NCBI GenBank assembly: GCA_964501135.1
Contig: CAZCRI010000001.1
Span: 128,393-192,392, forward strand
Direction of reading: 5' to 3'
Origin: an uncultured Candidatus Saccharibacteria bacterium
Lineage (GTDB): Bacteria; Patescibacteriota; CPR2; UBA1875; CAIMLA01
DNA: 64,000 nucleotides
Below, piece after piece: positions 1 to 64,000 of this stretch. The notes beneath the pieces are model-generated. The model saw nothing but the letters and a program-made list of their open reading frames with translations, did not search any database and was not told the DNA's origin. Each line of letters opens with the position of its first letter. Within the stretch, counting starts at the first letter, position 1. The translations under genes and the position numbers were made by a program.

Positions 1-1
1 G

Positions 2-592
2 ATTGAGGTTAACCTGAGAGACAAGAGCGCGACGAAGGCGGATCTCGCAAAAGTTCTAGGCAGCAACCTCGAAGAGGTGGGGAAGATGCAAGACCTGGTA
101 TCGGGGCTACTTTCTTTGGCGCGTGACGACCGGAGTAAGCTCCCTATTGTTAATTTTCCTGCCTATGAAGTAATCGAAGATGTTTGTAGTAAATATCGCA
201 AGATTAAGGGTGCGAAGATTGATAACTCTGTTGATAAGAACCTGAGTCTTGCCGCCGATAAAACTTACTTTTTGGAATTGATTTCTATCCTGATCGATAA
301 CGCCGTGAAGTATAGTGACGGCAATGTACAAGTGGCGGTACGCTCGATACCTCATGCCAAGCAGGTAGAGATTCAGGTAACGGACACTGGTGTTGGTATT
401 GGCGCCGACGATTTACCTCATATTTTTGATCGATTTTACCGAGTCGAAAGCTCACGGACAAAGAATACAGTCGAGGGCTATGGCCTCGGTTTATCTCTGG
501 CGAAGAAAATTGTTGAACTCCACAAAGGTGAAATCACGGTGGTAAGTAAGCTCGGTGAAGGCTCTACCTTCACTATCAAATTACCGCAGTAA
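2..592 (+). CDS. sensor histidine kinase, C-terminal portion (HisKA/HATPase_c); 5' end outside window
   Basis: reading frame open to window edge; HATPase_c N/G boxes (DNAVKYS, DTGVGIGADD, GYGLGLSLAKKIVELHKGEI). Confidence 0.8.
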   Translation: MEVNLRDKSATKADLAKVLGSNLEEVGKMQDLVSGLLSLARDDRSKLPIVNFPAYEVIEDVCSKYRKIKGAKIDNSVDKNLSLAADKTYFLELISILIDNAVKYSDGNVQVAVRSIPHAKQVEIQVTDTGVGIGADDLPHIFDRFYRVESSRTKNTVEGYGLGLSLAKKIVELHKGEITVVSKLGEGSTFTIKLPQ

Positions 593-2533
593 TTCTTTGA
601 GATAGTCTTTGAATAAGTTACGTTTGATGAGTGTGCTCACTGCTTTGTCGATTACCGCTCGCTTGTTAAGCAGGGTGTTGCACTCGCTAATCTCGAGGTC
701 AGTTCGTTTTTTATCTGTGTATTTACTACAGGAAAGAAAGGTATTGTTGTTTAAGTAGCGGATGTTTCCTGAGTAAATTTGTTCGTAGTTGTTTTCAAAG
801 GTGTTGGTGTAAAAGAAAGTCGGTGCACTACCAAAGAGGTCACGTCCAAACATCGGTGAGGTAGCCTTGGCTCCGACTAGATTGAGGATTGTGGGCATGA
901 TATCGAGGTGAGAACTGGGCTTTTTGATGGTTTCGCCCTTTGTCTGCCCCGGAAGCTTGATTACTAGCGGGACGCGCTTGCCACCCAGTGATTCCGGATC
1001 AATCCTTGCTGTGTCGGTAGTGAAGGCATCGTAGTGTGCCGTGTGGTCGCCATAAAGTACGATCAACGAATCGTCGTAAAGGCCTTCGGCCTTAAGTTTA
1101 TCGAAGAAATTACCGAGGCTGGCATCGGTGTAGTGAATTGCCTGTAGGTAATCATAGGTAAGGTTGGTGTATCTATCGCGGTTTAGGGTGAGAGTTTGAT
1201 TCTCCTTAGTCATTTCGAATGAGAAGTGGCTAGAGAGGGTGATTAGGTAACTAAGTGATTTTTGGGGGCTAGCCTTGATATAACCTGCAGACTGGGAGAG
1301 AAAATCGTTGTCAGACAGCCCCATATTCACGGTTTTTCCTGGTTTAAAGTTATCAGAGGCGTAGAACCGGTCAAAACCGAGTGATTTGTACATTGTGTTG
1401 CGGTTCCAATAACCGCGACTATTGGCGTGGTAAGCATCGGTATTGTAGCCGACTTTCTTGAGTTCCTTCTCTAGGCTGGTGAAATTGTCCTTAGCGTATT
1501 TTACAAAAACCGAGGAATCGGCCAGCGGGTAGAGCGAAGTATTGGCCGAGAAGTCGGCGTCGGAGGTACCCCCTGCACCGAGGGTAAAGTAGTGGTCGGA
1601 GAAGTAATTTGATCCAGAGATTAGCTTGTTTATGTTGGGTGTAATTTCCTGGCCTTCTACCTTTTTGTTGATATTGAAGTCATTGAGCGACTCCACCTGA
1701 ATCATGATAATGCGTTTACCACTGGCGCTACCGGTAAGTTTATTTTCCTTTGGCTTTACTACATGTTCTTTGAGGGTAGTAATAGTTTCTTCTTTGTCTA
1801 GAGGACTCAAATTTGTAACAGCAACTGCGAAATTTCGGGAGAAATCAAGGAGGTGCGTGCTGATCACGCCAATATTTTTGGCTACCACTTTGTTTTCCGA
1901 GGTTTGGTTGTAGAGGAAGGGTAATTTGGTTGCGAGGTCACTGTAGAAAATTCCCAGAATCGTTACAAGAGGGAGCAGTGCTACGGCTAGTCGCGCTTTC
2001 TTGCTAAGGCGACTGGCGGGGATTACCGGAAAGTCAATTCGCTTGCGGCGTCGTCTATGAATCCAAATAAAGACGATGTCTAGCACTAGGATGATGTCTG
2101 AGTAGGAAATAAGCTTGCTAACCCACGACGGTAAGTCAGCGATCAGTTGGCCACCTGTACCGAGCATGCTCATTACCGGCAGAGTCCCGAAAAAACGGAT
2201 GTAATAGCTATCACCAAGGAGAATGAGAGTGAGAATTATGTCCATCACAAAGAGGTAGGTGGCACGACGCCCTTTGATAAAGAGCTCAGGAATAGCGATT
2301 ATCCAGGCGGTTATGAGTGTGTAAACCATAAACGGCACAAGATTTTCGGTGTTAGGCCAGAGGTCGTTAGTAGCGCTGAATATCACAAGTTTTACGAAAA
2401 AAATAAGGGCAAAAACTACTACGATTCTTTCACGGAGATAGCGAGACTCATCCACGGTCTCTATCTTGTGTGGCGACCAGAACTTGTGCAGTTCGCGCCC
2501 GATAGGTTTTAGGAGCTTTGGTGTTTTCATCAT
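581..2533 (-). CDS. LtaS-family lipoteichoic acid synthase / sulfatase-superfamily phosphoglycerol transferase (N-terminal multi-TM, C-terminal sulfatase domain)
   Basis: 650 aa; N-terminal hydrophobic segments; alkaline-phosphatase/sulfatase-like core (MIQVESLNDFNI, GGTSDADFSANTSLYP, YGDHTAHYD). Confidence 0.7.
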   Translation of the reverse strand: MMKTPKLLKPIGRELHKFWSPHKIETVDESRYLRERIVVVFALIFFVKLVIFSATNDLWPNTENLVPFMVYTLITAWIIAIPELFIKGRRATYLFVMDIILTLILLGDSYYIRFFGTLPVMSMLGTGGQLIADLPSWVSKLISYSDIILVLDIVFIWIHRRRRKRIDFPVIPASRLSKKARLAVALLPLVTILGIFYSDLATKLPFLYNQTSENKVVAKNIGVISTHLLDFSRNFAVAVTNLSPLDKEETITTLKEHVVKPKENKLTGSASGKRIIMIQVESLNDFNINKKVEGQEITPNINKLISGSNYFSDHYFTLGAGGTSDADFSANTSLYPLADSSVFVKYAKDNFTSLEKELKKVGYNTDAYHANSRGYWNRNTMYKSLGFDRFYASDNFKPGKTVNMGLSDNDFLSQSAGYIKASPQKSLSYLITLSSHFSFEMTKENQTLTLNRDRYTNLTYDYLQAIHYTDASLGNFFDKLKAEGLYDDSLIVLYGDHTAHYDAFTTDTARIDPESLGGKRVPLVIKLPGQTKGETIKKPSSHLDIMPTILNLVGAKATSPMFGRDLFGSAPTFFYTNTFENNYEQIYSGNIRYLNNNTFLSCSKYTDKKRTDLEISECNTLLNKRAVIDKAVSTLIKRNLFKDYLKELLR

Positions 2534-2607
2534 AACAATAGTAACAAAATTTGCTGATATTAGTTAGCCTACGAGGAACAGAGGGGATATTCTGTTATAA
2601 TCTTTCT

Positions 2608-3771
2608 ATGAAAAGATTCCGAGTAATAACTCCACTAGTTTTTTTACTAGCAGCGGCAGCAGGCTATTTTTTATTCTTAACTTTTAGTGGCCACATTACA
2701 CCAAATCCAGTTTCTGAGGCAGTAGTTGCTAGTGTACGACCGTATCCGGCGCTAGCAAGTCCAAAGACCGTAACGCTTAGCTGTGCCTATCATGGTGATA
2801 ATGTTTCGGTAGACGAAACCCTTTATGGTAGTTTGGCAGATTATTACCGCAACAACCCGGCTAAATATAGTGCTTTTTATCATAATCAGAATGAGAAATA
2901 TGTCTACAGTTATAAACAGGATAGAACTATCCCTGAGTTAACAGCAAAGATTAAGAAAATTGGTACCGAGAAGGGGCTAAGTGGGGATCAAACTCTAGAT
3001 CTTGCTACTTGTTTATTGCAAAGCATCCCATACGACAGCGAGAAAGCGGCTAGAATTCTGAGCCCCGATTACTACAAATTGGCTGCAGATCAGCTGGTGC
3101 CACGTTATCCTTATGAGACGCTATATGACGGCAAGGGGATTTGTACCGACAAGTCTTTTCTTGGAGCTGCAGTATTTCGTGAACTTGGTTATGGTACTTC
3201 ACTTTTAACCTTTGATAGTCAGCGCCACATGTCTATTGGAATCACAGTTCCTGATGGTATGGGGGACTTCGGAACCAAGTATGGCATCGTAGAACTCACA
3301 GGAAGTAATTTTCTGGTGGGAGACATCCCTGAAATTAGCGCGAACGCTGGCTTGGCTGTTGGCGGTGTCCAAACAATTCCAAACGTAACCACTGACAGCT
3401 CGGTTACTACAGAAAAGAAGACGGCACTCTCGGCACTTAGCGCCGCGATACCAATCTCAAGCGGAGCCACCTATAGCCGAATCAGCGAGAGAATGGCCCT
3501 CAAGAATGAGATTTCTTCGCTTCAGCCACAGTTGGAATCTGCGCGAAATAGTTATCTAAATCTAAAGGCCGCCTTGACGGCAGCCGAAGAGGTGCTGCAG
3601 CAAACAGAAGCCAGCTACAAACAGAATCCTACGAATGCCAGCTACTCCCGTTACTCAACCACTTATAATTCGTATCTCGCCGCCTATAACGCAGCGACGG
3701 CAGCAGTAGACGAGTATAATTCGCTTGTAAACAAATACAATGGGCTGGTAGCAAGGTACAAAGAGTTTTAG
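2608..3771 (+). CDS. hypothetical secreted/membrane-anchored protein with C-terminal coiled-coil-like tail
   Basis: ORF 2551-3771; internal ATG 2608 gives signal/TM-like N-terminus MKRFRVITPLVFLLAAAAGYFLF. Confidence 0.55.
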   Translation: MKRFRVITPLVFLLAAAAGYFLFLTFSGHITPNPVSEAVVASVRPYPALASPKTVTLSCAYHGDNVSVDETLYGSLADYYRNNPAKYSAFYHNQNEKYVYSYKQDRTIPELTAKIKKIGTEKGLSGDQTLDLATCLLQSIPYDSEKAARILSPDYYKLAADQLVPRYPYETLYDGKGICTDKSFLGAAVFRELGYGTSLLTFDSQRHMSIGITVPDGMGDFGTKYGIVELTGSNFLVGDIPEISANAGLAVGGVQTIPNVTTDSSVTTEKKTALSALSAAIPISSGATYSRISERMALKNEISSLQPQLESARNSYLNLKAALTAAEEVLQQTEASYKQNPTNASYSRYSTTYNSYLAAYNAATAAVDEYNSLVNKYNGLVARYKEF

Positions 3772-4071
3772 TTGAGGGTAGGTATAAAATGTGCTAAAAT
3801 TAGCACGCAAATTTGATGTTGCCGCACCTTGTTGTAGAGAGATTCTATTTAGCTTTCTTGGGACCCGATAAGACAATCTGGCCTCGCTAAAGCAAGGCGC
3901 CTATTTGGTACTTTTGTCTATCGTCACAAAAGTACCGCAAAAAGACTCTTTCTATGCGGCGGTCTGCGGACCTTCGCAACAGCCAGTTTGGTTTTGTCTA
4001 AAGAGAATGATAAATAGGCACTAGTGAATCGAATCTATAAGAGAGAATATTCTCTTTGTGGTGTTAATTGC

Positions 4072-4145
4072 GCGGGTATAGTTTACCGGTAGAACGTGAC
4101 CTTCCCAAGGTCGAGAAACGGGTTCGATTCCCGTTACCCGCTCCA
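4072..4145 (+). tRNA. tRNA-Gly (anticodon CCC), CCA encoded
   Basis: cloverleaf: acceptor GCGGGTA/TACCCGC, anticodon stem TGACC/GGTCG with loop TTCCCAA, T-loop TTCGATT. Confidence 0.85.
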
Positions 4146-4274
4146 CGTCGCAGTTCACTGTCAGGCTGCACGTCTGGTGGAACCAGACATTCCACCTTTT
4201 CGCGACTGCTCCTTTCCGAGAAAAACCTCCGGTTTTTCTCGTTTGGAGAACGACAAAGCGCTCGCTTCGCTCGC

Positions 4275-4349
4275 GCCGATGTAGCTCAGGGGTAGAGCAG
4301 CACTTTCGTAAAGTGTTGGTCGGTGGTTCGATTCCACTCATCGGCTCCA
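4275..4349 (+). tRNA. tRNA-Thr (anticodon CGT), discriminator U, CCA encoded
   Basis: acceptor GCCGATG/CATCGGC, anticodon loop TTCGTAA, T-loop TTCGATT. Confidence 0.85.
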
Positions 4350-4388
4350 GTAATATCATTTGAAGTAGTATTGGAATATAATACAGAT

Positions 4389-4784
4389 ATGTCAAAGCTT
4401 ATAAAGTTAATTGAAAAATATCGCCTCAAGGCTATAGAGGATTTTGGAACGTCTTTTTATCATGATCCAATTATGCTTGGTCTGGTATCCTTCTTTTCTA
4501 TTTTATTGGTCTCGCTACTTCTGCTCCTTATTTTCCGTGTACAGCCAGGAGCGGTCGTGCCTCTTACCTATAATGTTGTTTACGGCGTGACTTATTCGTC
4601 AACTTGGTTTGGGCCATATTACTATCTTCTGGCCCTAGTTGGTTTTGGGCTTATCAATTATCTTATTGCTTGGGCTTATTTTGACAAGGAACGGCTACTC
4701 TCGTATCTCATTTCTTGCGTCAATATCTTACTAGCGGCATTAGTAATCCTATATGTCTTTAATCTAACAGCGTTGGTTTCCTGA
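4389..4784 (+). CDS. small integral membrane protein, hypothetical
   Basis: ORF 4323-4784 overlaps tRNA-Thr at 5' end; ATG 4389 after tRNA; 3-4 hydrophobic helices. Confidence 0.5.
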   Translation: MSKLIKLIEKYRLKAIEDFGTSFYHDPIMLGLVSFFSILLVSLLLLLIFRVQPGAVVPLTYNVVYGVTYSSTWFGPYYYLLALVGFGLINYLIAWAYFDKERLLSYLISCVNILLAALVILYVFNLTALVS

Positions 4785-6412
4785 TGAAAAAAGACTTTGT
4801 AGATAGCCGGATTTTCAACAGGTTTCTGGAAATCATGCCTGGCTTCGTAGCGCTTTCTTACCTTATTTTGCCTTTTGTACTTGCGCCGACCTTTCCTGTA
4901 ATCGTCGCATACTTTATTTTGGCTTTTAATTTCTACTGGTTTATAAAGGCAATCAATATCATGAGACACATGATAAACGGATTTCAGCACATGTGGCACG
5001 ACATGAAGGTGGACTTTTTGGCACGTGCCAAGATGGCCACAACAGACCCTGCCAAGCTCGAAAAGGAACTTCGCGCTAGATACGAAAAAAGTAACAATCG
5101 GTTGGATTACCTGGATTGGTTGGAGTTTTCTCACCTTGAGGGTAGATACGATAACATCAAGAATTGGGAAGATATCTATCAGGTTGTTTTCGTTACCAAC
5201 TATCAGGAAGAGTACTACATCACCGAGTCTACCTTTGAAGCGCTCAGAGACTCGAATTTTCCAAATGACAAAATCATTGTAGTTTCTTGTGGAGAGAAGC
5301 GAGATGAAGAAAATTACCTCAAAGTTCAGGCCGAGATCGAGAAAAATTTCGGTGGAGTCTTCCGCGATATGTACTTTTTTATGCACGAAGTGATGCCAGA
5401 TGAAGTCATCGGCAAGGGTGGAAACTTATACTCGGCAATGTCCAAATTCTATGAGGTGTTTAAGGAAAAGTACCCAGATGTGCGCCCAGAGAGCGTAATT
5501 TGCACCACTTTAGATGGTGACCACATCCCTCACAAAGAGTATTTTGCCGAGATTACCTACAAGCACATTATCGACCCTGATCGTGACCGTAAAACTTATC
5601 AGCCAAATATCTTGATGTTCAACAATATTTGGGATGCACCTTCTCCAAGCCGCGTTCTTGCCGTAGCTTCCAGCTTTTGGCAGATGGTAGAGTCGATGCG
5701 TCCTTACCGATTACGTACCTTTGCTTCCCATTCACAGAGTTTATCTACCTTGCTCACAACTGACTTCGTCTCCAGGTATACTATCGTTGAGGATGGCCAC
5801 CAGTATTGGCGTACTTATTTTGCCTTCAACGGAAACCACGAGATGATGCCAATCTATGTGCCAATCTATCATGATACGGTTCTGGGTAATAATTTCTGGG
5901 AAACACTCAAAAACCAATACAAGCAACGTCGTCGTTGGGCTTGGGGAATCTCGGACTTTCCATTTATTATTAAAAACTATATGCGCCACCCAGAGATTCC
6001 TTTTTGGGAGAAGTTTATCCAGACATATCGCCACGTCGCAGGGCATATTTCCTGGTCAACCTCGTCTTTCCTCTTGGCTTTCGCCTGGATCCCGCTGCTC
6101 TTTAATAGCTCATTCCAAGATACCGTACTTGCGCACAATGTTTCTATCTACAGTTCGATGATGCTCAAGCTTGCCTGGATTGCAGTATTTGCGAATGCTT
6201 GGCTTTATTTCTTACTCTTACCTCCGTTGCCCAAGCGTTTCGAAAAGACCCGCGTTTTGCGTTATGCCGGGATGGTTTTCCAGTGGGCGATAGCCCCATT
6301 TGTGCCGATATTACTATCTTCCTTGCCGGCGCTAGAGTCACAAATACGTCTTATGTTTGGCCAGAGTCTAAACGTCTTCTGGACAACGCCAAAAGTTCGC
6401 GGAAGAGATTAA
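4784..6412 (+). CDS. family-2 processive beta-glycosyltransferase (cellulose/chitin-synthase-like; D,D,D,Q(Q/R)XRW signature) with N- and C-terminal TM segments
   Basis: 542 aa; TLDGDH motif and QYKQRRRWAWG (QxxRW) motif; flanking TM helices. Confidence 0.7.
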   Translation: MKKDFVDSRIFNRFLEIMPGFVALSYLILPFVLAPTFPVIVAYFILAFNFYWFIKAINIMRHMINGFQHMWHDMKVDFLARAKMATTDPAKLEKELRARYEKSNNRLDYLDWLEFSHLEGRYDNIKNWEDIYQVVFVTNYQEEYYITESTFEALRDSNFPNDKIIVVSCGEKRDEENYLKVQAEIEKNFGGVFRDMYFFMHEVMPDEVIGKGGNLYSAMSKFYEVFKEKYPDVRPESVICTTLDGDHIPHKEYFAEITYKHIIDPDRDRKTYQPNILMFNNIWDAPSPSRVLAVASSFWQMVESMRPYRLRTFASHSQSLSTLLTTDFVSRYTIVEDGHQYWRTYFAFNGNHEMMPIYVPIYHDTVLGNNFWETLKNQYKQRRRWAWGISDFPFIIKNYMRHPEIPFWEKFIQTYRHVAGHISWSTSSFLLAFAWIPLLFNSSFQDTVLAHNVSIYSSMMLKLAWIAVFANAWLYFLLLPPLPKRFEKTRVLRYAGMVFQWAIAPFVPILLSSLPALESQIRLMFGQSLNVFWTTPKVRGRD

Positions 6413-6445
6413 AAAAAGAGACCCCCACTGGGTCCCTTTTTGGTA

Positions 6446-6679
6446 TTAGGCTTCTATGTCGGGAGTCTTTGCTGCCGCTTCCTCTTCGGCAAGCTTGATT
6501 TCTGCATATGCTCCAGCTTCATCAAAAATGGACTGGGCCTTTACTAAATCATTCTGAGAGGCTTCTGCGTTTTCCGGGGAAAGGTTATCGTAGTACTCGG
6601 TTACTAATTCTTGCCTTCTAATTTCCCTAGGTGTTTGCTGCTCGCCCCCGCCTTCTCCACCGCCTTCAAAGTTTCCCAT
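6446..6679 (-). CDS. small acidic hypothetical protein (77 aa)
   Basis: own AAGGA RBS and TATAAT -10 upstream on minus strand; Gly/Glu-rich N-terminus. Confidence 0.5.
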   Translation of the reverse strand: MGNFEGGGEGGGEQQTPREIRRQELVTEYYDNLSPENAEASQNDLVKAQSIFDEAGAYAEIKLAEEEAAAKTPDIEA

Positions 6680-6779
6680 AGCTTTTCCTTTCGTTACTTA
6701 TATGATTATAGCTATCGTTTGTGGTCAAAATCAAGCTTCTCTATTTCTACTTTTATAAGTTACGCGGTATAATATACAC

Positions 6780-7115
6780 ATGGATGAGAGAAATTTTTCT
6801 AATATATTTCGCAAAGCCACGGGGCATTTCTTTTGCCCAGCTTGCGGTAGTAAATACACTGGGACCGAGATTGAGTCGATCGAAAGGCATGATGCCGGGT
6901 ACCTGGTCTCTGTTGCGTGCGCTAGCTGTAACTTGAAGCTTTCGATGCATGTGGTCACCAAGGGATTTTCGTCTAATCTTTCTGATAGTACGGGTTTTGA
7001 CGACGCCGATATCTCGGTTGACGAGATTATAGATTTTCATGAGAGGCTAAAAACTTTTGATGGCAATTTCCGACGAGTTTTTACCTCTAGGATTGACCAA
7101 AACCGCTTATTTTGA
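6780..7115 (+). CDS. zinc-ribbon protein (two CxxC pairs), hypothetical; probable leaderless mRNA
   Basis: CPACGS...CASC; TATAAT at 6768-6773 only 6 nt before ATG. Confidence 0.55.
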   Translation: MDERNFSNIFRKATGHFFCPACGSKYTGTEIESIERHDAGYLVSVACASCNLKLSMHVVTKGFSSNLSDSTGFDDADISVDEIIDFHERLKTFDGNFRRVFTSRIDQNRLF

Positions 7116-7252
7116 TAGAATGAGTCAGCTGAAGTGAATCTTCGGCATATTTCTTAGCTTAGAACTTTATAAACTTTACACTTTATAGCTGAAGTGACCG
7201 CCCCGACGTAATAGTCGGGATCCCGAAAGGAGCTTCGGGGGAAGGAACGATA

Positions 7253-7933
7253 ATGGGCGAAAAAGAGAAACTAGTAGCAAAAGAGCGAACCGTTAAGGGC
7301 AAGCAGGTACGAGCACTTCGTAGTGCTGGGCTTACACCGGTGGTAATTTATGGTAATGATCGAAAGCCAGTGGCTCTAGAGGTTAATTCTCATGATTTTG
7401 CCTTGCTTTACCGCAAAGCGGGTGGAAACACTATCGTAGCTATGGATATTGAAAAAGAGGATGGGACCAAAGAACGCAAGAACGTTCTGATTCATGAAGT
7501 TGCTGTTGATGGCGTCAAAGGACACATTCTCCACGCTGATCTTTTGCAGATTAATATGAAAGAGAAGCTTACTACTTCTATCCCATTGAAATTCGTTGGT
7601 GATTCGCTTGCAGTTATCGACCTTCAAGGTTCTTTGCTCGAGGCTTTAGATGAGATTGAAGTAGAGTGTCTACCTTCAGATCTACCTCATGAAATCGAAG
7701 TTGATCTTTCACCACTAGTTGATTTCGAAGCGGTAATTCACGTTTCAGATATCGTAGCACCAGAGGGAGTCACTATTCTCACCGATCCAGAGGCTACAGT
7801 AGCTCACGTAGAAGCTCCACGTAGCGACGAAGAACTAGAAGAGCTTGAGGAAACTCCTGAGACTCCAGAAGCCCCAGAGAGCGAACATGGCGAAGCCGAA
7901 GAAGCTACCGAAGGCGAAGAAAAAGCCGAATAA
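7253..7933 (+). CDS. rplY: 50S ribosomal protein L25 / general stress protein Ctc, with acidic C-terminal tail
   Basis: N-terminal L25 fold sequence (KERTVKGKQVRALRSAGLTPVVIYG...), beta-barrel C domain, E-rich tail. Confidence 0.85.
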   Translation: MGEKEKLVAKERTVKGKQVRALRSAGLTPVVIYGNDRKPVALEVNSHDFALLYRKAGGNTIVAMDIEKEDGTKERKNVLIHEVAVDGVKGHILHADLLQINMKEKLTTSIPLKFVGDSLAVIDLQGSLLEALDEIEVECLPSDLPHEIEVDLSPLVDFEAVIHVSDIVAPEGVTILTDPEATVAHVEAPRSDEELEELEETPETPEAPESEHGEAEEATEGEEKAE

Positions 7934-7995
7934 TAAATATTTTGCACAAAACCGCCCCTATACACTGGGGCGGTTTTTGATTATAATTATTCGTA

Positions 7996-9069
7996 ATGAA
8001 ACTACCAGAGATTAATCTTCGTAAGCTCAAGGGCTTTCTCTTTCAGCACCGAATTAGTGTGGCGATTGTTTTCGTCGCTATTGTCGCTGCTTGCGGAGCT
8101 ACCTGGTATGGCCTAAGCAGGAACATCTCGGTCGATTTGGGCCCGCTAAAACTAAAAGAGAAGGTGGAAACGCGAGTTCCGGCCCCTCTCACTGGTGAGC
8201 TCGTCGATTCTTCGGTTATCACAAAGCGGCCAATCGCTGTCGTGATTGAGAATCACCCTGATGCGAGGCCACAGAGTGGCTACAATGATGCAGATCTTGT
8301 ATATGAGACGCTTGCTGAAGGTGGAATCACTCGTACCTTGGCGATCTTCCAGTCCAAGAGCAGTAACGAAATTGGCCCAGTTCGTTCGGCACGCTCATAT
8401 TTTGTTGATTGGTTGACCGCCTACGGGGCACTTTTTGGTCATGTTGGGGGTAATGCCGATGCACTCGATCTGGTTTCACAGATTGGGGTTGCAGATTTGA
8501 ATCAGTTCTATAACGGTGGCAATTACTGGCGTTCAAGTGATCGCTACGCGCCACATAATGTTTACACTACCACAGACAAGCTCTATGCTGCGGCTAAGGC
8601 TAATAATCTCTCTACAACCGCAACGGTTGGTAGTCTAAAATTCAAGAAAGATCTAGTCGAAAAAGATCGACCCGCAACTCAAAACGTTAGTATTGAATTC
8701 TCATACGGAGACTTTACTGCTGGCTATACCTACGTACCAAAGACAAATACTTACTCGCGTTCAATTGCGGGGGAAGCAGCTAAAGATAAGAATACGGGAA
8801 TCCAAATTGCACCAAAGAACGTAATCGTGGAATTTACTCCGATTACACCTTATGTTAATTACGCCGGTGAGCAAGGAGTACGGATTACCGACATTGGTAG
8901 CGGCTCCGGATATCTATTTCAGGATGGTAAGTCCGTAAAGATTACTTGGTCAAAGAGTTCAAGGGAAGCAAGGACAAAGTATACTGACGAAAGCGGCAAG
9001 GAAATCGAGCTTAATCCTGGGCAGACCTGGATCGAAGTTGTTCCTACTGGAAATAGTGTGACTTTCTAA
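7996..9069 (+). CDS. DUF3048 (YerB-like) membrane-anchored extracytoplasmic protein
   Basis: N-terminal TM; conserved core PIAVVIENHPDARPQSGYNDADLVYETLAEGGITRTLAIF. Confidence 0.6.
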   Translation: MKLPEINLRKLKGFLFQHRISVAIVFVAIVAACGATWYGLSRNISVDLGPLKLKEKVETRVPAPLTGELVDSSVITKRPIAVVIENHPDARPQSGYNDADLVYETLAEGGITRTLAIFQSKSSNEIGPVRSARSYFVDWLTAYGALFGHVGGNADALDLVSQIGVADLNQFYNGGNYWRSSDRYAPHNVYTTTDKLYAAAKANNLSTTATVGSLKFKKDLVEKDRPATQNVSIEFSYGDFTAGYTYVPKTNTYSRSIAGEAAKDKNTGIQIAPKNVIVEFTPITPYVNYAGEQGVRITDIGSGSGYLFQDGKSVKITWSKSSREARTKYTDESGKEIELNPGQTWIEVVPTGNSVTF

Positions 9070-9070
9070 C

Positions 9071-10498
9071 ATGAATAAATATTCACTTAAGCAGATAGAG
9101 CGCAAGTTTAGCATCCCGGTGCGCAAACTGACCTATCTGATTCGTAAAGACCTTATTGAACCTATTGTAGATGAGGGTCATCTTCTCGTTTCAGAGGGGG
9201 AAATCAAGAGGTATCTTTCCCTTTCCAGTGAAGTAAAACGTAAACATCAAGATTCCTTTCTGAAGACTTTGGGGCCAGGAATTATCACCGGTGCTTCTGA
9301 TGACGATCCTTCAGGGATTGGCACTTATTCTCAGGTTGGCGCTCAGTATGGCCTTGGTCTTACTTGGCTTTCACTTTACCTTTTGCCGATGAATACTGCT
9401 GTTCAGGAAACGGTGGCTCGTATCGGCATTGTTACGGGCAAGGGTCTGGCGGGAGTGATAAGTAAACACTATGGTAAAAAGTTGCTTTACCTCTTGGTTT
9501 CTCTGCTTGTAATTGCCAATACTATCAACATCGGGGCTGACATTGGTGCTATGGTGGCGTCGTTTCAGCTATTGGTGCCGATTAATTTTTACCTGGGTGC
9601 CATCTTACTAACAATCGGTATGTTACTTCTGGAGGTACTTTTCCCTTACCATAAATACGCCAAAATACTAAAGTGGCTTACCATCTCACTTTTTGCCTAT
9701 ATTGCAACCGGAATCATTATTCATCCAGATTGGATAGCGGTGGGTCAGAGCATGATTATCCCAAAGGTGGTTCTAGATGCTTCTTTCTTTGCTGCGCTTG
9801 TCGCCGTGATGGGGACCACTATTTCACCATACCTGTTCTTCTGGCAAGCATCAGAGGAAGTCGAGGAGGAGAAAGATAAGGGGATACTGGCCGATCATCA
9901 TGCCCTTGCTTACCGTAAAGAGCTAAAAGCGATGCGCAAAGATACATTCACAGGGATGGCTTACGCGAATGTCGTTTTCTTATTCATCGTGGTTACTACT
10001 GCTTTCGTGCTTAACAAGCACGGCATTACTACCATAAATTCGGCTGCTGATGCTGCCCTAGCACTAAGACCGCTCGCCGGTGATCTCACCTACTTGCTGT
10101 TTACGGTTGGTATCTTTGGGGTTGGACTTCTGGCAGTCCCTGTGCTCGCTGGTTCCTCCGCTTATGCTGTTTCCGAGATTATGGGTTGGAAAGAGGGTCT
10201 GAACGAGAAGTTCAAAAAAGCCCGTGGTTTTTACGGGATTATAATCGCTTCAATGGTTGTCGGACTTGCGATGAACTTCTTTGGTATAAACCCGATCAAG
10301 GCCTTGTATTACGCTGCGATTGTCAACGGTACCGCCTCTCCAATTCTAATGTACTTTATCTTCAAGGTCGGAAACGATCAACGAGTCATGGGCCAGTTTA
10401 CCAGTCCTCGTTGGGTAAATTTCTGGGGCTACATCGCCACAATATTGATGGGAGTAGCGGCGATTACACTTTATGTATTCCTCGCAATAGGGAAGTAA
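9071..10498 (+). CDS. Nramp-family divalent metal cation transporter with an N-terminal MerR-like HTH extension
   Basis: GPGIITGASDDDPSGIGTYSQVGAQYGLGLTW and about 11 TM helices; first about 50 aa resemble MerR HTH (YSLKQIERKFSIPVRKLTYLIRKDLIEP). Confidence 0.65.
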   Translation: MNKYSLKQIERKFSIPVRKLTYLIRKDLIEPIVDEGHLLVSEGEIKRYLSLSSEVKRKHQDSFLKTLGPGIITGASDDDPSGIGTYSQVGAQYGLGLTWLSLYLLPMNTAVQETVARIGIVTGKGLAGVISKHYGKKLLYLLVSLLVIANTINIGADIGAMVASFQLLVPINFYLGAILLTIGMLLLEVLFPYHKYAKILKWLTISLFAYIATGIIIHPDWIAVGQSMIIPKVVLDASFFAALVAVMGTTISPYLFFWQASEEVEEEKDKGILADHHALAYRKELKAMRKDTFTGMAYANVVFLFIVVTTAFVLNKHGITTINSAADAALALRPLAGDLTYLLFTVGIFGVGLLAVPVLAGSSAYAVSEIMGWKEGLNEKFKKARGFYGIIIASMVVGLAMNFFGINPIKALYYAAIVNGTASPILMYFIFKVGNDQRVMGQFTSPRWVNFWGYIATILMGVAAITLYVFLAIGK

Positions 10499-10499
10499 C

Positions 10500-11237
10500 A
10501 TGATCGGGATTTTCGACTCCGGTGTAGGCGGATTATCAATCTATCTTGAACTAAAGAAAATTGCGCCACAGCTCTCGGTGGTTTATTTCGCTGACAGCGC
10601 AAATTTTCCTTATGGCGAGAAGAGTCAGGAGCAGTTACTGGCGCTTTCTGTGGCTGCCACCGAGCGGCTAATTGAATACGGCGCTACAACTATTGTGGTA
10701 GCTTGCAACAGTGCAACAGTTTCGACTATTACTGACCTTCGGGAAAGGTATCCCCAACTCAATTTTGTCGGTGTAGAGCCCGCCATCAAGGTGGCGACTG
10801 AGCAACTCCGTTCACGTCATATTGGTTTACTAGCAACGAAGAAGACCGTTGTCACTCACGATTCGGATTCTTTGGCCGATGGCGGTAAGGTATATAGGCA
10901 CTGGAATTCAGCTTTGATAGATATGATAGAGACTAGATATGTTCAAATTACTCACGAAGACTTGTCACGAGCGGTTGACCCCCTCGTTCAACAAGGAGTA
11001 GATACGATTGTGCTAGGTTGCACGCATTTTTATTTCGTGAAAGCACGTTTTGAAAGTGAGTTTCTAGGGCTCAAGTTTGTGGAAGCGGCACAAGCAGTGG
11101 CAGCAAGAACCCTAGAGATAGGGACAACGGATAGTGAAAACAAAGAAATATTTTTGGTTTCCGGTGATCTCACAAGATTTACGGATTTTATGGAAAATGT
11201 AGTAGGATATAAGCATGCAGATATCAGAAAAGTATAA
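10500..11237 (+). CDS. murI: glutamate racemase
   Basis: IGIFDSGVGGLS...YGEK...VVACNSATV...GCTHF motifs. Confidence 0.9.
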   Translation: MIGIFDSGVGGLSIYLELKKIAPQLSVVYFADSANFPYGEKSQEQLLALSVAATERLIEYGATTIVVACNSATVSTITDLRERYPQLNFVGVEPAIKVATEQLRSRHIGLLATKKTVVTHDSDSLADGGKVYRHWNSALIDMIETRYVQITHEDLSRAVDPLVQQGVDTIVLGCTHFYFVKARFESEFLGLKFVEAAQAVAARTLEIGTTDSENKEIFLVSGDLTRFTDFMENVVGYKHADIRKV

Positions 11238-12576
11238 AGACAAGAAGGTTAGTGTCCTCGGTTTTGGAGCGGAAGGCCAAGCTACCTTTGAGTATCTGAA
11301 AAAGCATGGGATTACGGCGGCAATCTGTGATCTGCTCAGTGACTCTGAATTTGCCGAGAAGCACCCAGAGTATCTAGATGCGCAACTTCATCTTGGGCAT
11401 GATTATATCGAGGCAGCAGCGCAATACGATGTCATCTTTAAGACTCCGGGGATTTCTCCTTTGGAACCAGGTCTTGTAGCCGCAGCAGCCAAGGGAGTTG
11501 TGGTAACAAGTCAGTTGCAGGAGTTCTTCGACCTGTGTCCTTGTCGAATCATCGGGGTTACCGGTACCAAAGGGAAGGGGACAACATCGACAATAATTCA
11601 CGATACGCTATTGGCGGCAGGGGCAGATGTTTATTTCGGCGGCAATATTGGGAATCCGGCAATCTCGTTCTTGGACGAACTCAATGCCAGCTCAACCGTA
11701 GTGCTAGAGCTCTCCTCTTTTCAGTTACAAGTTCTCCGTAAGAGCCCGCAAATCGCGGTGCTCCTCAATGTGACTAGTGAACACCTGGATTATCATATGG
11801 ATACAGCTGAATATCGTGAGGCAAAGGCAAATATTATAAGATTTCAGACTTCTAGCGATACTGCAACCATAAACGCCGACTACACTGTCCCTCAGGAAAT
11901 GGCTCTCGGCGGATCTGGTAAGAAGCTTTACTTCAGTAAAGAAAAGGCTGTGAATGGCTGTTATGTCGATAGTGATGACAACATTGTCCTTGATTACAAT
12001 GGAGTACATGCAGTCTTGGCGAAAGCCAGTGAAATGCAGCTGCGAGGAAGACATAACCTCGAGAATATTACAGCTGCTAGCCTCGCTGCTTCAGTAGCGG
12101 GGGTTCCCGCAGAGACAATTTCTAAGGTTATCAAGAACTTTGTTGGTCTCGAGCATCGTTTGGAACTGGTCCGTGAAGTTCAGGGAGTCCGTTATTATAA
12201 CGATTCTTTCTCCACCGTACCAGAGACCGCTATCGCTGCCCTAAATAGCTTCCCAGAACCGATTGTGCTAATTGCCGGTGGCAGCAGTAAGAACTCTGAT
12301 TACACCGAGCTTGGGAAGCAGATATCTGGCGCTAATATCCGCGCTCTTGTGCTGATCGGCGCCACTGCAAACGAGATTGAGAGCGCTCTGATTTCTGGCT
12401 ATACTTTCCCAGTCATCCGCGATCTAACCAAGATGGAAGACATTGTCGCCGCCGCACGTGATGCCGCGACCCCTGGAGATATCGTATTGCTTTCTCCGGC
12501 CTGCGCTTCCAAGGGATTATTCCAAAACTACAAGGACAGGGGTGATCAATTCAAGGCAGCGGTTCAAAAACTTTAA
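11215..12576 (+). CDS. murD: UDP-N-acetylmuramoyl-L-alanine--D-glutamate ligase
   Basis: Mur ligase P-loop GVTGTKGKGTTSTI, central and C-terminal Mur ligase domains; overlaps murI by 23 nt. Confidence 0.9.
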   Translation: MQISEKYKDKKVSVLGFGAEGQATFEYLKKHGITAAICDLLSDSEFAEKHPEYLDAQLHLGHDYIEAAAQYDVIFKTPGISPLEPGLVAAAAKGVVVTSQLQEFFDLCPCRIIGVTGTKGKGTTSTIIHDTLLAAGADVYFGGNIGNPAISFLDELNASSTVVLELSSFQLQVLRKSPQIAVLLNVTSEHLDYHMDTAEYREAKANIIRFQTSSDTATINADYTVPQEMALGGSGKKLYFSKEKAVNGCYVDSDDNIVLDYNGVHAVLAKASEMQLRGRHNLENITAASLAASVAGVPAETISKVIKNFVGLEHRLELVREVQGVRYYNDSFSTVPETAIAALNSFPEPIVLIAGGSSKNSDYTELGKQISGANIRALVLIGATANEIESALISGYTFPVIRDLTKMEDIVAAARDAATPGDIVLLSPACASKGLFQNYKDRGDQFKAAVQKL

Positions 12577-12687
12577 AGTTCAAATTATTTATACAATATA
12601 AGCACAAAGTACTAGACAAAACCGAACAATATTATTATAATGCGATTAATAATACGAGTATCCTTATGGGTACAAAGTGAGGTAAAG

Positions 12688-13269
12688 ATGTACGAAACAC
12701 TTTTCGGTTCGAAAACTCGAGTAAAATTACTCGCATTACTACTAACCAGCCCAGGCCGTTCCTTCTACGTTCGGGAGCTTACTCGTTCGATTGAGGAACA
12801 GATCAACTCAGTTCGTCGCGAACTCCTAAACCTCAAGTCCCTCGGCATTGTAAAGTCACATGAAAAACGGGGCAAAGTATACTACGAAGCCAATACCAAA
12901 TACTCTGCTTACCCAGAGCTTAGGAAGATGTTTGAGAAGGCCGAGAAGGGGCTGGGTGCAGACGACAAGCTCGCTAGTGCGTTACGTCGTGCCGGAGATG
13001 TCCAGTATGTTGCCCTCATGGGAGCCTTTGTCGGTGATAACAGCTCTCAGGTAGACATCTTTATCGTCGGTGAAATTGATAAGCGAAAGCTAAAGCCCGC
13101 ACTTACAGATCTAGAGAAGGAGATTGGACGCGAAGCGAATTACTGCATCATGGGCGAGGCTGAGTTTGAGGATCGTTCGATGCTCTTCGATCGTTTTATC
13201 ACCGAAACTATGGCAAAGCCGAAAAAAGTTATCATTGATTATCTAAAGACAGCAGAAGAGGGGGAGTAG
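12688..13269 (+). CDS. winged-helix transcriptional regulator-like protein with uncharacterised C-terminal domain
   Basis: ORF 12640-13269; ATG 12688 begins MYETLFGSKTRVKLLALLL...RELTRSIEEQINSVRRELLNLKSLGIV (HTH-like). Confidence 0.5.
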   Translation: MYETLFGSKTRVKLLALLLTSPGRSFYVRELTRSIEEQINSVRRELLNLKSLGIVKSHEKRGKVYYEANTKYSAYPELRKMFEKAEKGLGADDKLASALRRAGDVQYVALMGAFVGDNSSQVDIFIVGEIDKRKLKPALTDLEKEIGREANYCIMGEAEFEDRSMLFDRFITETMAKPKKVIIDYLKTAEEGE

Positions 13270-14312
13270 TGGAAGAAGAGAGGGATCACAAAGTAACGGT
13301 AGAGTTCTCCTTCGTTTCGATTTTTTGGGTTCTCGGGATTATTTTGAGCCTTTGGCTGTTCGTTAACTTGCAGGACATCTTGATGTCCCTAGTCTTGGCT
13401 TTTATCCTTGCTACCGCTATCGCACCAGTAATTGATTTGCTTCAGAAGAAGAAAGTACCGAGAGCACTCTCGATTACCGTAATCTATCTGCTAATTCTTG
13501 GCCTCATCGTTCTGGTTGCGCGACTTATCTTGCCACCACTTGCGCAGCAGATTACCGGGCTATTTCAGAATCGCATGAGTTATATCGACACTATCTCCGG
13601 ATATTTCGGAAGCTTTAGTGAACCGATTCGAATCAATATGACTAGTGCCGTGAATAAATTCTCCGGTTCATTTACAAGCCTTAATTATTCAGGGCTTGTA
13701 ACTGGTGCCAAAGATATCTTCTCTGGTCTGATCGATGTTATCTTGGTCTTTGTGCTTAGTTTCTACTTCTTGCTCTCCAAGAACGGGATTGAAAACACCA
13801 TCACCCAGTACGTGCCAAAGCAATTCCAAAAGAAGGTTACCTTCCTTTTTAGAAAGATTTCCAAGAAGATGAGCGCTTGGCTTCAGGGGCAGGTATTCCT
13901 TGGCCTTATCATCTTTGCGGTAAATTTTGTTGGGCTTAGTATCCTGAGAGTTGATTATGCTCTTACGCTAGCCATTATCTCAGGGCTTTTGGAAGTACTT
14001 CCAATTATCGGACCTTGGGTTTCTGGCGGCCTAGCGACAATTGTTGCTCTTACAATGTCTCCAATCCTCGGGCTTATTGTTGCCTCTTGGTATGTCCTGG
14101 TTCAGCAGCTAGAAAACCACATTATTGTTCCTATGGTGATGAAGAAATCTTTGGGGCTCAATCCAATCGCTGTGATTCTCGCCTTGCTTATCGGTGGTAA
14201 ACTACTCGGGATTCTTGGTATAATTATCTCTGTGCCAGTCGCTGCCGCTATCGGTGTATTGCTGGAAGAATTTGTGAAGATTAAGGAAACGGAGGCAATG
14301 GGTGGAAATTAG
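13269..14312 (+). CDS. AI-2E family transporter (PerM/UPF0118)
   Basis: 8 TM pattern; conserved EVLPIIGPW and GLNP segments. Confidence 0.75.
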   Translation: MEEERDHKVTVEFSFVSIFWVLGIILSLWLFVNLQDILMSLVLAFILATAIAPVIDLLQKKKVPRALSITVIYLLILGLIVLVARLILPPLAQQITGLFQNRMSYIDTISGYFGSFSEPIRINMTSAVNKFSGSFTSLNYSGLVTGAKDIFSGLIDVILVFVLSFYFLLSKNGIENTITQYVPKQFQKKVTFLFRKISKKMSAWLQGQVFLGLIIFAVNFVGLSILRVDYALTLAIISGLLEVLPIIGPWVSGGLATIVALTMSPILGLIVASWYVLVQQLENHIIVPMVMKKSLGLNPIAVILALLIGGKLLGILGIIISVPVAAAIGVLLEEFVKIKETEAMGGN

Positions 14313-14934
14313 TTATCTCGGACATTCGTGTTTTAAAGTTACAGGCAAGAAAATTTCGGTTCTCACTGACCCATTTGACCCTGCAGTTGTGGGCATCAAA
14401 CTTGGAAAGCAGGATGCTGATGTTGTTACTATCAGTCATAACCACAAGGACCATAACAATCTTTCGGTTGTAAAAAGCGAAGAGTATTTGGTTTTAGATT
14501 CACCGGGTGAGTATGAAGTAAAAGAATCAGAGTTTGTTGGGGTAGAGGCCTATCATGACGAGAATCAGGGCGCAGATCGTGGCAAGGTCACTATGTTTGC
14601 CTTTGAAGTAGACGGAATCAAGATTGCACATCTTGGTGATCTTGGTACTGAACTTACAAGCGCTCAGCTAGATTGCCTAGACGGTGTCGATATCCTAATG
14701 TTACCAGTTGGTGGGCATAAGCATATTGATGCGAAAACTGCAGTGAAGGTAGCCACTCAGATTGAGCCAAAGATTATCTTACCAATGCACTACAAGATGG
14801 TGGAAGGTTCAGAGTTTGATCCAGCAGATAACTTTTATCATGAGATGGCTGTAAAGCCTGAACTTCAGGATAAGCTAAAGATTCAAAAGAAGGATTTACC
14901 GCTAGAACTTACAGTGGTAGCACTAAAGTACTAA
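14302..14934 (+). CDS. metal-dependent hydrolase, MBL fold (UPF0173-like)
   Basis: MEISYLGHSCFKV...TISHNHKDH...HLGDLG...PVGGH. Confidence 0.75.
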   Translation: MEISYLGHSCFKVTGKKISVLTDPFDPAVVGIKLGKQDADVVTISHNHKDHNNLSVVKSEEYLVLDSPGEYEVKESEFVGVEAYHDENQGADRGKVTMFAFEVDGIKIAHLGDLGTELTSAQLDCLDGVDILMLPVGGHKHIDAKTAVKVATQIEPKIILPMHYKMVEGSEFDPADNFYHEMAVKPELQDKLKIQKKDLPLELTVVALKY

Positions 14935-15003
14935 TCCCAAACAAAATTAATTTTAGCTGTCATTCCCGCGAAAGCGGGAATCTTTTTCGTCTATCGTCGT
15001 TAC

Positions 15004-15182
15004 ATTTACCGCTTTTGGCAGCAAAAGCGGTGCAAAACTGCCGACTCCTTGCAAGATTGCCAGTGTCACTCCTCCTTCACTCTTTCTTAAAAGACAAAAC
15101 TCGTCCGCCTGTAGGCGGACTCAAACATTGCCATTTTAAGATAATCGCTTAGTTCGTCGTTCGCTGTATTTCGCAGGTCGCG
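15004..15182. repeat. copy A of an about 180-bp structured intergenic repeat (partner at 53016-53197)
   Basis: about 90% identity to copy B; hairpins CCGCTTTTG-GCAG-CAAAAGCGG and GTCCGCC-TGTA-GGCGGAC; compensatory substitutions in second hairpin. Confidence 0.7.
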
Positions 15183-15213
15183 GAGCGAGGGTATTATTCA
15201 CGGTTAACGGGAT

Positions 15214-16050
15214 TTATGCAAGAGAGACAATATTTACAAAGAGTAGTAGGAAGGCGAAACAGTTTATCAGGAGGGCCGAGCGGAACTCGAACATATGTTT
15301 TTTGCTGGTATGGAGTCCACAACGTCGAAGCTCAATGCCATCAAAGACGATTAGCATAAAGAGCATTCCCCAGAGGATGAAGTAGCCAAGTTTACTGTCG
15401 CTCACGGGGCTGAGGAGATTTAAGGCTGGCTCACTCTTGGCACCCATTACTAGGGTGGTAAAGTTGCTTGTTTGAGTAGGTGCCGTCTTTTGTCGGCCAA
15501 ACATTTGAACCATCACCGTGCTGTCCTTACCGTCGATGGTGGCAGTTCCCACAGCGACGCCAATTTCGGTAAAATTGCTGTTTAGGAGGTTCTCGCGGTG
15601 TTTGGGTGACTCGGTCCAGGCTTTTACTACCCCCTCGGCTGTACTGAAGCCCTTCCCAAGGTTTTCTCCGGCGTATGCGTAATTGTAGCCGACACTCTCG
15701 ATAAAGGCCCAGGGTTGGACTCCTGAGGGCGAAGTGTGGTCCCAATAGCTATTCTTTTGCATATCGGCGATTTTGTCATTGGCGGCTTTGTCCAGTAGGG
15801 GGCTCTCAGCAAGTACGCCGAGTGAGTTGCTGGCGCGGAAAGAATTCGTTCGTTCTATAATTTCCTTATTGTCGGGAATTTGTGCTGCCAGGCTATGCGA
15901 TGGATCAATGTAAAGCCCACCAGTAAACAGTTGAGCCGCTGCGAGGAGCGCCGATAGTAAAGCTGCCAACTTGTGATTGGTCTTTTTTATCCTTGCTTTA
16001 CAGCTTTTCTTGGTCTGCACAGCTCTAGTTGTAGTCTTTTTCCTTGCCAT
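15214..16050 (-). CDS. CAP/SCP/PR1-like (YkwD-family) extracellular protein with C-terminal TM anchor
   Basis: CAP motifs (YNYAYAGENLGKGFSTAEGVVKAWTESPKHRENLLNSNFTEIGVAV); hydrophobic C-terminus. Confidence 0.65.
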   Translation of the reverse strand: MARKKTTTRAVQTKKSCKARIKKTNHKLAALLSALLAAAQLFTGGLYIDPSHSLAAQIPDNKEIIERTNSFRASNSLGVLAESPLLDKAANDKIADMQKNSYWDHTSPSGVQPWAFIESVGYNYAYAGENLGKGFSTAEGVVKAWTESPKHRENLLNSNFTEIGVAVGTATIDGKDSTVMVQMFGRQKTAPTQTSNFTTLVMGAKSEPALNLLSPVSDSKLGYFILWGMLFMLIVFDGIELRRCGLHTSKKHMFEFRSALLINCFAFLLLFVNIVSLA

Positions 16051-16121
16051 CTTGAGTTTATTATAGCAAAGTACTATAAAAAAAGAGAGGCCCAGAAGGG
16101 TCTCTCAAAAGAGAAGGCAAT

Positions 16122-18797
16122 TTATTTCTTTTTCTTATCGTCTTTCTTCTTGCGTTTCTTCCCGAGGATTAACCACCAGTAAGCGAGAAGTACGATAGCG
16201 ATAAGAGTTAGTAGGCCCCATATCCATCTAGCAACTCCCATCACTGTAGTATTCCACCAGTTTGGCGTATCAGTGTCACCCTTAACCTCTTCGTTGTTAC
16301 CTGAGCCTGAAGTGGTGGCAGGGGTTGTACTTGGGTTTTTGGTAGTAACTCCCGCTACAGCTCCGGCGGCTCCTTCAGTTCCTGTGGTCGAAGCAACAGG
16401 TGCGGCAGTAATCGTGAAGTTTGCTGGAACGAAAGTAATTGCATAGTTGGTATTGGCTAAAGTACCTAAAGTGATTGCGTAAGTACCCACGCCTTCTCCC
16501 TCTACTCTACTTAGAGTTCCTGCCAAGACATCGCCATCTACTAGTGAACCTGTCGTGATAGCGTAGGTTAGTGTTGGGTCAGCAGCTCCGATAACTTTTG
16601 TTTTATCGGCGGCTGTAACCGTGATTGCCTTTGCGGTAATGACACCATCAGTGACGATGAAGTTTGTTGGGACAAGATAGTTGTTGATATCGATGCCATC
16701 CAGGGAGTAAACGACGGTAATGGTTTTTCCTGTTCCGACGTTCTTGGTGTCAAAGTCAGCATCTGCCGAAACAGTAACATCCTCGTCTCCAACAACACCC
16801 GAAACCTCACCTGGTATCACGGCTGTAGCTGTTGAGCCATCATAAACCTTGGTCTTTGTAATTTCTGGGTCAGTAATGGTGAGCTGTTTCTGGGTGATGA
16901 CACCTTGATCGGTTGTGAAGTCATCAAGTCCTGTGTAATTAGAACTATCGTCCCCGGTGACTAGGTAGACCACAGTGATAGTCTTTTCTGTTCCTGCGTC
17001 TTTGGTGTCGTAATTCGCTGTAGCGCTAACAGTAACGTCGTCACCTTCGACAACACCAGAAAGATCGCCCGTAGCTACTACTGCGTCAGTAGTGCCGTCG
17101 TAAATCTTTGTGAGCTGAATGTCAGGAGCGGAGATTGATAGAGTCTTTGGAGTAATCTCTCCAAATTCCGAAATGTCATTGCCTGGAGCAATGTAATTTC
17201 CTGCATCGGCACCTTCTAGGCCATAAGCCACGGTGATGGTTTTATCACTGCCCACATTCTTGGTGTCGTAATTAGCGGTAGCAGTTGGAGTAACATCGTC
17301 TCCTTCGATAATAGTGTGTAGGCTTCCTGGAACCACTACAGCGCTTGTGTTACCATCGTATACTTTGGTATCAGTGAGGTCTGGAAGGTTTATTTCCAGC
17401 TGAAGCTTATTGATAGTTCCATCGGTGATTGTGTAGTCGGCTGGGGCACGGTACTTATCGGCGTCTGGTCCGGTAAGGGTATAGCTGACGACAATTGTTT
17501 TGCCATTACCAGCGTCTTCACTATCGTAGTTTGCTGCGGCAGTAACGCCCACAGTTTCGCCGGCAATAACTCCACTGAGTGTTCCCGCACTAACTGCCGC
17601 TACGGCATTTCCGTCATAGATTTTAACTTTTGTGATCGAAGGGTCGGTGATGGTAAGCTGCTTCTTCTGAATCTCGCCAGTTCCAACAACGTAGTCCAGA
17701 GGTTTAGTGTAGTGACCAGAATCCCATCCGGAAAGTGAATAGACAACGGTGATGGTCTTATCTGTTCCTACGTTTTTGTTGTCATAACTAGCTACTGCAT
17801 GTGCGGTAACCCAGATATTTTCGCCAGGCACCACGCCAATGAGTGACCCTGGAGTTACAGACGCTGAAGTGTTGCCATCGTACTCTTTAACCAAGGTGAT
17901 AGTAGGGTCAGTAATCGAAAGTTGTTTCTTGGTAATTACACCAGTATGAACGTGGCTGCCAGCTGGTTCGTTGTAGTTGTCAGCGTCCGCTCCCGCTAGT
18001 ACGTAGGTGTAATATAGGGTTTTCCCAGTACCAACAAACCGGTCATCATAATGAGCATTGGCAGAAACCGTTACGGTATCGCCAGGCACCACACCGCTTA
18101 ATGTGCCTGCAGCAACAGTTGCACTGGTATTGCCGTCGTATGGTTTGCTCAGAGTGATTGTTGGGCTAGAAATTGTAAGATCTTTGGGCGTGATCACACC
18201 GTCGTGTACGTGAGAGTCCACGGGTTTGATGTATTTGTAAGCATCGCTGCCCGAGATAGAGTAGACAACCGTAATGGTTTTGCCACTTCCAACATTTTTG
18301 GTGTCGTAACTGGCGGTAGCTGTAACGGTTACGTGGTCACCGTGTAGATTTGTAGAAATACTGCCAGCCGTTACGTTTGCAAGTGTCGTGCCGTTATATA
18401 TCTTTGTCTTGGTAATAGTTGGAGCATTTACAGTGAGCTGGGTTTGGGTTGCAAAGTTGGCTCGGCAATTTACGTTAGAGTAGACATGCGCAATACCGTA
18501 GGGGTTAGCCGTTGAATTATCAGCCGGACAACTGTGCCAAGTTACATCAGACCATTCAGTGAAATAGTATCCAGTATTTGGAGTAGCAGTCATAGTAGAA
18601 CTACCGCCAAATGGAACGCTCGCAGGTAGCGCTACAGCTGTACCTCCAGCACCGCCGCTAGCATTTATGGAATACAGAGTCGCTGCCATCGTAGGCGAGC
18701 CCATCAGTAGCATCTGGAGAACTAGCGAGAATATCGCGAGTCCGGACACCGGTTTCTTTAGTCTTTCTAGAATCTTCATATAGATTCTCCTTTCCAC
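16122..18797 (-). CDS. large cell-surface repeat protein: signal peptide, about 8 tandem ~90-aa Ig-like repeats with (K/V)(I/V)YDG(N/T)T motif (YDG/MBG-type), T/G-rich linker, C-terminal TM anchor and poly-K tail
   Basis: 891 aa; repeated TITKTKIYNGTT... / TLVKEYDGNTSA... / YDTKNVGxGKTITVVYS modules; C-terminal LLTLIAIVLLAYWWLILGKKRKKKDDKKKK. Confidence 0.7.
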   Translation of the reverse strand: MERRIYMKILERLKKPVSGLAIFSLVLQMLLMGSPTMAATLYSINASGGAGGTAVALPASVPFGGSSTMTATPNTGYYFTEWSDVTWHSCPADNSTANPYGIAHVYSNVNCRANFATQTQLTVNAPTITKTKIYNGTTLANVTAGSISTNLHGDHVTVTATASYDTKNVGSGKTITVVYSISGSDAYKYIKPVDSHVHDGVITPKDLTISSPTITLSKPYDGNTSATVAAGTLSGVVPGDTVTVSANAHYDDRFVGTGKTLYYTYVLAGADADNYNEPAGSHVHTGVITKKQLSITDPTITLVKEYDGNTSASVTPGSLIGVVPGENIWVTAHAVASYDNKNVGTDKTITVVYSLSGWDSGHYTKPLDYVVGTGEIQKKQLTITDPSITKVKIYDGNAVAAVSAGTLSGVIAGETVGVTAAANYDSEDAGNGKTIVVSYTLTGPDADKYRAPADYTITDGTINKLQLEINLPDLTDTKVYDGNTSAVVVPGSLHTIIEGDDVTPTATANYDTKNVGSDKTITVAYGLEGADAGNYIAPGNDISEFGEITPKTLSISAPDIQLTKIYDGTTDAVVATGDLSGVVEGDDVTVSATANYDTKDAGTEKTITVVYLVTGDDSSNYTGLDDFTTDQGVITQKQLTITDPEITKTKVYDGSTATAVIPGEVSGVVGDEDVTVSADADFDTKNVGTGKTITVVYSLDGIDINNYLVPTNFIVTDGVITAKAITVTAADKTKVIGAADPTLTYAITTGSLVDGDVLAGTLSRVEGEGVGTYAITLGTLANTNYAITFVPANFTITAAPVASTTGTEGAAGAVAGVTTKNPSTTPATTSGSGNNEEVKGDTDTPNWWNTTVMGVARWIWGLLTLIAIVLLAYWWLILGKKRKKKDDKKKK

Positions 18798-19073
18798 CCC
18801 TCACAAGATTTTGTATTTTTTAATAAAATTAGGCACAAACCAATGAAAAGAAGTTGTTGGTTCCGTTTGGAACCTTGTGCTTCCTCCCATAAGCCTATGC
18901 CCATAGAAGTACCTAATTAATCTTATTTTTTGTTTTGGGGCGGTTTTGGCCCTAGACGATAAATGCCCTTAGTTATCACCAAAGACAACTATATTATACA
19001 CCCAGGGGTCAACGTTTCAAGGGTGGTTTATGCACATTCTAACATTCTATAGAACGTTAGAATGTTGTTTTGC

Positions 19074-19103
19074 GAGATAAAAAACCGGCCCTAGGGCCGG
19101 TGG
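19074..19103 (-). terminator. rho-independent terminator of rpmB
   Basis: minus strand CCGGCCC-TAG-GGCCGG followed by TTTTTT. Confidence 0.6.
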
Positions 19104-19114
19104 ATATGTCTATA

Positions 19115-19297
19115 TTATTTAGTGACTTTGCTTGCCGTCTTGATACATTTGGTGCAAGCCTTTACGCGTTTAGTTTCGCCTGCTGGAGTAAACCATTGCA
19201 AATTAGGTAGCCAGCGACGCTTAGTCTTGGCATGTGAGTGACTGACATTGTTACCAGCCATTGGTTTTTTTCCGCAAACTTTACATTCTACACTCAT
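19115..19297 (-). CDS. rpmB: 50S ribosomal protein L28
   Basis: [34 protein letters not shown] matches L28 consensus. Confidence 0.85.
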
Positions 19298-19373
19298 GTA
19301 GGACTCCTAGTCTTTCAATACAACGTGGTAAATGTTATCATAATCTCACTTTAAGGTCAAGGATAAATAGGCT

Positions 19374-20006
19374 ATGTTACTACTCAAATTCATTCAGTTT
19401 CCCGAGTTGATTCTCTATATTCCAGTGTCATTAATTATTGGCATTACAGTTCATGAATTTATGCACGCTTGGACTGCGAATTATCTGGGCGATCCAACTC
19501 CGAAGAAATTTGGTCGTCTTTCCTTGAATCCACTAGCTCACCTAGAGCCTATTGGTACTTTGGCTCTGCTTTTCCTTGGTTTCGGATGGGGTAAGCCGGT
19601 GCCGGTAAATCCAAATAACTTCAAGAATCCTCGTCTCGGTTCAGCCCTAACCTCGATAGCAGGTCCTCTGACCAATCTACTGGTTGCCGATGTACTGGCT
19701 ATCATTTATCGCTTTAGCGGGCTAACTACTGACACTCTGGGCGGTAGGGTAATTCTAGCAGTTATCTTTTATAACCTTCTACTAATGGTGTTCAACTTGA
19801 TTCCAATCCCGCCACTAGATGGCGCTGGATTCGTCGCTCTCTTCTTTCCGAGTTTCGACAGCGAGAAATTTCATCAAGTAGGGCCGATTATCCTAATAAT
19901 CATCCTCTTCTTCACCGGATTTACCTTTATCTTGCCGATACTTTTCTATATCCTCAAACTTATCGGTATAAACCCTACCAGCATCTATTTCCTATTTTCG
20001 GGATAA
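19374..20006 (+). CDS. site-2 protease family (peptidase M50) membrane metalloprotease
   Basis: HEFMHAW (HExxH) in TM helix, multi-TM, LIPIPPLDG motif. Confidence 0.75.
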   Translation: MLLLKFIQFPELILYIPVSLIIGITVHEFMHAWTANYLGDPTPKKFGRLSLNPLAHLEPIGTLALLFLGFGWGKPVPVNPNNFKNPRLGSALTSIAGPLTNLLVADVLAIIYRFSGLTTDTLGGRVILAVIFYNLLLMVFNLIPIPPLDGAGFVALFFPSFDSEKFHQVGPIILIIILFFTGFTFILPILFYILKLIGINPTSIYFLFSG

Positions 20007-20024
20007 ACCGTTTTGCTGCAGCGA

Positions 20025-20100
20025 CGGGGTGTAGCGCAGCTGGTAGCGCGTACGGCTGGGGGCCGTGAGGTCGCAGGTTCAAGTCCTGTCACCCCGACCA
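20025..20100 (+). tRNA. tRNA-Pro (anticodon GGG), CCA encoded
   Basis: acceptor CGGGGTG/CACCCCG, anticodon loop CTGGGGG, T-loop TTCAAGT. Confidence 0.85.
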
Positions 20101-20221
20101 CGTCATAATAATATTCCAATAATCGCAGGCCACCAAGGTGGCTGCTTTTATTTACATATTATTATTCCTTTCCGATCAAAACATAAGTTTCGATCGGGTA
20201 CCGAGGAGACGGTGCAGGTGA

Positions 20222-21136
20222 GTGAGTTTTTCTGCTATAATACCTACTATGCGATGCGACCAAGAAGTAATCAGAAGACTCCTTGCTAGGAAGAAGAGCC
20301 GCAAGGATGACTACAAAATAGGTCTAATAGTTCAAGGAGGAGGGATGCGAGGCGCCTTTTCTAGTGGCGCTATGATGGGTCTCGACGACTTGGGGCTTAC
20401 AAATGCCTTTGATTATGTCTATGGAGCTTCATCGGGTAGCTGCGCGGGGGCTTATCTCTTATCGGGTCAAATTCAAACCGCTGGCTCTATATACTGGGAT
20501 TACCTTTACGGTTTTCGTTTTATCAAGCCATGGCAATGGGGAAGAATCCTCGATCTTGACTACCTTTGTGACGATTTATTCCGAAATGAGCACAAGCTAG
20601 ACGTGAAGAAATTACGCAAGAACCCGGCAATACTCAAGGTGTACCTCACGGATAGTAGGACTGGACGTAGTGAATTTGTAACCAATCGTGACGATGATGA
20701 TATGGTCACGGCAATCAAGGCGTCCTGTTCTTTGCCTGCATACTACAAGGAACCGATAGAGCTTCGAGGAAGGGCATACTATGATGGTAACGTCGGAAAG
20801 GCACTTGCCTTCGAGGAGGCCCTTCGTGATGGATGTACTGATTTATTAGTGATTACTACGGTTGCGGAGAATGTCAAAGATTCGCCATTCCTCAGCCGCT
20901 TTCTGACTTTTGGATTTAGCAGTAAAGTAAGAGAGATGGTGAAGCCAAAGTTACTCTACTATCAAGAGAACCTGGCGATGGTTTTCGGACGCAAGAAATT
21001 CAAAGGGGTAAATATATATACCATTGCACCATCAACCACCTTATTTAGGGCAGAGATCCGCCAGAAAGTTTTGGCAAAGACCGGGAAGCAAGGACACGAC
21101 GCAGTAATTAAGGCATTCGAGAAAGGAAGTAAATGA
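20222..21136 (+). CDS. patatin-like phospholipase
   Basis: GGGMRGAFSSG oxyanion motif, GASSG serine motif, DGN near C-term; alternative leaderless ATG start at 20249 just after TATAAT 20236-20241. Confidence 0.75.
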   Translation: MSFSAIIPTMRCDQEVIRRLLARKKSRKDDYKIGLIVQGGGMRGAFSSGAMMGLDDLGLTNAFDYVYGASSGSCAGAYLLSGQIQTAGSIYWDYLYGFRFIKPWQWGRILDLDYLCDDLFRNEHKLDVKKLRKNPAILKVYLTDSRTGRSEFVTNRDDDDMVTAIKASCSLPAYYKEPIELRGRAYYDGNVGKALAFEEALRDGCTDLLVITTVAENVKDSPFLSRFLTFGFSSKVREMVKPKLLYYQENLAMVFGRKKFKGVNIYTIAPSTTLFRAEIRQKVLAKTGKQGHDAVIKAFEKGSK

Positions 21137-21537
21137 ACAAGATGATTATAAATACGGACGGTGGCTCTCGTGGTAACCCTGGACCAGCTGGCATCGGGGT
21201 GGTATTTAGCGATGAAAACGGAGATGTGGTTGCTTCTTTTAAGGAATGTATTGGCGAGGAAACCAATAACACCGCAGAGTACCGAGCGCTTATCCTTGCT
21301 CTCGAGAAGGCTAAAGATTTTGAATTCTCCGAGGCAGAGTGTCGCCTCGATAGTGAGCTCGTGGTCAAGCAACTGCTTGGCCAGTATAAAGTAAAGGATG
21401 CCAAGATGAAGTTGCTTTACGCTCAAGTACAAGAATTGATGTTCTTTCGACCTGTAAAATTTGTTCATGTCAGGCGTGAATTCAATAAACTTGCTGATGC
21501 TTTAGTAAATGAAGCACTAGACGAAGCCGGTTTTTAG
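21133..21537 (+). CDS. ribonuclease H type 1-like protein
   Basis: INTDGGSRGNPGPAGIGVV...NNTAEYRALILAL...D-E-D catalytic pattern; overlaps patatin gene stop (ATGA). Confidence 0.7.
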   Translation: MNKMIINTDGGSRGNPGPAGIGVVFSDENGDVVASFKECIGEETNNTAEYRALILALEKAKDFEFSEAECRLDSELVVKQLLGQYKVKDAKMKLLYAQVQELMFFRPVKFVHVRREFNKLADALVNEALDEAGF

Positions 21538-21574
21538 TCTTGTCATATATTGACAAGTGTGTTATAATATATAA

Positions 21575-21966
21575 GTTCAGCTAGCTAGACAATCGCCCCC
21601 TTGGGGGAGGAAAGTCCGGGCACTACATGATTGGAATAGTTGCTAACGGCAACCGGTCGTGAGGCTAGGGAAAGTGCCACAGAGACAATACTGCCGATGG
21701 CTCGAAAGAGTACAGGTGATGGTGAAAAGAGTGAGGTAAGAGCGCACAGTGGGTTGTGGTGACACAACTCAGAGGTAAACCCTATTTGGTGCAAGACAGG
21801 TGGGCTAGGGTAAGGTCGATATGATCGCTTGGGGTAAAATCCAAGTAGTCTCCAATTCGAAAAAGCTGTAATCAGAGCCCCTTACCTGCGGTCCTGTCGC
21901 GTAGATAGATGATTGTCAGATCCTAGCAATAGGACGAACAAAACCCGGCTTATCGGCTAACTGAAC
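21575..21966 (+). ncRNA. rnpB: RNase P RNA, bacterial type A
   Basis: P4 strands GGAAAGTCCGGGC and ACAAAACCCGGCTTATCGG; P1 pairing GTTCAGCTAGC/GCTAACTGAAC; extended -10 TGtTATAAT at 21560-21568; terminator follows. Confidence 0.85.
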
Positions 21967-21970
21967 ACTA

Positions 21971-22000
21971 AAAAACCCGACTAACCAGTCGGGTTTTTTA
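21971..22000 (+). terminator. rho-independent terminator after rnpB (bidirectional with convergent minus-strand gene)
   Basis: AAAAAACCCGACT-AACC-AGTCGGGTTTTTT. Confidence 0.75.
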
Positions 22001-22282
22001 GTACTTGATGTTCCAGTGGGAAAGAATGGGGGTAAAAAGGTTTGTTTTATAGATTACAACCCCTAGCAGGCAGACTATCAGTACAAAAACTCCAATAATC
22101 ACGAGAGTACTGCGAAGATCTTTGCCGATGAACTCATCCTGAGGGCTTAGTGAGCTTTTCTTGCTGTGACTTTCCGCAACCGTCTCTATGCTCTTTCGAA
22201 TGACAGGATTCTTGGTTAGGTGCTCCAGATGGTGCCTGGTAACCTCTTTTTCGATTCTAGTTTTGGTCTTTTTCTTGCTCAT
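21998..22282 (-). CDS. small basic membrane protein, hypothetical
   Basis: 94 aa, K-rich N-terminus, one TM helix. Confidence 0.45.
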   Translation of the reverse strand: MSKKKTKTRIEKEVTRHHLEHLTKNPVIRKSIETVAESHSKKSSLSPQDEFIGKDLRSTLVIIGVFVLIVCLLGVVIYKTNLFTPILSHWNIKY

Positions 22283-22370
22283 AATACTTTATGATTATAG
22301 TGCAGTTTGTACTCCTTGTCATCAAAAACTTGAAAATTCCCTCAGAATAGTCGATAATTGGGGCACGAAG

Positions 22371-22835
22371 ATGGTGGATATGACTACGATAGCTTTAATA
22401 CTCATCGCAGTTCTGCTTTTGTGGAACGGCATTTTGACGTATCTATACCTGCGCACCAGAAAACAAAATGCAGTTTTCTTTGATGACGGGAGCAAGAATC
22501 TACGAGATTTGGTTACTAGAGCGATAACCGAAAACAAGGCAATCCATCAGCGCGCTGCCAAGATCGAGGGTAGTATTGATCAGATATCTGCTATTATCAA
22601 GAATAGCTATCAGAAATTCGCGATGGTTAGGTATAATCCTTTTTCTGACACTGGTGGTGACCAGAGCTTTAGCTTGGCACTACTAGACTTGAACAATAAC
22701 GGATTTGTAATCACCAGTATTCATGGCCGCGAAGTAAATAGGATATATGCCAAACAGATTGTGGGTGGCAAATCGAGTCATAATTTAAGCGCCGAAGAGG
22801 AAGAGGCGATAAGGAGAGCCGTAAATGAAAAATAA
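22371..22835 (+). CDS. membrane-anchored protein of unknown function (possibly DUF4446-like), upstream of and overlapping bactofilin gene
   Basis: ORF 22188-22835 overlaps convergent gene; internal ATG 22371 gives N-terminal TM (MVDMTTIALILIAVLLLW); conserved GGDQSFSLALLDLNNNGFVITSIHGR. Confidence 0.5.
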   Translation: MVDMTTIALILIAVLLLWNGILTYLYLRTRKQNAVFFDDGSKNLRDLVTRAITENKAIHQRAAKIEGSIDQISAIIKNSYQKFAMVRYNPFSDTGGDQSFSLALLDLNNNGFVITSIHGREVNRIYAKQIVGGKSSHNLSAEEEEAIRRAVNEK

Positions 22836-23268
22836 AGGAGATGGTATGTTCGAGAAACGCGAAGAAACCCACGTAAGTGGCGCCGCTGAGACTGTAGTTG
22901 GGACATCGGTAAAACTAAAGGGTAACCTACGCAGCGAAGGCGACATTACTGTAGACGGTAGCGTCAATGGTGAGATTAAAACCAAGGGTACGGTAAACAT
23001 TGGGCCAAATGCCCACATTATTGCCAACGTTCAGGCAAAGAATGTCGTAATTGCCGGCACAGTTCAGGGGAATGTAGTTGCAAATGAGCGCCTAAATATT
23101 ACCGAATCAGGACGAGTTTACGGTGATATCTCGGCAAACATCCTAGCAATTTCCGCTGGGGCAATTTTTACTGGCAAATCTACCATGGCTGAGACCATTA
23201 TGCAGCCAGAGATTGAGCTGACCCTAGAAACCGAAGAAGTTCTCGTCGACGAAAAAGCTGCAAAATAG
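22825..23268 (+). CDS. bactofilin-family cytoskeletal protein
   Basis: beta-helical repeat pattern (GDITVDGSVNGEIKTKGTVNIGPNAHIIANVQAKNVVIAGTVQGNVVANERLNI...). Confidence 0.8.
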   Translation: MKNKGDGMFEKREETHVSGAAETVVGTSVKLKGNLRSEGDITVDGSVNGEIKTKGTVNIGPNAHIIANVQAKNVVIAGTVQGNVVANERLNITESGRVYGDISANILAISAGAIFTGKSTMAETIMQPEIELTLETEEVLVDEKAAK

Positions 23269-23343
23269 CAACCAGCGAATTTAGAGTAGTGGCTATTGCT
23301 GCTATTTTGAACTGAAAATAATCAAAGAATCGAAAATTATTTT

Positions 23344-24216
23344 ATGTACTATTACATCATCAACCCAGCTTCGGGCGGTGGAAAAATTAATAAGGTGCAA
23401 GATAAGCTGAAGGACCGGCTCAAAGAGCTCGGAATTGCCGGCGAATTTGTCAAAAGCACCGGTCCTGGGGACATTCCACGTCTGACTCGTATGGCGATAG
23501 AAAAAGGCTACAAAACGATCGTAGCTGTTGGTGGTGATGGGACGATAAACGAAATTATCAATTCCATCGGTACTTCGGGGGTTGCGTTGGGGATTATTCC
23601 ACTCGGAGCTACAAATGAGCTAGCCGGCATGCTAGGGATTCCTGATTGGCAGACAGCGTGCAATATTCTTGCTGCTCGCAAGATAGAAGAGGTGGATCTT
23701 GGAATTATAAACGATAATGTTTTTGTGACTTCGGCGGCGATCGGCTTTGACAATATCGTCTTTGACCTGAAGCGCAACATGGCATCTGGAGCGTTCGGCA
23801 AATTTGGTTATCTCACGAAGCTTTCGGCAGCAATTCGGGGTTTCAAGCCGGTTCGTTTGACCCTAGATTTTGATAAAAAATACACCGTCGATACTGATTG
23901 TTTTAATTTTTCCCTTTCCAACAGCGCTTTTTATCACTTTTTACCTCAAGTGGTACGCCCTCAAGATAATATGCTCGATGCGATTCTCGTCGGGCAACTT
24001 GGCTTTTCGGACGCGCTTAAATATGGTCAGGACAACCTGGATCTCTCTAAACGTCCGGGACAGGTATCAATATTCCATACCCGTAAGCTTACAATTACCT
24101 CTCCAAAACCAGTGCCGGTAAGCGCGGATGGTAAAATTGTTGCTCATACACCCGTAACAATTCGTGTCTCCGATAAAAAACTGAAGGTAATTGTCTCCAG
24201 GAAGCGCCAGTTCTAG
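23344..24216 (+). CDS. diacylglycerol kinase-family lipid kinase (YegS/DagK-like)
   Basis: DAGK catalytic motif VAVGGDGTINE; INPASGGG N-terminus. Confidence 0.8.
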   Translation: MYYYIINPASGGGKINKVQDKLKDRLKELGIAGEFVKSTGPGDIPRLTRMAIEKGYKTIVAVGGDGTINEIINSIGTSGVALGIIPLGATNELAGMLGIPDWQTACNILAARKIEEVDLGIINDNVFVTSAAIGFDNIVFDLKRNMASGAFGKFGYLTKLSAAIRGFKPVRLTLDFDKKYTVDTDCFNFSLSNSAFYHFLPQVVRPQDNMLDAILVGQLGFSDALKYGQDNLDLSKRPGQVSIFHTRKLTITSPKPVPVSADGKIVAHTPVTIRVSDKKLKVIVSRKRQF

Positions 24217-24223
24217 CTCACCG

Positions 24224-24252
24224 TTGACATTTGTACTTATTTTTGATAGAAT
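24224..24252 (+). promoter_or_regulatory. sigma70-like promoter of infC-rpmI-rplT operon
   Basis: TTGACA (24224-24229), 17-nt spacer, TAGAAT (24247-24252). Confidence 0.55.
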
Positions 24253-24278
24253 TAACCACAGTTTTTTGGGAGAAAAAG

Positions 24279-24806
24279 ATAGAAAAAAAGACCCGCATTA
24301 ACCAACAGATTCGCGTATCAGAAGTACGACTTATTTCTCATGATGGCGAGCAGGTTGGTGTTGTGCCTACCTCCACTGCACTAGCAATGGCAGAAGAGGT
24401 CGGTCTTGACCTTGTCGAAGTTTCGCCAAACGCGGCTCCACCGGTTGCCAAAATCTTAGATTGGGGCAAATACAAATACGAGCAGCAGAAACAACAGGCA
24501 AAGGCTAAGGCAAAGCAAAAAACTACAGAGCTCAAGGGAATTCGTCTCGGTGTAAAAATCGGTGCCCATGACCTTGATACCAAACTCAAAAATGCCGAGA
24601 AGTTTCTAGGCAAGGATGACAAGGTAAAGTTCGCCCTTCGTTTCCGTGGTCGAGAAATCGTTCACAAGGAGCTTGGGGAAAAGATTCTGCTGAATGTAGC
24701 GGAAAGACTCTCGGAAATCTCCGAGGTCGAGCAAAAACCTACCTTTGCTGGACGCGAAATGACACTCATTGTCGCGCCCAAGAAAACCAAGAGTTCAAAA
24801 GAGTAA
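24279..24806 (+). CDS. infC: translation initiation factor IF-3, probable non-AUG (ATA) start
   Basis: IRVSEVRLI...KIGAHDLDTKLKNAEKFL...VKFALRFRGRE; GGGAG RBS 6 nt upstream of in-frame ATA 24279; no in-frame ATG downstream of promoter. Confidence 0.8.
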   Translation: MEKKTRINQQIRVSEVRLISHDGEQVGVVPTSTALAMAEEVGLDLVEVSPNAAPPVAKILDWGKYKYEQQKQQAKAKAKQKTTELKGIRLGVKIGAHDLDTKLKNAEKFLGKDDKVKFALRFRGREIVHKELGEKILLNVAERLSEISEVEQKPTFAGREMTLIVAPKKTKSSKE

Positions 24807-24875
24807 TATATAAAGTTTGTAAGTCCGAAGTTCGCTCAGATTCTGAAGTCCCTAGGATAAATACAGGAGGCAGTT

Positions 24876-25073
24876 ATGCCAAAGATGAAAACACATAGTG
24901 GTGCTGCAAAGAGATTTACCATCACAAAGACCGGTAAGATGAAGCGTGAAAATGCTTTTGCTAACCATCTTTTGGAGCACAAAACTCAGGATCAGAAACG
25001 CGGATACCGTGGTACTTCAAATGTCTCTTCTGCTGATCGTAAAAATGTTAAGAAAATGTTGGGAGTCGGTTAA
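24876..25073 (+). CDS. rpmI: 50S ribosomal protein L35
   Basis: MPKMKTHSGAAKRF...; GGAGG RBS. Confidence 0.9.
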   Translation: MPKMKTHSGAAKRFTITKTGKMKRENAFANHLLEHKTQDQKRGYRGTSNVSSADRKNVKKMLGVG

Positions 25074-25414
25074 TGAGAGTTAAGAGAGGCGTTACAAGCC
25101 ACGCAAAACACAAGAAGGTAATGGCCCAGACAAAGGGCATGAGCAAGATTCGCCGAAGCAGTATCAAGAAGGCAAAAGAAGCTCTAATGAAGGCATGGGC
25201 CTATCAGTATCGAGATCGACGTAACATGAAGCGTGATTTTCGCGCACTTTGGATTACTCGCGTCGGAAATGCCGCTAAGGCTTCTGGAATGTCATATTCT
25301 CGCTTTATCGCTGCATTAAAGGCAAACAAAATTGACCTAGATCGCAAAGTTCTTGCTGAAGTTGCTGTGAATCATCCTACGGTTTTTGAAAAGATTGTAG
25401 AGAAGGTAAAATAG
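25073..25414 (+). CDS. rplT: 50S ribosomal protein L20
   Basis: MRVKRGVTSHAKHKKV...AWAYQYRDRR. Confidence 0.9.
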   Translation: MRVKRGVTSHAKHKKVMAQTKGMSKIRRSSIKKAKEALMKAWAYQYRDRRNMKRDFRALWITRVGNAAKASGMSYSRFIAALKANKIDLDRKVLAEVAVNHPTVFEKIVEKVK

Positions 25415-25599
25415 TGAAAATCTGGGATTGCAAATGCACAGAGTGCAAAGCAGAGTTCCAGGCTGTGCTTGAAGGCGAGGATGATGTCGTAGAGTGCCCT
25501 TCGTGCAACTCAAAGAAAGTTGACCTTACAGAGACAGAGATGGAATTTGGGTGCGGCGGCGGTTGTGGCAGCTGCGGTGGTGGTTGCTCGACAAAGTAG
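25414..25599 (+). CDS. FmdB-family zinc-ribbon protein with Gly/Cys-rich tail
   Basis: CKCTEC...CPSC pattern at N-terminus; C-terminal GCGGGCGSCGGGC. Confidence 0.65.
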   Translation: MKIWDCKCTECKAEFQAVLEGEDDVVECPSCNSKKVDLTETEMEFGCGGGCGSCGGGCSTK

Positions 25600-25674
25600 T
25601 CAACTAAACATAGTATATTTTAAAAGAGCGGTAACGCTCTTTTTTGTTTCTAAGTTTCTAAGATCAATTCTGGC

Positions 25675-26862
25675 TTATTCGTAACGCAGAGCTTCTAGTG
25701 GGTCTAGTTTTGCGGCACGTCTAGCAGGTAAGATGCCGGCAACAGTACTGATAAAGAAGGCAAAACCAACGACGAAACCAGCAAACCAGAGTGGGGTAGC
25801 AAAGAGTTTTACCGAAGGACCATCAAGACTTACAGCGACAAAGTTGATCATCAGGTTGATGCCTTTGCCTAGTAGCCAACCAGTGGAAACCCCGATAAGT
25901 CCGCCAAAGAGTCCGATCATTGAGGCTTCTGCGGTGAAGACAAGAGCCACGTCGCTATTTCTACCGCCAATCGCCTTCATGATACCAATCTCGTGAGTAC
26001 GCTCAAGGAGCGCGATAGTAAGCGTATTGAAGATACCGATAGCAGCAACCATCAGGGCGATAAATCCGAAACCACCAAGGACAAATTTTACGATAGTAAA
26101 GACCTGGTTGATCTGATCTACGGTGTCGGTGACGGAGTTTGTTGGATAGCCCATACTTTCGACTGCCTTGCGAATTTCCATCATCGACTCGCGCTTGGCG
26201 ATCTTGATCTTTACCTTACTGTAGGTGCTACCTTGGAATTTATCGAGGACTTTGATTGGGGTGTAGGCAAATTTAGTTGCATCGTCCTTGGAAATACCAA
26301 TAATTTTCAGTTTTAGCGTACTTTCTTCTTTTTTGTCATTAGAGATAATCTTTACAATTTTGACCCCAAGTTCTTGTCCAAGTGCTTTTGCCGGGTCGGT
26401 GAGCTTGAGGGCCTTAAGACTAGCAATAGAGATAATGGCTTCGTTAGCGTTCTCGTTCGAGAAGGTTTTACTACCGTAATCAACGGTAATGTCCTCGAGG
26501 CTCAGATACTTAGGATTGACGCCGTAGGCAATGGTATCACCGCTGTCCGTATCGGTGCTAATGCTTGCTGGGTAGCTCAGGATAGGGCTAATGTCGGTGA
26601 CTCCCTCTATGCCCTTGAATTTATTGACGGCTTCACTGTTTAGGAGAGTATTTTCCTTTTGACTGGTATTTACAGTAAGTAGGGTAAGAGCGTCAAGATT
26701 AGCAACCTTGCTCACAGCAAGTTCTTGCATCCCGAAACCCAGGGAAACCAAGAATACAATTGCGCCAATACCCACTACAACGCCAGAGATGGTAAGTACG
26801 GTACGGAGCATATTGCGTCGTAAGTTTCCGAAGGAAAGTCTGAGAATATCGATTATCTTCAC
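25675..26862 (-). CDS. ABC transporter permease, FtsX/MacB-like
   Basis: N-terminal TM, large periplasmic loop, C-terminal FtsX 3-TM module. Confidence 0.75.
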   Translation of the reverse strand: MKIIDILRLSFGNLRRNMLRTVLTISGVVVGIGAIVFLVSLGFGMQELAVSKVANLDALTLLTVNTSQKENTLLNSEAVNKFKGIEGVTDISPILSYPASISTDTDSGDTIAYGVNPKYLSLEDITVDYGSKTFSNENANEAIISIASLKALKLTDPAKALGQELGVKIVKIISNDKKEESTLKLKIIGISKDDATKFAYTPIKVLDKFQGSTYSKVKIKIAKRESMMEIRKAVESMGYPTNSVTDTVDQINQVFTIVKFVLGGFGFIALMVAAIGIFNTLTIALLERTHEIGIMKAIGGRNSDVALVFTAEASMIGLFGGLIGVSTGWLLGKGINLMINFVAVSLDGPSVKLFATPLWFAGFVVGFAFFISTVAGILPARRAAKLDPLEALRYE

Positions 26863-27869
26863 TCTTTAGTCTCCTCGGTATCAACAGGTGTTTCTTCTTG
26901 ATTTGTCTCAGCTGAATCTGCTGGCGTTTGTGTGGTATCTGTTTCTTCGGTTCCTGGTTCGATAGCGGCCGTAGTTTCCGTTTCTGGAGCGACTTCTTGT
27001 TCTACAGGTTCTTCAGTCTCAGCCTTCTTCTTGGACTTTTTGCTTGATTTTAGCTTCATACCATCATCGGCATTGCTGTTTCCGGCGGCTTTAACGGCAC
27101 CAATCTCTTTGGCGACATCCTTTAGGTCATCGCTGATGTGCTCTACGCTGTCTACATCGTCCTCGGTCTTCACCTTGCTGTTAACCTGAGTTTTTACCAC
27201 TTTTCCGTCCTGCATAAAGAAGATGCGGTCTGCATAGTCTAGGTATTCCGGGTTATGGGTAATAAGGATAACGGTACGTTTCGATTTGCGGTTTAGAGAG
27301 ATTAAGAGACGCATAACTTCGTTTGCGGATTTGGAGTCCAGATTACCAGTTGGCTCGTCGGCAAGCATAATCCAGGGAGCAGTAACTAAGCTTCGTGCAA
27401 TTGCAACGCGTTGCTGCTGTCCTCCAGAGAGCTGTGAGGAGGTGTGATCAGCGTATTTTGCAAGCCCCACCGTTTCTAGCAAGCTCTTTGCTCTGGCGAT
27501 GCGCTGCGACTTTGAGATTCGAGCAAATGTAAGGGGAAGGGCAATGTTCTCGATAATATTCATCGACGGAATCAGATTAAATGACTGAAATACAATTCCA
27601 ATCTTGGAGCGTCGATATTTGGCCAGACCTTCGTTGTCTAGGGTCGAGAGCTTATCGCCACGAACATAAACCTCACCGGTACTTGGCTTTTGGAGGCCAG
27701 CGATAATGGAAAGCAAGGTCGACTTACCACAACCAGACTGTCCGAAGATACAAATAAACTCTCCCGAATAAATCTCAAGATTTACTCCTTGTAGAGCTTT
27801 TACTTCGACATCGCCAAGTTGATATGTTTTTGAGACATTAACAGCCTTGAAGACTGGTACTTTTGCCAT
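26859..27869 (-). CDS. ABC transporter ATP-binding protein (MacB/LolD-like) with acidic T/E/P-rich C-terminal tail
   Basis: Walker [10 protein letters not shown], signature [13 protein letters not shown], Walker [12 protein letters not shown]. Confidence 0.85.
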
Positions 27870-27933
27870 AAACCCTCACTACTAAAACAAGTATAAATGA
27901 TTATGAGAAAAGTAAAAAGTATTTTTGCGTTTT

Positions 27934-29469
27934 CTACAGTGCAAATCTTTGCTTTGGTCGATATTGGAGTGCCTCGGCGATGTGAGCCGGTTGAATATCG
28001 GTACTTTCAGAGAGATCGGCTATCGTTCGGGCAAGCTTTAGGATTCGATGGTAGCCTCTTGCTGAAAGCCCAAGCTGTTTGCTAGCTGCTTGCAGTAGGT
28101 TGGTACTCTCAGTATCTAACGTACAATATTTCTTAATGTCAGTAAGTGACATCTCACTATTAGTGACCGCCTTGCTCTTTCTAAATCGTTCTTCTTGGAC
28201 CTTTCGCGCGGCCTTCACCCTTGTCAAAATCGCTTCAGATGGCTCACCGCTTTTGTTTTCGGAGAGTTTCTGGTAATCAACCCGGGGTACCTCTAGATGG
28301 ATGTCAATCCGGTCGAGTAATGGTCCAGAGACCTTCTTTTGGTATTTGACTATTTGTCCCAAGGTACAAGTGCACTGCCTTTCGGGGTCAGTGGAGTAGC
28401 CGCAAGGGCATGGATTTTGAGCAGCCACTAGGATAAATTTTGCCGGGAACTCTAGGCTGCCGTTAGCCCTGGAAATTGTAATAGTTCCTTCCTCGAGTGG
28501 TTGTCTCATAACTTCAAGTACGGCTCGCGGGAATTCAGGTAATTCATCAAGGAAGAGAACACCACGGTGCGAAAGACTGATTTCCCCAGGTTTTGGCCAA
28601 CTACCACCACCGATTAGGGCCACGCCACTGGTGGTATGGTGAGGGCTGCGGTAGGGGCGCGTTTGTATCAAAGAGCGTTGCTTGTTGAGGGCTCCTGCAA
28701 TAGAGTAAATTTTAGTAACTTCAAGAGCCTCTTCATAACTAAGTGGTGGCAGGATGGAGCAAAGCGCCTTTGCAAGTAGGGTCTTGCCGGATCCAGGAGG
28801 TCCGTCCATCAGTAAGTTGTGGCCACCGGCTGCTGCTATCTCTAGGGCTCTTTTGGCGTGTTCCTGACCGAGTACCTGGGCAAAATCTATCTCGTAACCT
28901 TTGCTGATTTCCTCCGCAAAGGGTGTAAATGGGGCACTTTCCAGGGGGACTTCTTTTCGGAAATGATTTATAAGATCAGTAAGCGAGCTAGCCCCAAAAA
29001 TTTCGATACCGTCGACAACTGTAGCCTCGGCTACATTAATCTTCGGTACCACAATCGCTTCGAAACCGAGGTCACGAGCTGCAATCACGGTCGTTAGAAT
29101 GCCATTGGTGTGTCTTAGCTTACCGTCGAGTGATAACTCACCAACAAAAATGAATTTTGTGGGATCAAAGTCTAGCTGTCCGCTTGCTAGTAGTATGCCA
29201 ATGGCGATAGGGAGGTCATAGGCTGGACCTTCTTTGCGAATGTCGGCTGGCGCCAGGTTTACTGTAATCCGCTTCTGCGGGAATGTCGTATCGCAGTTTT
29301 TTAGTGCACTGCGGACACGTTCTTTGGATTCTTCGACAGCCTTGTCGGGAAGCCCGACAATCATGAAGCCAGGTAATCCTCCAGAAAGATCGACTTCGAC
29401 CTCTACTTTTTCTGCTGCCAGGCCAATAACAGCCACGGAATTAATCTTTGCAAGCATATTTCCCTCCAA
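27934..29469 (-). CDS. YifB/ComM-family Mg-chelatase-like AAA+ ATPase
   Basis: N-terminal Lon-like domain, Walker [10 protein letters not shown]-terminal ChlI domain. Confidence 0.8.
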
Positions 29470-29526
29470 ATAATACTTATCTGAAAGGATAATAAATCTA
29501 AGTACTATACAATACTAGTATACAAA

Positions 29527-30096
29527 TTAATATTTTGAGTAATATTGCAGATTACGTAATAGCTCTTGTGTCGGTTTACGGTCAATTGACTTCAGGTATC
29601 CAATTGTATTCTGGTTGATTTGGTTTATACCACTGAGGAGATTTTTCCTGGTTAGCTCGTGTATTGGGCTTAATTCTTGATTGTTACCTGTGGACTCCAT
29701 GAAATCAGCAGCATAGATAATTGCTTGTAGCGTATCCATGGCTGCATCGCCCGAAGTGTGTGTTTCAATCGCCTTTAATACACTCTCGTCGTTGATGTCC
29801 AGTTCTTCGCGCGTGATATTGGCGGCAATCTTTCCATGAGTGATGTAAGGGATTTCTCGCTCTTCTTTTGTCAGTTTCAACTTGTGTTTACTGATATATT
29901 GAGAACTTTGCGTAATCTCCCATTCGCGTGTAAGGTCGTGTAGAGCACCGGCAAGCCAGGCTTTCCCCGTGTCAACCTTGTTGATAACAGCTAATTCGGC
30001 TGCAATCTTTGCGACGCCCAAAGAGTGGTGGCGCCTAGCCTCTGACATGCCATACTTGCTATAAATGTCATTTATATTATCGGTAGAGATTTCCAT
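29527..30096 (-). CDS. HD-domain hydrolase (YqeK-like)
   Basis: H..HSLGVA...ALHDL...H pattern of HD phosphohydrolases. Confidence 0.55.
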   Translation of the reverse strand: MEISTDNINDIYSKYGMSEARRHHSLGVAKIAAELAVINKVDTGKAWLAGALHDLTREWEITQSSQYISKHKLKLTKEEREIPYITHGKIAANITREELDINDESVLKAIETHTSGDAAMDTLQAIIYAADFMESTGNNQELSPIHELTRKNLLSGINQINQNTIGYLKSIDRKPTQELLRNLQYYSKY

Positions 30097-30097
30097 C

Positions 30098-30895
30098 TTA
30101 GATACTTACGGTTTTTGCCGTCTCGGCCCGTTTGATAGCAGCGTCATGAGCGGCGACTTCGATGGTGTCATCGAGAACCGTTAACGGTTCGACGTTGCCG
30201 TACCTTCTGTAGAGAGCACATTGAATCAAATGGTCTGTAAACCAAGGATTTTTTGGTAGTAGACTGCCATGAAGGTAAGTACCATATGCGTTTTTATAGA
30301 TTGCACCTTCGTAGCTACCGTCTCCTTTGTTGCCGAATCCACGAGTAACGTAGCCAAGCGGTTTGGTGTTACCAGAGAGTTGAGTTTTGCCACTGTGATT
30401 TTCGAAACCTACTAGGGTGTTGTGGCCACTAACACTTGGAGGTGTTCTAAACTGGTTTTCCCATTCGGTGAGTGTGTGAGAAATATCAATTACAACATTT
30501 CCGATCAGGCGTTTATTTCCCGCAATTGTCGTGGCGTCAAATACTCCGATACCTGGGATTTTGTCTCCGGTACTGGTTTGGAAGTAGTGACCAAAAAGCT
30601 GAAAACCACCACATATTAGTAGGGCCGCAGCACCTTCATCGATAGCGTCTTTGATAGCGGGTTCTTTGGCCACAAGGTCGCTGGTAACAATCTTCTGGCC
30701 GCTGTCTTGGCCGCCGCCCATGTATATAAGGTCTGCTTTCTGAAAGTCTACGTTGTCACCAACATGAACGTTTACGACCTCTGTTTCAATCTCACGCCAT
30801 TCACAACGTTTGGTAATGGCGATAATGTTACCCAGGTCTCCATAGAGATTCATGGCATCTGGGTATAGGTGAAAAATTGTAATTTTTTTGGCCAT
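30098..30895 (-). CDS. gatD: lipid II isoglutaminyl synthase, glutaminase subunit (GatD)
   Basis: GATase1-like with conserved ICGGFQLFG (Cys nucleophile) and YLHGSLLPKN; immediately downstream of murT. Confidence 0.8.
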   Translation of the reverse strand: MAKKITIFHLYPDAMNLYGDLGNIIAITKRCEWREIETEVVNVHVGDNVDFQKADLIYMGGGQDSGQKIVTSDLVAKEPAIKDAIDEGAAALLICGGFQLFGHYFQTSTGDKIPGIGVFDATTIAGNKRLIGNVVIDISHTLTEWENQFRTPPSVSGHNTLVGFENHSGKTQLSGNTKPLGYVTRGFGNKGDGSYEGAIYKNAYGTYLHGSLLPKNPWFTDHLIQCALYRRYGNVEPLTVLDDTIEVAAHDAAIKRAETAKTVSI

Positions 30896-32262
30896 TACTC
30901 TAGATATCCTTTCACTAGATGTCGATTAGCGAGAATTCGACGAATCTCGAGCATCGCTGTATATGTTGGCAGGATGTACAGGGTTTCGCCATCCTTTGTC
31001 ATTGAGAGAGCAGAATCAAGAGCCGCTGCGGTATTTTTCTCGAGAATAATACCTTTGGTGGTGAAGCCAGCATACTTAAAACGAAGTAGCATGTCTTCGG
31101 CGCGGACACCGGTAATAGTGACTGGTCCCAGGTGGTTCTTGAGGATTTCCATTTCGGAATCCCAAATCCAAGAAATATCGGTACCATCAGCAAAATTATC
31201 GTTTAGAGCGATAAGAAGGTTCTTTTTATTATCATCAAAAGTGAGAGTCTCAATGGTCTGAGTGAAGCCTGTAGGGTTTTTTACAAGCATTAGAAAGATA
31301 TTTTTGTTTCCAACGGCAATCTTTTCCATTCTCCCGAAGGCTGCCGAAACATTGGTAAGGGCATAGGCGATAGATTGTCCGGGAATACCGTAAAAGTCTG
31401 CCACGGCTGCCGCAGTAAGGGCGTTGTAAAGATTATAGAGCCCCGGGAGAGTCACTTGGATACGGGTCTTGTGGCGTGCCTCCGCAAAGGTCGCTCCAGA
31501 CATTTCGGTTTGTAGATTCAGTTCTGTAAGGGCGTAATTCAATTTTGGTCTGGCAAGGCCACAGTTCGGACATTTGTAGTTTCCAAGGTGACCAAAATAC
31601 CTTGGCGCAAAAGTAAGTTCATGGCCGCAGACTAGACAAGTACGGCTATCGATTGCACCGGTAGATTTGGTAGTGTATTTGTCGTTTATACCAAAGTATA
31701 GGGCTTTTGGATTATCGTTACCAAGGCTTGCAACGAGTGGGTCATCGGCATTGAGAAGTAGAGTAGCCTCGGGAGCCATTTTGATCGCTTTCTCAATAAT
31801 AGCTGCAGTCTTATCTACCTCGCCGTATCTATCTAGTTGGTCACGAAAGAGATTAGTAACCACAATGAGTTTTGGTTTCACTAGAGCCACAATCTCTGGC
31901 ATGGTAGCTTCGTCTACTTCAAAGAGGCCGACCTCGCCATCGATCTTTGTTCCCCAGAAGTTGGTTTTTTGAATGAGAAAAGAGGCAATACCGCGCGCTA
32001 GGTTGCTGCCACTAAAGTTATAGATTACTTTGTGCCCCGCCGCTTCGAGGATACCGGCAATCATTTTGCTACTGGTCGTTTTGCCGTTTGTACCGGTAAC
32101 TAAGATAATACCGCCAGGCAGCATGTCCGAGAGTTTGGTGATAATAGCAGGGTCTACCTTTTGGGCTACCAGGCCCGGTAGGGCGGAGCCGCTACCTTTT
32201 CCGGTACTTTGGCTAAGGGCTCGGGCAAACTCAGCTATTAAAATTGCAAAGAATTTACGCAT
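30895..32262 (-). CDS. murT: lipid II isoglutaminyl synthase, Mur-ligase-like subunit (MurT)
   Basis: Mur ligase P-loop GTNGKTTSSKM, Cys4 zinc ribbon CLVCGHEL...CPNCG, DUF1727-like C-terminus. Confidence 0.8.
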   Translation of the reverse strand: MRKFFAILIAEFARALSQSTGKGSGSALPGLVAQKVDPAIITKLSDMLPGGIILVTGTNGKTTSSKMIAGILEAAGHKVIYNFSGSNLARGIASFLIQKTNFWGTKIDGEVGLFEVDEATMPEIVALVKPKLIVVTNLFRDQLDRYGEVDKTAAIIEKAIKMAPEATLLLNADDPLVASLGNDNPKALYFGINDKYTTKSTGAIDSRTCLVCGHELTFAPRYFGHLGNYKCPNCGLARPKLNYALTELNLQTEMSGATFAEARHKTRIQVTLPGLYNLYNALTAAAVADFYGIPGQSIAYALTNVSAAFGRMEKIAVGNKNIFLMLVKNPTGFTQTIETLTFDDNKKNLLIALNDNFADGTDISWIWDSEMEILKNHLGPVTITGVRAEDMLLRFKYAGFTTKGIILEKNTAAALDSALSMTKDGETLYILPTYTAMLEIRRILANRHLVKGYLE

Positions 32263-32288
32263 GAGCTAATTATATATCAAAAAACGGA

Positions 32289-33191
32289 CTAGTGCGAAGC
32301 GAGGAAATTTACTACAGCAGATTCTGCTTCTTGCGCACTCTCAATCCAGGTGATATCTGGATTTTTGCGTAACCAGGTGAGCTGACGCTTGGCATAATTT
32401 CGGTGTGCTTGCTTGGTTTTATCTTTCGCTTCATCAAGTGTAATCTCGCCGTCGAGACACTGGATAACTTGCTTGTAGCCAGCTGAGTTGAGCGCTGTAG
32501 AGTGCTCGTAGATCCTGTGGAGTGACTTTACCTCTTCGACAAGTCCAGAGAGAAACATCGCATCGACGCGCTTATCGATTGAGTTATATAATTCTGTGCG
32601 ATCGCGGTTTACGGCGAGATAGAGTACGTTGCTTGGGAGTTCCTGACGATTTTTCTGTGCTGATAGTGGTTTTCCGGTGGCTTCAAAGACCTCTATTTCC
32701 CTAATGAGCCGTCGTTTGTTGTGTTTATCTACCGTCCATTCGCATTCTGTATCGTAATTACAAAGTTGTTTGTATAATTCTTCAGCACTTTTTGCCTCTA
32801 GTTTTTCGCGGAGTGAAGGATTCGGTTTGACTTCGGGAATCTCAAAGCCATAAACGAGAGCGTCAATGTAGAGTACGGCACCGCCAACTATAAACGGTAT
32901 ATTACCGCGGTCGTGAATCACTGCGATTAACTTATTGGCAAGTTCGCAGAAAATGGCAACATTAAATTCTTCATCTGGGTTTACAATATCCAAAAGATGA
33001 TGGGGGATACCCAGGATTTCGTTTGTTTTTGGTTTGTCAGTGCCAATATCCAAACCATGGTAAACAGTGGTGGAATCGGCACAAATTACCTCAACATTTC
33101 CTAGCTTCCGCGCAATTTCTAGGGATATGGCGGTCTTACCGCTGGCGGTAGGTCCCGTGATTACTATTACTGGTTTATTTTGGAAGCTCAT
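32289..33191 (-). CDS. miaA: tRNA dimethylallyltransferase
   Basis: P-loop GPTASGKT, ADSTTVYHGLDIGTDKP. Confidence 0.85.
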   Translation of the reverse strand: MSFQNKPVIVITGPTASGKTAISLEIARKLGNVEVICADSTTVYHGLDIGTDKPKTNEILGIPHHLLDIVNPDEEFNVAIFCELANKLIAVIHDRGNIPFIVGGAVLYIDALVYGFEIPEVKPNPSLREKLEAKSAEELYKQLCNYDTECEWTVDKHNKRRLIREIEVFEATGKPLSAQKNRQELPSNVLYLAVNRDRTELYNSIDKRVDAMFLSGLVEEVKSLHRIYEHSTALNSAGYKQVIQCLDGEITLDEAKDKTKQAHRNYAKRQLTWLRKNPDITWIESAQEAESAVVNFLASH

Positions 33192-34017
33192 TCTCTAGTT
33201 TCTCGATATGTCTTACGACAGCATCAATTGAAAAGTCGGGGGTCGAGGCACCAGCTGCGATTCCGACGGTGGAAACCCCGGTGAACCAATCCTTTTGAAT
33301 TTCTGATTCGTTTAGAATGTGATGTGTAGCAACATTCTTCTCCGCCACTTCACGTAATCTGGTAGTATTTGACGATTCCTTGCCACCAACAATAATCATT
33401 AGATCAACTTCTTTAGACAAATTCTGAACTTCGTTTTGATTATTTTCGGTAGCGCCGCAGATTGTGTTTACGGTCTCTACATTCGGATATTTATTGCAAA
33501 GAAAAACAGAGATTTCGTGGAATTTCGAGGTGCTTTGGGTGGTTTGCGAGATAAAGAGGATGTTTTTGTCTTTATCGATCTCTGGGATATCTTTAATGTC
33601 GCCAACTACATGAGCTGTAGGGGCATAACTTACGACACTGACAATTTCTGGGTGATTAGTCTCGCCTAAAATTAGTACCTCATAGCCTCGTTTCGCATGA
33701 TCAGCGGCTAGCTTCTGAACCTTTTTTACAAACGGGCAAGTAGCATCGACGACTTCTAGGTTCTTGGCGGAGAGCTTGCTCTCGAGCTCCTTGGTAATGC
33801 CATGGGTGCGAGTAATGATTTTGTTGGTTACAATTTCTTCCGGGGTATTGGCTACCGTAATTCCAGAGTCCTGCAAAGTACGGATGTATTCTGGATTATG
33901 GATTAGCGGTCCGAAAGTCTGAATATTGTCACCCGATTTTGCTTCGGTCATAGTCATCTCGGCAGCACGGCGAACGCCAAAACAAAAACCAGCTCCCTTG
34001 GCAACGATTATATTCAT
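33175..34017 (-). CDS. ispH: 4-hydroxy-3-methylbut-2-enyl diphosphate reductase
   Basis: [18 protein letters not shown]...LIHNPE...SSNT motifs. Confidence 0.85.
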
Positions 34018-35060
34018 AGTTTTGCAATCTCTTCGAGAAGAGCAGGTAACAGCTCGTTTTCTGGTAGGGTTCTAAGGACGATACCTTTTTTGAAGATAAC
34101 TCCGGCTCCCTTGCCTCCCGCAACACCAATATCGGCTTCTTTGGCCTCACCAGGACCGTTTACCACACATCCCATGACCGCTACAGTGACAGGTTTATCA
34201 ATCTTTTCTAGCTCTTTCTCAACGGCATTTGCAAGAGCAATCAGATCTATTTCGGTACGACCGCAGGTAGGACAAGAGACGAGGTTGGCACCTTTTTCAC
34301 GCAGCCCCAAAGCCTTTAGTATTTCCCAGGCAACACGGACTTCTTCTACCGGATTTGCAGTGAGTGAAACGCGTAAGGTATCTCCGATGCCGTCAGCAAG
34401 AATGATTCCAAGCCCGACAGAGCTTTTAATAATTCCTACTTTTGGAGTCCCAGCTTCGGTAATCCCGAGATGCAGTGGATAATCAACTTCTTTGGAAAGT
34501 AGGCGATAGGCTTCTACAGTACGAGTAACGTCAGAAGCTTTGAGGGAAATTACAATGTCGTGAAAGTCATGCTTTTCGAGGATACGGATATGATGTAGGG
34601 CGCTCTCCGCCATGGCTTTTGCCGTTCGACCATATTTTTCCTCGAGGTGACGTTCGAGTGATCCTATATTGACGCCGATACGGATTGGAACCTTATGTTT
34701 TTTACAGGCATCGACAACGGCTTTTACTTTATCTTCCGAGCCGATATTTCCGGGATTAATGCGGATTTTATCCACACCCTGAGCGATACACTCAAGCGCT
34801 AGTTTGTAATCAAAGTGAATATCGGCGACGAGCGGAATATCGATCCCGGCCTTGATATCGCCAATCTTTTTTGCGGCTGCCATGTCTGGGACTGCAACGC
34901 GAACAATCTCACAGCCTGCCATGGTGAGTTCTTTGATTTGTTTTATGGTTGCGAAGGCATCACGAGTGTCCGTATTTGTCATCGATTGGACAGCTACGGG
35001 GTGTTTACCTCCGATAGTTACGTTTCCGATACGTACTTTTCTAGTTGTTTTTCGTTTCAT
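34014..35060 (-). CDS. ispG: 4-hydroxy-3-methylbut-2-en-1-yl diphosphate synthase
   Basis: [22 protein letters not shown]; C-terminal Cys cluster CPTCGR. Confidence 0.85.
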
Positions 35061-35129
35061 ATATAAGAGTCAGCTTGTTAATTTGACTTTCGTATTATAC
35101 ACTAAAATCAAGTAAATTAGGAGAGAAAG

Positions 35130-35450
35130 ATGGCAGAAGCAGTAAGACCAGAAGACTTCGACGAACCTGAGTTGACTTGGGGAAATGACGAATTAGGGGT
35201 TGAGGCAACGGGACAAAATGACCCGGCTGTGGCAGAACTGAAAGAGCAGAGAAGACTGGCAAGGGATAGAAAGTTTTTGGTAGATAAAGAAGTAGGCCTA
35301 ATTGTTGAGAGCACAAAAGCTGATATCAAACCACCGAAGCATCTTGATGATCCAATCCATGCTCGGGAACTACCGCTACCTGACCCTAGAAATAATAGAT
35401 CTGATAAGGATCATCCGTGGTATGAAGGGACTTCAGAACTTCCCAATTAA
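35130..35450 (+). CDS. acidic hypothetical protein (106 aa)
   Basis: GGAGAGAAAG RBS before ATG; no recognisable domain. Confidence 0.45.
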   Translation: MAEAVRPEDFDEPELTWGNDELGVEATGQNDPAVAELKEQRRLARDRKFLVDKEVGLIVESTKADIKPPKHLDDPIHARELPLPDPRNNRSDKDHPWYEGTSELPN

Positions 35451-36731
35451 TTTCCAGCTACTTGCAGATTCTATTTTTACATCAATAAACTGGCCAATCT
35501 TTAGGGGTTGGTCAGTTTTAATCTCTACCACTTTGTATCCCTCGGTGCGTCCAAAATATTTGTTTCCCTTTTGTTCATCGATGAGGATTTTTTGAATAGT
35601 GCCTACGAATTTCTGATTATGTTTAAGTACACTGGTTTTTACGATTTCTTGCAGAATACCTTCGCGCCGTTTCTTCTCTTCTTTCATGACATTATCTGGC
35701 AGTTTGGCACTGACGGTACCGGAGCGGGGAGAGTACTGAGCAATGAAGGCCATGTCATAATCGGCTTTACGCATAGTATTGGCAGTATCTTGGAACTGAT
35801 CATCGGTTTCTCCGGGATAGCCGACGATAACATCAGTAGTTAGGGTAACGTCTGGCAGCGCGTGACGTATCTTCGCTACTAATGCTAGGTAGTCCTTCTG
35901 TGTGTTGTGGCGATTCATCTTCTGCAAAATTTCATCATTTCCAGATTGGAGTGGCAGGTGGATATAGTGTGGAAAGTGCTTTAATTTTACTAGCGTATCG
36001 ATCAGCTCCTCGGTCATATCCTTTGGGTGGTTGGAATAGAAATAGATTCGGTGATCACCAAGGATAGAGTCGAGCTTGCAGATAAGCTCAATAAACGGTG
36101 AATTATCTGCCTTGTCACCAGTGAGGTCGTGACCATACGAATTCACGTTTTGGCCAACTAGGGTGATTTCTTTATAGCCACTAGTAACTAAAGTTATTAC
36201 TTCATCGTAGATATCCGTAACAGGCCTCGATGTCTCCCTGCCTTTAGTGTAAGGGACAGCACAATAACTGCAGAAGTTGTCACACCCCACGCTGATTGGA
36301 ACGTAGGCACGGAATGATGATTCGTAATGTGGTGCAACCTTAAAGTATTCGACCGAATCTTTCTCTGAATTGCTGTCTTCAGTAGTAAAAGTAGCGGCAG
36401 CGGTTATTTTTGCGGGTAAACTTTCAATTTGTTTTGTTTGAAGCATGACGTCAAAGACTTTGCCAAGCTTTTTAGCATCTTTATCGAGGACGCAGCCAGT
36501 AAGTACAGTGATTAGTTTTTCTCCCGTGTCTTTTCGGTTTTTGAGATCTTTTACCTTGCCATAGATGCGGAGAATTGCCGACTCTCGGACGGAACAAGAG
36601 ATAACGATAAAGATGTCGGCCTCGGATTCGTCGTATGTTCTAGTATGACCGGCAGCATCAAGAACAGCGGCAATCCTTTCGGAGTCCGAGTAGTTCATTG
36701 CGCAGCCGAGAATCCAAAAATAATATTTCAT
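35433..36731 (-). CDS. miaB: MiaB-family radical SAM methylthiotransferase (tRNA i6A37 methylthiolation), with TRAM domain
   Basis: MTTase N-domain (ILGCAMN), radical SAM CDNFCSYC, C-terminal TRAM; ORF extends to 36749 but MKYYF start preferred. Confidence 0.75.
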   Translation of the reverse strand: MKYYFWILGCAMNYSDSERIAAVLDAAGHTRTYDESEADIFIVISCSVRESAILRIYGKVKDLKNRKDTGEKLITVLTGCVLDKDAKKLGKVFDVMLQTKQIESLPAKITAAATFTTEDSNSEKDSVEYFKVAPHYESSFRAYVPISVGCDNFCSYCAVPYTKGRETSRPVTDIYDEVITLVTSGYKEITLVGQNVNSYGHDLTGDKADNSPFIELICKLDSILGDHRIYFYSNHPKDMTEELIDTLVKLKHFPHYIHLPLQSGNDEILQKMNRHNTQKDYLALVAKIRHALPDVTLTTDVIVGYPGETDDQFQDTANTMRKADYDMAFIAQYSPRSGTVSAKLPDNVMKEEKKRREGILQEIVKTSVLKHNQKFVGTIQKILIDEQKGNKYFGRTEGYKVVEIKTDQPLKIGQFIDVKIESASSWKLIGKF

Positions 36732-36908
36732 AGAGCGTAATTCTAGCACAAAAGGCGCCTTTACTCTAGCTTATCTGCTGATCATCTTATATCTGGTATC
36801 AGGTCAAAGATAGGAGTTTCTAACTTAATTAAAGTCTATATAATTCAGCTCATAGTCGACTATTGCCATCCTAGTGTTTGTAGCACCAATAACAGGCGTC
36901 AGGATTTG

Positions 36909-38042
36909 CTATTTAAACTTTTTGAGCTCATTAGAGATAGTCTCCACAACCCTACGGTCGAAAATAGAGGGGATTATGTTATTTTCGGTTGGGTCTGCAA
37001 CCAGTGAAGCGATTGCCTCCGCCACAGTAACCTTGATGTCGTTAGTGACGTGTTTGATATTGTTGTCTAAAAGTCCACGAAAGAGGCCAGGAAAAACCAA
37101 AGCATTGTTTAGCTGATTCGGAAAATCAGACCTTCCGGTTGCTATGACTTTTGCCCCGCCCTTTGCAGCCTCTTCTGGCAGAATCTCTGGAATCGGATTT
37201 GCAAGGGCGAAAACGATGGCATTATCGTTCATGGTTTCTATGTCTTTTGAATCAAATTGGTTTGGCTGAGAAACACCAATTAATACATCTGCGCCAGCAA
37301 GGGAAAGTGCACAGGCTCCTGATTGGCAGCTATGATTACTGCGTGCCAAAGCCTCCTTTTTGTAGCCGTTGAGGTCGGTTCTATCTGCAGAAATTGTACC
37401 TCGTGAGTCGCACATACAATAATTCGTAAATCCGTAGCTAGCGAGTAGTTCTGCTATGGCGATTCCTGCCGCACCGGCTCCAGAGATTACGATTTTTACA
37501 CTCTTGTCTTTGCCTACTACCTTGATTGCATTAATGAGTCCGGCCAGAACGACAATAGCTGTTCCGTGTTGATCATCGTGGAAAACTGGAATATTAAGTT
37601 CATTTTCTAGGCGTCTCTCAATCTCAAAACAACGTGGAGCAGAGATATCTTCGAGGTTGATGCCGCCAAAAGACGGTTCTAGGTATTTGATAGTTTTAAT
37701 GATTTCTTCTGTATCTTGGGTATTGAGGCAGATTGACGAGGCATCAATTTTTGCAAACTGGGAGAAAATAGCCGCCTTACCTTCCATCACTGGCATCGCC
37801 GCTTCTGGGCCGATGTTACCAAGACCTAGAACTGCGGAGCCGTCGGTAACTATAGCTACTCTGTTTCTGCGACCTGTAAGTTCCCAACTCAGCGAGTTGT
37901 CTTTGGCAATCGCTGCTGAAACCGCCCCAACCCCGGGAGTATAAGCTATAGGTAGTGTGGTTTCGTCAAGTTTTACTTTTGAGGAAACGTGGGTTTTTCC
38001 CACCAGGTTTTTATGGAACTGTATTGGATCAAGGTTTTTCAT
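36909..38042 (-). CDS. NAD(P)-dependent malic enzyme (short bacterial form)
   Basis: LAYTPGVG...[17 protein letters not shown]...[10 protein letters not shown] Rossmann. Confidence 0.8.
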
Positions 38043-38106
38043 TCGTGTATTTTACCACTCTTCCACCCTCTGGTACAATTGGTTGGTAATAGAAGGAGCC
38101 AGACAA

Positions 38107-39350
38107 TGTCCGAAACGAACCCTTATGATCAGGCGCTAGGTCAATTGGCAGCAGCTGCCAAGATTATGCCCATCGAAGAAGATGTGCTAAGTGTTTTACG
38201 AAGTCCAAAGAAGATAATGCTAGCTTCGATTCCAGTGAAGATGGATGACGGCTCGGTCCAGGTATTCGAGGGCTATCGGGTCCAACATAACGACGCTAGG
38301 GGCCCACACAAGGGCGGAATTCGTTTTCATCCTCACGTGGATCTGTCTGAGGTAAAGGCACTGGCCTTTTGGATGAGCATCAAGACAGCAGTACTCGATG
38401 TGCCTTTTGGGGGCGCCAAGGGCGGTGTGACGGTAGATCCAAAAAGATTGTCGAAGGGCGAGCTCGAAAGACTTTCACGCGGCTATGTGAGAGCATTCTA
38501 TCCAATCATTGGCCCTAGGCAAGACATTCCGGCACCCGACGTATACACAAATCCACAAATCATGGCCTGGATGATGGATGAGTACTCGACGATTTCCGGC
38601 TCACACGAACCGGGTTCCTTTACTGGTAAACCTCTTGAGGTTGGTGGTTCGATAGATCGCGATACCGCCACAGCGCAGGGGGGTGTTTATGTCCTTGAGG
38701 AGGCAATTAAACACTATTTGCCAAAGAAAAAGCAATATACGGTAGCAATCCAGGGTTTTGGAAATGCCGGTGCAGTTGCTGCTGAGATACTTTATTATCT
38801 CGATGACAAGTACAAGATAGTGGCGGTTTCTGACTCCAAAGGTGGGGTTTATGACGAGAAGGGCCTCGATATTCCTTTTGCAATTGGCTACAAGAAAGAA
38901 AATGGCAATCTTACTGATTATGATAACGCCAAGACAATCTCAAATGATGATCTGCTAGCCCTAGATGTCGACATTTTGATTCCAGCCGCTTTTGAGGATA
39001 CTATTACCTCTAAAAATGCCGGGAGTGTAAGGGCAAAGGTAATTTTGGAGCTTGCCAATGGGCCTGTTACGGCTGCTGCAGAGAAGATAATATTGGCAAA
39101 AGGAAGTACTATTCTCCCAGATATCTTGGCGAATGCCGGAGGTGTCACAGTCAGTTATTTTGAGTGGGTTCAGAACAATAGTGGTTTATACTGGGATTCG
39201 GAAGAAGTCCAGAGTAGACTTTCGGCAAAAATGGCAGCCTCACTGAGCGCTGTAATGGATTTGGCGAAAGAGTATCACACAGATCTACGAACCGCGGCAT
39301 ACCTACTTGCAGTCTCGAGGATTGCAAGAGCACAGGACCTTCGTGGTTAA
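38107..39350 (+). CDS. glutamate dehydrogenase (Glu/Leu/Phe/Val DH family)
   Basis: KGGIRFHP...GGAKGG catalytic motif, GFGNAGA Rossmann; GGAG RBS before ATG 38107 (ORF extends upstream to 37989 overlapping convergent gene). Confidence 0.85.
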
Positions 39351-39382
39351 AGTTTCATCGTAATTGACATCAAAAAAGCTGA

Positions 39383-39748
39383 CTAGATTTCGTCAGCCTT
39401 TTTGATGTCTGTAACAAACAGGGCAAGTGATGGCTCGTTGTAGTACGATTCCAGGCAGAAGATCGGCTTTTTTAGCGCTGTAGCATAACCAATTTCCTGC
39501 ATCATTGATTTACCGAGCTCGCCCTCATAGTTCAAAACATAAAGCGCGTCAGCCGCTTGGAGTTCACGATAGTATTCACGCACTGCTTCTAGGTACTGGG
39601 TTTCGTTTATTTCCAGTCCGCTCTTGCCAAACAAGCGAAGGTCGATGTCCAGTGGCGTAATGCACTTGTGGCCATTCTTTTCTAGAGTACTTTTAATCTC
39701 CGCCCACTGATCCCAGTATTTATACTTTGAGCAAAGGAGAAACTTCAT
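39383..39748 (-). CDS. hypothetical protein, possibly nucleoside 2-deoxyribosyltransferase-like Rossmann fold
   Basis: 121 aa; ADALYVLN...GKSMMQEIGYATALKKPIF resembles NDT-superfamily C-terminal motif. Confidence 0.4.
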   Translation of the reverse strand: MKFLLCSKYKYWDQWAEIKSTLEKNGHKCITPLDIDLRLFGKSGLEINETQYLEAVREYYRELQAADALYVLNYEGELGKSMMQEIGYATALKKPIFCLESYYNEPSLALFVTDIKKADEI

Positions 39749-41457
39749 TAGACTAGTTTTTTGACCTTATCGATTGTCATAAGTCCCAGGTCGCCATCGG
39801 CATAGGAGCGCACAGAAAATTTGCCAGATTCGAGCTCTTTGTCTCCAACTACTAGCATGAATGGGTGTTTCTGCATCTCAGCGTTACGGATTTTTTTGCC
39901 TACGGACTCTTTGCTCTCATCTATGGTTACTCGGATTCCAGCTTCTTTGAGCTCCTTGGCTACCTTAGCGCAGTATTCGACATGGCGGTCAGCAACTGGT
40001 AGTAAGGCCACTTGGAAGGGTGAAAGCCAGACAGGTAATGCGCCGGCATAGTTCTCGAGCAGAATTCCCATAAATCTCTCCATCGAGCCAAATACTGTAC
40101 GGTGAATCATTACTGGTCGTTTGCGATCTCCATTTTCGTCTACGTATTCTAGGTCAAAGCGTTCTGGCATCGAAAAATCGAGCTGAATTGTGGCGCATTG
40201 CCAAGTGCGACCGATGGCGTCAGTGATGTGAAAGTCGAACTTAGGACCGTAGAAGGCGCCATCCCCTGGATTGATTACGAAGTCTAGTTTTAGATCTTTG
40301 GCGACCTCTTCCATCACAGATTCGGCATGCTCCCAGATTTCGTCAGAGCCTATGGATTTCTCGGGGCGAGTGGAGAGCTCCACGTGATACTTTTCGAAGC
40401 CAAGCTCCTTGTACATCTTTTCGATAAGTCGGATGACGTCCTCGAGCTCATCTTTGGCTTGGGCCTCGGTACAGTAAATATGAGCATCATCCTGGGTAAA
40501 GGAACGGACGCGGAAAAGACCGTGCAGGGCGCCTGATAGTTCGTGTCTATGAACTAGGCCTAGCTCGGCATAACGAAGAGGTAGTTCACGGTAAGAGTGG
40601 AGACCAGATTTGTAAATTTGGATTCCTCCAGGGCAGTTCATTGGCTTTATGGCATAACCTTGCTCGTCAATGGTAGTGAAATACATATTGTTTTTATAGT
40701 TATCCCAGTGACCAGATTGATGCCATAGTTCTTCGCGAAGAATGATTGGAGTATTGATCTCCTCATAGCCAGCATTTTTGTGTTCATTTTTCCAATATTC
40801 TGTAAGAAGGTTACGTACAACCATTCCTTTTGGATGCCAAAAGGGGAAACCTGGCCCTTCCTCGTGGAAAGAGAAGAGGTTTAGCTCAGTGCCAAGGCGG
40901 CGATGATCACGTTTTTTGGCTTCCTCCTGAAGCTTTTCGTATTCTCCAAGCTCCTCCGCAGTATCAAAGGCAAGACCATAAATTCGCTGGAGCATCTTGT
41001 TCTTCTCGCTACCTTTCCAGTAGGCACCGGCAATAGAGACGAGTTTAAAGGCTTTAGTATCTAGCTCTTTGGTATTCTCGACGTGGGGACCAGCACAAAG
41101 GTCGACAAAACCGTCTACTCGGTAAAAAGAGACTGTTTTCTCACCTTTTGCAGTCAGGTCTTCTATAAGCTCAGCTTTATAGGTTTGTTTTTTCTTTCTG
41201 GCTTCTGCTAGGGCATCGGCAACCGGTACTTCTGAGCGCTCGAAGCTACCTCCAGATTTAATAAGCTGCTTCATCGCCTTTTGTAGTAGTGGCAAGTCCT
41301 CTGGGATTAGAGTCCTGGGTAGCTCAAAATCGTAATAAAATCCATTATCAATCGCAGGTCCAATAGCGAGCTTGGCCTCTGGGAACATTTCCAGTACCGC
41401 CGCTGCTAGGATGTGGCTATAGCTATGTCTTTTGGTTTCAATGCTTGGTTTATTCAT
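39748..41457 (-). CDS. thrS: threonine--tRNA ligase
   Basis: class II aaRS motifs (HRxxxGxxxRF... FRxE, GSMERFMGILLE), C-terminal anticodon-binding domain; AAGGAG RBS before ATG 41457. Confidence 0.9.
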   Translation of the reverse strand: MNKPSIETKRHSYSHILAAAVLEMFPEAKLAIGPAIDNGFYYDFELPRTLIPEDLPLLQKAMKQLIKSGGSFERSEVPVADALAEARKKKQTYKAELIEDLTAKGEKTVSFYRVDGFVDLCAGPHVENTKELDTKAFKLVSIAGAYWKGSEKNKMLQRIYGLAFDTAEELGEYEKLQEEAKKRDHRRLGTELNLFSFHEEGPGFPFWHPKGMVVRNLLTEYWKNEHKNAGYEEINTPIILREELWHQSGHWDNYKNNMYFTTIDEQGYAIKPMNCPGGIQIYKSGLHSYRELPLRYAELGLVHRHELSGALHGLFRVRSFTQDDAHIYCTEAQAKDELEDVIRLIEKMYKELGFEKYHVELSTRPEKSIGSDEIWEHAESVMEEVAKDLKLDFVINPGDGAFYGPKFDFHITDAIGRTWQCATIQLDFSMPERFDLEYVDENGDRKRPVMIHRTVFGSMERFMGILLENYAGALPVWLSPFQVALLPVADRHVEYCAKVAKELKEAGIRVTIDESKESVGKKIRNAEMQKHPFMLVVGDKELESGKFSVRSYADGDLGLMTIDKVKKLV

Positions 41458-41650
41458 GGTTTTCTCCTTTTTAACAAAAATACGGCCCAATAAGGCCGTC
41501 AAGTCCCGTAATCCAACGGGAGGTTCCACTCGACTTTCCCCGACGCTTCGGTCGGGAACTCTCTTTGGCCCATATCCACCTGGGCTCCTGGGTGAGACTC
41601 GGAGGTTGGTGAGGCCTCGTCGTGGTCTAAATCTATGAATTGAGTATACT
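41458..41650 (-). promoter_or_regulatory. T-box riboswitch-like leader of thrS with intrinsic attenuator terminator
   Basis: minus strand: terminator ACGGCC-TTATTG-GGCCGT + ATTTTTGTT directly upstream of RBS; upstream AGUGGAACC with UGGA bulge complementary to 3' ACCU of the tRNA-Thr above (discriminator U); ACC codon in upstream loop region. Confidence 0.6.
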
Positions 41651-41672
41651 ACTCAATGTTGTGGTTTACAAA

Positions 41673-41749
41673 TGGTGGGTGATACAGGGCTCGAACCTGT
41701 GACCTCTGCAATGTCAATGCAACGCTCTAGCCAGCTGAGCTAATCACCC
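41673..41749 (-). tRNA. tRNA-Val (anticodon GAC), CCA encoded
   Basis: minus strand GGGTGAT...anticodon loop TTGACAT...T-loop TTCGAGC...ATCACCCACCA. Confidence 0.8.
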
Positions 41750-41811
41750 GCAACTCGAGTATTCTAGCATTATTCAGGCGTAATTTCAATGGAGTATGGT
41801 ATAATTCCCTC

Positions 41812-42312
41812 ATGAAAAAGCTTCAAGATCGTTGGTACCACGACGGTGGGATCAACTATACTTTTACCTGGCTTGGAAGGATAGAGATTGATTCTGTTGC
41901 GCCCGTAACTCAAGCTTATGGTTTCTGTTATAGTTCTGAAGGAAGGTTGCTTGTGGTCGATAGCCTGATTGACGGCCGTTTTCAGGTACCGGGCGGTACT
42001 GTTGAAACCGGTGAGACAACAAGAGAAGCGTTAGTGCGTGAAATCATCGAAGAGGCCAATACCACTATTTATGATATCCAGTACCTTGGGATGCAAAAGG
42101 TAGAAAATGATACAAACGACGAAGTGGTTTACCAAGCTCGATACTTCGCGAGAATTAAAGAGGTAGGAGAACTACTACCAGATCCTGACAAAGGCTACGT
42201 TCTACCTCGTAAGCTCATCGACCCTAGAGACTACACCAAGGTCTCTCAGTGGGGCCCGATTGGCGAAGAGCTTATCCGTTTGTCTATGGAAAAATTGAGG
42301 ATTTTAAAGTAA
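41812..42312 (+). CDS. NUDIX hydrolase
   Basis: Nudix box GGTVETGETTREALVREIIEEAN. Confidence 0.75.
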   Translation: MKKLQDRWYHDGGINYTFTWLGRIEIDSVAPVTQAYGFCYSSEGRLLVVDSLIDGRFQVPGGTVETGETTREALVREIIEEANTTIYDIQYLGMQKVENDTNDEVVYQARYFARIKEVGELLPDPDKGYVLPRKLIDPRDYTKVSQWGPIGEELIRLSMEKLRILK

Positions 42313-42329
42313 GATATCGTAGTTATTTC

Positions 42330-42416
42330 GGGGATGTGGTGAAATTGGTATACACGCTACGTTCAGGTCGTAGTGGGGTCAAACCCGTGGGAGTTCGAGT
42401 CTCCCCATCCCCACCA
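42330..42416 (+). tRNA. tRNA-Leu (anticodon CAG), class II long variable arm, CCA encoded
   Basis: acceptor GGGGATG/CATCCCC, anticodon loop TTCAGGT, variable arm TGGGGTCAAACCCGT. Confidence 0.85.
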
Positions 42417-42419
42417 TAA

Positions 42420-42450
42420 TGAAAACCCAACACTTGTTGGGTTTTCATTA
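42420..42450 (+). terminator. rho-independent terminator after tRNA-Leu
   Basis: AAAACCCAAC-ACTT-GTTGGGTTTT. Confidence 0.7.
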
Positions 42451-42553
42451 TGTATTAAATACCGTTGACAAAATCTTTCCACTTTCTCTTTAATTGCTTT
42501 ATACTACGGATATAGGGTGTTTAGGGAATCCCAAAAGGAAGGAGGTGAAAAAA

Positions 42554-43228
42554 ATGCAAGATATCGCACAAGTTACTTCGACTGCTGTCGTTGACTCACT
42601 ATCCAAGATCGTTAGCTATCTTCCAAACGTTCTAGGCGCTTTGGTAATTCTACTTATTGGCATAGTTGTCGGCTGGGCAGTCAAGTTCGTTATTGTAAAG
42701 GGTCTTGGGTTCATTAAACTCAAGAAATATACCGACGCAGTTGGTCTTGGCAACATCTTCACGGAGAAGGTAGAATTCGTTTCTCTTCTCGGAGATCTCG
42801 CTAAATGGACGATTGTTATCGCTTTCCTTCTGCCAGCTTTCCAGGTTCTAAATCTAGAAGCTGCAAATGAAATCGTACTTGGTATCCTGTCTTATATCCC
42901 CGATGTTATCAAAGCCGTTGTTGCAATCGTAGTTGGTGCTGTAGTTGCTGATCTCGCTTCGCGCGTGATTCGTGCTACTGCTGCTACTATCGGTACACAT
43001 ACAGCTGACATCGCTGCCGATGTTGCTCGCTGGGCTATCATGGCCTTCGTGCTTCTTGGCGCACTACAACAGCTCAATATCTTACCAGAGCTCGTTAGCA
43101 CACTTACTATCGGTGTCGTTGCTTTCTTCGTCATCGCAGGTGGTCTCGCTTTCGGTCTAGGTTCCAAGGATGCTGCTGCTGACGTAGTTGCAAATTTCCG
43201 CAAGCGTCTACCAAAACAGAAAAAATAG
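42554..43228 (+). CDS. membrane protein with two conserved-TM-helix repeats (MscS-N-terminal-like TM_helix motif)
   Basis: GGAGG RBS 8 nt before ATG 42554; repeats ...SYLPNVLGALVILLIGIVVGW... and ...SYIPDVIKAVVAIVVGAVVA... Confidence 0.55.
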   Translation: MQDIAQVTSTAVVDSLSKIVSYLPNVLGALVILLIGIVVGWAVKFVIVKGLGFIKLKKYTDAVGLGNIFTEKVEFVSLLGDLAKWTIVIAFLLPAFQVLNLEAANEIVLGILSYIPDVIKAVVAIVVGAVVADLASRVIRATAATIGTHTADIAADVARWAIMAFVLLGALQQLNILPELVSTLTIGVVAFFVIAGGLAFGLGSKDAAADVVANFRKRLPKQKK

Positions 43229-43283
43229 GGGACAATTGCCCAAAAATATGAGAGGTTTTGCCACATTAGTGGGGAAGCCTCTT

Positions 43284-44216
43284 TTATTTTGTTTTATTTT
43301 CTTTGTATACTGAGGCAGCTAACTCAGGTGGAATGGAATTAATAATGATACCAGTCCCCAACTCTAGGCCGGCCCAGATATTTGGCCGTGGGGAGAGTTT
43401 TAGATGAGTATGGTAGTCTTCATGGTTGACGGCATTTTCAAAGAAGTAGTTGTAGGCAATGCCGAGCTCATCTAGCTTCGCAAGTACAATCTTCAGGACT
43501 GTTGCCAGTGATTCCTTCTCGCCCTTTGTAAGTTCAGAGAAGGTTGCCACATGCCGCTTCGGTATAAACCAGGCACCGTATGGTGAGTCGCTAGCATAAG
43601 GAGCCAGGACGAAAAAGTTTTCATCCTCCCATATCACTCGACTGCTGCCCTTCTCCTTTTCGATTATGTCGCAGTAGGGGCAATTTACGTGTTCTAGTCG
43701 GTATTCATTGTAGGCCTTGGCTTCCTCTTCTACTTTTGGAGGAACTATTGGTAACGCGATAATTTGGGTGTGGGAGTGGGAAACCGAAGCCCCTGCTTTG
43801 CCGCCTTCGTTTTTAAAAACGATTACATGTTTGACTTTAGGCATTGCGCGCAAGGTGTCGAATCTGTCGATACAGGCATCAATTATATTTACTATATGGC
43901 TTACGGCAAGTTCGTGGAGTTCCTTGCAGTGATTGCGCGTTTCAATAAGGACTTCTTGCTGTCCAAAAGCACGAGTATTCTCCGTGCTAAGGGCACTGAA
44001 CTTATTGATAACCGAAATCACGTCCCATTTGCCGTCGCTATTTTTATGTTGATAGGTTACTATCTCGTCTGAAGAGAGATTCTGAGGACAGAAAAAGCAT
44101 TCCTTACTGCAATTATCAGCTGGCTGAGTAATCTTCTGCGGTCGCTTGGCACGCTTAGGGGCGATAATGACGTATTTATCTAAAAAGTAATCCTTGCGAA
44201 TTTCTGATTTTTCCAT
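43284..44216 (-). CDS. galT: galactose-1-phosphate uridylyltransferase-family (HIT-like) protein
   Basis: DKYVIIAPKRAKRP, Zn site CFFCP, HSHTQI (HxHxQ) motif; ORF extends to 44312 but would overlap divergent gene, MEKSEI start preferred. Confidence 0.65.
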   Translation of the reverse strand: MEKSEIRKDYFLDKYVIIAPKRAKRPQKITQPADNCSKECFFCPQNLSSDEIVTYQHKNSDGKWDVISVINKFSALSTENTRAFGQQEVLIETRNHCKELHELAVSHIVNIIDACIDRFDTLRAMPKVKHVIVFKNEGGKAGASVSHSHTQIIALPIVPPKVEEEAKAYNEYRLEHVNCPYCDIIEKEKGSSRVIWEDENFFVLAPYASDSPYGAWFIPKRHVATFSELTKGEKESLATVLKIVLAKLDELGIAYNYFFENAVNHEDYHTHLKLSPRPNIWAGLELGTGIIINSIPPELAASVYKENKTK

Positions 44217-44310
44217 GAACCCTCCGATAAAAGTATAGAGTAGCTGGTTGCTAGTAGCAAGTATTTCAGGTTTAGACATAGGTGTATAATTTTGATGAAA
44301 AGGAGTTGCC

Positions 44311-44574
44311 ATGAAGAAAAATAAATTTTGCCAAAGCTGTGGCTATCCTATGTCAAAAGACAAGAATGGCGGCGGCACTGAAGCGGATGGTACCAAGAGC
44401 GCGAAATACTGCTCGATGTGCTATATGGGCGGAGAGTTTTTAAGCCCGCCAGAGGTGGACACGGCCGAGAAGTTCCAGGTGTATTGTATTCAGGAAATGA
44501 AGAAAGACGGTATGAATGGTTTTGTGGCTTGGTTTCTGACCAGGGGGATACCAAAATTAGAAAGATGGCAGTAG
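44311..44574 (+). CDS. zinc-ribbon domain protein (87 aa)
   Basis: AAAGGAG RBS; CQSCGYPM...YCSMCY Cys4 pattern. Confidence 0.6.
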   Translation: MKKNKFCQSCGYPMSKDKNGGGTEADGTKSAKYCSMCYMGGEFLSPPEVDTAEKFQVYCIQEMKKDGMNGFVAWFLTRGIPKLERWQ

Positions 44575-44595
44575 ACAACTTTTCGCCGGAGATTT

Positions 44596-44937
44596 CTACG
44601 ACCTAAGTATAAATAGTATTAGGAATCCAAATAGGGTATAAAATCCGAGCCATAAAATACTGTATATCACAGCTCTTGTACCATCATCCTTTTTGCCGTC
44701 AAGAAACAGTAACAGAGGTTTCCCAAAAGTTAGCCCGCCAACGATAGCTGCTGACAGACAAAAGAGCAGTAGTAATACGAAGGGCGTAAGCATGTTATCT
44801 GTCTCACCAAAAATTTTTGAACCATTTTGCATTAGTTGCGATACGCCGAAAATATAGAGCGAGGCGACTGATAGGTTTCGGAATGTTATTAACAATAGTT
44901 TGTCTTTCATATATACATGATAACAAAAATATTCCAC
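44596..44937 (-). CDS. small integral membrane protein, hypothetical
   Basis: 113 aa, three hydrophobic helices. Confidence 0.45.
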   Translation of the reverse strand: MEYFCYHVYMKDKLLLITFRNLSVASLYIFGVSQLMQNGSKIFGETDNMLTPFVLLLLFCLSAAIVGGLTFGKPLLLFLDGKKDDGTRAVIYSILWLGFYTLFGFLILFILRS

Positions 44938-44953
44938 ATTTGTGGAATATTTT

Positions 44954-44998
44954 TGGTGGAGCGTAGTAGATGAAGCTTGGAACTACTACACTCCACCA
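44954..44998. repeat. palindromic repeat copy 1 (TGGTGGAGCGTAGTAG-ATGAAGCTTGGAA-CTACTACACTCCACCA), preceded by terminator-like hairpin
   Basis: near-perfect 16-bp inverted arms; shares 36-bp core with copies at 47144 and 47858. Confidence 0.8.
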
Positions 44999-45014
44999 TT
45001 GACGTGTATTTAGT

Positions 45015-45701
45015 TTATCTTGCTACTAGAGTCTTAAGTTTCTTTGGGAGAAAGTAATTTAGATGCCAAAGGATATGTAGAATAGATATTTCTGCCATCA
45101 TAGTACCACCAATTACATGCCAGTAAATTGTTGAGAACGGGAAATTCAAGACTAGACCGTAGGTAACCTTGAGCACTAGGAGGGTTCCGAATATGCCTGC
45201 TGGCACAAAGCTAAATAGAAGTATGTAGTTCCAAATTTTTCTATGTGTAATTGTCTTAATTTTCTTAAACTTTGAAAGTAACCAAGTTACCAGATATAGT
45301 ATAAGCGTCACTATAGTAACTTCTAGGAAATAATAATTTTTTGTTGGATTCTTAATTTCTTCAGCCTTTTCTTGCTTCTTAGTAGTGATAACCTGTTCTG
45401 TAGAGGTTCCGCTGTTTGTTATCAACGATTTCGCAATATCATTAGCAGAACTAGGTTCGAGGCCAGCATTATCATGTAATTTCTGAATTTCATCAGAAGA
45501 GCTAACGTTTATATTTAGGAGCTTACCTAAATTATTTGCATATTCGGTTGCGGAAATCTTATAAAAATCCGCGACTTCTTGTATGCTCATGGTTTTGATT
45601 TCACCACCGCTGAGAGTTGATTCATCGGCTTCAGCAAAAACAGCTGTTAGGGGAGCGAGAATTAGAATTATTCCCAGAGTGATTAGTAGTTTCTTAAGCA
45701 T
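45015..45701 (-). CDS. hypothetical protein with signal peptide and C-terminal multi-TM domain
   Basis: 228 aa; MLKKLLITLGIILILAPLTAVFA signal; C-terminal hydrophobic helices. Confidence 0.5.
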   Translation of the reverse strand: MLKKLLITLGIILILAPLTAVFAEADESTLSGGEIKTMSIQEVADFYKISATEYANNLGKLLNINVSSSDEIQKLHDNAGLEPSSANDIAKSLITNSGTSTEQVITTKKQEKAEEIKNPTKNYYFLEVTIVTLILYLVTWLLSKFKKIKTITHRKIWNYILLFSFVPAGIFGTLLVLKVTYGLVLNFPFSTIYWHVIGGTMMAEISILHILWHLNYFLPKKLKTLVAR

Positions 45702-45912
45702 TTCTATAGGCCTCCTTTATTTACTTAAGATAATATGAATATAAACTGAGAAAAACCTGAGAACGGTAAACATCAGACCTTGAAAACGCCATGGTAAAAC
45801 TTTGCCTGCCCGACCCCGGAGTGATTTTAGTGTGTTTGAATGCTAGGGATACTCCTGATTGAGCGCTTTAAGGTTGTAGGGTACAATTATTAGATTAATT
45901 TAGGAGAAATAA

Positions 45913-46101
45913 ATGCCGATCTATGTTTATAAAGCGAAATGCCCGCAAGACCATGTTTGTCCTGCCATGAGAGTTTGCCCAGTGTCTGCACTTTCTCAAG
46001 AGGGATTCGACGCTCCAGTAGTAGATAAAGATAAGTGTATAGAATGTGGGGCTTGTTCAAGGTTGTGTCCTATGGGCGCTTTGCAGTTTATGAAGGAGTA
46101 G
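45913..46101 (+). CDS. small 4Fe-4S ferredoxin-like protein
   Basis: CIECGACSRLCP cluster motif plus second Cys group; GGAG RBS. Confidence 0.6.
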   Translation: MPIYVYKAKCPQDHVCPAMRVCPVSALSQEGFDAPVVDKDKCIECGACSRLCPMGALQFMKE

Positions 46102-46141
46102 TGGTTTGACTCGACGGGTTCGAGTCTATAATATGTAGTAG

Positions 46142-47107
46142 ATGGATGTGTTTATACCTATTCAAATATTTGCTGATATGTTGGTTTACAATGTATTTCA
46201 CGTAGCCAAGGGGAGTGCTCTTGGTAACACTCTGAACTTTTTTGTATATGATACGATAAAAATTCTTATTTTATTAACTGTTATTATCTTCATAGTTTCC
46301 CTGATAAGGTCATATTTTCCTCCCGAGAAAACAAAGAGGCTGCTCGGCAAACACGATAAAACACTTTTGGGTAATTTCCTTGCCGCTTTACTTGGTATCG
46401 TTACTCCCTTTTGCTCGTGTTCTGCGGTTCCGTTATTTATGGGATTCGTTCAAGCCGGGATACCATTAGGGACAACATTTTCTTTTCTTATCTCATCACC
46501 GATGGTAAATGAAGTAGCCCTAGTGCTTCTTTGGGGCCTGTTCGGCTGGAAGATTGCTGTTATCTATATAGTTTCAGGAGTAGTCATCGCTACTGTGGGT
46601 GGTTGGGTTATGGGTAAGCTAAAGCTCGAAAGGTGGGTCGAAGAGTTTGTTTATAAAATGGTAGTTGGCAGTAAATCCGAAAAGGAACTATCTGTAAACG
46701 ACCGACTGGTATACGCAAAAAAATATGTGATAGAGATTGTTAGTAGTGTATGGATATACATTGTTATTGGCGTAGGTCTAGGCGCCCTGATGCATGGTTA
46801 TGCGCCAAGTGACTTTCTAGCGAGATTCGCAGGTCCAGATAATCCATTCGCAGTTCCTATGGCTGTGCTCGTAGGTATCCCTTTGTACTCAAATGCTGCA
46901 GGAACAGTACCAATCGTCTCTGTTTTGGTAGATAGGGGAATGGCGATGGGAACAGCCCTTGCTTTTATGATGTCAGTTACAGCCTTATCATTACCAGAAT
47001 TTATTATTTTGAAGAAAATACTTAAACCCAAGTTGATAGCTACTTATGCTGCTATTGTGGGACTAGGAATCATCTTCATAGGCTATCTTTTTAATATAAT
47101 ACTATAA
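46142..47107 (+). CDS. DUF318/ArsP-family permease (putative organoarsenical efflux permease)
   Basis: multi-TM; conserved TPFCSCS motif (GIVTPFCSCSAVPL). Confidence 0.6.
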   Translation: MDVFIPIQIFADMLVYNVFHVAKGSALGNTLNFFVYDTIKILILLTVIIFIVSLIRSYFPPEKTKRLLGKHDKTLLGNFLAALLGIVTPFCSCSAVPLFMGFVQAGIPLGTTFSFLISSPMVNEVALVLLWGLFGWKIAVIYIVSGVVIATVGGWVMGKLKLERWVEEFVYKMVVGSKSEKELSVNDRLVYAKKYVIEIVSSVWIYIVIGVGLGALMHGYAPSDFLARFAGPDNPFAVPMAVLVGIPLYSNAAGTVPIVSVLVDRGMAMGTALAFMMSVTALSLPEFIILKKILKPKLIATYAAIVGLGIIFIGYLFNIIL

Positions 47108-47143
47108 AACAAAAAAGGCTTTATCAAGCCTTAATAATTGTCA

Positions 47144-47177
47144 TGGTGGAGCGTAGTAGATGAAGTTTGGAACTACT
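47144..47177. repeat. palindromic repeat copy 2 (core TGGTGGAGCGTAGTAGATGAAGTTTGGAACTACT), preceded by terminator hairpin 47115-47132
   Basis: 34/36 identical to copy 1 core. Confidence 0.8.
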
Positions 47178-47183
47178 TTGAAG

Positions 47184-47783
47184 CTAAAGACCTTTTATCG
47201 TTTCAACAAGCTCGGGGAAATGTTCTAGTTTAAAATGACCCTTGTCGTCAAATAATATAACCTCAGATTTCGGTGATTCTTCGTTATATTTATAGACATG
47301 GTCTAAAGGAACCACTATATCATCTTTGCTTTGAATTAGAATTATCTTATTAGTTTGATCATTTAAACCAATAAGTGATTTTGTTAAAGTAAATGACCCT
47401 AATTCTTCATCTTCAAGCTCTTCATAAGGAGCTGAGACTAATATTACGGCCTTTATGGTTTTGGGGAATTTGTTTTCAGATAAATACTTCGCAAGAAATA
47501 TTCCACCAAGCGAATGGCCGATAAGAATTACATTATTATTGAGGAGGGGAATTATTTTCTCAAACCAAATTGACCACTCTGTGTATTGAGCATTGGTTCC
47601 GTTTGGCATTCTAGGGCTTAAAACTTCATAGTCATCACCAAGATCTGCCGCTAAAGAATCTTTCCATGCCAGTGTATATTTTAACTTTTCTGGTTTGAGA
47701 ACGTATGCTTTCAGATATTCAAGATAATTCCCATAGCTTGAGAAGGTTGTCCCACCGTGAATTATTAAAACTTGTTGTTTCAT
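47184..47783 (-). CDS. alpha/beta-hydrolase-fold serine esterase (RBBP9/YdeN-like)
   Basis: GHSLGG nucleophile elbow, Asp and His downstream. Confidence 0.65.
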   Translation of the reverse strand: MKQQVLIIHGGTTFSSYGNYLEYLKAYVLKPEKLKYTLAWKDSLAADLGDDYEVLSPRMPNGTNAQYTEWSIWFEKIIPLLNNNVILIGHSLGGIFLAKYLSENKFPKTIKAVILVSAPYEELEDEELGSFTLTKSLIGLNDQTNKIILIQSKDDIVVPLDHVYKYNEESPKSEVILFDDKGHFKLEHFPELVETIKGL

Positions 47784-47857
47784 AGATACATTTTAACACA
47801 AAACTAGTTCAAACATTTACCTAAAACCATGATAATGCCTTTTATAAGGCATTATCA

Positions 47858-47893
47858 TGGTGGAGCGTAGTAGAAGAAGTTTGGAACTACTAC
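47858..47893. repeat. palindromic repeat copy 3 (core TGGTGGAGCGTAGTAGAAGAAGTTTGGAACTACTAC), preceded by 10-bp-stem hairpin 47831-47856
   Basis: same orientation as copies 1 and 2. Confidence 0.8.
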
Positions 47894-47959
47894 TCGCTAG
47901 CTTGCCGGTAATGGAAATCAGTACTTACTACAGTGTCTGTTTCGTAATATAATTTAACT

Positions 47960-48934
47960 ATGATAGGTATCGTCACTTTAATCGTTGTTGGCTTCTGCCT
48001 CCTAGTGCTTGGAGGGAATTTTGTGGTCAAGGGGGCAACATCTTTCGCTAAGAAACTGGGTATACCGACACTGATCGTTGGGCTCACCGTGGTTGCTTTT
48101 GGTACTAGTGTCCCAGAACTTTTTGTAACTACCGCTTCGACACTAAAGGGTGTCAGTGAATTTGCCCTATCAGATATTATAGGTAGTAATATAGTTAACT
48201 CACTAATGATATTGGGCGTAGCTATAGCCATAAGGCCCATAAAGACAAGCTCAAAGGCTATCCATAGGCTTCTTTATTCACTAACTATTTTTTCTTTACT
48301 CTTTTGGATTGTTTCCGACAGGATATTTATATTAAAGCCGAATGTTATAGATATTGGCTTTTTGGAAGGACTCATTTTACTAGGTGCCTTTTCATACTTC
48401 ATATTCACTCATATTCGTAAGGTTTACCTAGATAACAATGAAAAACAACTGACAGAAGAGTATGAAAGAGCGGAGCCAGGTATTTTATCAACTGCTCAAT
48501 CTATATTAGAAATTAGTATTGGCGTCGTAGCACTAACGTTTGGTGCAAAGTTTGTGGTAGACAATGCCGTGCAAATATGTGAAATGTTTAATATTAGTAA
48601 AACGTATATAGGCCTAACCGTTCTTACTCTCGGTACATCACTACCAGAGCTGGCGACAGTAATCGTTGCTTCGTTAAAAGATGAGGGAGAGATAGTGCTA
48701 GGTAATATCATTGGCAGTAATATATTTAATATCGCGTTTATCCTCGGCATCTCTGGCCTAGTGGGTGGTATTTCGGCTAACGGAATGATGAGAGTAGACA
48801 TTATATTTATGATACTTGTGGGTATCCTTCTTCACTATATCGCAGATAAAAAGAAGATATACTCTAAGGTATTTGGATACCAGCTCATCGCACTTTATCT
48901 GACCTACTTTATATTAATTTCTTTTAGAGGCTGA
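47960..48934 (+). CDS. CaCA-family sodium/calcium exchanger membrane protein (YrbG-like)
   Basis: two alpha-repeat motifs GTSVPELFVT and GTSLPELATV. Confidence 0.8.
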   Translation: MIGIVTLIVVGFCLLVLGGNFVVKGATSFAKKLGIPTLIVGLTVVAFGTSVPELFVTTASTLKGVSEFALSDIIGSNIVNSLMILGVAIAIRPIKTSSKAIHRLLYSLTIFSLLFWIVSDRIFILKPNVIDIGFLEGLILLGAFSYFIFTHIRKVYLDNNEKQLTEEYERAEPGILSTAQSILEISIGVVALTFGAKFVVDNAVQICEMFNISKTYIGLTVLTLGTSLPELATVIVASLKDEGEIVLGNIIGSNIFNIAFILGISGLVGGISANGMMRVDIIFMILVGILLHYIADKKKIYSKVFGYQLIALYLTYFILISFRG

Positions 48935-48975
48935 TACTGGTGTATAGTAGGAAGAGATTAAGTTAAGGGAGAAAC

Positions 48976-49167
48976 ATGAAACTATTTCACGATTATACAT
49001 TCAATTGGTGGCAGTTGGGGATATTCAAGCTTTCACTACTATCTATCGGCGTTATTCTCGGTGCTTATTGGAGCGATCTTTTCCTTAGTAACCTCATCTA
49101 TGTTTCGGTCGTTGTGATTATCTCAACTTTGTATGTTTTAATTATCGCCCTAAAGCAAACTAAATAA
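48976..49167 (+). CDS. small membrane protein (63 aa), hypothetical
   Basis: two hydrophobic helices; GGGAG RBS. Confidence 0.4.
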   Translation: MKLFHDYTFNWWQLGIFKLSLLSIGVILGAYWSDLFLSNLIYVSVVVIISTLYVLIIALKQTK

Positions 49168-49225
49168 TAAAAAAAGCCTCATGCGAGGTATTTTTATTGG
49201 CTTATTAGAGCCATAATACAGGCAT

Positions 49226-49621
49226 TGGTGGAGCTGGTGGGTACTGCCCCCACGTCCGAAAGCGAAGCCGAAATAATTTGTAACAATCATACTCGGGACT
49301 GGTAGTTTTGGTGCTGATGGTCAAGTCTCGAGAAAATCCATCGGCCTTATCCTCTAGAGTTTCAGGTTAGCTTAGAGAAGTCACTAGCCCTACCCCTGAC
49401 ATATATGGCACTCAGTAGCGAACGATTCAGGTCTCACTCACAAGAGCGGTTACTGCGTATTAGGCAGCAACTGGCGCAAAGCTGTTTACGCTGAAAGCGC
49501 TAGCAACCTTACTAACAAAGTTTTTTGCAACTATGTCTGATCTGCTGAATAACGCGGACAGACCACCGCGGATTGTATCATTTCGATTTCAAGATACCTT
49601 CGTCGAAGCTAATTCAGCCCC
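49226..49621 (-). ncRNA. ssrA: tmRNA (SsrA), standard one-piece
   Basis: minus strand 5' GGGGCUGAAUUAGCUUCGACGAAGG..., 3' ...GUGGGGGCAGUACCCACCAGCUCCACCA; acceptor pairing with G3-U70; resume GCA after AUAGUU; predicted tag (A)KNFVSKVASAFSVNSFAPVAA ending UAA; smpB 3.6 kb away. Confidence 0.8.
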
Positions 49622-49794
49622 CCCGTCGTCGAAATCTGCTGTCAGATTACAACAAATTGTTATCACAATTGTCTTCATCTTATTGCAGTTTCTCCTCTCC
49701 CCTTAAATCCTTCGGATTTCGGGGACCCCATTCCGGGGCTCGGCATATTGTAACATGCCTTATAAATATAACACAATAGTGCGTAAAAGTCAAG

Positions 49795-50817
49795 TTATTT
49801 GCCGGAGTTGAAGGACTTCAGTCTTTGTAAGTAAAAGAAGCCCAGCCCGAGCGGAGCCCAGAAGTTTAGCCCGCGAAAGACTATAGCAATCGCAGTTGCA
49901 GATATGAGCGGGACGCCAAAAGAGGTGAAGATAAGCACTATCACGGCCTCGACCGCGCCGACACCTTCAGGCTGGGGTGAAATAACCCTGACTACTTCTG
50001 CGAAAACATAACCAGCAATTAGGGCACCATAATGTATGCGAATGTCAAAAGCAAAGAATATAACGTATAAAGATAAGGCATTAATTACATGTGCCAAGAG
50101 TGCTAAACATAGCGTTTCGGCAAGTCTACGTTTGTGTACGCTGATTATTTTCGCAGCAGTACTAAGTTCGTCCGAGATAGCCAGTGGCCAGGTAGCGGCT
50201 AGACGTTTCTTGAATCGAAATATTTTGGACACCCTGTTGAAAAGTGACCTTATCCAAATCAAAAAACAGACTACGGCCTTCGGTCTTTTATTTGCGTAAA
50301 AAAGTAACAGAGGTGGGATGATTGTCGGTAATGTAAAGATTAGAGCTCCGGTGATTTCGAAGTCGTTTAAGAGGTGATTTCTTTGAAGGAAGATAACCGC
50401 GAATATTAACAGTAGAAAGAAAGAGGCATAGCTGGAGACAATGCTGATTAGGTAGCCCACCACGGCTTTTGTAGAAGATTCCTTTCTTTTTGCGGCATCG
50501 TCAGCAAAGAGTATGGTACCAGAGTTGCCGGCTGTCGGGGCCAACACATTGACAAATAGAGCACCAAGAACGAGAGGGTACAAGTCTTTTACGTTGCGTT
50601 TGATGTCGACCACCAAGAAAGAATGGCGAGTCATGATTGTATAGATATAAAAGTACAATAACTGCGTTGTTAGAGCCACAAGTAGCCATCGCCAGCTGCC
50701 TTGTGATAGGGCATCTACGATAGCGTATAGCTCTTTTGAATGTGTAAAAATGTAGAAACCAAAAATTACACAAAGCAGGACGAAAACGGTTCTTCTGTTA
50801 AATAGTAGTTTCTTCAT
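49795..50817 (-). CDS. flippase-like/lysylphosphatidylglycerol-synthase-TM-family integral membrane protein
   Basis: 8 TM helices, typical partner of GT2 gene immediately downstream. Confidence 0.55.
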   Translation of the reverse strand: MKKLLFNRRTVFVLLCVIFGFYIFTHSKELYAIVDALSQGSWRWLLVALTTQLLYFYIYTIMTRHSFLVVDIKRNVKDLYPLVLGALFVNVLAPTAGNSGTILFADDAAKRKESSTKAVVGYLISIVSSYASFFLLLIFAVIFLQRNHLLNDFEITGALIFTLPTIIPPLLLFYANKRPKAVVCFLIWIRSLFNRVSKIFRFKKRLAATWPLAISDELSTAAKIISVHKRRLAETLCLALLAHVINALSLYVIFFAFDIRIHYGALIAGYVFAEVVRVISPQPEGVGAVEAVIVLIFTSFGVPLISATAIAIVFRGLNFWAPLGLGFFYLQRLKSFNSGK

Positions 50818-51526
50818 AGCTGAACCTACTGAGATGACGACGGTATCGAGAGTTAAGAATAACCATATTCACAAATTGTAGGCCAGTGAGGTAGAAGGGA
50901 AATGCACGAAAAATGTTGTAAACCATCTTGTAGTCCGCCACCACTCCCTGCCAGTAGGACATTTTTTCACTCTTTGGGGTAGCGTAGAGATTTGGCAGCT
51001 CTACACTGACAAAGGTTTTACCCCGCTTTAGGAGTGAGTCGTTCATAAGAACTTCTAGACCATAGCCTATTTTGGGTTTGCACCAGATTTCTCGGTCGCG
51101 TAGCAGTTCTTTGCGGATAGCACGCTCTCCACTTACAAAGTCCATTTGAAAAATCTTATAAATTAGCGAGGAGTTTCCTCTGATACTAAGAGTCCAGTCT
51201 ACCTTATTGGTAAGTACTGGGGTCACTAGGTCAGTAATATTCTGTTCGGAAAGTCCCTTCAGGTCTGCATCTAGCAGTAATACTGTATCGTATTTTGCGA
51301 ACCCGATACCGCTTCGAATCGCCAGGGTCTTTCCTTGAGAATCTGCTTTCGTATGTACCTTCGCATGAAAAGATTCTGCTATTTGGGCGGTGTTGTCGGT
51401 GCACCCATCTGCAATAACAATAATCTCACCCACGAGTGGGTGGGTGCTTACTATCTTTAGAACCCTCGCAATACGAGGGGCTTCATCGCGAGCGGCAATA
51501 ATTACACTGACTTTATTGTGATGCAT
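50798..51526 (-). CDS. glycosyltransferase family 2 (dolichyl-phosphate-sugar-transferase-like)
   Basis: VSVIIAARDEAPRI...DADL DxD motif. Confidence 0.8.
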   Translation of the reverse strand: MHHNKVSVIIAARDEAPRIARVLKIVSTHPLVGEIIVIADGCTDNTAQIAESFHAKVHTKADSQGKTLAIRSGIGFAKYDTVLLLDADLKGLSEQNITDLVTPVLTNKVDWTLSIRGNSSLIYKIFQMDFVSGERAIRKELLRDREIWCKPKIGYGLEVLMNDSLLKRGKTFVSVELPNLYATPKSEKMSYWQGVVADYKMVYNIFRAFPFYLTGLQFVNMVILNSRYRRHLSRFSYEETTI

Positions 51527-51620
51527 TATAAATAGTATTATAGCGGAAAATGATAGAGATTGTTACTATTTTGCCAATACACTCAGTTAATTTTCAGAAT
51601 TACTGTATAATGATTACAAG

Positions 51621-52922
51621 ATGAAAATAGCATACCTGACCGACACATATCAGCCAGAGATAAATGGGATTGTAACTAGCATTACAAATTTCACCACTAA
51701 CCTCGCCGAAGCGGGGCACGAGATCCTGATTATCGCTCCAAAGTATAATCGTAAAAAAGATAAGCCTATCCCAAACATTACTATCAAGCGCTATCCCTCT
51801 TTTTCGTTTGCAACCAATAAGGACACCCATATTGCATATCCAGCACTGCTTGGGATTATTCGCGATCTTCGGGAGTTCAAGGCGGACATTGTTCACGTAC
51901 AAACCCCGATGAGTATTGGTGTTTCGGGGGTGATAGCAGCAAAAATTCTAGGAATCAGGTTGGTTCAGACCTATCACACCTATCTACCCGATTTTATGGT
52001 CTATGTAAGTCCTTATAATTTGCTTGGCGTAGGTAAAGCGTCCGAGAGAATCACTAGTTCTAGGGTTTGGAAAAAAATTATTGAATCTAACCTGGTTGAC
52101 AGATTCTCCGCCTTTGGTGGCAGTACGTTGAAGCGATCAGAGGTGGTACGGGCAATCAACAAACAGCTGCGTAGAACCCAGCGCTATACTGGCAGTAAGG
52201 CTATCTCAGATCGATTTGCTTGGGACTTTACTCGTATTTTGTATGGAAGGTCGGACATTGTTTTTTCACCGTCAGTGGCTCTAGCGAAACTTCTTACGCG
52301 GCACAAAGTAGGTGTCCCAAGCATCGATATGAGTAACGGGATAGAGTTTCATCACTTTTCAAAGAAAAAAGATTATCGTATTCGCAATAAGATGATTTAT
52401 GTAGGGCGTCTAGGATTAGAAAAAGGGGTTGATGTTGTCGTGAAGGCTTTTGCAATCGCCAGAGAGCAGAATCCGGCACTTCGGCTCGATATATTTGGAG
52501 AGGGTCCAGCCAAAAAGGAGCTGGAGACCCTTATTGCAAAGCTGGGACTTGGCGAAAGTGTTGGATTTGTTGGATTCGTAACTAGGGCTACTATCAAGCG
52601 TGCACTCAAACAACACGACTTTTTTGTTACCGCGAGCCCAATGGAAACCCAAGGCTTGGTGATATTAGAGGCGATGGCAGCGGGGCTGCCGGTAATAGGG
52701 GTAGATGCACTTGCTGTCCCGGAGCTTGTTCATAATGAAAAGAATGGCTATCTGGTAAAGTCCGGGAATCCAAAGGAAATGGCGGAGGCAATGTTGAAGC
52801 TTTCCGAAAGTGCAGCGAGAAATAAAAAATTCGGACAAAAGTCTCTAGAATATGCCGAAGTTCATAATATTCCGAATTGTGTTGCAAAGCTCGAAGCAGC
52901 TTACAAAGATTTGCTCTCTTAG
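51621..52922 (+). CDS. glycosyltransferase family 4 (GT-B, group 1)
   Basis: N-terminal GT4 domain KIAYLTDTYQPEINGI; C-terminal E..E motif ETQGLVILEAMAAGLPVI. Confidence 0.8.
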   Translation: MKIAYLTDTYQPEINGIVTSITNFTTNLAEAGHEILIIAPKYNRKKDKPIPNITIKRYPSFSFATNKDTHIAYPALLGIIRDLREFKADIVHVQTPMSIGVSGVIAAKILGIRLVQTYHTYLPDFMVYVSPYNLLGVGKASERITSSRVWKKIIESNLVDRFSAFGGSTLKRSEVVRAINKQLRRTQRYTGSKAISDRFAWDFTRILYGRSDIVFSPSVALAKLLTRHKVGVPSIDMSNGIEFHHFSKKKDYRIRNKMIYVGRLGLEKGVDVVVKAFAIAREQNPALRLDIFGEGPAKKELETLIAKLGLGESVGFVGFVTRATIKRALKQHDFFVTASPMETQGLVILEAMAAGLPVIGVDALAVPELVHNEKNGYLVKSGNPKEMAEAMLKLSESAARNKKFGQKSLEYAEVHNIPNCVAKLEAAYKDLLS

Positions 52923-53015
52923 CTCCACTGTCATCCCTGGTCGCAAGCCAGGGACCCAGGTCTAATTCTCTTGTCATTCCGACCGCAGCGGAGGAATCTC
53001 TTCGCACCTCCATAT

Positions 53016-53197
53016 ATTTACCGCTTTTGGCAGCAAAAGCGGTGCAAAACTGCCGACTCCTTGCAAAATCGCTAGTGTCACTCCTCCCTCACTCTTTCTT
53101 AAAAGACAAAACTCTCCCGACGGTAGCGTCGGACTCAAACATTGCCATTTTAAGATAATCGCTTAGTCCGTCGTTCGCTGTATTTTGCAGGTCGCGG
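53016..53197. repeat. copy B of about 180-bp structured intergenic repeat (partner at 15004-15182)
   Basis: see copy A; second hairpin here CCGACG-GTAG-CGTCGG. Confidence 0.7.
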
Positions 53198-53212
53198 TAG
53201 GGGAAATACCGA

Positions 53213-53671
53213 TTAGTGAACACTATCTTTCAGCTCTCGTCTGGTTTCGATATCTAGTTCTCTGTTCTTAATAACATTACGCTTATCATGCTGCTTTTTG
53301 CCACGCGCAAGAGCAATCTCGACCTTGATAAGACCATGTGAGAAATATATTTTCACTGGAACTATGGTGTAGCCTGCGGTTTGTACTTTACCGATGAGCT
53401 CAGAAATTTCTGATTTTTTTAGTAGTAATCGACGTGCTCTGGTGGGTTCCGCATTATTACCTGCCGCTGGCTTGTAAGGTGAAACGTGAGCGTTATTGAG
53501 CCAGATTTGGCTATCTTTGACACTGGCAAATGATTCTTTGAGCGAAATGTGGCCATCACGAATACTCTTCACCTCGGGGCCGATGAGTTCGATGCCGGCC
53601 TCAAAAACTTCCAAAATTTCGTAGTCGAAGTGGGCTTTTTTATTCGTAGCAATGACTTTTATGTTTTGCAT
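53213..53671 (-). CDS. smpB: SsrA-binding protein
   Basis: FDYEILEVFEAGIELIGPEVKSIR...LLLKK... Confidence 0.9.
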   Translation of the reverse strand: MQNIKVIATNKKAHFDYEILEVFEAGIELIGPEVKSIRDGHISLKESFASVKDSQIWLNNAHVSPYKPAAGNNAEPTRARRLLLKKSEISELIGKVQTAGYTIVPVKIYFSHGLIKVEIALARGKKQHDKRNVIKNRELDIETRRELKDSVH

Positions 53672-53722
53672 GGTACGGCCATTATACTATGATTGACGCT
53701 TAATTTCGAGTATAATGGCCGT

Positions 53723-55357
53723 ATGATAACCGATAAAATTACTGAAGCAATATTGTATTCACTACAGCAAGTCTTCCAGCTCCACCTTAAGAGTAGCGAT
53801 ATCGAAGTGGCTCAGGCTTCAAGTAGGGAACACGGAGACTATGCCACCAATGTCGCATTTCGCTTGGCGAAAGAGCTTCACAAGAGTCCGAAGGAAATTG
53901 CAGAGCAGCTGGCGGAGTCACTTGCTAAAAGTGGTGGCTTTAAGGATGTGGTCGCGGTAAACGGCTTCGTTAATTTTTATCTTGATCATGAGTACTTTCA
54001 GGGAGTAGTGTCTCAGATTATAAAGGAAGGTAGCCATTTTGGAGATTTAGACCTACTTAAGGGAAATAAGATTCAGGTTGAGTTTATCTCGGCAAATCCT
54101 ACGGGGCCCTTAACTCTTGCTAACGGCCGAGGCGGCTTTGGTGGCGATGTACTGGCAAATGTTTTTTCAAAGGTGGGAGCCACGGTTGAACGTGAATATT
54201 ATGTCAATGATGGTGGTAATCAAGTAAAACTACTGGGTGACTCTATTCGAGCAGCAGCTGGGTTAGCTGAAGTTTCTGATGATTTATATAAGGGCCCCTA
54301 TATCGAAGAGTGGGCAAAGGCAAATCCAGAACAGATTGCAAAAACAACGGATAGCTTTGAGCTTGGCTCGATTGCTGCAGGTGAACTCTTGGAGCAAAAG
54401 ATTAAACCTTCGGTTTCTAGGATGGGCATCAATTTTGATCAGTGGTTTTCAGAGCGGGAAATGATTGAACGTGGTGAGGTTGAAGAAGGAATTGAAAACC
54501 TTAAGAAGTACGATCATACCTATGAGAAAGACGGGGCTTTGTGGCTCAAGACTAGTGAAAAAAGTGATGACAAGGACCGCGTGCTGGTAAAAGCCGACGG
54601 CGAGAAAACCTATTTTGCCAATGATATAGCCTATCATTTTGACAAGTTTTATAAGCGCAAGTTTGACTTGGTAGTTAATTTTTGGGGCGCTGATCATCAC
54701 GGTTATGTTGGGCGGATGATGGCCGCCGTAGCGCTGACAGTTGGTTCGGTTGGGACCCTCAAGATTGCAATTATGCAAATGGTTCGTCTTATTAAGGATG
54801 GACAAGAATACAAGATGTCGAAGCGTAAGGGAACCTATGTGACAATGGACAACCTGCTAGAACTCATTGGTGGTTCCGAAAAGGAAGCAGCTGACGTTGC
54901 TCGTTTCTTCTTTTTGATGCGCTCATTCAATACCCACATGGACTTCGACCTTGATCTTGCCAAGGAGCGTTCCGATAAAAACCCGGTTTTCTACGTAAAA
55001 TATGCTTACGCTAGACTCTCTGGTATCTTGCGTAATGCCGAAGTTATAAAGTTGCCGAAGCCAGACCTATCGTTGCTTACAGAGCCCCAGGAGACAGAAC
55101 TCATCGAACAGATGGCACAGTTACCTCAGGTAATCGCTAGCATTGTTACATTCGACGAGTATCCTGTTCATTTCCTGACATTTTATGCGATTGACCTTGC
55201 CAAGAAGTTCCACGTTTTTTACGATAAATGTAGAGTTATAGACGAAGATAATTTACCGCAAACAGCGGCTCGAATCGAGCTAGTAAGAGCTACACAGATT
55301 GTCCTTGGTATCGTGATGAGGGACCTTATCGGCATCGATGCTCCAGAAAAGATGTAG
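53723..55357 (+). CDS. argS: arginine--tRNA ligase
   Basis: class I motifs (SANPTGPLTLAN, MSKRKG), C-terminal DALR anticodon-binding domain; start either leaderless ATG 53723 (TATAAT 53712-53717) or TTG 53693. Confidence 0.85.
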   Translation: MITDKITEAILYSLQQVFQLHLKSSDIEVAQASSREHGDYATNVAFRLAKELHKSPKEIAEQLAESLAKSGGFKDVVAVNGFVNFYLDHEYFQGVVSQIIKEGSHFGDLDLLKGNKIQVEFISANPTGPLTLANGRGGFGGDVLANVFSKVGATVEREYYVNDGGNQVKLLGDSIRAAAGLAEVSDDLYKGPYIEEWAKANPEQIAKTTDSFELGSIAAGELLEQKIKPSVSRMGINFDQWFSEREMIERGEVEEGIENLKKYDHTYEKDGALWLKTSEKSDDKDRVLVKADGEKTYFANDIAYHFDKFYKRKFDLVVNFWGADHHGYVGRMMAAVALTVGSVGTLKIAIMQMVRLIKDGQEYKMSKRKGTYVTMDNLLELIGGSEKEAADVARFFFLMRSFNTHMDFDLDLAKERSDKNPVFYVKYAYARLSGILRNAEVIKLPKPDLSLLTEPQETELIEQMAQLPQVIASIVTFDEYPVHFLTFYAIDLAKKFHVFYDKCRVIDEDNLPQTAARIELVRATQIVLGIVMRDLIGIDAPEKM

Positions 55358-55472
55358 CAACAGAAAAATGGCTTCTCTAGAACTCAAAAAACATATTAAA
55401 AAACAGTGGCTATACTTTCTGCCACTGTTTATCTTTGTTTTGCTATCTTTAGTACTAGCTCTAGCGAGCTTG

Positions 55473-57746
55473 CTACTTACTAAACTTATATAGCGCGCCG
55501 TCGGCACAGACGTAAACTGTTTTTGCAGTGTCGTCGACTGAAACGCCGGTAATATTCTTCAAGTTCGAGCTTGTAAATTGGCCTAAATATTTTCCGTTTG
55601 AGTCAGCTTGAACAATTGCGCCGCCGTTTGTTAGATAAATACCAGTCGTATTTTCGTCTGCAAAATTATTATTAATGCCGCTGAGACTCAGTGGAAGATC
55701 ATTAATGCTGTAGCTTTGTTTTTTCCCACCCAGGTACTTTGTAGTTTCACCATTTGTTTTGGTGGCATAGACACTACTATCAATGGCAAGTGCGACTGTA
55801 TCTTTTACATTGCTACCATCTGTGATGTAGGCCACTCGTGCTGAGTAGCCGGTAGTGGTTTTGGTTCGTTTGTAAATCATGCCAGCAGCATCAACGGTGT
55901 AGATATTTGTCGAGAAAGAGGCCATGGCGGTAGGGACTTCCATGTCCCCAGCAATTGCTTGCTTGGTTAGGGTAACGTCTTTGACGTCGAATTCATAAAC
56001 TACACCTTTGTCGGTGTAGAGAACGACAGTGCTTCTGACGGTTACCGCGGTAGCAGCAACGATTTTGCCGTCAAGTTTTGGTTTATCAAGAACATTTGAG
56101 GCCTCGCCACCAAGATTTACTGCGGCGATACTGCCATTGTCTTTACTCACAACATAGGCATTTTTGCCAATTACAAACGGACCAAAGGTATTTTTGCCGG
56201 TAATGTTTGCGGTATCGGCCATCTTGGTTGCGGTTACTCTGGTGATAGCGAGAACTCCATCGAGGGCACTATTAATCTCTTTCTCCAGGGCAGTCACTTT
56301 ATCTTTCAGGGTGTTGTTTGATTCAAGTCCTTTGGTAATGCTGAGGGCACTGTTCAGGGTACTTGCCGATTGGCTGCGATTGCCACTGGCTGCCTCGTTT
56401 TTACCAATTGTTAGCTTGCTTTGGGCTTCAGTATAGCTTGCTTCGGCGAGTTTTTGATGTTCAGCATTTTCTCGTATCCTCCAGATAGCAAAAACGCTAA
56501 TCATGAGAACGAGTGCAAGTGCCGAAGCGGCGATTAGTAAGTTTCGTTTATTTCCTTTGTTCTTCTTCAGGTTATCGCTCAGCCTATCTTTTAGTTTTCC
56601 TGCATAACTGAAATCAATTTTCTCTAACTTTAACCATTTTGGTTTGTTGTGAGACTCTTTGATATGAATCACGTTTCCACTTGCCTTGGTGGTCTCCAGA
56701 AAACTATTGGCGTGTTCGTTGACAGTGATGTCGGAAAGATCGGTAGGTGCTTCACTAACCTCGATTACCTCTTTTGGTTTCTCGAGAACGGCTGGTTTTT
56801 CCCTTTTGGTTTTATTATTTTGTCCACCCTTGGTAATTAAGCCCGAGAGAGCGTCATAAGCGTCCAGAGTAGTATCGTGAATCCAGGGCCATGCACTAGC
56901 AATGATAAATCCGGTCAATGCCTTCCAGCCGCGTCTAGTGTAGTAGATGGCTTTCTGTGCAAAAGGAGCCGAGCGCTCAATCACGGTTTCCATTGGTTTG
57001 TTGGGCTCGGTAAGCCAGACTTCGTCATTAATTTCGGTAACAGTCTCTTCACTAGCGGCCTCGGGGGTAATGGCTTCGATAATCAGGATCGAGTTTGGCT
57101 GCATCTCGGTATTGTTTCCCTCGAGCAGGTCAGCCAGGTGACTAATGGCGATTTTTGGCTGGAATTCTTCGACATATTTTTGGAGCTCGTCCTTGGATAT
57201 ATGGAAGAAGACTCCTGGGGTTACAGCAACAATTTTGTCTCCCTCGAGTAGGTCACCAGAGGCAATATTGGTAAAAGTTCGGAGTGGATTAATGTTGTCA
57301 CCCGCTAGGTCGCGAGTAATGTGGCTAGATTTACCACCGCGGTAGAGGTAAGCCTCGGCCTTGCCTGTCTGAGTAATATGAATAGTCTCGCCAGTATGTA
57401 CGGCAAGAATTGCATTTAGGTTGTTTAGCCAGTGAATATTGCCGTTATGGGTAACATCGGCAAGTTCTTCGTTTACCCTGGCAAGGGCGGCTTCGAAGCT
57501 AGTGAGGGGATCCTTTTCGAGGTCTTGGTAATATTCACCAAAAAAAGCGTCAACAATGAGCTCAGCGACTTCTTCGGCACTAGCCGCGGGCGCATTTACA
57601 TTTACTAACGCATATATAGAACCATGATTACGTTCGTCGACATCGTTTGGATTGTGCTCATAGGCAATAGCTATGCCTTGATGCCGTCGGCTCCTCTTGG
57701 ATTCACTCAAAAGTTTCGCTGTGCGCGCAATTAATTTTTTATGCAT
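55473..57746 (-). CDS. large membrane protein: N-terminal cytoplasmic PP2C/SpoIIE-like (possibly degenerate) domain, one TM helix, C-terminal extracytoplasmic beta-rich domain
   Basis: LAVHTGETIHITQTGKAEAYLYRGGKSSHITRD resembles PP2C GDSRAY..R.G....T.DH motif; TM LLIAASALALVLMISVFAIW; ORF extends to 57815. Confidence 0.5.
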   Translation of the reverse strand: MHKKLIARTAKLLSESKRSRRHQGIAIAYEHNPNDVDERNHGSIYALVNVNAPAASAEEVAELIVDAFFGEYYQDLEKDPLTSFEAALARVNEELADVTHNGNIHWLNNLNAILAVHTGETIHITQTGKAEAYLYRGGKSSHITRDLAGDNINPLRTFTNIASGDLLEGDKIVAVTPGVFFHISKDELQKYVEEFQPKIAISHLADLLEGNNTEMQPNSILIIEAITPEAASEETVTEINDEVWLTEPNKPMETVIERSAPFAQKAIYYTRRGWKALTGFIIASAWPWIHDTTLDAYDALSGLITKGGQNNKTKREKPAVLEKPKEVIEVSEAPTDLSDITVNEHANSFLETTKASGNVIHIKESHNKPKWLKLEKIDFSYAGKLKDRLSDNLKKNKGNKRNLLIAASALALVLMISVFAIWRIRENAEHQKLAEASYTEAQSKLTIGKNEAASGNRSQSASTLNSALSITKGLESNNTLKDKVTALEKEINSALDGVLAITRVTATKMADTANITGKNTFGPFVIGKNAYVVSKDNGSIAAVNLGGEASNVLDKPKLDGKIVAATAVTVRSTVVLYTDKGVVYEFDVKDVTLTKQAIAGDMEVPTAMASFSTNIYTVDAAGMIYKRTKTTTGYSARVAYITDGSNVKDTVALAIDSSVYATKTNGETTKYLGGKKQSYSINDLPLSLSGINNNFADENTTGIYLTNGGAIVQADSNGKYLGQFTSSNLKNITGVSVDDTAKTVYVCADGALYKFSK

Positions 57747-57896
57747 TCCTAAGGCCTTAATACGTAAGAAACTATAACACTTTTGTGGGGTTATGACAAA
57801 TATTTGCGCCAGCAATTTATACTTGATAAAAACAACTTTCAGCGTATGATATTCTCAATGGTCCATTTGAATGCATTGCCCTAGAGAGGGGGAGTC

Positions 57897-58025
57897 ATGT
57901 TCGGGAACCAGTTTGACATCGCTGGTGTTCTCATTCTTGGGGCGCTGTTCCTTGGAGGCGTTGTTGTGGTCATGTCCATAGTCGGTGCTGCTGCTGCCAA
58001 AGGGCAGCGCAACATCCAGGAGTAG
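57897..58025 (+). CDS. small membrane protein (42 aa) in GC-rich insert
   Basis: GAGGGGGAG RBS; single TM helix; GC-rich codons. Confidence 0.45.
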   Translation: MFGNQFDIAGVLILGALFLGGVVVVMSIVGAAAAKGQRNIQE

Positions 58026-58028
58026 GGG

Positions 58029-58355
58029 GTGCGTGAGATGTTCATGACCGAACCCGCGGTACAGGTCGTCGCTGCGATCATGGTGGCAGGTGTTGCAGTG
58101 CTTTCTGCGGCGCTGGTTCTCGGCCAGGTGGAGGAAGGAATCGAACAGGCCGAGGCGTTCGATTTTCCGGAGGAGAATGGTTCTGTTGTCAGACAGGTGA
58201 ACTCCGCGCCGAACTCAGACGGCGAGATCACCGACCCTGCCGAATGGGAGCAGCTCCGGCGTACGGCCGCCATCAACGAGGCAATGGCCTCTGATGCGAT
58301 GGCAGCCGCCTTTGAGGGGGATATGCCTGGCATGCCGCCGGTTTCGCTCCACTAG
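58029..58355 (+). CDS. hypothetical protein with N-terminal TM helix in GC-rich insert (start GTG 58029 or ATG 58038)
   Basis: GGAG..GGGGG RBS; high GC3; followed by terminator. Confidence 0.5.
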   Translation: MREMFMTEPAVQVVAAIMVAGVAVLSAALVLGQVEEGIEQAEAFDFPEENGSVVRQVNSAPNSDGEITDPAEWEQLRRTAAINEAMASDAMAAAFEGDMPGMPPVSLH

Positions 58356-58384
58356 GAGTAGTCTACCTCAGGACGGGAGGTGCA

Positions 58385-58424
58385 GTCCGGGTTGTTGCTT
58401 TTTGCGGCACCCGGACTTTTGATT
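58385..58424 (+). terminator. rho-independent terminator ending the GC-rich two-gene insert
   Basis: GTCCGGG...CCCGGAC stem followed by TTTTGATTTG. Confidence 0.65.
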
Positions 58425-58467
58425 TGTCTACTGGAATCATTATTTTAGATAAAGTAGTATACAGAAG

Positions 58468-58716
58468 ATGTATACAAAAATAGAAAAAAAGATAAAAACC
58501 ATAGCTCTTTTCGAAAACGGTAAGATAATACCGAAGATTTTTCGCTATGGAAATCGTGACTATAAGGTGAGGGAGATTAGCCTCGCCTATCAGGAGCGTG
58601 AGGGACGTTCGGTAAATTACTATTTTGGCATCGAGACAGATGAGGGCGGTGTATATAAACTTCACTACAACGATGAGAAACTTACTTGGTGGTTGGATGA
58701 AATATGGACTGAATAA
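58468..58716 (+). CDS. hypothetical charged protein (82 aa)
   Basis: K/E-rich ORF; the overlapping 122-aa minus-strand ORF is hydrophobic low-complexity and judged antisense artefact. Confidence 0.4.
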   Translation: MYTKIEKKIKTIALFENGKIIPKIFRYGNRDYKVREISLAYQEREGRSVNYYFGIETDEGGVYKLHYNDEKLTWWLDEIWTE

Positions 58717-58803
58717 CGGTAAGTTATTCATTAAGTATCAAATCACACATTCCAAATATCAAATAAATACTAAATAACAAAAAAAACAAAGGAGGGGAGA
58801 GAC

Positions 58804-59139
58804 ATGGCCTACGATTTAGAACAAAAGGCCTTAATGTTTAGTAAAAATGTATTCATATTTTGCAAAGCATTGCCCCAGGATGCTGTGACTAGACCCATAA
58901 TAAGTCAGGTAGTCCGCTCTTCTGCCTCCATCGGGGCAAATTACATAGAAGCAAACGAGTCTTTGGGCAAGAAGGATCTCGTCTATAAACTAAAAATTTC
59001 TCGCAAAGAAGCAAAAGAAACTATTTATTGGCTAGAAATAATGTCTACGGTAGTTTCTTCAGAGGAGATTAAGAAATTATCCGAGGAGGCCCTACAGCTC
59101 AAAAAGATTCTGTCCTCGATAATCATTAAGTCATCTTAG
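58804..59139 (+). CDS. four-helix-bundle protein (23S rRNA intervening-sequence protein family)
   Basis: AAAGGAGGGGAG RBS; family pattern SSASIGANYIEANESLGKKDLVYKLKISRKEAKETIYWLEI. Confidence 0.65.
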   Translation: MAYDLEQKALMFSKNVFIFCKALPQDAVTRPIISQVVRSSASIGANYIEANESLGKKDLVYKLKISRKEAKETIYWLEIMSTVVSSEEIKKLSEEALQLKKILSSIIIKSS

Positions 59140-59172
59140 GCCTGCGTTCTGAACTACTTGGAATTTTAAATT

Positions 59173-60384
59173 ATGAGAATAATTTTACATATCGACATGA
59201 ATTCATATTTTGCGACTGTGGAGCAGCAGGCCAATCCGAAACTTCGTGGCAAGCCAATCGCGGTGATGGGTAGTACGGCGAAGCGAAGCATTATTGTGGC
59301 AGCAAGTATCGAAGCGAAACGCTACGGGGTAAAGACGGCGACAAGAATTGATGAGGCGTTGCGGCTTTGTCCGGAGTTAATTCTTGTAAATGGCGAGCCA
59401 CGGAAGTATAGCTGGGTGACGAAGAAGTTCATTGATATATTCGAGGATTATACCGATAAGGTGGAGATATTCTCTATCGACGAAGCCTTCTTGGATGTAA
59501 CCAAGACGGCAAATATTTATGGCGGAGCGGAGCAAATCGCTCTCTCCATCAAACAGCGAATCCGCAATGAGATCGGCAGCTATATTTCTTGCTCAGTTGG
59601 GATTGCAAAGAATAAGTTTTTGGCAAAGACTGGTAGCGACCTTGTAAAGCCAGATGGACTCACTATTATTACGGACGAGAATGTTGACGACATTCTGTTG
59701 CCGCTGCCTCTCTCGGAATTTTGTGGTATTGGTAGAAGAATATTGGCGCGTCTGGGCGCACTGGGAATCGAAACTACCCAGCAACTCCGTGATTATCCAA
59801 ACGTGCTACTAAATCGAGAGTTTGGAATTGCCAGCGGAGAAAAGTTAAAACGAATGGCTTATGGCTTGGATAATTCACCAGTAATCAGCCGACATGATAG
59901 AGCCGATGCCAAGTCTTATGGACATTCTAGGACGTTGAATAAGAATGTCACTGACAGAAATGAGATACGGAAACACATGCTATTACTCTCGGAAAAAGTG
60001 GCTACCAGAATGCGCAAGGATGGCTGCATGGCCAAAGAGGTGGGTCTCTGGATTCGTTTTGGAGACTTTACCGGAGTGGGGCAACGCCATCGTGTTGGTA
60101 AGTGGACTCATGATGGGGTAGAAATCTACGATGCGGCGGTAAAAATATTGGGGACGCTAGATCTGCGGGCGCCGGTACGGGCTATCGGGATTTATGCGGC
60201 TCAGATTCAGAGAGATTCCTGCACTACGGTGAGCCTACTCCCCGAAGACACAATCAACGACAAGATCCTGGCGGCTATGGATGCGGTGAATAATCGTTTC
60301 GGCGAGACGGTAGTAACTCGTGCCAGGCTAGCTGGGGTCAAAATCAAGGAGGTGGTTTCCGGTATGGGGAGGGATAAGTTCTAG
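59173..60384 (+). CDS. dinB: DNA polymerase IV (Y-family translesion polymerase)
   Basis: ILHIDMNSYFATVE, SIDEAFLDVT catalytic motifs. Confidence 0.85.
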   Translation: MRIILHIDMNSYFATVEQQANPKLRGKPIAVMGSTAKRSIIVAASIEAKRYGVKTATRIDEALRLCPELILVNGEPRKYSWVTKKFIDIFEDYTDKVEIFSIDEAFLDVTKTANIYGGAEQIALSIKQRIRNEIGSYISCSVGIAKNKFLAKTGSDLVKPDGLTIITDENVDDILLPLPLSEFCGIGRRILARLGALGIETTQQLRDYPNVLLNREFGIASGEKLKRMAYGLDNSPVISRHDRADAKSYGHSRTLNKNVTDRNEIRKHMLLLSEKVATRMRKDGCMAKEVGLWIRFGDFTGVGQRHRVGKWTHDGVEIYDAAVKILGTLDLRAPVRAIGIYAAQIQRDSCTTVSLLPEDTINDKILAAMDAVNNRFGETVVTRARLAGVKIKEVVSGMGRDKF

Positions 60385-60396
60385 AAATGTGTTGAC

Positions 60397-60425
60397 GTCT
60401 ATTTTTCCTCGGTATATATTAGCGA
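60397..60425 (+). promoter_or_regulatory. strong sigma70-like promoter reading into ORF-free region
   Basis: TTGACG - 17 nt - TATATT. Confidence 0.5.
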
Positions 60426-61092
60426 TACGCTGAAAAACCTGAATACTCGGAATTAAGGTTACTTAAGCGTGTTCCTCTACCCCTGCAACCGAATTGCCTT
60501 GTGTGCATATACTGTCGCCGGGAGATAGTGAATATAACCGATGCAAGATGCGGGATCAACACCTTTCCGAGTAGGTGGGTCTCTCGCAAACTGGGACTGG
60601 CGGAAAAGTAGGCCGCGATAACAACAGAGGGTTTGCCTCAGTGGTCCACGCCGAAAGAGGTAGGCATAGAATTAGCCGACGCAACCTCCGCCGTTTCAAA
60701 GTCCAAGTCTACTACGTACCAGCTTCGTTTCAGGTACCTCTTGTAGGCGCAAGCCCTAGTCGAAACGCTGCGTTTGCTGCTGCCCTCGGGGCGGTAGGGA
60801 TGTAAGCTCACTGGCTGGGCAAAGTTCGGTGCCAGTAAGGCCCGCATGTAGAGTTGCGTAATGTCGCCACGGAGCAGAGAGCTCACGGCGCAGAGACTCC
60901 TACACGGGAACCGATTGGTACAAATCTAGGCCGGCATGGTGACCGTTACTGTGGTCACTTTGCCCTCGTTCGCGGATTTCGAACCGCGATTACGGGGGCC
61001 ATGCCAGCCCCTTCCATAGCTACAAACGCCTTGACAGAGGCATATATATAGGTTATACTCTTTTCTTGGTGCACTTCGGTGCCCATTTTCAT

Positions 61093-61201
61093 GGGGGGTA
61101 GCTCAGTGGATAGAGCGCCGTTTGTCAGATGGTCCGATCAACGGGTCATATCATCTGACGCTCGACGGAGGTCACAGGTTCGAGCCCTGTCCCCCCCACC
61201 A
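61093..61201 (+). tRNA. tRNA-like gene with canonical acceptor, D and T arms but a 34-nt insertion in the anticodon arm; identity undetermined
   Basis: GGGGGG.TAGCTCAGTGGATAGAGC..CCGTT[41 nt]GACGG-AGGTC-ACAGGTTCGAGCCCTGT-CCCCCCC-A-CCA; insertion forms 8-bp stem GTCAGATG/CATCTGAC. Confidence 0.55.
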
Positions 61202-61524
61202 AAAACTCTACGTCTACATGGCGTATGCACCATATATCGCAAGTGCGATTGCCCGTCCTTGAGGAGGATCCGCGGAGGGAGCTCCAAGGAGCTGTGGTTC
61301 GAAACCGCAACGGGCACCAGAACCTCCTCGAGTGTTACAAGGCAGCTTACGCTGCAACGTTTCGCTCGTAATAGGCCAGCTGAATAAGGCCAAGGGTCAC
61401 AAAGGATTCTCACAATCGAGACCTAGTCCCACTGTTCAGCGCCCATCAGACCCCCGACTGATGGTTCGGGAGTAATCCCAAAGCACGGCTCGGAGTCCTT
61501 CGACGGTACTTGTACCACAACGAA

Positions 61525-61548
61525 GGCCTTCGGGCCTTTTCAATTCAG
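61525..61548 (+). terminator. terminator-like hairpin ending the ORF-free region
   Basis: GGCCTTCGGGCC followed by TTTTCAATT. Confidence 0.5.
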
Positions 61549-61560
61549 TCGTAAGAAGCG

Positions 61561-62265
61561 TTATTTTTGGCAGATGATATTGAGATTACGAGTTTTCCGG
61601 TGGAAGTCGTAAGTTTGGATGTTCTTGAATTTTGCGGCTCGTAGATACTGCTTCAGTTCCCTTACCGTCCAGGCATGAAGATATCTCTCGGTAATCAGTT
61701 CTGATTTTGAATTTTTCCAAGGACGAAAGAAGTCGCCAAAGGGTAAACCATTGTGAGAAAATAGCGATTTTAGGATTCTCTTTAGATACTCTGGCTTGTT
61801 CCAGAAGTACCAGGTCTCGGTAAAAGCCCATCCTCCAGGTTTGCAAACTCGATACATTTCAGCCAAGAATTGATGTCTGGTTTCGGGTGATGGTAGATGG
61901 TGAATGGTGGCAATAGTCAGAACGATATCAAAATAATCGTCCTTGTAGGGCAGGTCGGTACCGCTCCCTACTGTGTAGTGAGCCTGCGGGTATTTCTCTT
62001 TAGCAATCGCGATGAGCTCCTTGCTGAGGTCGATGCCATAGTAGTCAACATCGTAACCGGGAAACATTTCCGAAACTCTTCCGGCGCCACAACCAATATC
62101 GAGAACCTTAAGTTTTGAACCCTTCTCAAAATGGGAGAGAATGTCGTTTATCGTCGCGCCAACTTCGGGCCAGTTGTATTTACGAGTGCTCGCAAACTGG
62201 ACCGCAATCAGGTTATAATCATCACGGGTTTTGTCTATTAACTTTTGAGCAGTTTGTTTATTCAT
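61561..62265 (-). CDS. class I SAM-dependent methyltransferase
   Basis: motif I VLDIGCGAGR, motif post-I/II present. Confidence 0.75.
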   Translation of the reverse strand: MNKQTAQKLIDKTRDDYNLIAVQFASTRKYNWPEVGATINDILSHFEKGSKLKVLDIGCGAGRVSEMFPGYDVDYYGIDLSKELIAIAKEKYPQAHYTVGSGTDLPYKDDYFDIVLTIATIHHLPSPETRHQFLAEMYRVCKPGGWAFTETWYFWNKPEYLKRILKSLFSHNGLPFGDFFRPWKNSKSELITERYLHAWTVRELKQYLRAAKFKNIQTYDFHRKTRNLNIICQK

Positions 62266-63835
62266 GAATGTAAAAAAAGAAATTATTTATAATCTAATCG
62301 GTGAGAAGGCGCGAACACGGGCTGATTTTCGTCGTGTCGTCGCCTCGGTGTATAGAGATGATAACACGAGCGGGTATCACTCGAACATTGATTTACGCGA
62401 AACCTATGAGGAAATGGTGGCGAATGACGAGATTGACGTTGACGAAAATATTGAAAAACTGCTAATGACCAAGAAAATGCGTTCACTTTCGGGAGTTTCT
62501 GTTATCACGGTCCTTACGAAGCCTTATCCATGCCCTGGAAAGTGTATTTATTGTCCCAGTATTGTCGATGTGCCAAAGAGTTACCTGCCCGATGAGCCGG
62601 CTGTGATGCGAGCGATTCTTGCAGGATATGACGCCAAGAAACAGGTAGAAACGAGATTGAAGTCTCTAGTTCGTCAGGGTCATCCAGTAGATAAAGTAGA
62701 GCTGATTGTGATTGGTGGTACTTACAGTCATTTACCTCGTGAATATCAAGAAAACTTTATTAAAGATTGTTTTGATGCTCTGAATGGGACACTATCGGAG
62801 AGTTTGGCGGATGCCAAAACCCGAAATGAATCAGCGGATTCTCGCTGTGTTGGTCTAACGCTAGAGACCAGACCCGACCACATCACGCCGGACGAAGTGG
62901 CCTGGTTCCGGTATTTGGGAGCGACCAGGGTGGAGCTTGGGGTACAAAGTGTTTATGACGATGTTTTGAAGTTGAATGGTAGGGGCGAAAAAGTAGCAGC
63001 GACAGTTGCGGCTACGCGACTACTCAAGGATGCAGGATTCAAGATTTGCTATCATCTAATGCCAAATCTTTACGGCTCCGACCTGGTTCGTGACAAAGAA
63101 ATGTTTCATATTGTTTTTACTGACCCTCGTTTTTGCCCGGATTACATCAAAATATATCCTTGTATGGTGATGGAAAACACGCCGCTTTATAAACTCTGGA
63201 GAGAGGGTAGATACGTCAGCTATACCGATGATGAGCTTATAGATTTAATCTGCGAGGTAAAGCAAAATGTGCCGTACTGGATACGAATTATGCGCACTAT
63301 TCGTGATATTCCGGCGCCAAACATTGAATCTGGATCCAAAATGTCCAATATGCGCCAGATTATTTTGCAAAAAGCAGAGCAAGAGGGGTGGTCGTGTAAT
63401 TGTATTCGATGTCGCGAGATAGGGGCGAAAGCCCAGGCCGAAGTCGACGAAATCATTCAATTTACGGAGAAATACGAAGCTAGTAAGGGCCAGGAATATT
63501 TTCTTAGCTATGAAGATAAGGCAAGAAGAAATCTCTATTCATTGCTAAGATTGCGCTTTCCCGGAGAAAACGAAATAGCAGAAGTGCTGCCAGAAATAGC
63601 CGAGTGTGCTCTAATCCGAGAGGTACATACCTATGGCCAACAGATTGAGATTGGCGAGCAGGGTGAGACGCAGCACCGCGGTTACGGCAAAAAGTTGATA
63701 GCCGAAGCCGAGAAACAAGCCCGTGAAAAAGGTTATAAAAAGATTGCAGTGATCTCGGGTGTGGGTGTGCGTGGTTACTATCAGAAATTTGGTTATGAAC
63801 TTCACGGCGAGTATATGGTAAAAACACTCGACTAA
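62264..63835 (+). CDS. Elp3-family radical-SAM/GNAT protein (tRNA U34 carboxymethyluridine synthase homolog)
   Basis: radical SAM cluster motif CPGKCIYCPS, central rSAM core, C-terminal GNAT (RGYGKKLIAEAEKQAREKGYKKIAVISGVGVRGYYQKFGY). Confidence 0.75.
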   Translation: MNVKKEIIYNLIGEKARTRADFRRVVASVYRDDNTSGYHSNIDLRETYEEMVANDEIDVDENIEKLLMTKKMRSLSGVSVITVLTKPYPCPGKCIYCPSIVDVPKSYLPDEPAVMRAILAGYDAKKQVETRLKSLVRQGHPVDKVELIVIGGTYSHLPREYQENFIKDCFDALNGTLSESLADAKTRNESADSRCVGLTLETRPDHITPDEVAWFRYLGATRVELGVQSVYDDVLKLNGRGEKVAATVAATRLLKDAGFKICYHLMPNLYGSDLVRDKEMFHIVFTDPRFCPDYIKIYPCMVMENTPLYKLWREGRYVSYTDDELIDLICEVKQNVPYWIRIMRTIRDIPAPNIESGSKMSNMRQIILQKAEQEGWSCNCIRCREIGAKAQAEVDEIIQFTEKYEASKGQEYFLSYEDKARRNLYSLLRLRFPGENEIAEVLPEIAECALIREVHTYGQQIEIGEQGETQHRGYGKKLIAEAEKQAREKGYKKIAVISGVGVRGYYQKFGYELHGEYMVKTLD

Positions 63836-63977
63836 ATAGACTTTTTCTGGTATAATTTACCAGTTACATTAACTGTTCTAATCCTCCTCTGTCATCCTGA
63901 GGAGCGAAATGGAATTTTCGCGACGTAAGGATCTAGATTCTTCGACAGCGCTCAGAATGACAAAAGGGAGAAAATCT

Positions 63978-64000
63978 ATGAACATTAGGAATATCGCAAT
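63978..64000 (+). CDS. start of an unidentified gene running off the window
   Basis: AAGGGAG RBS 8 nt before ATG 63978. Confidence 0.3.

What the first reader, a model, noticed from the sequence alone, without database searches (positions are those of the whole stretch)
61093..61201. Otherwise canonical tRNA with a 34-nt insertion forming an extended anticodon arm
Seen in sequence. The acceptor is six G-C pairs plus CCCCCCC-A-CCA, with the first pair apparently U-C. The D-arm (TA-GCTC-AGTGGATA-GAGC-G), the 5-nt variable loop AGGTC and the T-arm (ACAGG-TTCGAGC-CCTGT) are all textbook. Between anticodon-stem strands CCGTT (61118-61122) and GACGG (61164-61168) there are 41 nt instead of 7. Within them GTCAGATG (61124-61131) pairs perfectly with CATCTGAC (61152-61159), enclosing a 20-nt loop. 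No placement of a 34-nt intron restores a loop with U33. A 37/38 intron would give loop UGUCAG|C with anticodon UCA. So this is a bacterial tRNA with a short non-group-I insertion, a disrupted gene, or a tRNA-like regulatory RNA. It is not a standard selenocysteine tRNA, because the D and T arms are class I with a 7-bp acceptor.
Basis: seen in the sequence. Interest (0 to 1): 0.65.

Follow-up and report, generated by a model that had tools for sequence, protein, structure and literature searches.

The report
Non-decoding tRNA-like module in a Patescibacteria RNA gene
The sequence really is a tRNA-shaped RNA whose anticodon loop is replaced by a long hairpin, and comparison with related genomes suggests it is not a working tRNA but one of several interchangeable tRNA-like modules in a previously undescribed non-coding RNA gene of a Patescibacteria (CPR) lineage.

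Summary
Window 61092-61201(+) scores 43.6 bits on Rfam tRNA and folds as a perfect cloverleaf. It has all the tertiary-contact bases, A73-CCA and a U1xC72 mismatch, but 41 nt lie between the anticodon-stem strands and form a roughly 20-bp hairpin. No canonical 7-nt loop with U33 can be restored in the normal register. ARAGORN's intron mode only gives "Asp(GUC) + 36 nt" by shifting the stem, and the body is Val-like with A73.

The element lies in a 1.2-kb ORF-free gap (dinB / methyltransferase-Elp3) of a Patescibacteria genome. It follows a consensus sigma-70 promoter and a leader hairpin. Downstream come a second, anticodon-less mini tRNA-like (61250-61319), a structured 3' domain and a terminator.

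Nine syntenic relatives keep the gap, eight with the promoter, but the tRNA-like slot varies. Some carry other non-canonical tRNA-likes, with 57-115-nt anticodon-arm inserts, 32-38-nt variable arms, or loops such as UUAAAAA or CCACUAA. Others carry a non-tRNA four-way junction or nothing.

Best reading (about 0.5): a tRNA-derived structural and processing module that RNase P and 3'-end enzymes recognise, not an intron-containing tRNA. Function is untested. This is a new variant of a known kind, closest to the tRNAs embedded in GOLLD RNA.

The parts
61031..61059 (+). Promoter P2 (TTGACA-17-TATACT)
   Evidence: It matches 11 of 12 consensus positions. A consensus-like promoter at the same place can be read in L002, L003, L021, L023, L025, L106, L107 and L109. 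The transcription start near 61066 is inferred.
61068..61083 (+). 5' leader hairpin (GGUGCAC-UUCG-GUGCC) followed by CAUUUUCAU
   Evidence: The terminator-like scan flagged it. Analogous leader hairpins sit before the tRNA-like slot in L002 and L023. Its 5' strand GGUGCA can alternatively pair with UGCACC at 61226-61231 (MFE). In L023 the corresponding pair is GGUAUG/UGUACC. This pairing is read from the sequences and is only an inference.
61092..61201 (+). tRNA-like module #1 (the finding): a complete cloverleaf with the anticodon loop replaced by a long hairpin, ending in A73-CCA
   Evidence: Rfam tRNA scores 43.6 bits. The MFE and centroid structures are both the cloverleaf. ARAGORN finds it only in intron mode.
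61092..61098 (+). Acceptor stem 5' strand, UGGGGGG. It pairs with 61191-61197 (CCCCCCC), with 1:72 = UxC
   Evidence: Because there are 7 C against 6 G, the fold can also slip to U1-A73.
61101..61116 (+). D-arm GCUC-AGUGGAUA-GAGC, with G18 and G19 present
   Evidence: It is near-identical to the D-arm of the window's tRNA-Val(GAC): one substitution and one 1-nt gap.
61118..61168 (+). Extended anticodon arm. The basal stem is CCGUU/GACGG, and the 41 nt between its strands (61123-61163) form 11 + 4 further pairs capped by an AACG tetraloop. There is no 7-nt loop
   Evidence: -21.4 kcal/mol, z = -3.45. The sequence is unique in the window and in all fetched loci. The 3' strand contains CUGAC (61155-61159), the same pentamer as positions 32-36 of the GAC loop of L106 tRNA-like #1. 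Here it is locked in the helix.
61169..61190 (+). Variable loop AGGUC plus T-arm ACAGG-UUCGAGC-CCUGU
   Evidence: It is identical over 23 nt to the tRNA-Val(GAC) at 41673-41749(-).
61198..61201 (+). Discriminator A73 and the encoded CCA
   Evidence: All five canonical tRNAs of the window also encode CCA. NCCA is kept in all eight tRNA-like modules of related loci.
61210..61232 (+). Trailer hairpin ACGUC-UACAU-GGCGU followed by AUGCACCA
   Evidence: It is the most widely conserved motif of the unit. Versions occur in L002, L003, L021, L023 and L106. In L002 one pair changes from U.G to C-G.
61250..61319 (+). Mini tRNA-like module #2. It has a 6-7-bp acceptor, a small D-like arm, the hairpin AGCUC-CAAG-GAGCU in place of an anticodon arm, the T-arm UGUGG-UUCGAAA-CCGCA, and A-CCA
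   Evidence: A pattern scan for T-arm + acceptor + NCCA finds it. In both strands of the 64-kb window, the scan's only other distinct elements are the five true tRNAs; it also gives one overlapping alternative 5'-strand pairing (61120-61319) to this same T-arm and 3' end. The fold is a four-way cloverleaf, z = -2.16. L002 8897-8966 has the same fold, with G-CCA and pairs changed on both sides.
61320..61522 (+). Structured 3' domain of the transcription unit
   Evidence: It is highly similar between the window and L002. Across the whole 61202-61552 alignment, 6 predicted pairs changed on both sides and stayed paired. There is no protein-level conservation and no Rfam match at E <= 10.
61523..61542 (+). 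Terminator-like hairpin AAGGCC-UUCG-GGCCUU followed by UUUC
   Evidence: It is read from the sequence. It is conserved in L002 and has counterparts in L003, L021, L023 and L025. The scanning tool did not call it, because the U-run is short.

Best explanation
The element is a tRNA-derived but decoding-incompetent tRNA-like module. It probably arose from a tRNA-Val(GAC)-type gene. It forms the 5' part of a clade-specific non-coding RNA transcription unit in a Patescibacteria genome.

Shown:
- Everything that builds the tRNA L-shape and the acceptor end is intact. This includes the acceptor/T-arm stack, U8-A14, G15-C48, G18G19 with the T-loop U54U55C56 (Psi55 if modified as in tRNA), G26-A44, and the encoded A73-CCA.
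- The anticodon loop is replaced by a closed hairpin of about 20 bp, so no anticodon can be presented.
- The unit has its own consensus promoter, a leader hairpin, a second anticodon-less mini tRNA-like with CCA, a conserved structured 3' domain and a terminator.
- In relatives the first slot is a variable cassette. It holds other non-canonical tRNA-likes, a non-tRNA four-way junction, or nothing.

Inferred mechanism:
- The primary transcript is recognised as a pre-tRNA by RNase P. The window encodes a type-A RNase P RNA whose L15 keeps the GGU that pairs with RCCA.
- RNase P removes the roughly 26-nt leader at 61092/61093, where U is at -1 or +1.
- The tRNA 3'-end machinery cuts after CCA. 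This releases or defines a stable 110-nt tRNA-shaped RNA and the downstream RNA.
- The tRNA fold therefore acts as a processing, stability or tRNA-mimic chassis, and the arm extension is a tolerated or displayed insert, not an intron.

Whether either tRNA-like is aminoacylated, and what the mature RNAs do, is unknown.
For: (1) Real tRNA fold: Rfam 43.6 bits and a cloverleaf MFE.

(2) No decodable loop:
- 41 nt form a continuous hairpin.
- In the canonical register every possible splice leaves G or A at position 33 (read from the sequence).
- ARAGORN's Asp(GUC) solution needs a shifted stem with a G.A pair. By established knowledge bacterial tRNA-Asp needs G73 and C38; here the bases are A73 and G38.
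- The exons are closest to the window's own tRNA-Val(GAC), with 59 of 69 positions identical.

(3) Helices are kept by paired changes, so this is not decay. Against tRNA-Val, acceptor pairs 4, 6 and 7 changed on both sides.

(4) Context:
- The gap 60385-61560 is ORF-poor and has two consensus promoters.
- There is no protein-level conservation beyond the near-identical relative.
- The organism is a Patescibacteria.

(5) Synteny, dinB-gap-MTase-Elp3:
- Flanks are 85-90% identical in L002, but the slot holds a different 240-nt four-way junction.
- Rfam tRNA hits in the same slot are L025 (52.7 bits, about 60-nt insert), L106 x2 (45.1 bits with a 38-nt variable arm; 41.6 bits with loop CCACUAA) and L107 (54 bits, Leu-like body, loop UUAAAAA, 32-nt variable arm).
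- L021 and L023 have acceptor + T-arm + GCCA with large arm expansions.
- L003, L109 and L111 have none.
- In the roughly 208 kb scanned with Rfam, every non-canonical tRNA hit lies in this slot.

(6) A second anticodon-less tRNA-like (61250-61319) is conserved in L002 with compensatory changes.

(7) The RNase P RNA at 21577-21968 aligns UGGUGAC to the L15 consensus uGGuAAC.

(8) Precedent: GOLLD RNAs carry tRNAs in their variable linker (PMC12286853).
Against: - There are no expression or processing data. The transcription start, the RNase P cut and the 3' cut are all inferred.
- The window's particular insert exists in one sequence only, so covariation cannot test it.
- Only ten syntenic loci were available, and they diverge so fast that the 3' domain aligns poorly beyond L002.
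- A module that the closest relative lacks may be dispensable, which fits a neutral passenger as well as a functional part.
- The L025 module can be 'spliced' in silico to a Cys-like loop UUGCAAA with matching U73, if a 6-bp stem is allowed. This keeps an intron-type reading alive for some members.
- Many viral contigs carry tRNA genes with short inserts that do restore canonical loops.
Confidence: 0.5

Rival explanations
1. It is a functional tRNA gene with a short (34-36 nt) non-group-I intervening sequence. The insert is removed after transcription by an unknown bacterial or phage-type cut-and-ligate pathway, yielding tRNA-Asp(GUC) or a UCA reader.
For: - ARAGORN in intron mode returns tRNA-Asp(GUC) with a 36-nt intron and a U33-containing loop UUGUCAG.
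- All other tRNA features, a strong promoter and CCA are present.
- Patescibacteria tRNA-Asp and tRNA-Asn genes are often missed by annotation tools because of introns (PMC13011429).
- L025 at the same locus can be restored to a Cys-like loop with U73.
- At least 96 tRNA genes in IMG/VR contigs receive short-insert calls of 5-49 nt.
- Lak megaphages have 'enigmatic' tRNA introns (PMC6784885).
Against: - In the canonical register no splice gives U33.
- The ARAGORN register needs a G.A pair, no nucleotide 26 and a 4-nt variable loop.
- A73 and G38 and a Val-like D-arm and T-arm contradict Asp identity (plus established identity rules).
- A UCA reader would be a suppressor in a genome whose long table-11 ORFs show that UGA is a stop.
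- Known Patescibacteria tRNA introns are group I and 184-894 nt long. There is no Rfam intron hit.
- The arm has a single 3-nt bulge, so there is no bulge-helix-bulge motif.
- The nearest relative has no tRNA in this slot.
- Sister modules carry other defects that no splicing would cure: an AAA anticodon on a Leu body, C33, and 32-38-nt variable arms.
Confidence: 0.12
2. It is a decaying duplicate (pseudogene) of a tRNA-Val-type gene that was inactivated by an inverted-repeat insertion in the anticodon loop. It would have no function and would merely be co-transcribed with a neighbouring RNA gene.
For: - The exons are closest to the window's tRNA-Val(GAC).
- The 3' strand of the hairpin contains CUGAC, like a GAC anticodon loop, and its partner strand is the exact reverse complement.
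- The module is absent from the closest relative.
- The 1:72 pair is mismatched.
Against: - Every helix and every tertiary-contact base is intact.
- Three acceptor pairs and the whole anticodon stem differ from tRNA-Val yet remain paired.
- NCCA is retained in all eight modules of the locus family, while the anticodon regions are what vary.
- A second, conserved anticodon-less tRNA-like lies 50 nt downstream.
- Non-canonical tRNA hits occur only in this slot in about 208 kb of scanned sequence.
Confidence: 0.2
3. It is a tRNA mimic that is aminoacylated or bound by tRNA-handling proteins but kept off the ribosome. Examples would be a donor for non-ribosomal aminoacyl transfer, or a decoy or sponge for anticodon nucleases or modification enzymes such as the adjacent Elp3/Trm9-like pair.
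For: - The acceptor end is intact with A73-CCA.
- By established knowledge, the 1:72 mismatch would weaken EF-Tu binding.
- L025 has G3:U70, the AlaRS determinant, and L107 has a Leu-like body with A73. Both systems ignore the anticodon.
- Elp3 and a Methyltransf_11 enzyme are the conserved neighbours.
Against: - Identity elements are not conserved between modules: the discriminator is A, U or G, and G3:U70 occurs in one locus only.
- The neighbourhood is simply vertical synteny and the RNA is convergent to the methyltransferase.
- There are no biochemical data.
Confidence: 0.1

Closest known systems
Canonical bacterial elongator tRNA (Rfam RF00005), specifically the tRNA-Val(GAC) at window 41673-41749(-)
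   Same: It has the cloverleaf, a 7-nt acceptor strand, U8, G18G19, a T-loop of the canonical UUCRANN form, a 5-nt variable loop and an encoded A73-CCA. Of the 69 exon positions, 59 are identical, including the whole variable loop and T-arm.
   Different: It has 41 nt in place of the 7-nt anticodon loop, so there is no anticodon. The 1:72 pair is a U x C mismatch. Default tRNA finders miss it.
tRNAs embedded in the variable linker of GOLLD RNA, and the tRNA-associated ROOL RNA
   Same: A large structured non-coding RNA unit has a variable part that sometimes carries tRNA(-like) genes covalently linked to a more conserved 3' region (PMC12286853; PMC5737381).
   Different: Rfam finds no GOLLD or ROOL match here even at E <= 10. 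The setting is chromosomal in Patescibacteria, not phage, and no viral matches were found. The embedded modules here are non-decoding. The unit is shorter, about 490 nt.
Intron-containing tRNA genes: group I introns in Patescibacteria and cyanobacteria, archaeal and eukaryal BHB introns, and Lak megaphage 'enigmatic introns'
   Same: There is extra sequence inside the anticodon arm of an otherwise normal tRNA gene, and annotation tools miss the gene (PMC13011429; PMC6784885).
   Different: The insert is 34-41 nt, against 184-894 nt for group I introns. There is no ribozyme core and no BHB motif. No canonical loop can be restored in the normal register.
tRNA-like processing modules of long non-coding RNAs (MALAT1 mascRNA, plant tRNA-snoRNA precursors, MHV68 TMERs) and tRNA-like domains of tmRNA and YrlA
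   Same: A tRNA-shaped fold without a usable anticodon is recognised by the tRNA end-processing enzymes, and it defines or stabilises neighbouring RNA. This comes from my own knowledge; titles of related papers appear.
   Different: Those examples are eukaryotic or viral. The exceptions, tmRNA and YrlA, have a different topology in which the ends form the acceptor of a much larger RNA, or the acceptor is closed. Here the tRNA-like is a complete free-ended cloverleaf with CCA. The window's real tmRNA is elsewhere, at 49226-49621.
Engineered 'tRNA scaffold' RNAs (an insert grafted onto the anticodon stem of a tRNA for stable expression)
   Same: The architecture is the same: an intact tRNA body with a foreign hairpin continuing the anticodon stem. 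This comes from my own knowledge.
   Different: That is a laboratory design. A natural bacterial counterpart has not, to my knowledge or in the searched literature, been described.

Membership tests
tRNA (structural family, Rfam RF00005) | A cloverleaf that scores above the curated gathering score of 29 bits | tested here: met
   It scores 43.6 bits with the full model 1-71 matched. The MFE structure is the cloverleaf.
Functional decoding tRNA | A 7-nt anticodon loop with U33 and a purine at position 37, on a 5-bp stem in the canonical register | tested here: not met
   41 nt lie between the stem strands and form a closed hairpin. Every splice in the canonical register gives G or A at position 33. 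The only solution with U33 needs a shifted stem with a G.A pair.
Functional decoding tRNA | A Watson-Crick or wobble 1:72 pair (elongator tRNAs), and identity elements that agree with the anticodon | tested here: not met
   The 1:72 pair is U x C. The GUC reading conflicts with A73 and G38 and with the Val-like arms (plus established tRNA-Asp identity rules).
Functional decoding tRNA | An orthologous gene retained in close relatives | tested here: not met
   L002 (Elp3 85% identical, flanks 85-90% identical) has a non-tRNA junction in the slot.
Group I intron-containing tRNA | An intron with a group I catalytic core (Rfam RF00028), typically 180 nt or longer | tested here: not met
   The insert is 34-41 nt. 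Rfam gives no intron hit at E <= 10. The published range in Patescibacteria is 184-894 nt.
Archaeal/eukaryal-type spliced tRNA | A bulge-helix-bulge motif (two 3-nt bulges 4 bp apart) at the exon-intron junctions, with the intron usually at 37/38 | tested here: not met
   The predicted arm has one 3-nt bulge only (61161-61163) and none on the opposite strand. A 37/38 splice gives the loop UGUCAGC, which lacks U33.
tRNA-Sec (selC) | An 8/5 or 9/4 acceptor/T geometry, a 6-bp D-stem, a long variable arm and a UCA anticodon | tested here: not met
   It has a 7/5 geometry, a 4-bp D-stem and a 5-nt variable loop.
GOLLD / ROOL / OLE / HEARO large ncRNAs | A match to the family covariance model | tested here: not met
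   There is no match in 59500-64000 at E <= 10, and none in related loci.
RNase P substrate (pre-tRNA-like) | A coaxial acceptor/T-arm stack of about 12 bp with an intact T-loop/D-loop elbow and a 3' RCCA | tested here: met
   All these sequence features are present. The window's RNase P RNA keeps the L15 GGU. Actual cleavage cannot be tested with these tools.
Miniature inverted-repeat / repeated palindromic element inserted in a tRNA | The same hairpin sequence present at other sites | tested here: not met
   There is a single copy in the window with up to 3 mismatches allowed, and none in the 111 loci held at that point.

The most novel reading that the evidence does not exclude
The insert is a genuine new kind of bacterial tRNA intervening sequence. 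It would be short, with neither a group I core nor a BHB motif, and it would be excised and religated or otherwise bypassed. On this reading the locus encodes conditionally matured tRNAs. It would be related to the many short-insert tRNA genes seen in viral contigs and to the 'enigmatic introns' of Lak megaphages.
Probability: 0.08. Interest if true: 0.9.

Novelty: new variant of a known kind. Interest (0 to 1): 0.6.

Why it matters
tRNA-shaped modules that cells use for something other than decoding are well known in eukaryotes, in viruses and in tmRNA. A free-ended, CCA-bearing bacterial cloverleaf with a hairpin grafted onto the anticodon stem has not been described in the literature I could search.

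Here it is embedded with a second anticodon-less tRNA-like in a conserved, promoter-driven RNA gene.

If the reading is right, three things follow:
- It defines a new non-coding RNA family in Patescibacteria, a phylum with minimal genomes in which every retained RNA is likely to matter.
- It gives a natural counterpart of the engineered 'tRNA scaffold'.
- It warns that Rfam-positive but ARAGORN-negative 'tRNAs' in CPR genomes should not be counted as decoders or as intron-containing genes without checking the anticodon loop.

It also offers a simple, directly testable system: RNase P cleavage and end mapping of one roughly 490-nt transcript.

Tried and rejected
- Group I intron: too short, and no Rfam hit.
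- BHB-type intron: no second bulge.
- tRNA-Sec or a UGA reader: wrong geometry, and the window's genes read through normally with table 11.
- Repeated or mobile palindrome: single copy.
- Antisense target of the apical 21 nt within the window: none with up to 3 mismatches.
- Hidden protein gene in the gap: six-frame tblastn similarity appears between the near-identical window/L002 pair in all six frames, plus a few weak L106-L107 matches (>=1e-5) at shared RNA motifs. None reaches the other loci.
- Known large RNAs (GOLLD, ROOL, OLE, HEARO, 6S, SRP, Y RNA): no Rfam match.
- Phage origin: three exact-pattern scans of IMG/VR for the T-arm/acceptor, the 3' domain and the ncRNA-1 motif found nothing.
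- Exact look-ups of the window's DinB and methyltransferase failed.
- The single genome-collection scan returned only one close relative.
- The single metagenome scan was swamped by distant Elp3 genes, and none of those loci has an ARAGORN-detectable intron-type tRNA-like next to Elp3.
- My first whole-element fold used a truncated range, 61092-61191, and should be ignored. One search is the correct one.
- A global MAFFT alignment of the 3' domains of nine loci was not informative beyond the window/L002 pair.
Full report
**1. The observation**

- UGGGGGG (61092-61098) faces CCCCCCC (61191-61197), so the first pair is U x C. A73 follows at 61198 and an encoded CCA at 61199-61201.
- U8, A9, the D-arm GCUC-AGUGGAUA-GAGC (61101-61116) and G26 are textbook. 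So are the variable loop AGGUC (61169-61173) and the T-arm ACAGG-UUCGAGC-CCUGU (61174-61190).
- All bases that make the tertiary contacts of the L-shape are present: U8/A14, G15/C48, G18G19 with U54U55C56, and G26/A44.
- Between CCGUU (61118-61122) and GACGG (61164-61168) lie 41 nt.

Rfam's tRNA model matches 61092-61198 at 43.6 bits against a gathering score of 29, with E = 5.6e-6 for the whole window. The complete 110 nt has the cloverleaf as both MFE and centroid structure (-46.7 kcal/mol, z = -2.55).

The arm alone folds to -21.4 kcal/mol (z = -3.45; none of 200 shuffles folds as well). It has five basal pairs, a 3-nt bulge (CUC), eleven contiguous pairs, a 2x2 internal loop, four more pairs and an AACG tetraloop. 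The feature is therefore real and non-random.

**2. Can it decode?**

ARAGORN in its default mode does not report the gene. With intron search it reports tRNA-Asp(GUC) with a 36-nt intron and the loop UUGUCAG.

That solution shifts the anticodon stem by one position, to GCCGU/ACGGA with a G.A pair. It also deletes nucleotide 26 and shortens the variable loop to 4 nt.

The Asp reading also disagrees with the rest of the molecule. By established identity rules, bacterial tRNA-Asp has G73 and C38, whereas this RNA has A73 and G38. Its exons are most similar to the window's own tRNA-Val(GAC) at 41673-41749(-). They share 59 of 69 positions, including an identical 23-nt variable loop plus T-arm.

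The 3' strand of the hairpin contains CUGAC, the pentamer of a GAC anticodon loop. The opposite strand is its exact complement. The simplest history is a Val-type tRNA whose anticodon loop became locked in a helix by an inverted-repeat insertion; this is an inference.

The insert has none of the hallmarks of a known intron or repeat:
- It is far too short for a group I intron. Published Patescibacteria tRNA introns are 184-894 nt (PMC13011429), and Rfam finds no intron here.
- It lacks a bulge-helix-bulge motif.
- It is not a repeated element.

A UCA reading would make a suppressor in a genome whose genes are intact under table 11.

**3. Context**

The element sits in a 1.2-kb gap without credible ORFs (60385-61560). 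On one side is a Y-family polymerase gene, dinB (59173-60384, +). On the other is a Methyltransf_11 methyltransferase (61561-62265, -), followed by a bacterial Elp3 (62264-63835, +).

Elp3 relatives and a syntenic MAG identify the organism as a Patescibacteria (CPR) bacterium.

The gap has two near-consensus sigma-70 promoters, at 60392-60420 and 61031-61059. The second is followed by these elements in order:
- a leader hairpin (61068-61083);
- the tRNA-like (61092-61201);
- a conserved hairpin followed by AUGCACCA (61210-61232);
- further structure;
- a terminator-like hairpin (61523-61542).

The terminator-like hairpin lies 23 nt from the stop codon of the convergent methyltransferase gene.

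Six-frame comparison shows no protein-level conservation of the gap among relatives. The exceptions are the near-identical window/L002 pair, which matches in all frames, and a few weak L106-L107 matches at shared RNA motifs.

**4. Relatives**

Ten loci share the dinB-gap-methyltransferase-Elp3 arrangement, and their Elp3 proteins are 66-100% identical.

The closest is L002 (Elp3 85% identical). Its flanks are 85-90% identical to the window on both sides. From the -35 box to the conserved trailer hairpin, however, the window's 170 nt are replaced by 260 unrelated nucleotides. These fold into a four-way junction without a T-loop or CCA, and there is no Rfam tRNA hit even at E <= 1.

Further relatives keep the promoter, with a leader of varying form, but fill the slot differently:
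- **L025 4889-5023.** Rfam scores it 52.7 bits, and it carries an insert of about 60 nt in the anticodon loop. It has G3:U70 and U73. Removing 57 nt would give UUGCAAA on a 6-bp stem.
- **L106 3563-3671.** Rfam scores it 45.1 bits. It has the acceptor GGGGGGU, A73-CCA, a normal CUGACAA loop and a 38-nt variable arm.
- **L106 3676-3751.** Rfam scores it 41.6 bits. Its loop is CCACUAA, with C33.
- **L107 4008-4111.** Rfam scores it 54 bits. It has a Leu/Ser-type body, the loop UUAAAAA and a 32-nt variable arm. A more degenerate copy lies upstream.
- **L021 and L023.** Each has acceptor + T-arm + GCCA, with greatly expanded D and/or anticodon arms.
- **L003, L109 and L111.** These have no tRNA-like.

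In about 208 kb scanned with Rfam there are five canonical tRNAs and five non-canonical tRNA hits. All five non-canonical hits lie in this one slot.

Across the modules, the acceptor/T-arm half and NCCA stay constant. The anticodon and variable regions differ or are disabled. The 'identity' elements (discriminator, G3:U70, anticodon) are not conserved. The modules therefore do not look like orthologues of one decoding tRNA.

**5. A second tRNA-like**

I wrote a scan for T-arm + perfectly paired acceptor + NCCA. In both strands of the 64-kb window, its only other distinct elements are the five true tRNAs. It also gives one overlapping alternative 5'-strand pairing, 61120-61319, to the same T-arm and 3' end. 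The scan also finds 61251-61319.

Extended by one pair, 61250-61319 folds into a miniature cloverleaf. It has:
- a 6-7-bp acceptor;
- a small D-like arm;
- a 5-bp hairpin with a CAAG tetraloop where the anticodon arm should be;
- the T-arm UGUGG-UUCGAAA-CCGCA;
- A-CCA at the 3' end.

L002 has the same fold at 8897-8966, ending in G-CCA. Several pairs there changed on both sides, and the middle arm differs (9 bp with a 7-nt loop). A conserved part of this RNA unit is therefore also an anticodon-less tRNA mimic.

Across the window/L002 alignment downstream of tRNA-like #1 (61202-61552), 6 predicted pairs changed on both sides and stayed paired.

**6. Most likely mechanism (confidence about 0.5)**

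Shown:
- The fold is an intact tRNA with no anticodon.
- It has its own promoter.
- A second tRNA-like lies downstream.
- The first slot behaves as a variable cassette.

Inferred: the tRNA-like is a processing, stability or mimicry module, not an adaptor.

Bacterial RNase P recognises the acceptor/T-arm stack, the elbow and the 3' RCCA. It does not recognise the anticodon arm. The window encodes a type-A RNase P RNA (21577-21968) whose L15 aligns as UGGUGAC to the consensus uGGuAAC, and all tRNAs of the window encode CCA.

Cleavage at 61092/61093 would remove the roughly 26-nt leader. Processing at the 3' end after CCA would separate a 110-nt tRNA-shaped RNA from the downstream RNA. The same logic applies to module #2.

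The leader strand GGUGCA can alternatively pair with UGCACC of the trailer. L023 has GGUAUG/UGUACC and L003 has GGUGCA/UGUACC, so a leader-trailer helix that changes on processing is possible. With four sequences this is only a lead.

The U1 x C72 mismatch would be expected to weaken EF-Tu binding, by established knowledge. That fits a non-translational role, but the mismatch is not conserved in the sister modules.

**7. Rival explanations**

- **Spliced tRNA (0.12).** ARAGORN's call, L025's restorable loop and the abundance of short-insert tRNA genes in viral contigs keep this alive. The points in section 2 and the defects of the sister modules speak against it.
- **Decaying duplicate (0.20).** The Val-like exons and the absence from L002 support it. 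However, all helices are intact. Three acceptor pairs and the whole anticodon stem changed while staying paired, and NCCA is always kept.
- **Charged or protein-binding mimic (0.10).** This is compatible with the data but untested, and the identity elements vary between modules.

**8. Comparison with known systems**

The element is a member of the tRNA structural family, since the Rfam threshold is met. It fails the tests for a decoding tRNA. It also fails the tests for a group I or BHB intron-containing tRNA, for tRNA-Sec, and for GOLLD/ROOL.

In function it most resembles the tRNAs carried in the variable linker of GOLLD RNA (PMC12286853). It also resembles the tRNA-like processing modules of MALAT1 and viral TMER RNAs and the tRNA-like domains of tmRNA and YrlA; these last comparisons rest on my own knowledge.

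Architecturally it is a natural version of the engineered tRNA scaffold.

Literature searches found no description of such elements in Patescibacteria or other bacteria.

**9. Limits**

- There are no expression data.
- The window's specific insert is known from one sequence only.
- Only ten syntenic loci were available, and they diverge quickly.
- The capped database scans are exhausted.

The verdict is that this is a real and unusual object. It is best filed as a new variant of tRNA-like modules embedded in non-coding RNAs. Its biological role is unknown.

Noticed in passing
window 60392-61020 (+): Upstream of the tRNA-like unit there is a second, roughly 600-nt ORF-free segment with its own consensus promoter (60392-60420). 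It ends in a three-way junction (60929-61009). It is conserved in L002, L023 and L003, with blocks such as ACGCUGAAA...ACUCGG and CCGAGUAGGUGGGU and with pairs changed on both sides in the terminal junction. Rfam finds no match. It is absent from L021, L025, L106, L107 and L109. It is a candidate novel large structured RNA.
   Followed up: partly
L112-L234 (IMG/VR viral contigs): I searched for a D-arm and T-arm separated by 50-75 nt instead of the usual 27. Of the 123 hits, 96 are called by ARAGORN as tRNAs with inserts of 5-49 nt. For example, 18 are tRNA-Ile(UAU), and in the example read by eye (L113) a roughly 37-nt insert at 37/38 restores the loop CUUAUAA. Seventeen hit sequences contain the motif A[ACT]AGCAA. 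The hosts of these viruses (bacterial, archaeal or eukaryotic) were not determined.
   Followed up: partly
window 61561-63835: The conserved neighbours are a Methyltransf_11 methyltransferase (-) and a radical-SAM/GNAT Elp3 (+), whose annotated start codons overlap head to head at 62264/62265. This pairing looks like an Elp3 + Trm9-like tRNA U34 (mcm5U-type) modification pair in a bacterium. Whether this is linked to the adjacent tRNA-like RNA is unknown.
   Followed up: no
L025 4835-4870 and L107 3795-3830: The long leaders upstream of the tRNA-likes in these two loci share the motif CAAAGAGA(C/U)GCUCA(A/C)AAGGC(G/A)UACGGC, with a compensatory C-G to U-A change. L106 and L107 share a long leader stem, CUAGUCCCUUC...GAAGGGACUAG.
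   Followed up: no
L111 4110-4210: In the most distant syntenic locus the gap has no promoter and no tRNA-like. Instead it has four copies of AAGCGAGCCA, with successive copies starting about 37-40 nt apart.
   Followed up: no
window 58804-59139 (+): This is a free-standing gene for a '23S rRNA intervening sequence protein' (PF05635), just upstream of dinB.
   Followed up: no
window 21577-21968 (+) and 49226-49621 (-): The window contains an ordinary type-A RNase P RNA (186.9 bits) and a one-piece tmRNA (84 bits). I used them only as context. The RNase P RNA has a roughly 48-nt expansion where the model expects 15 nt.
   Followed up: no
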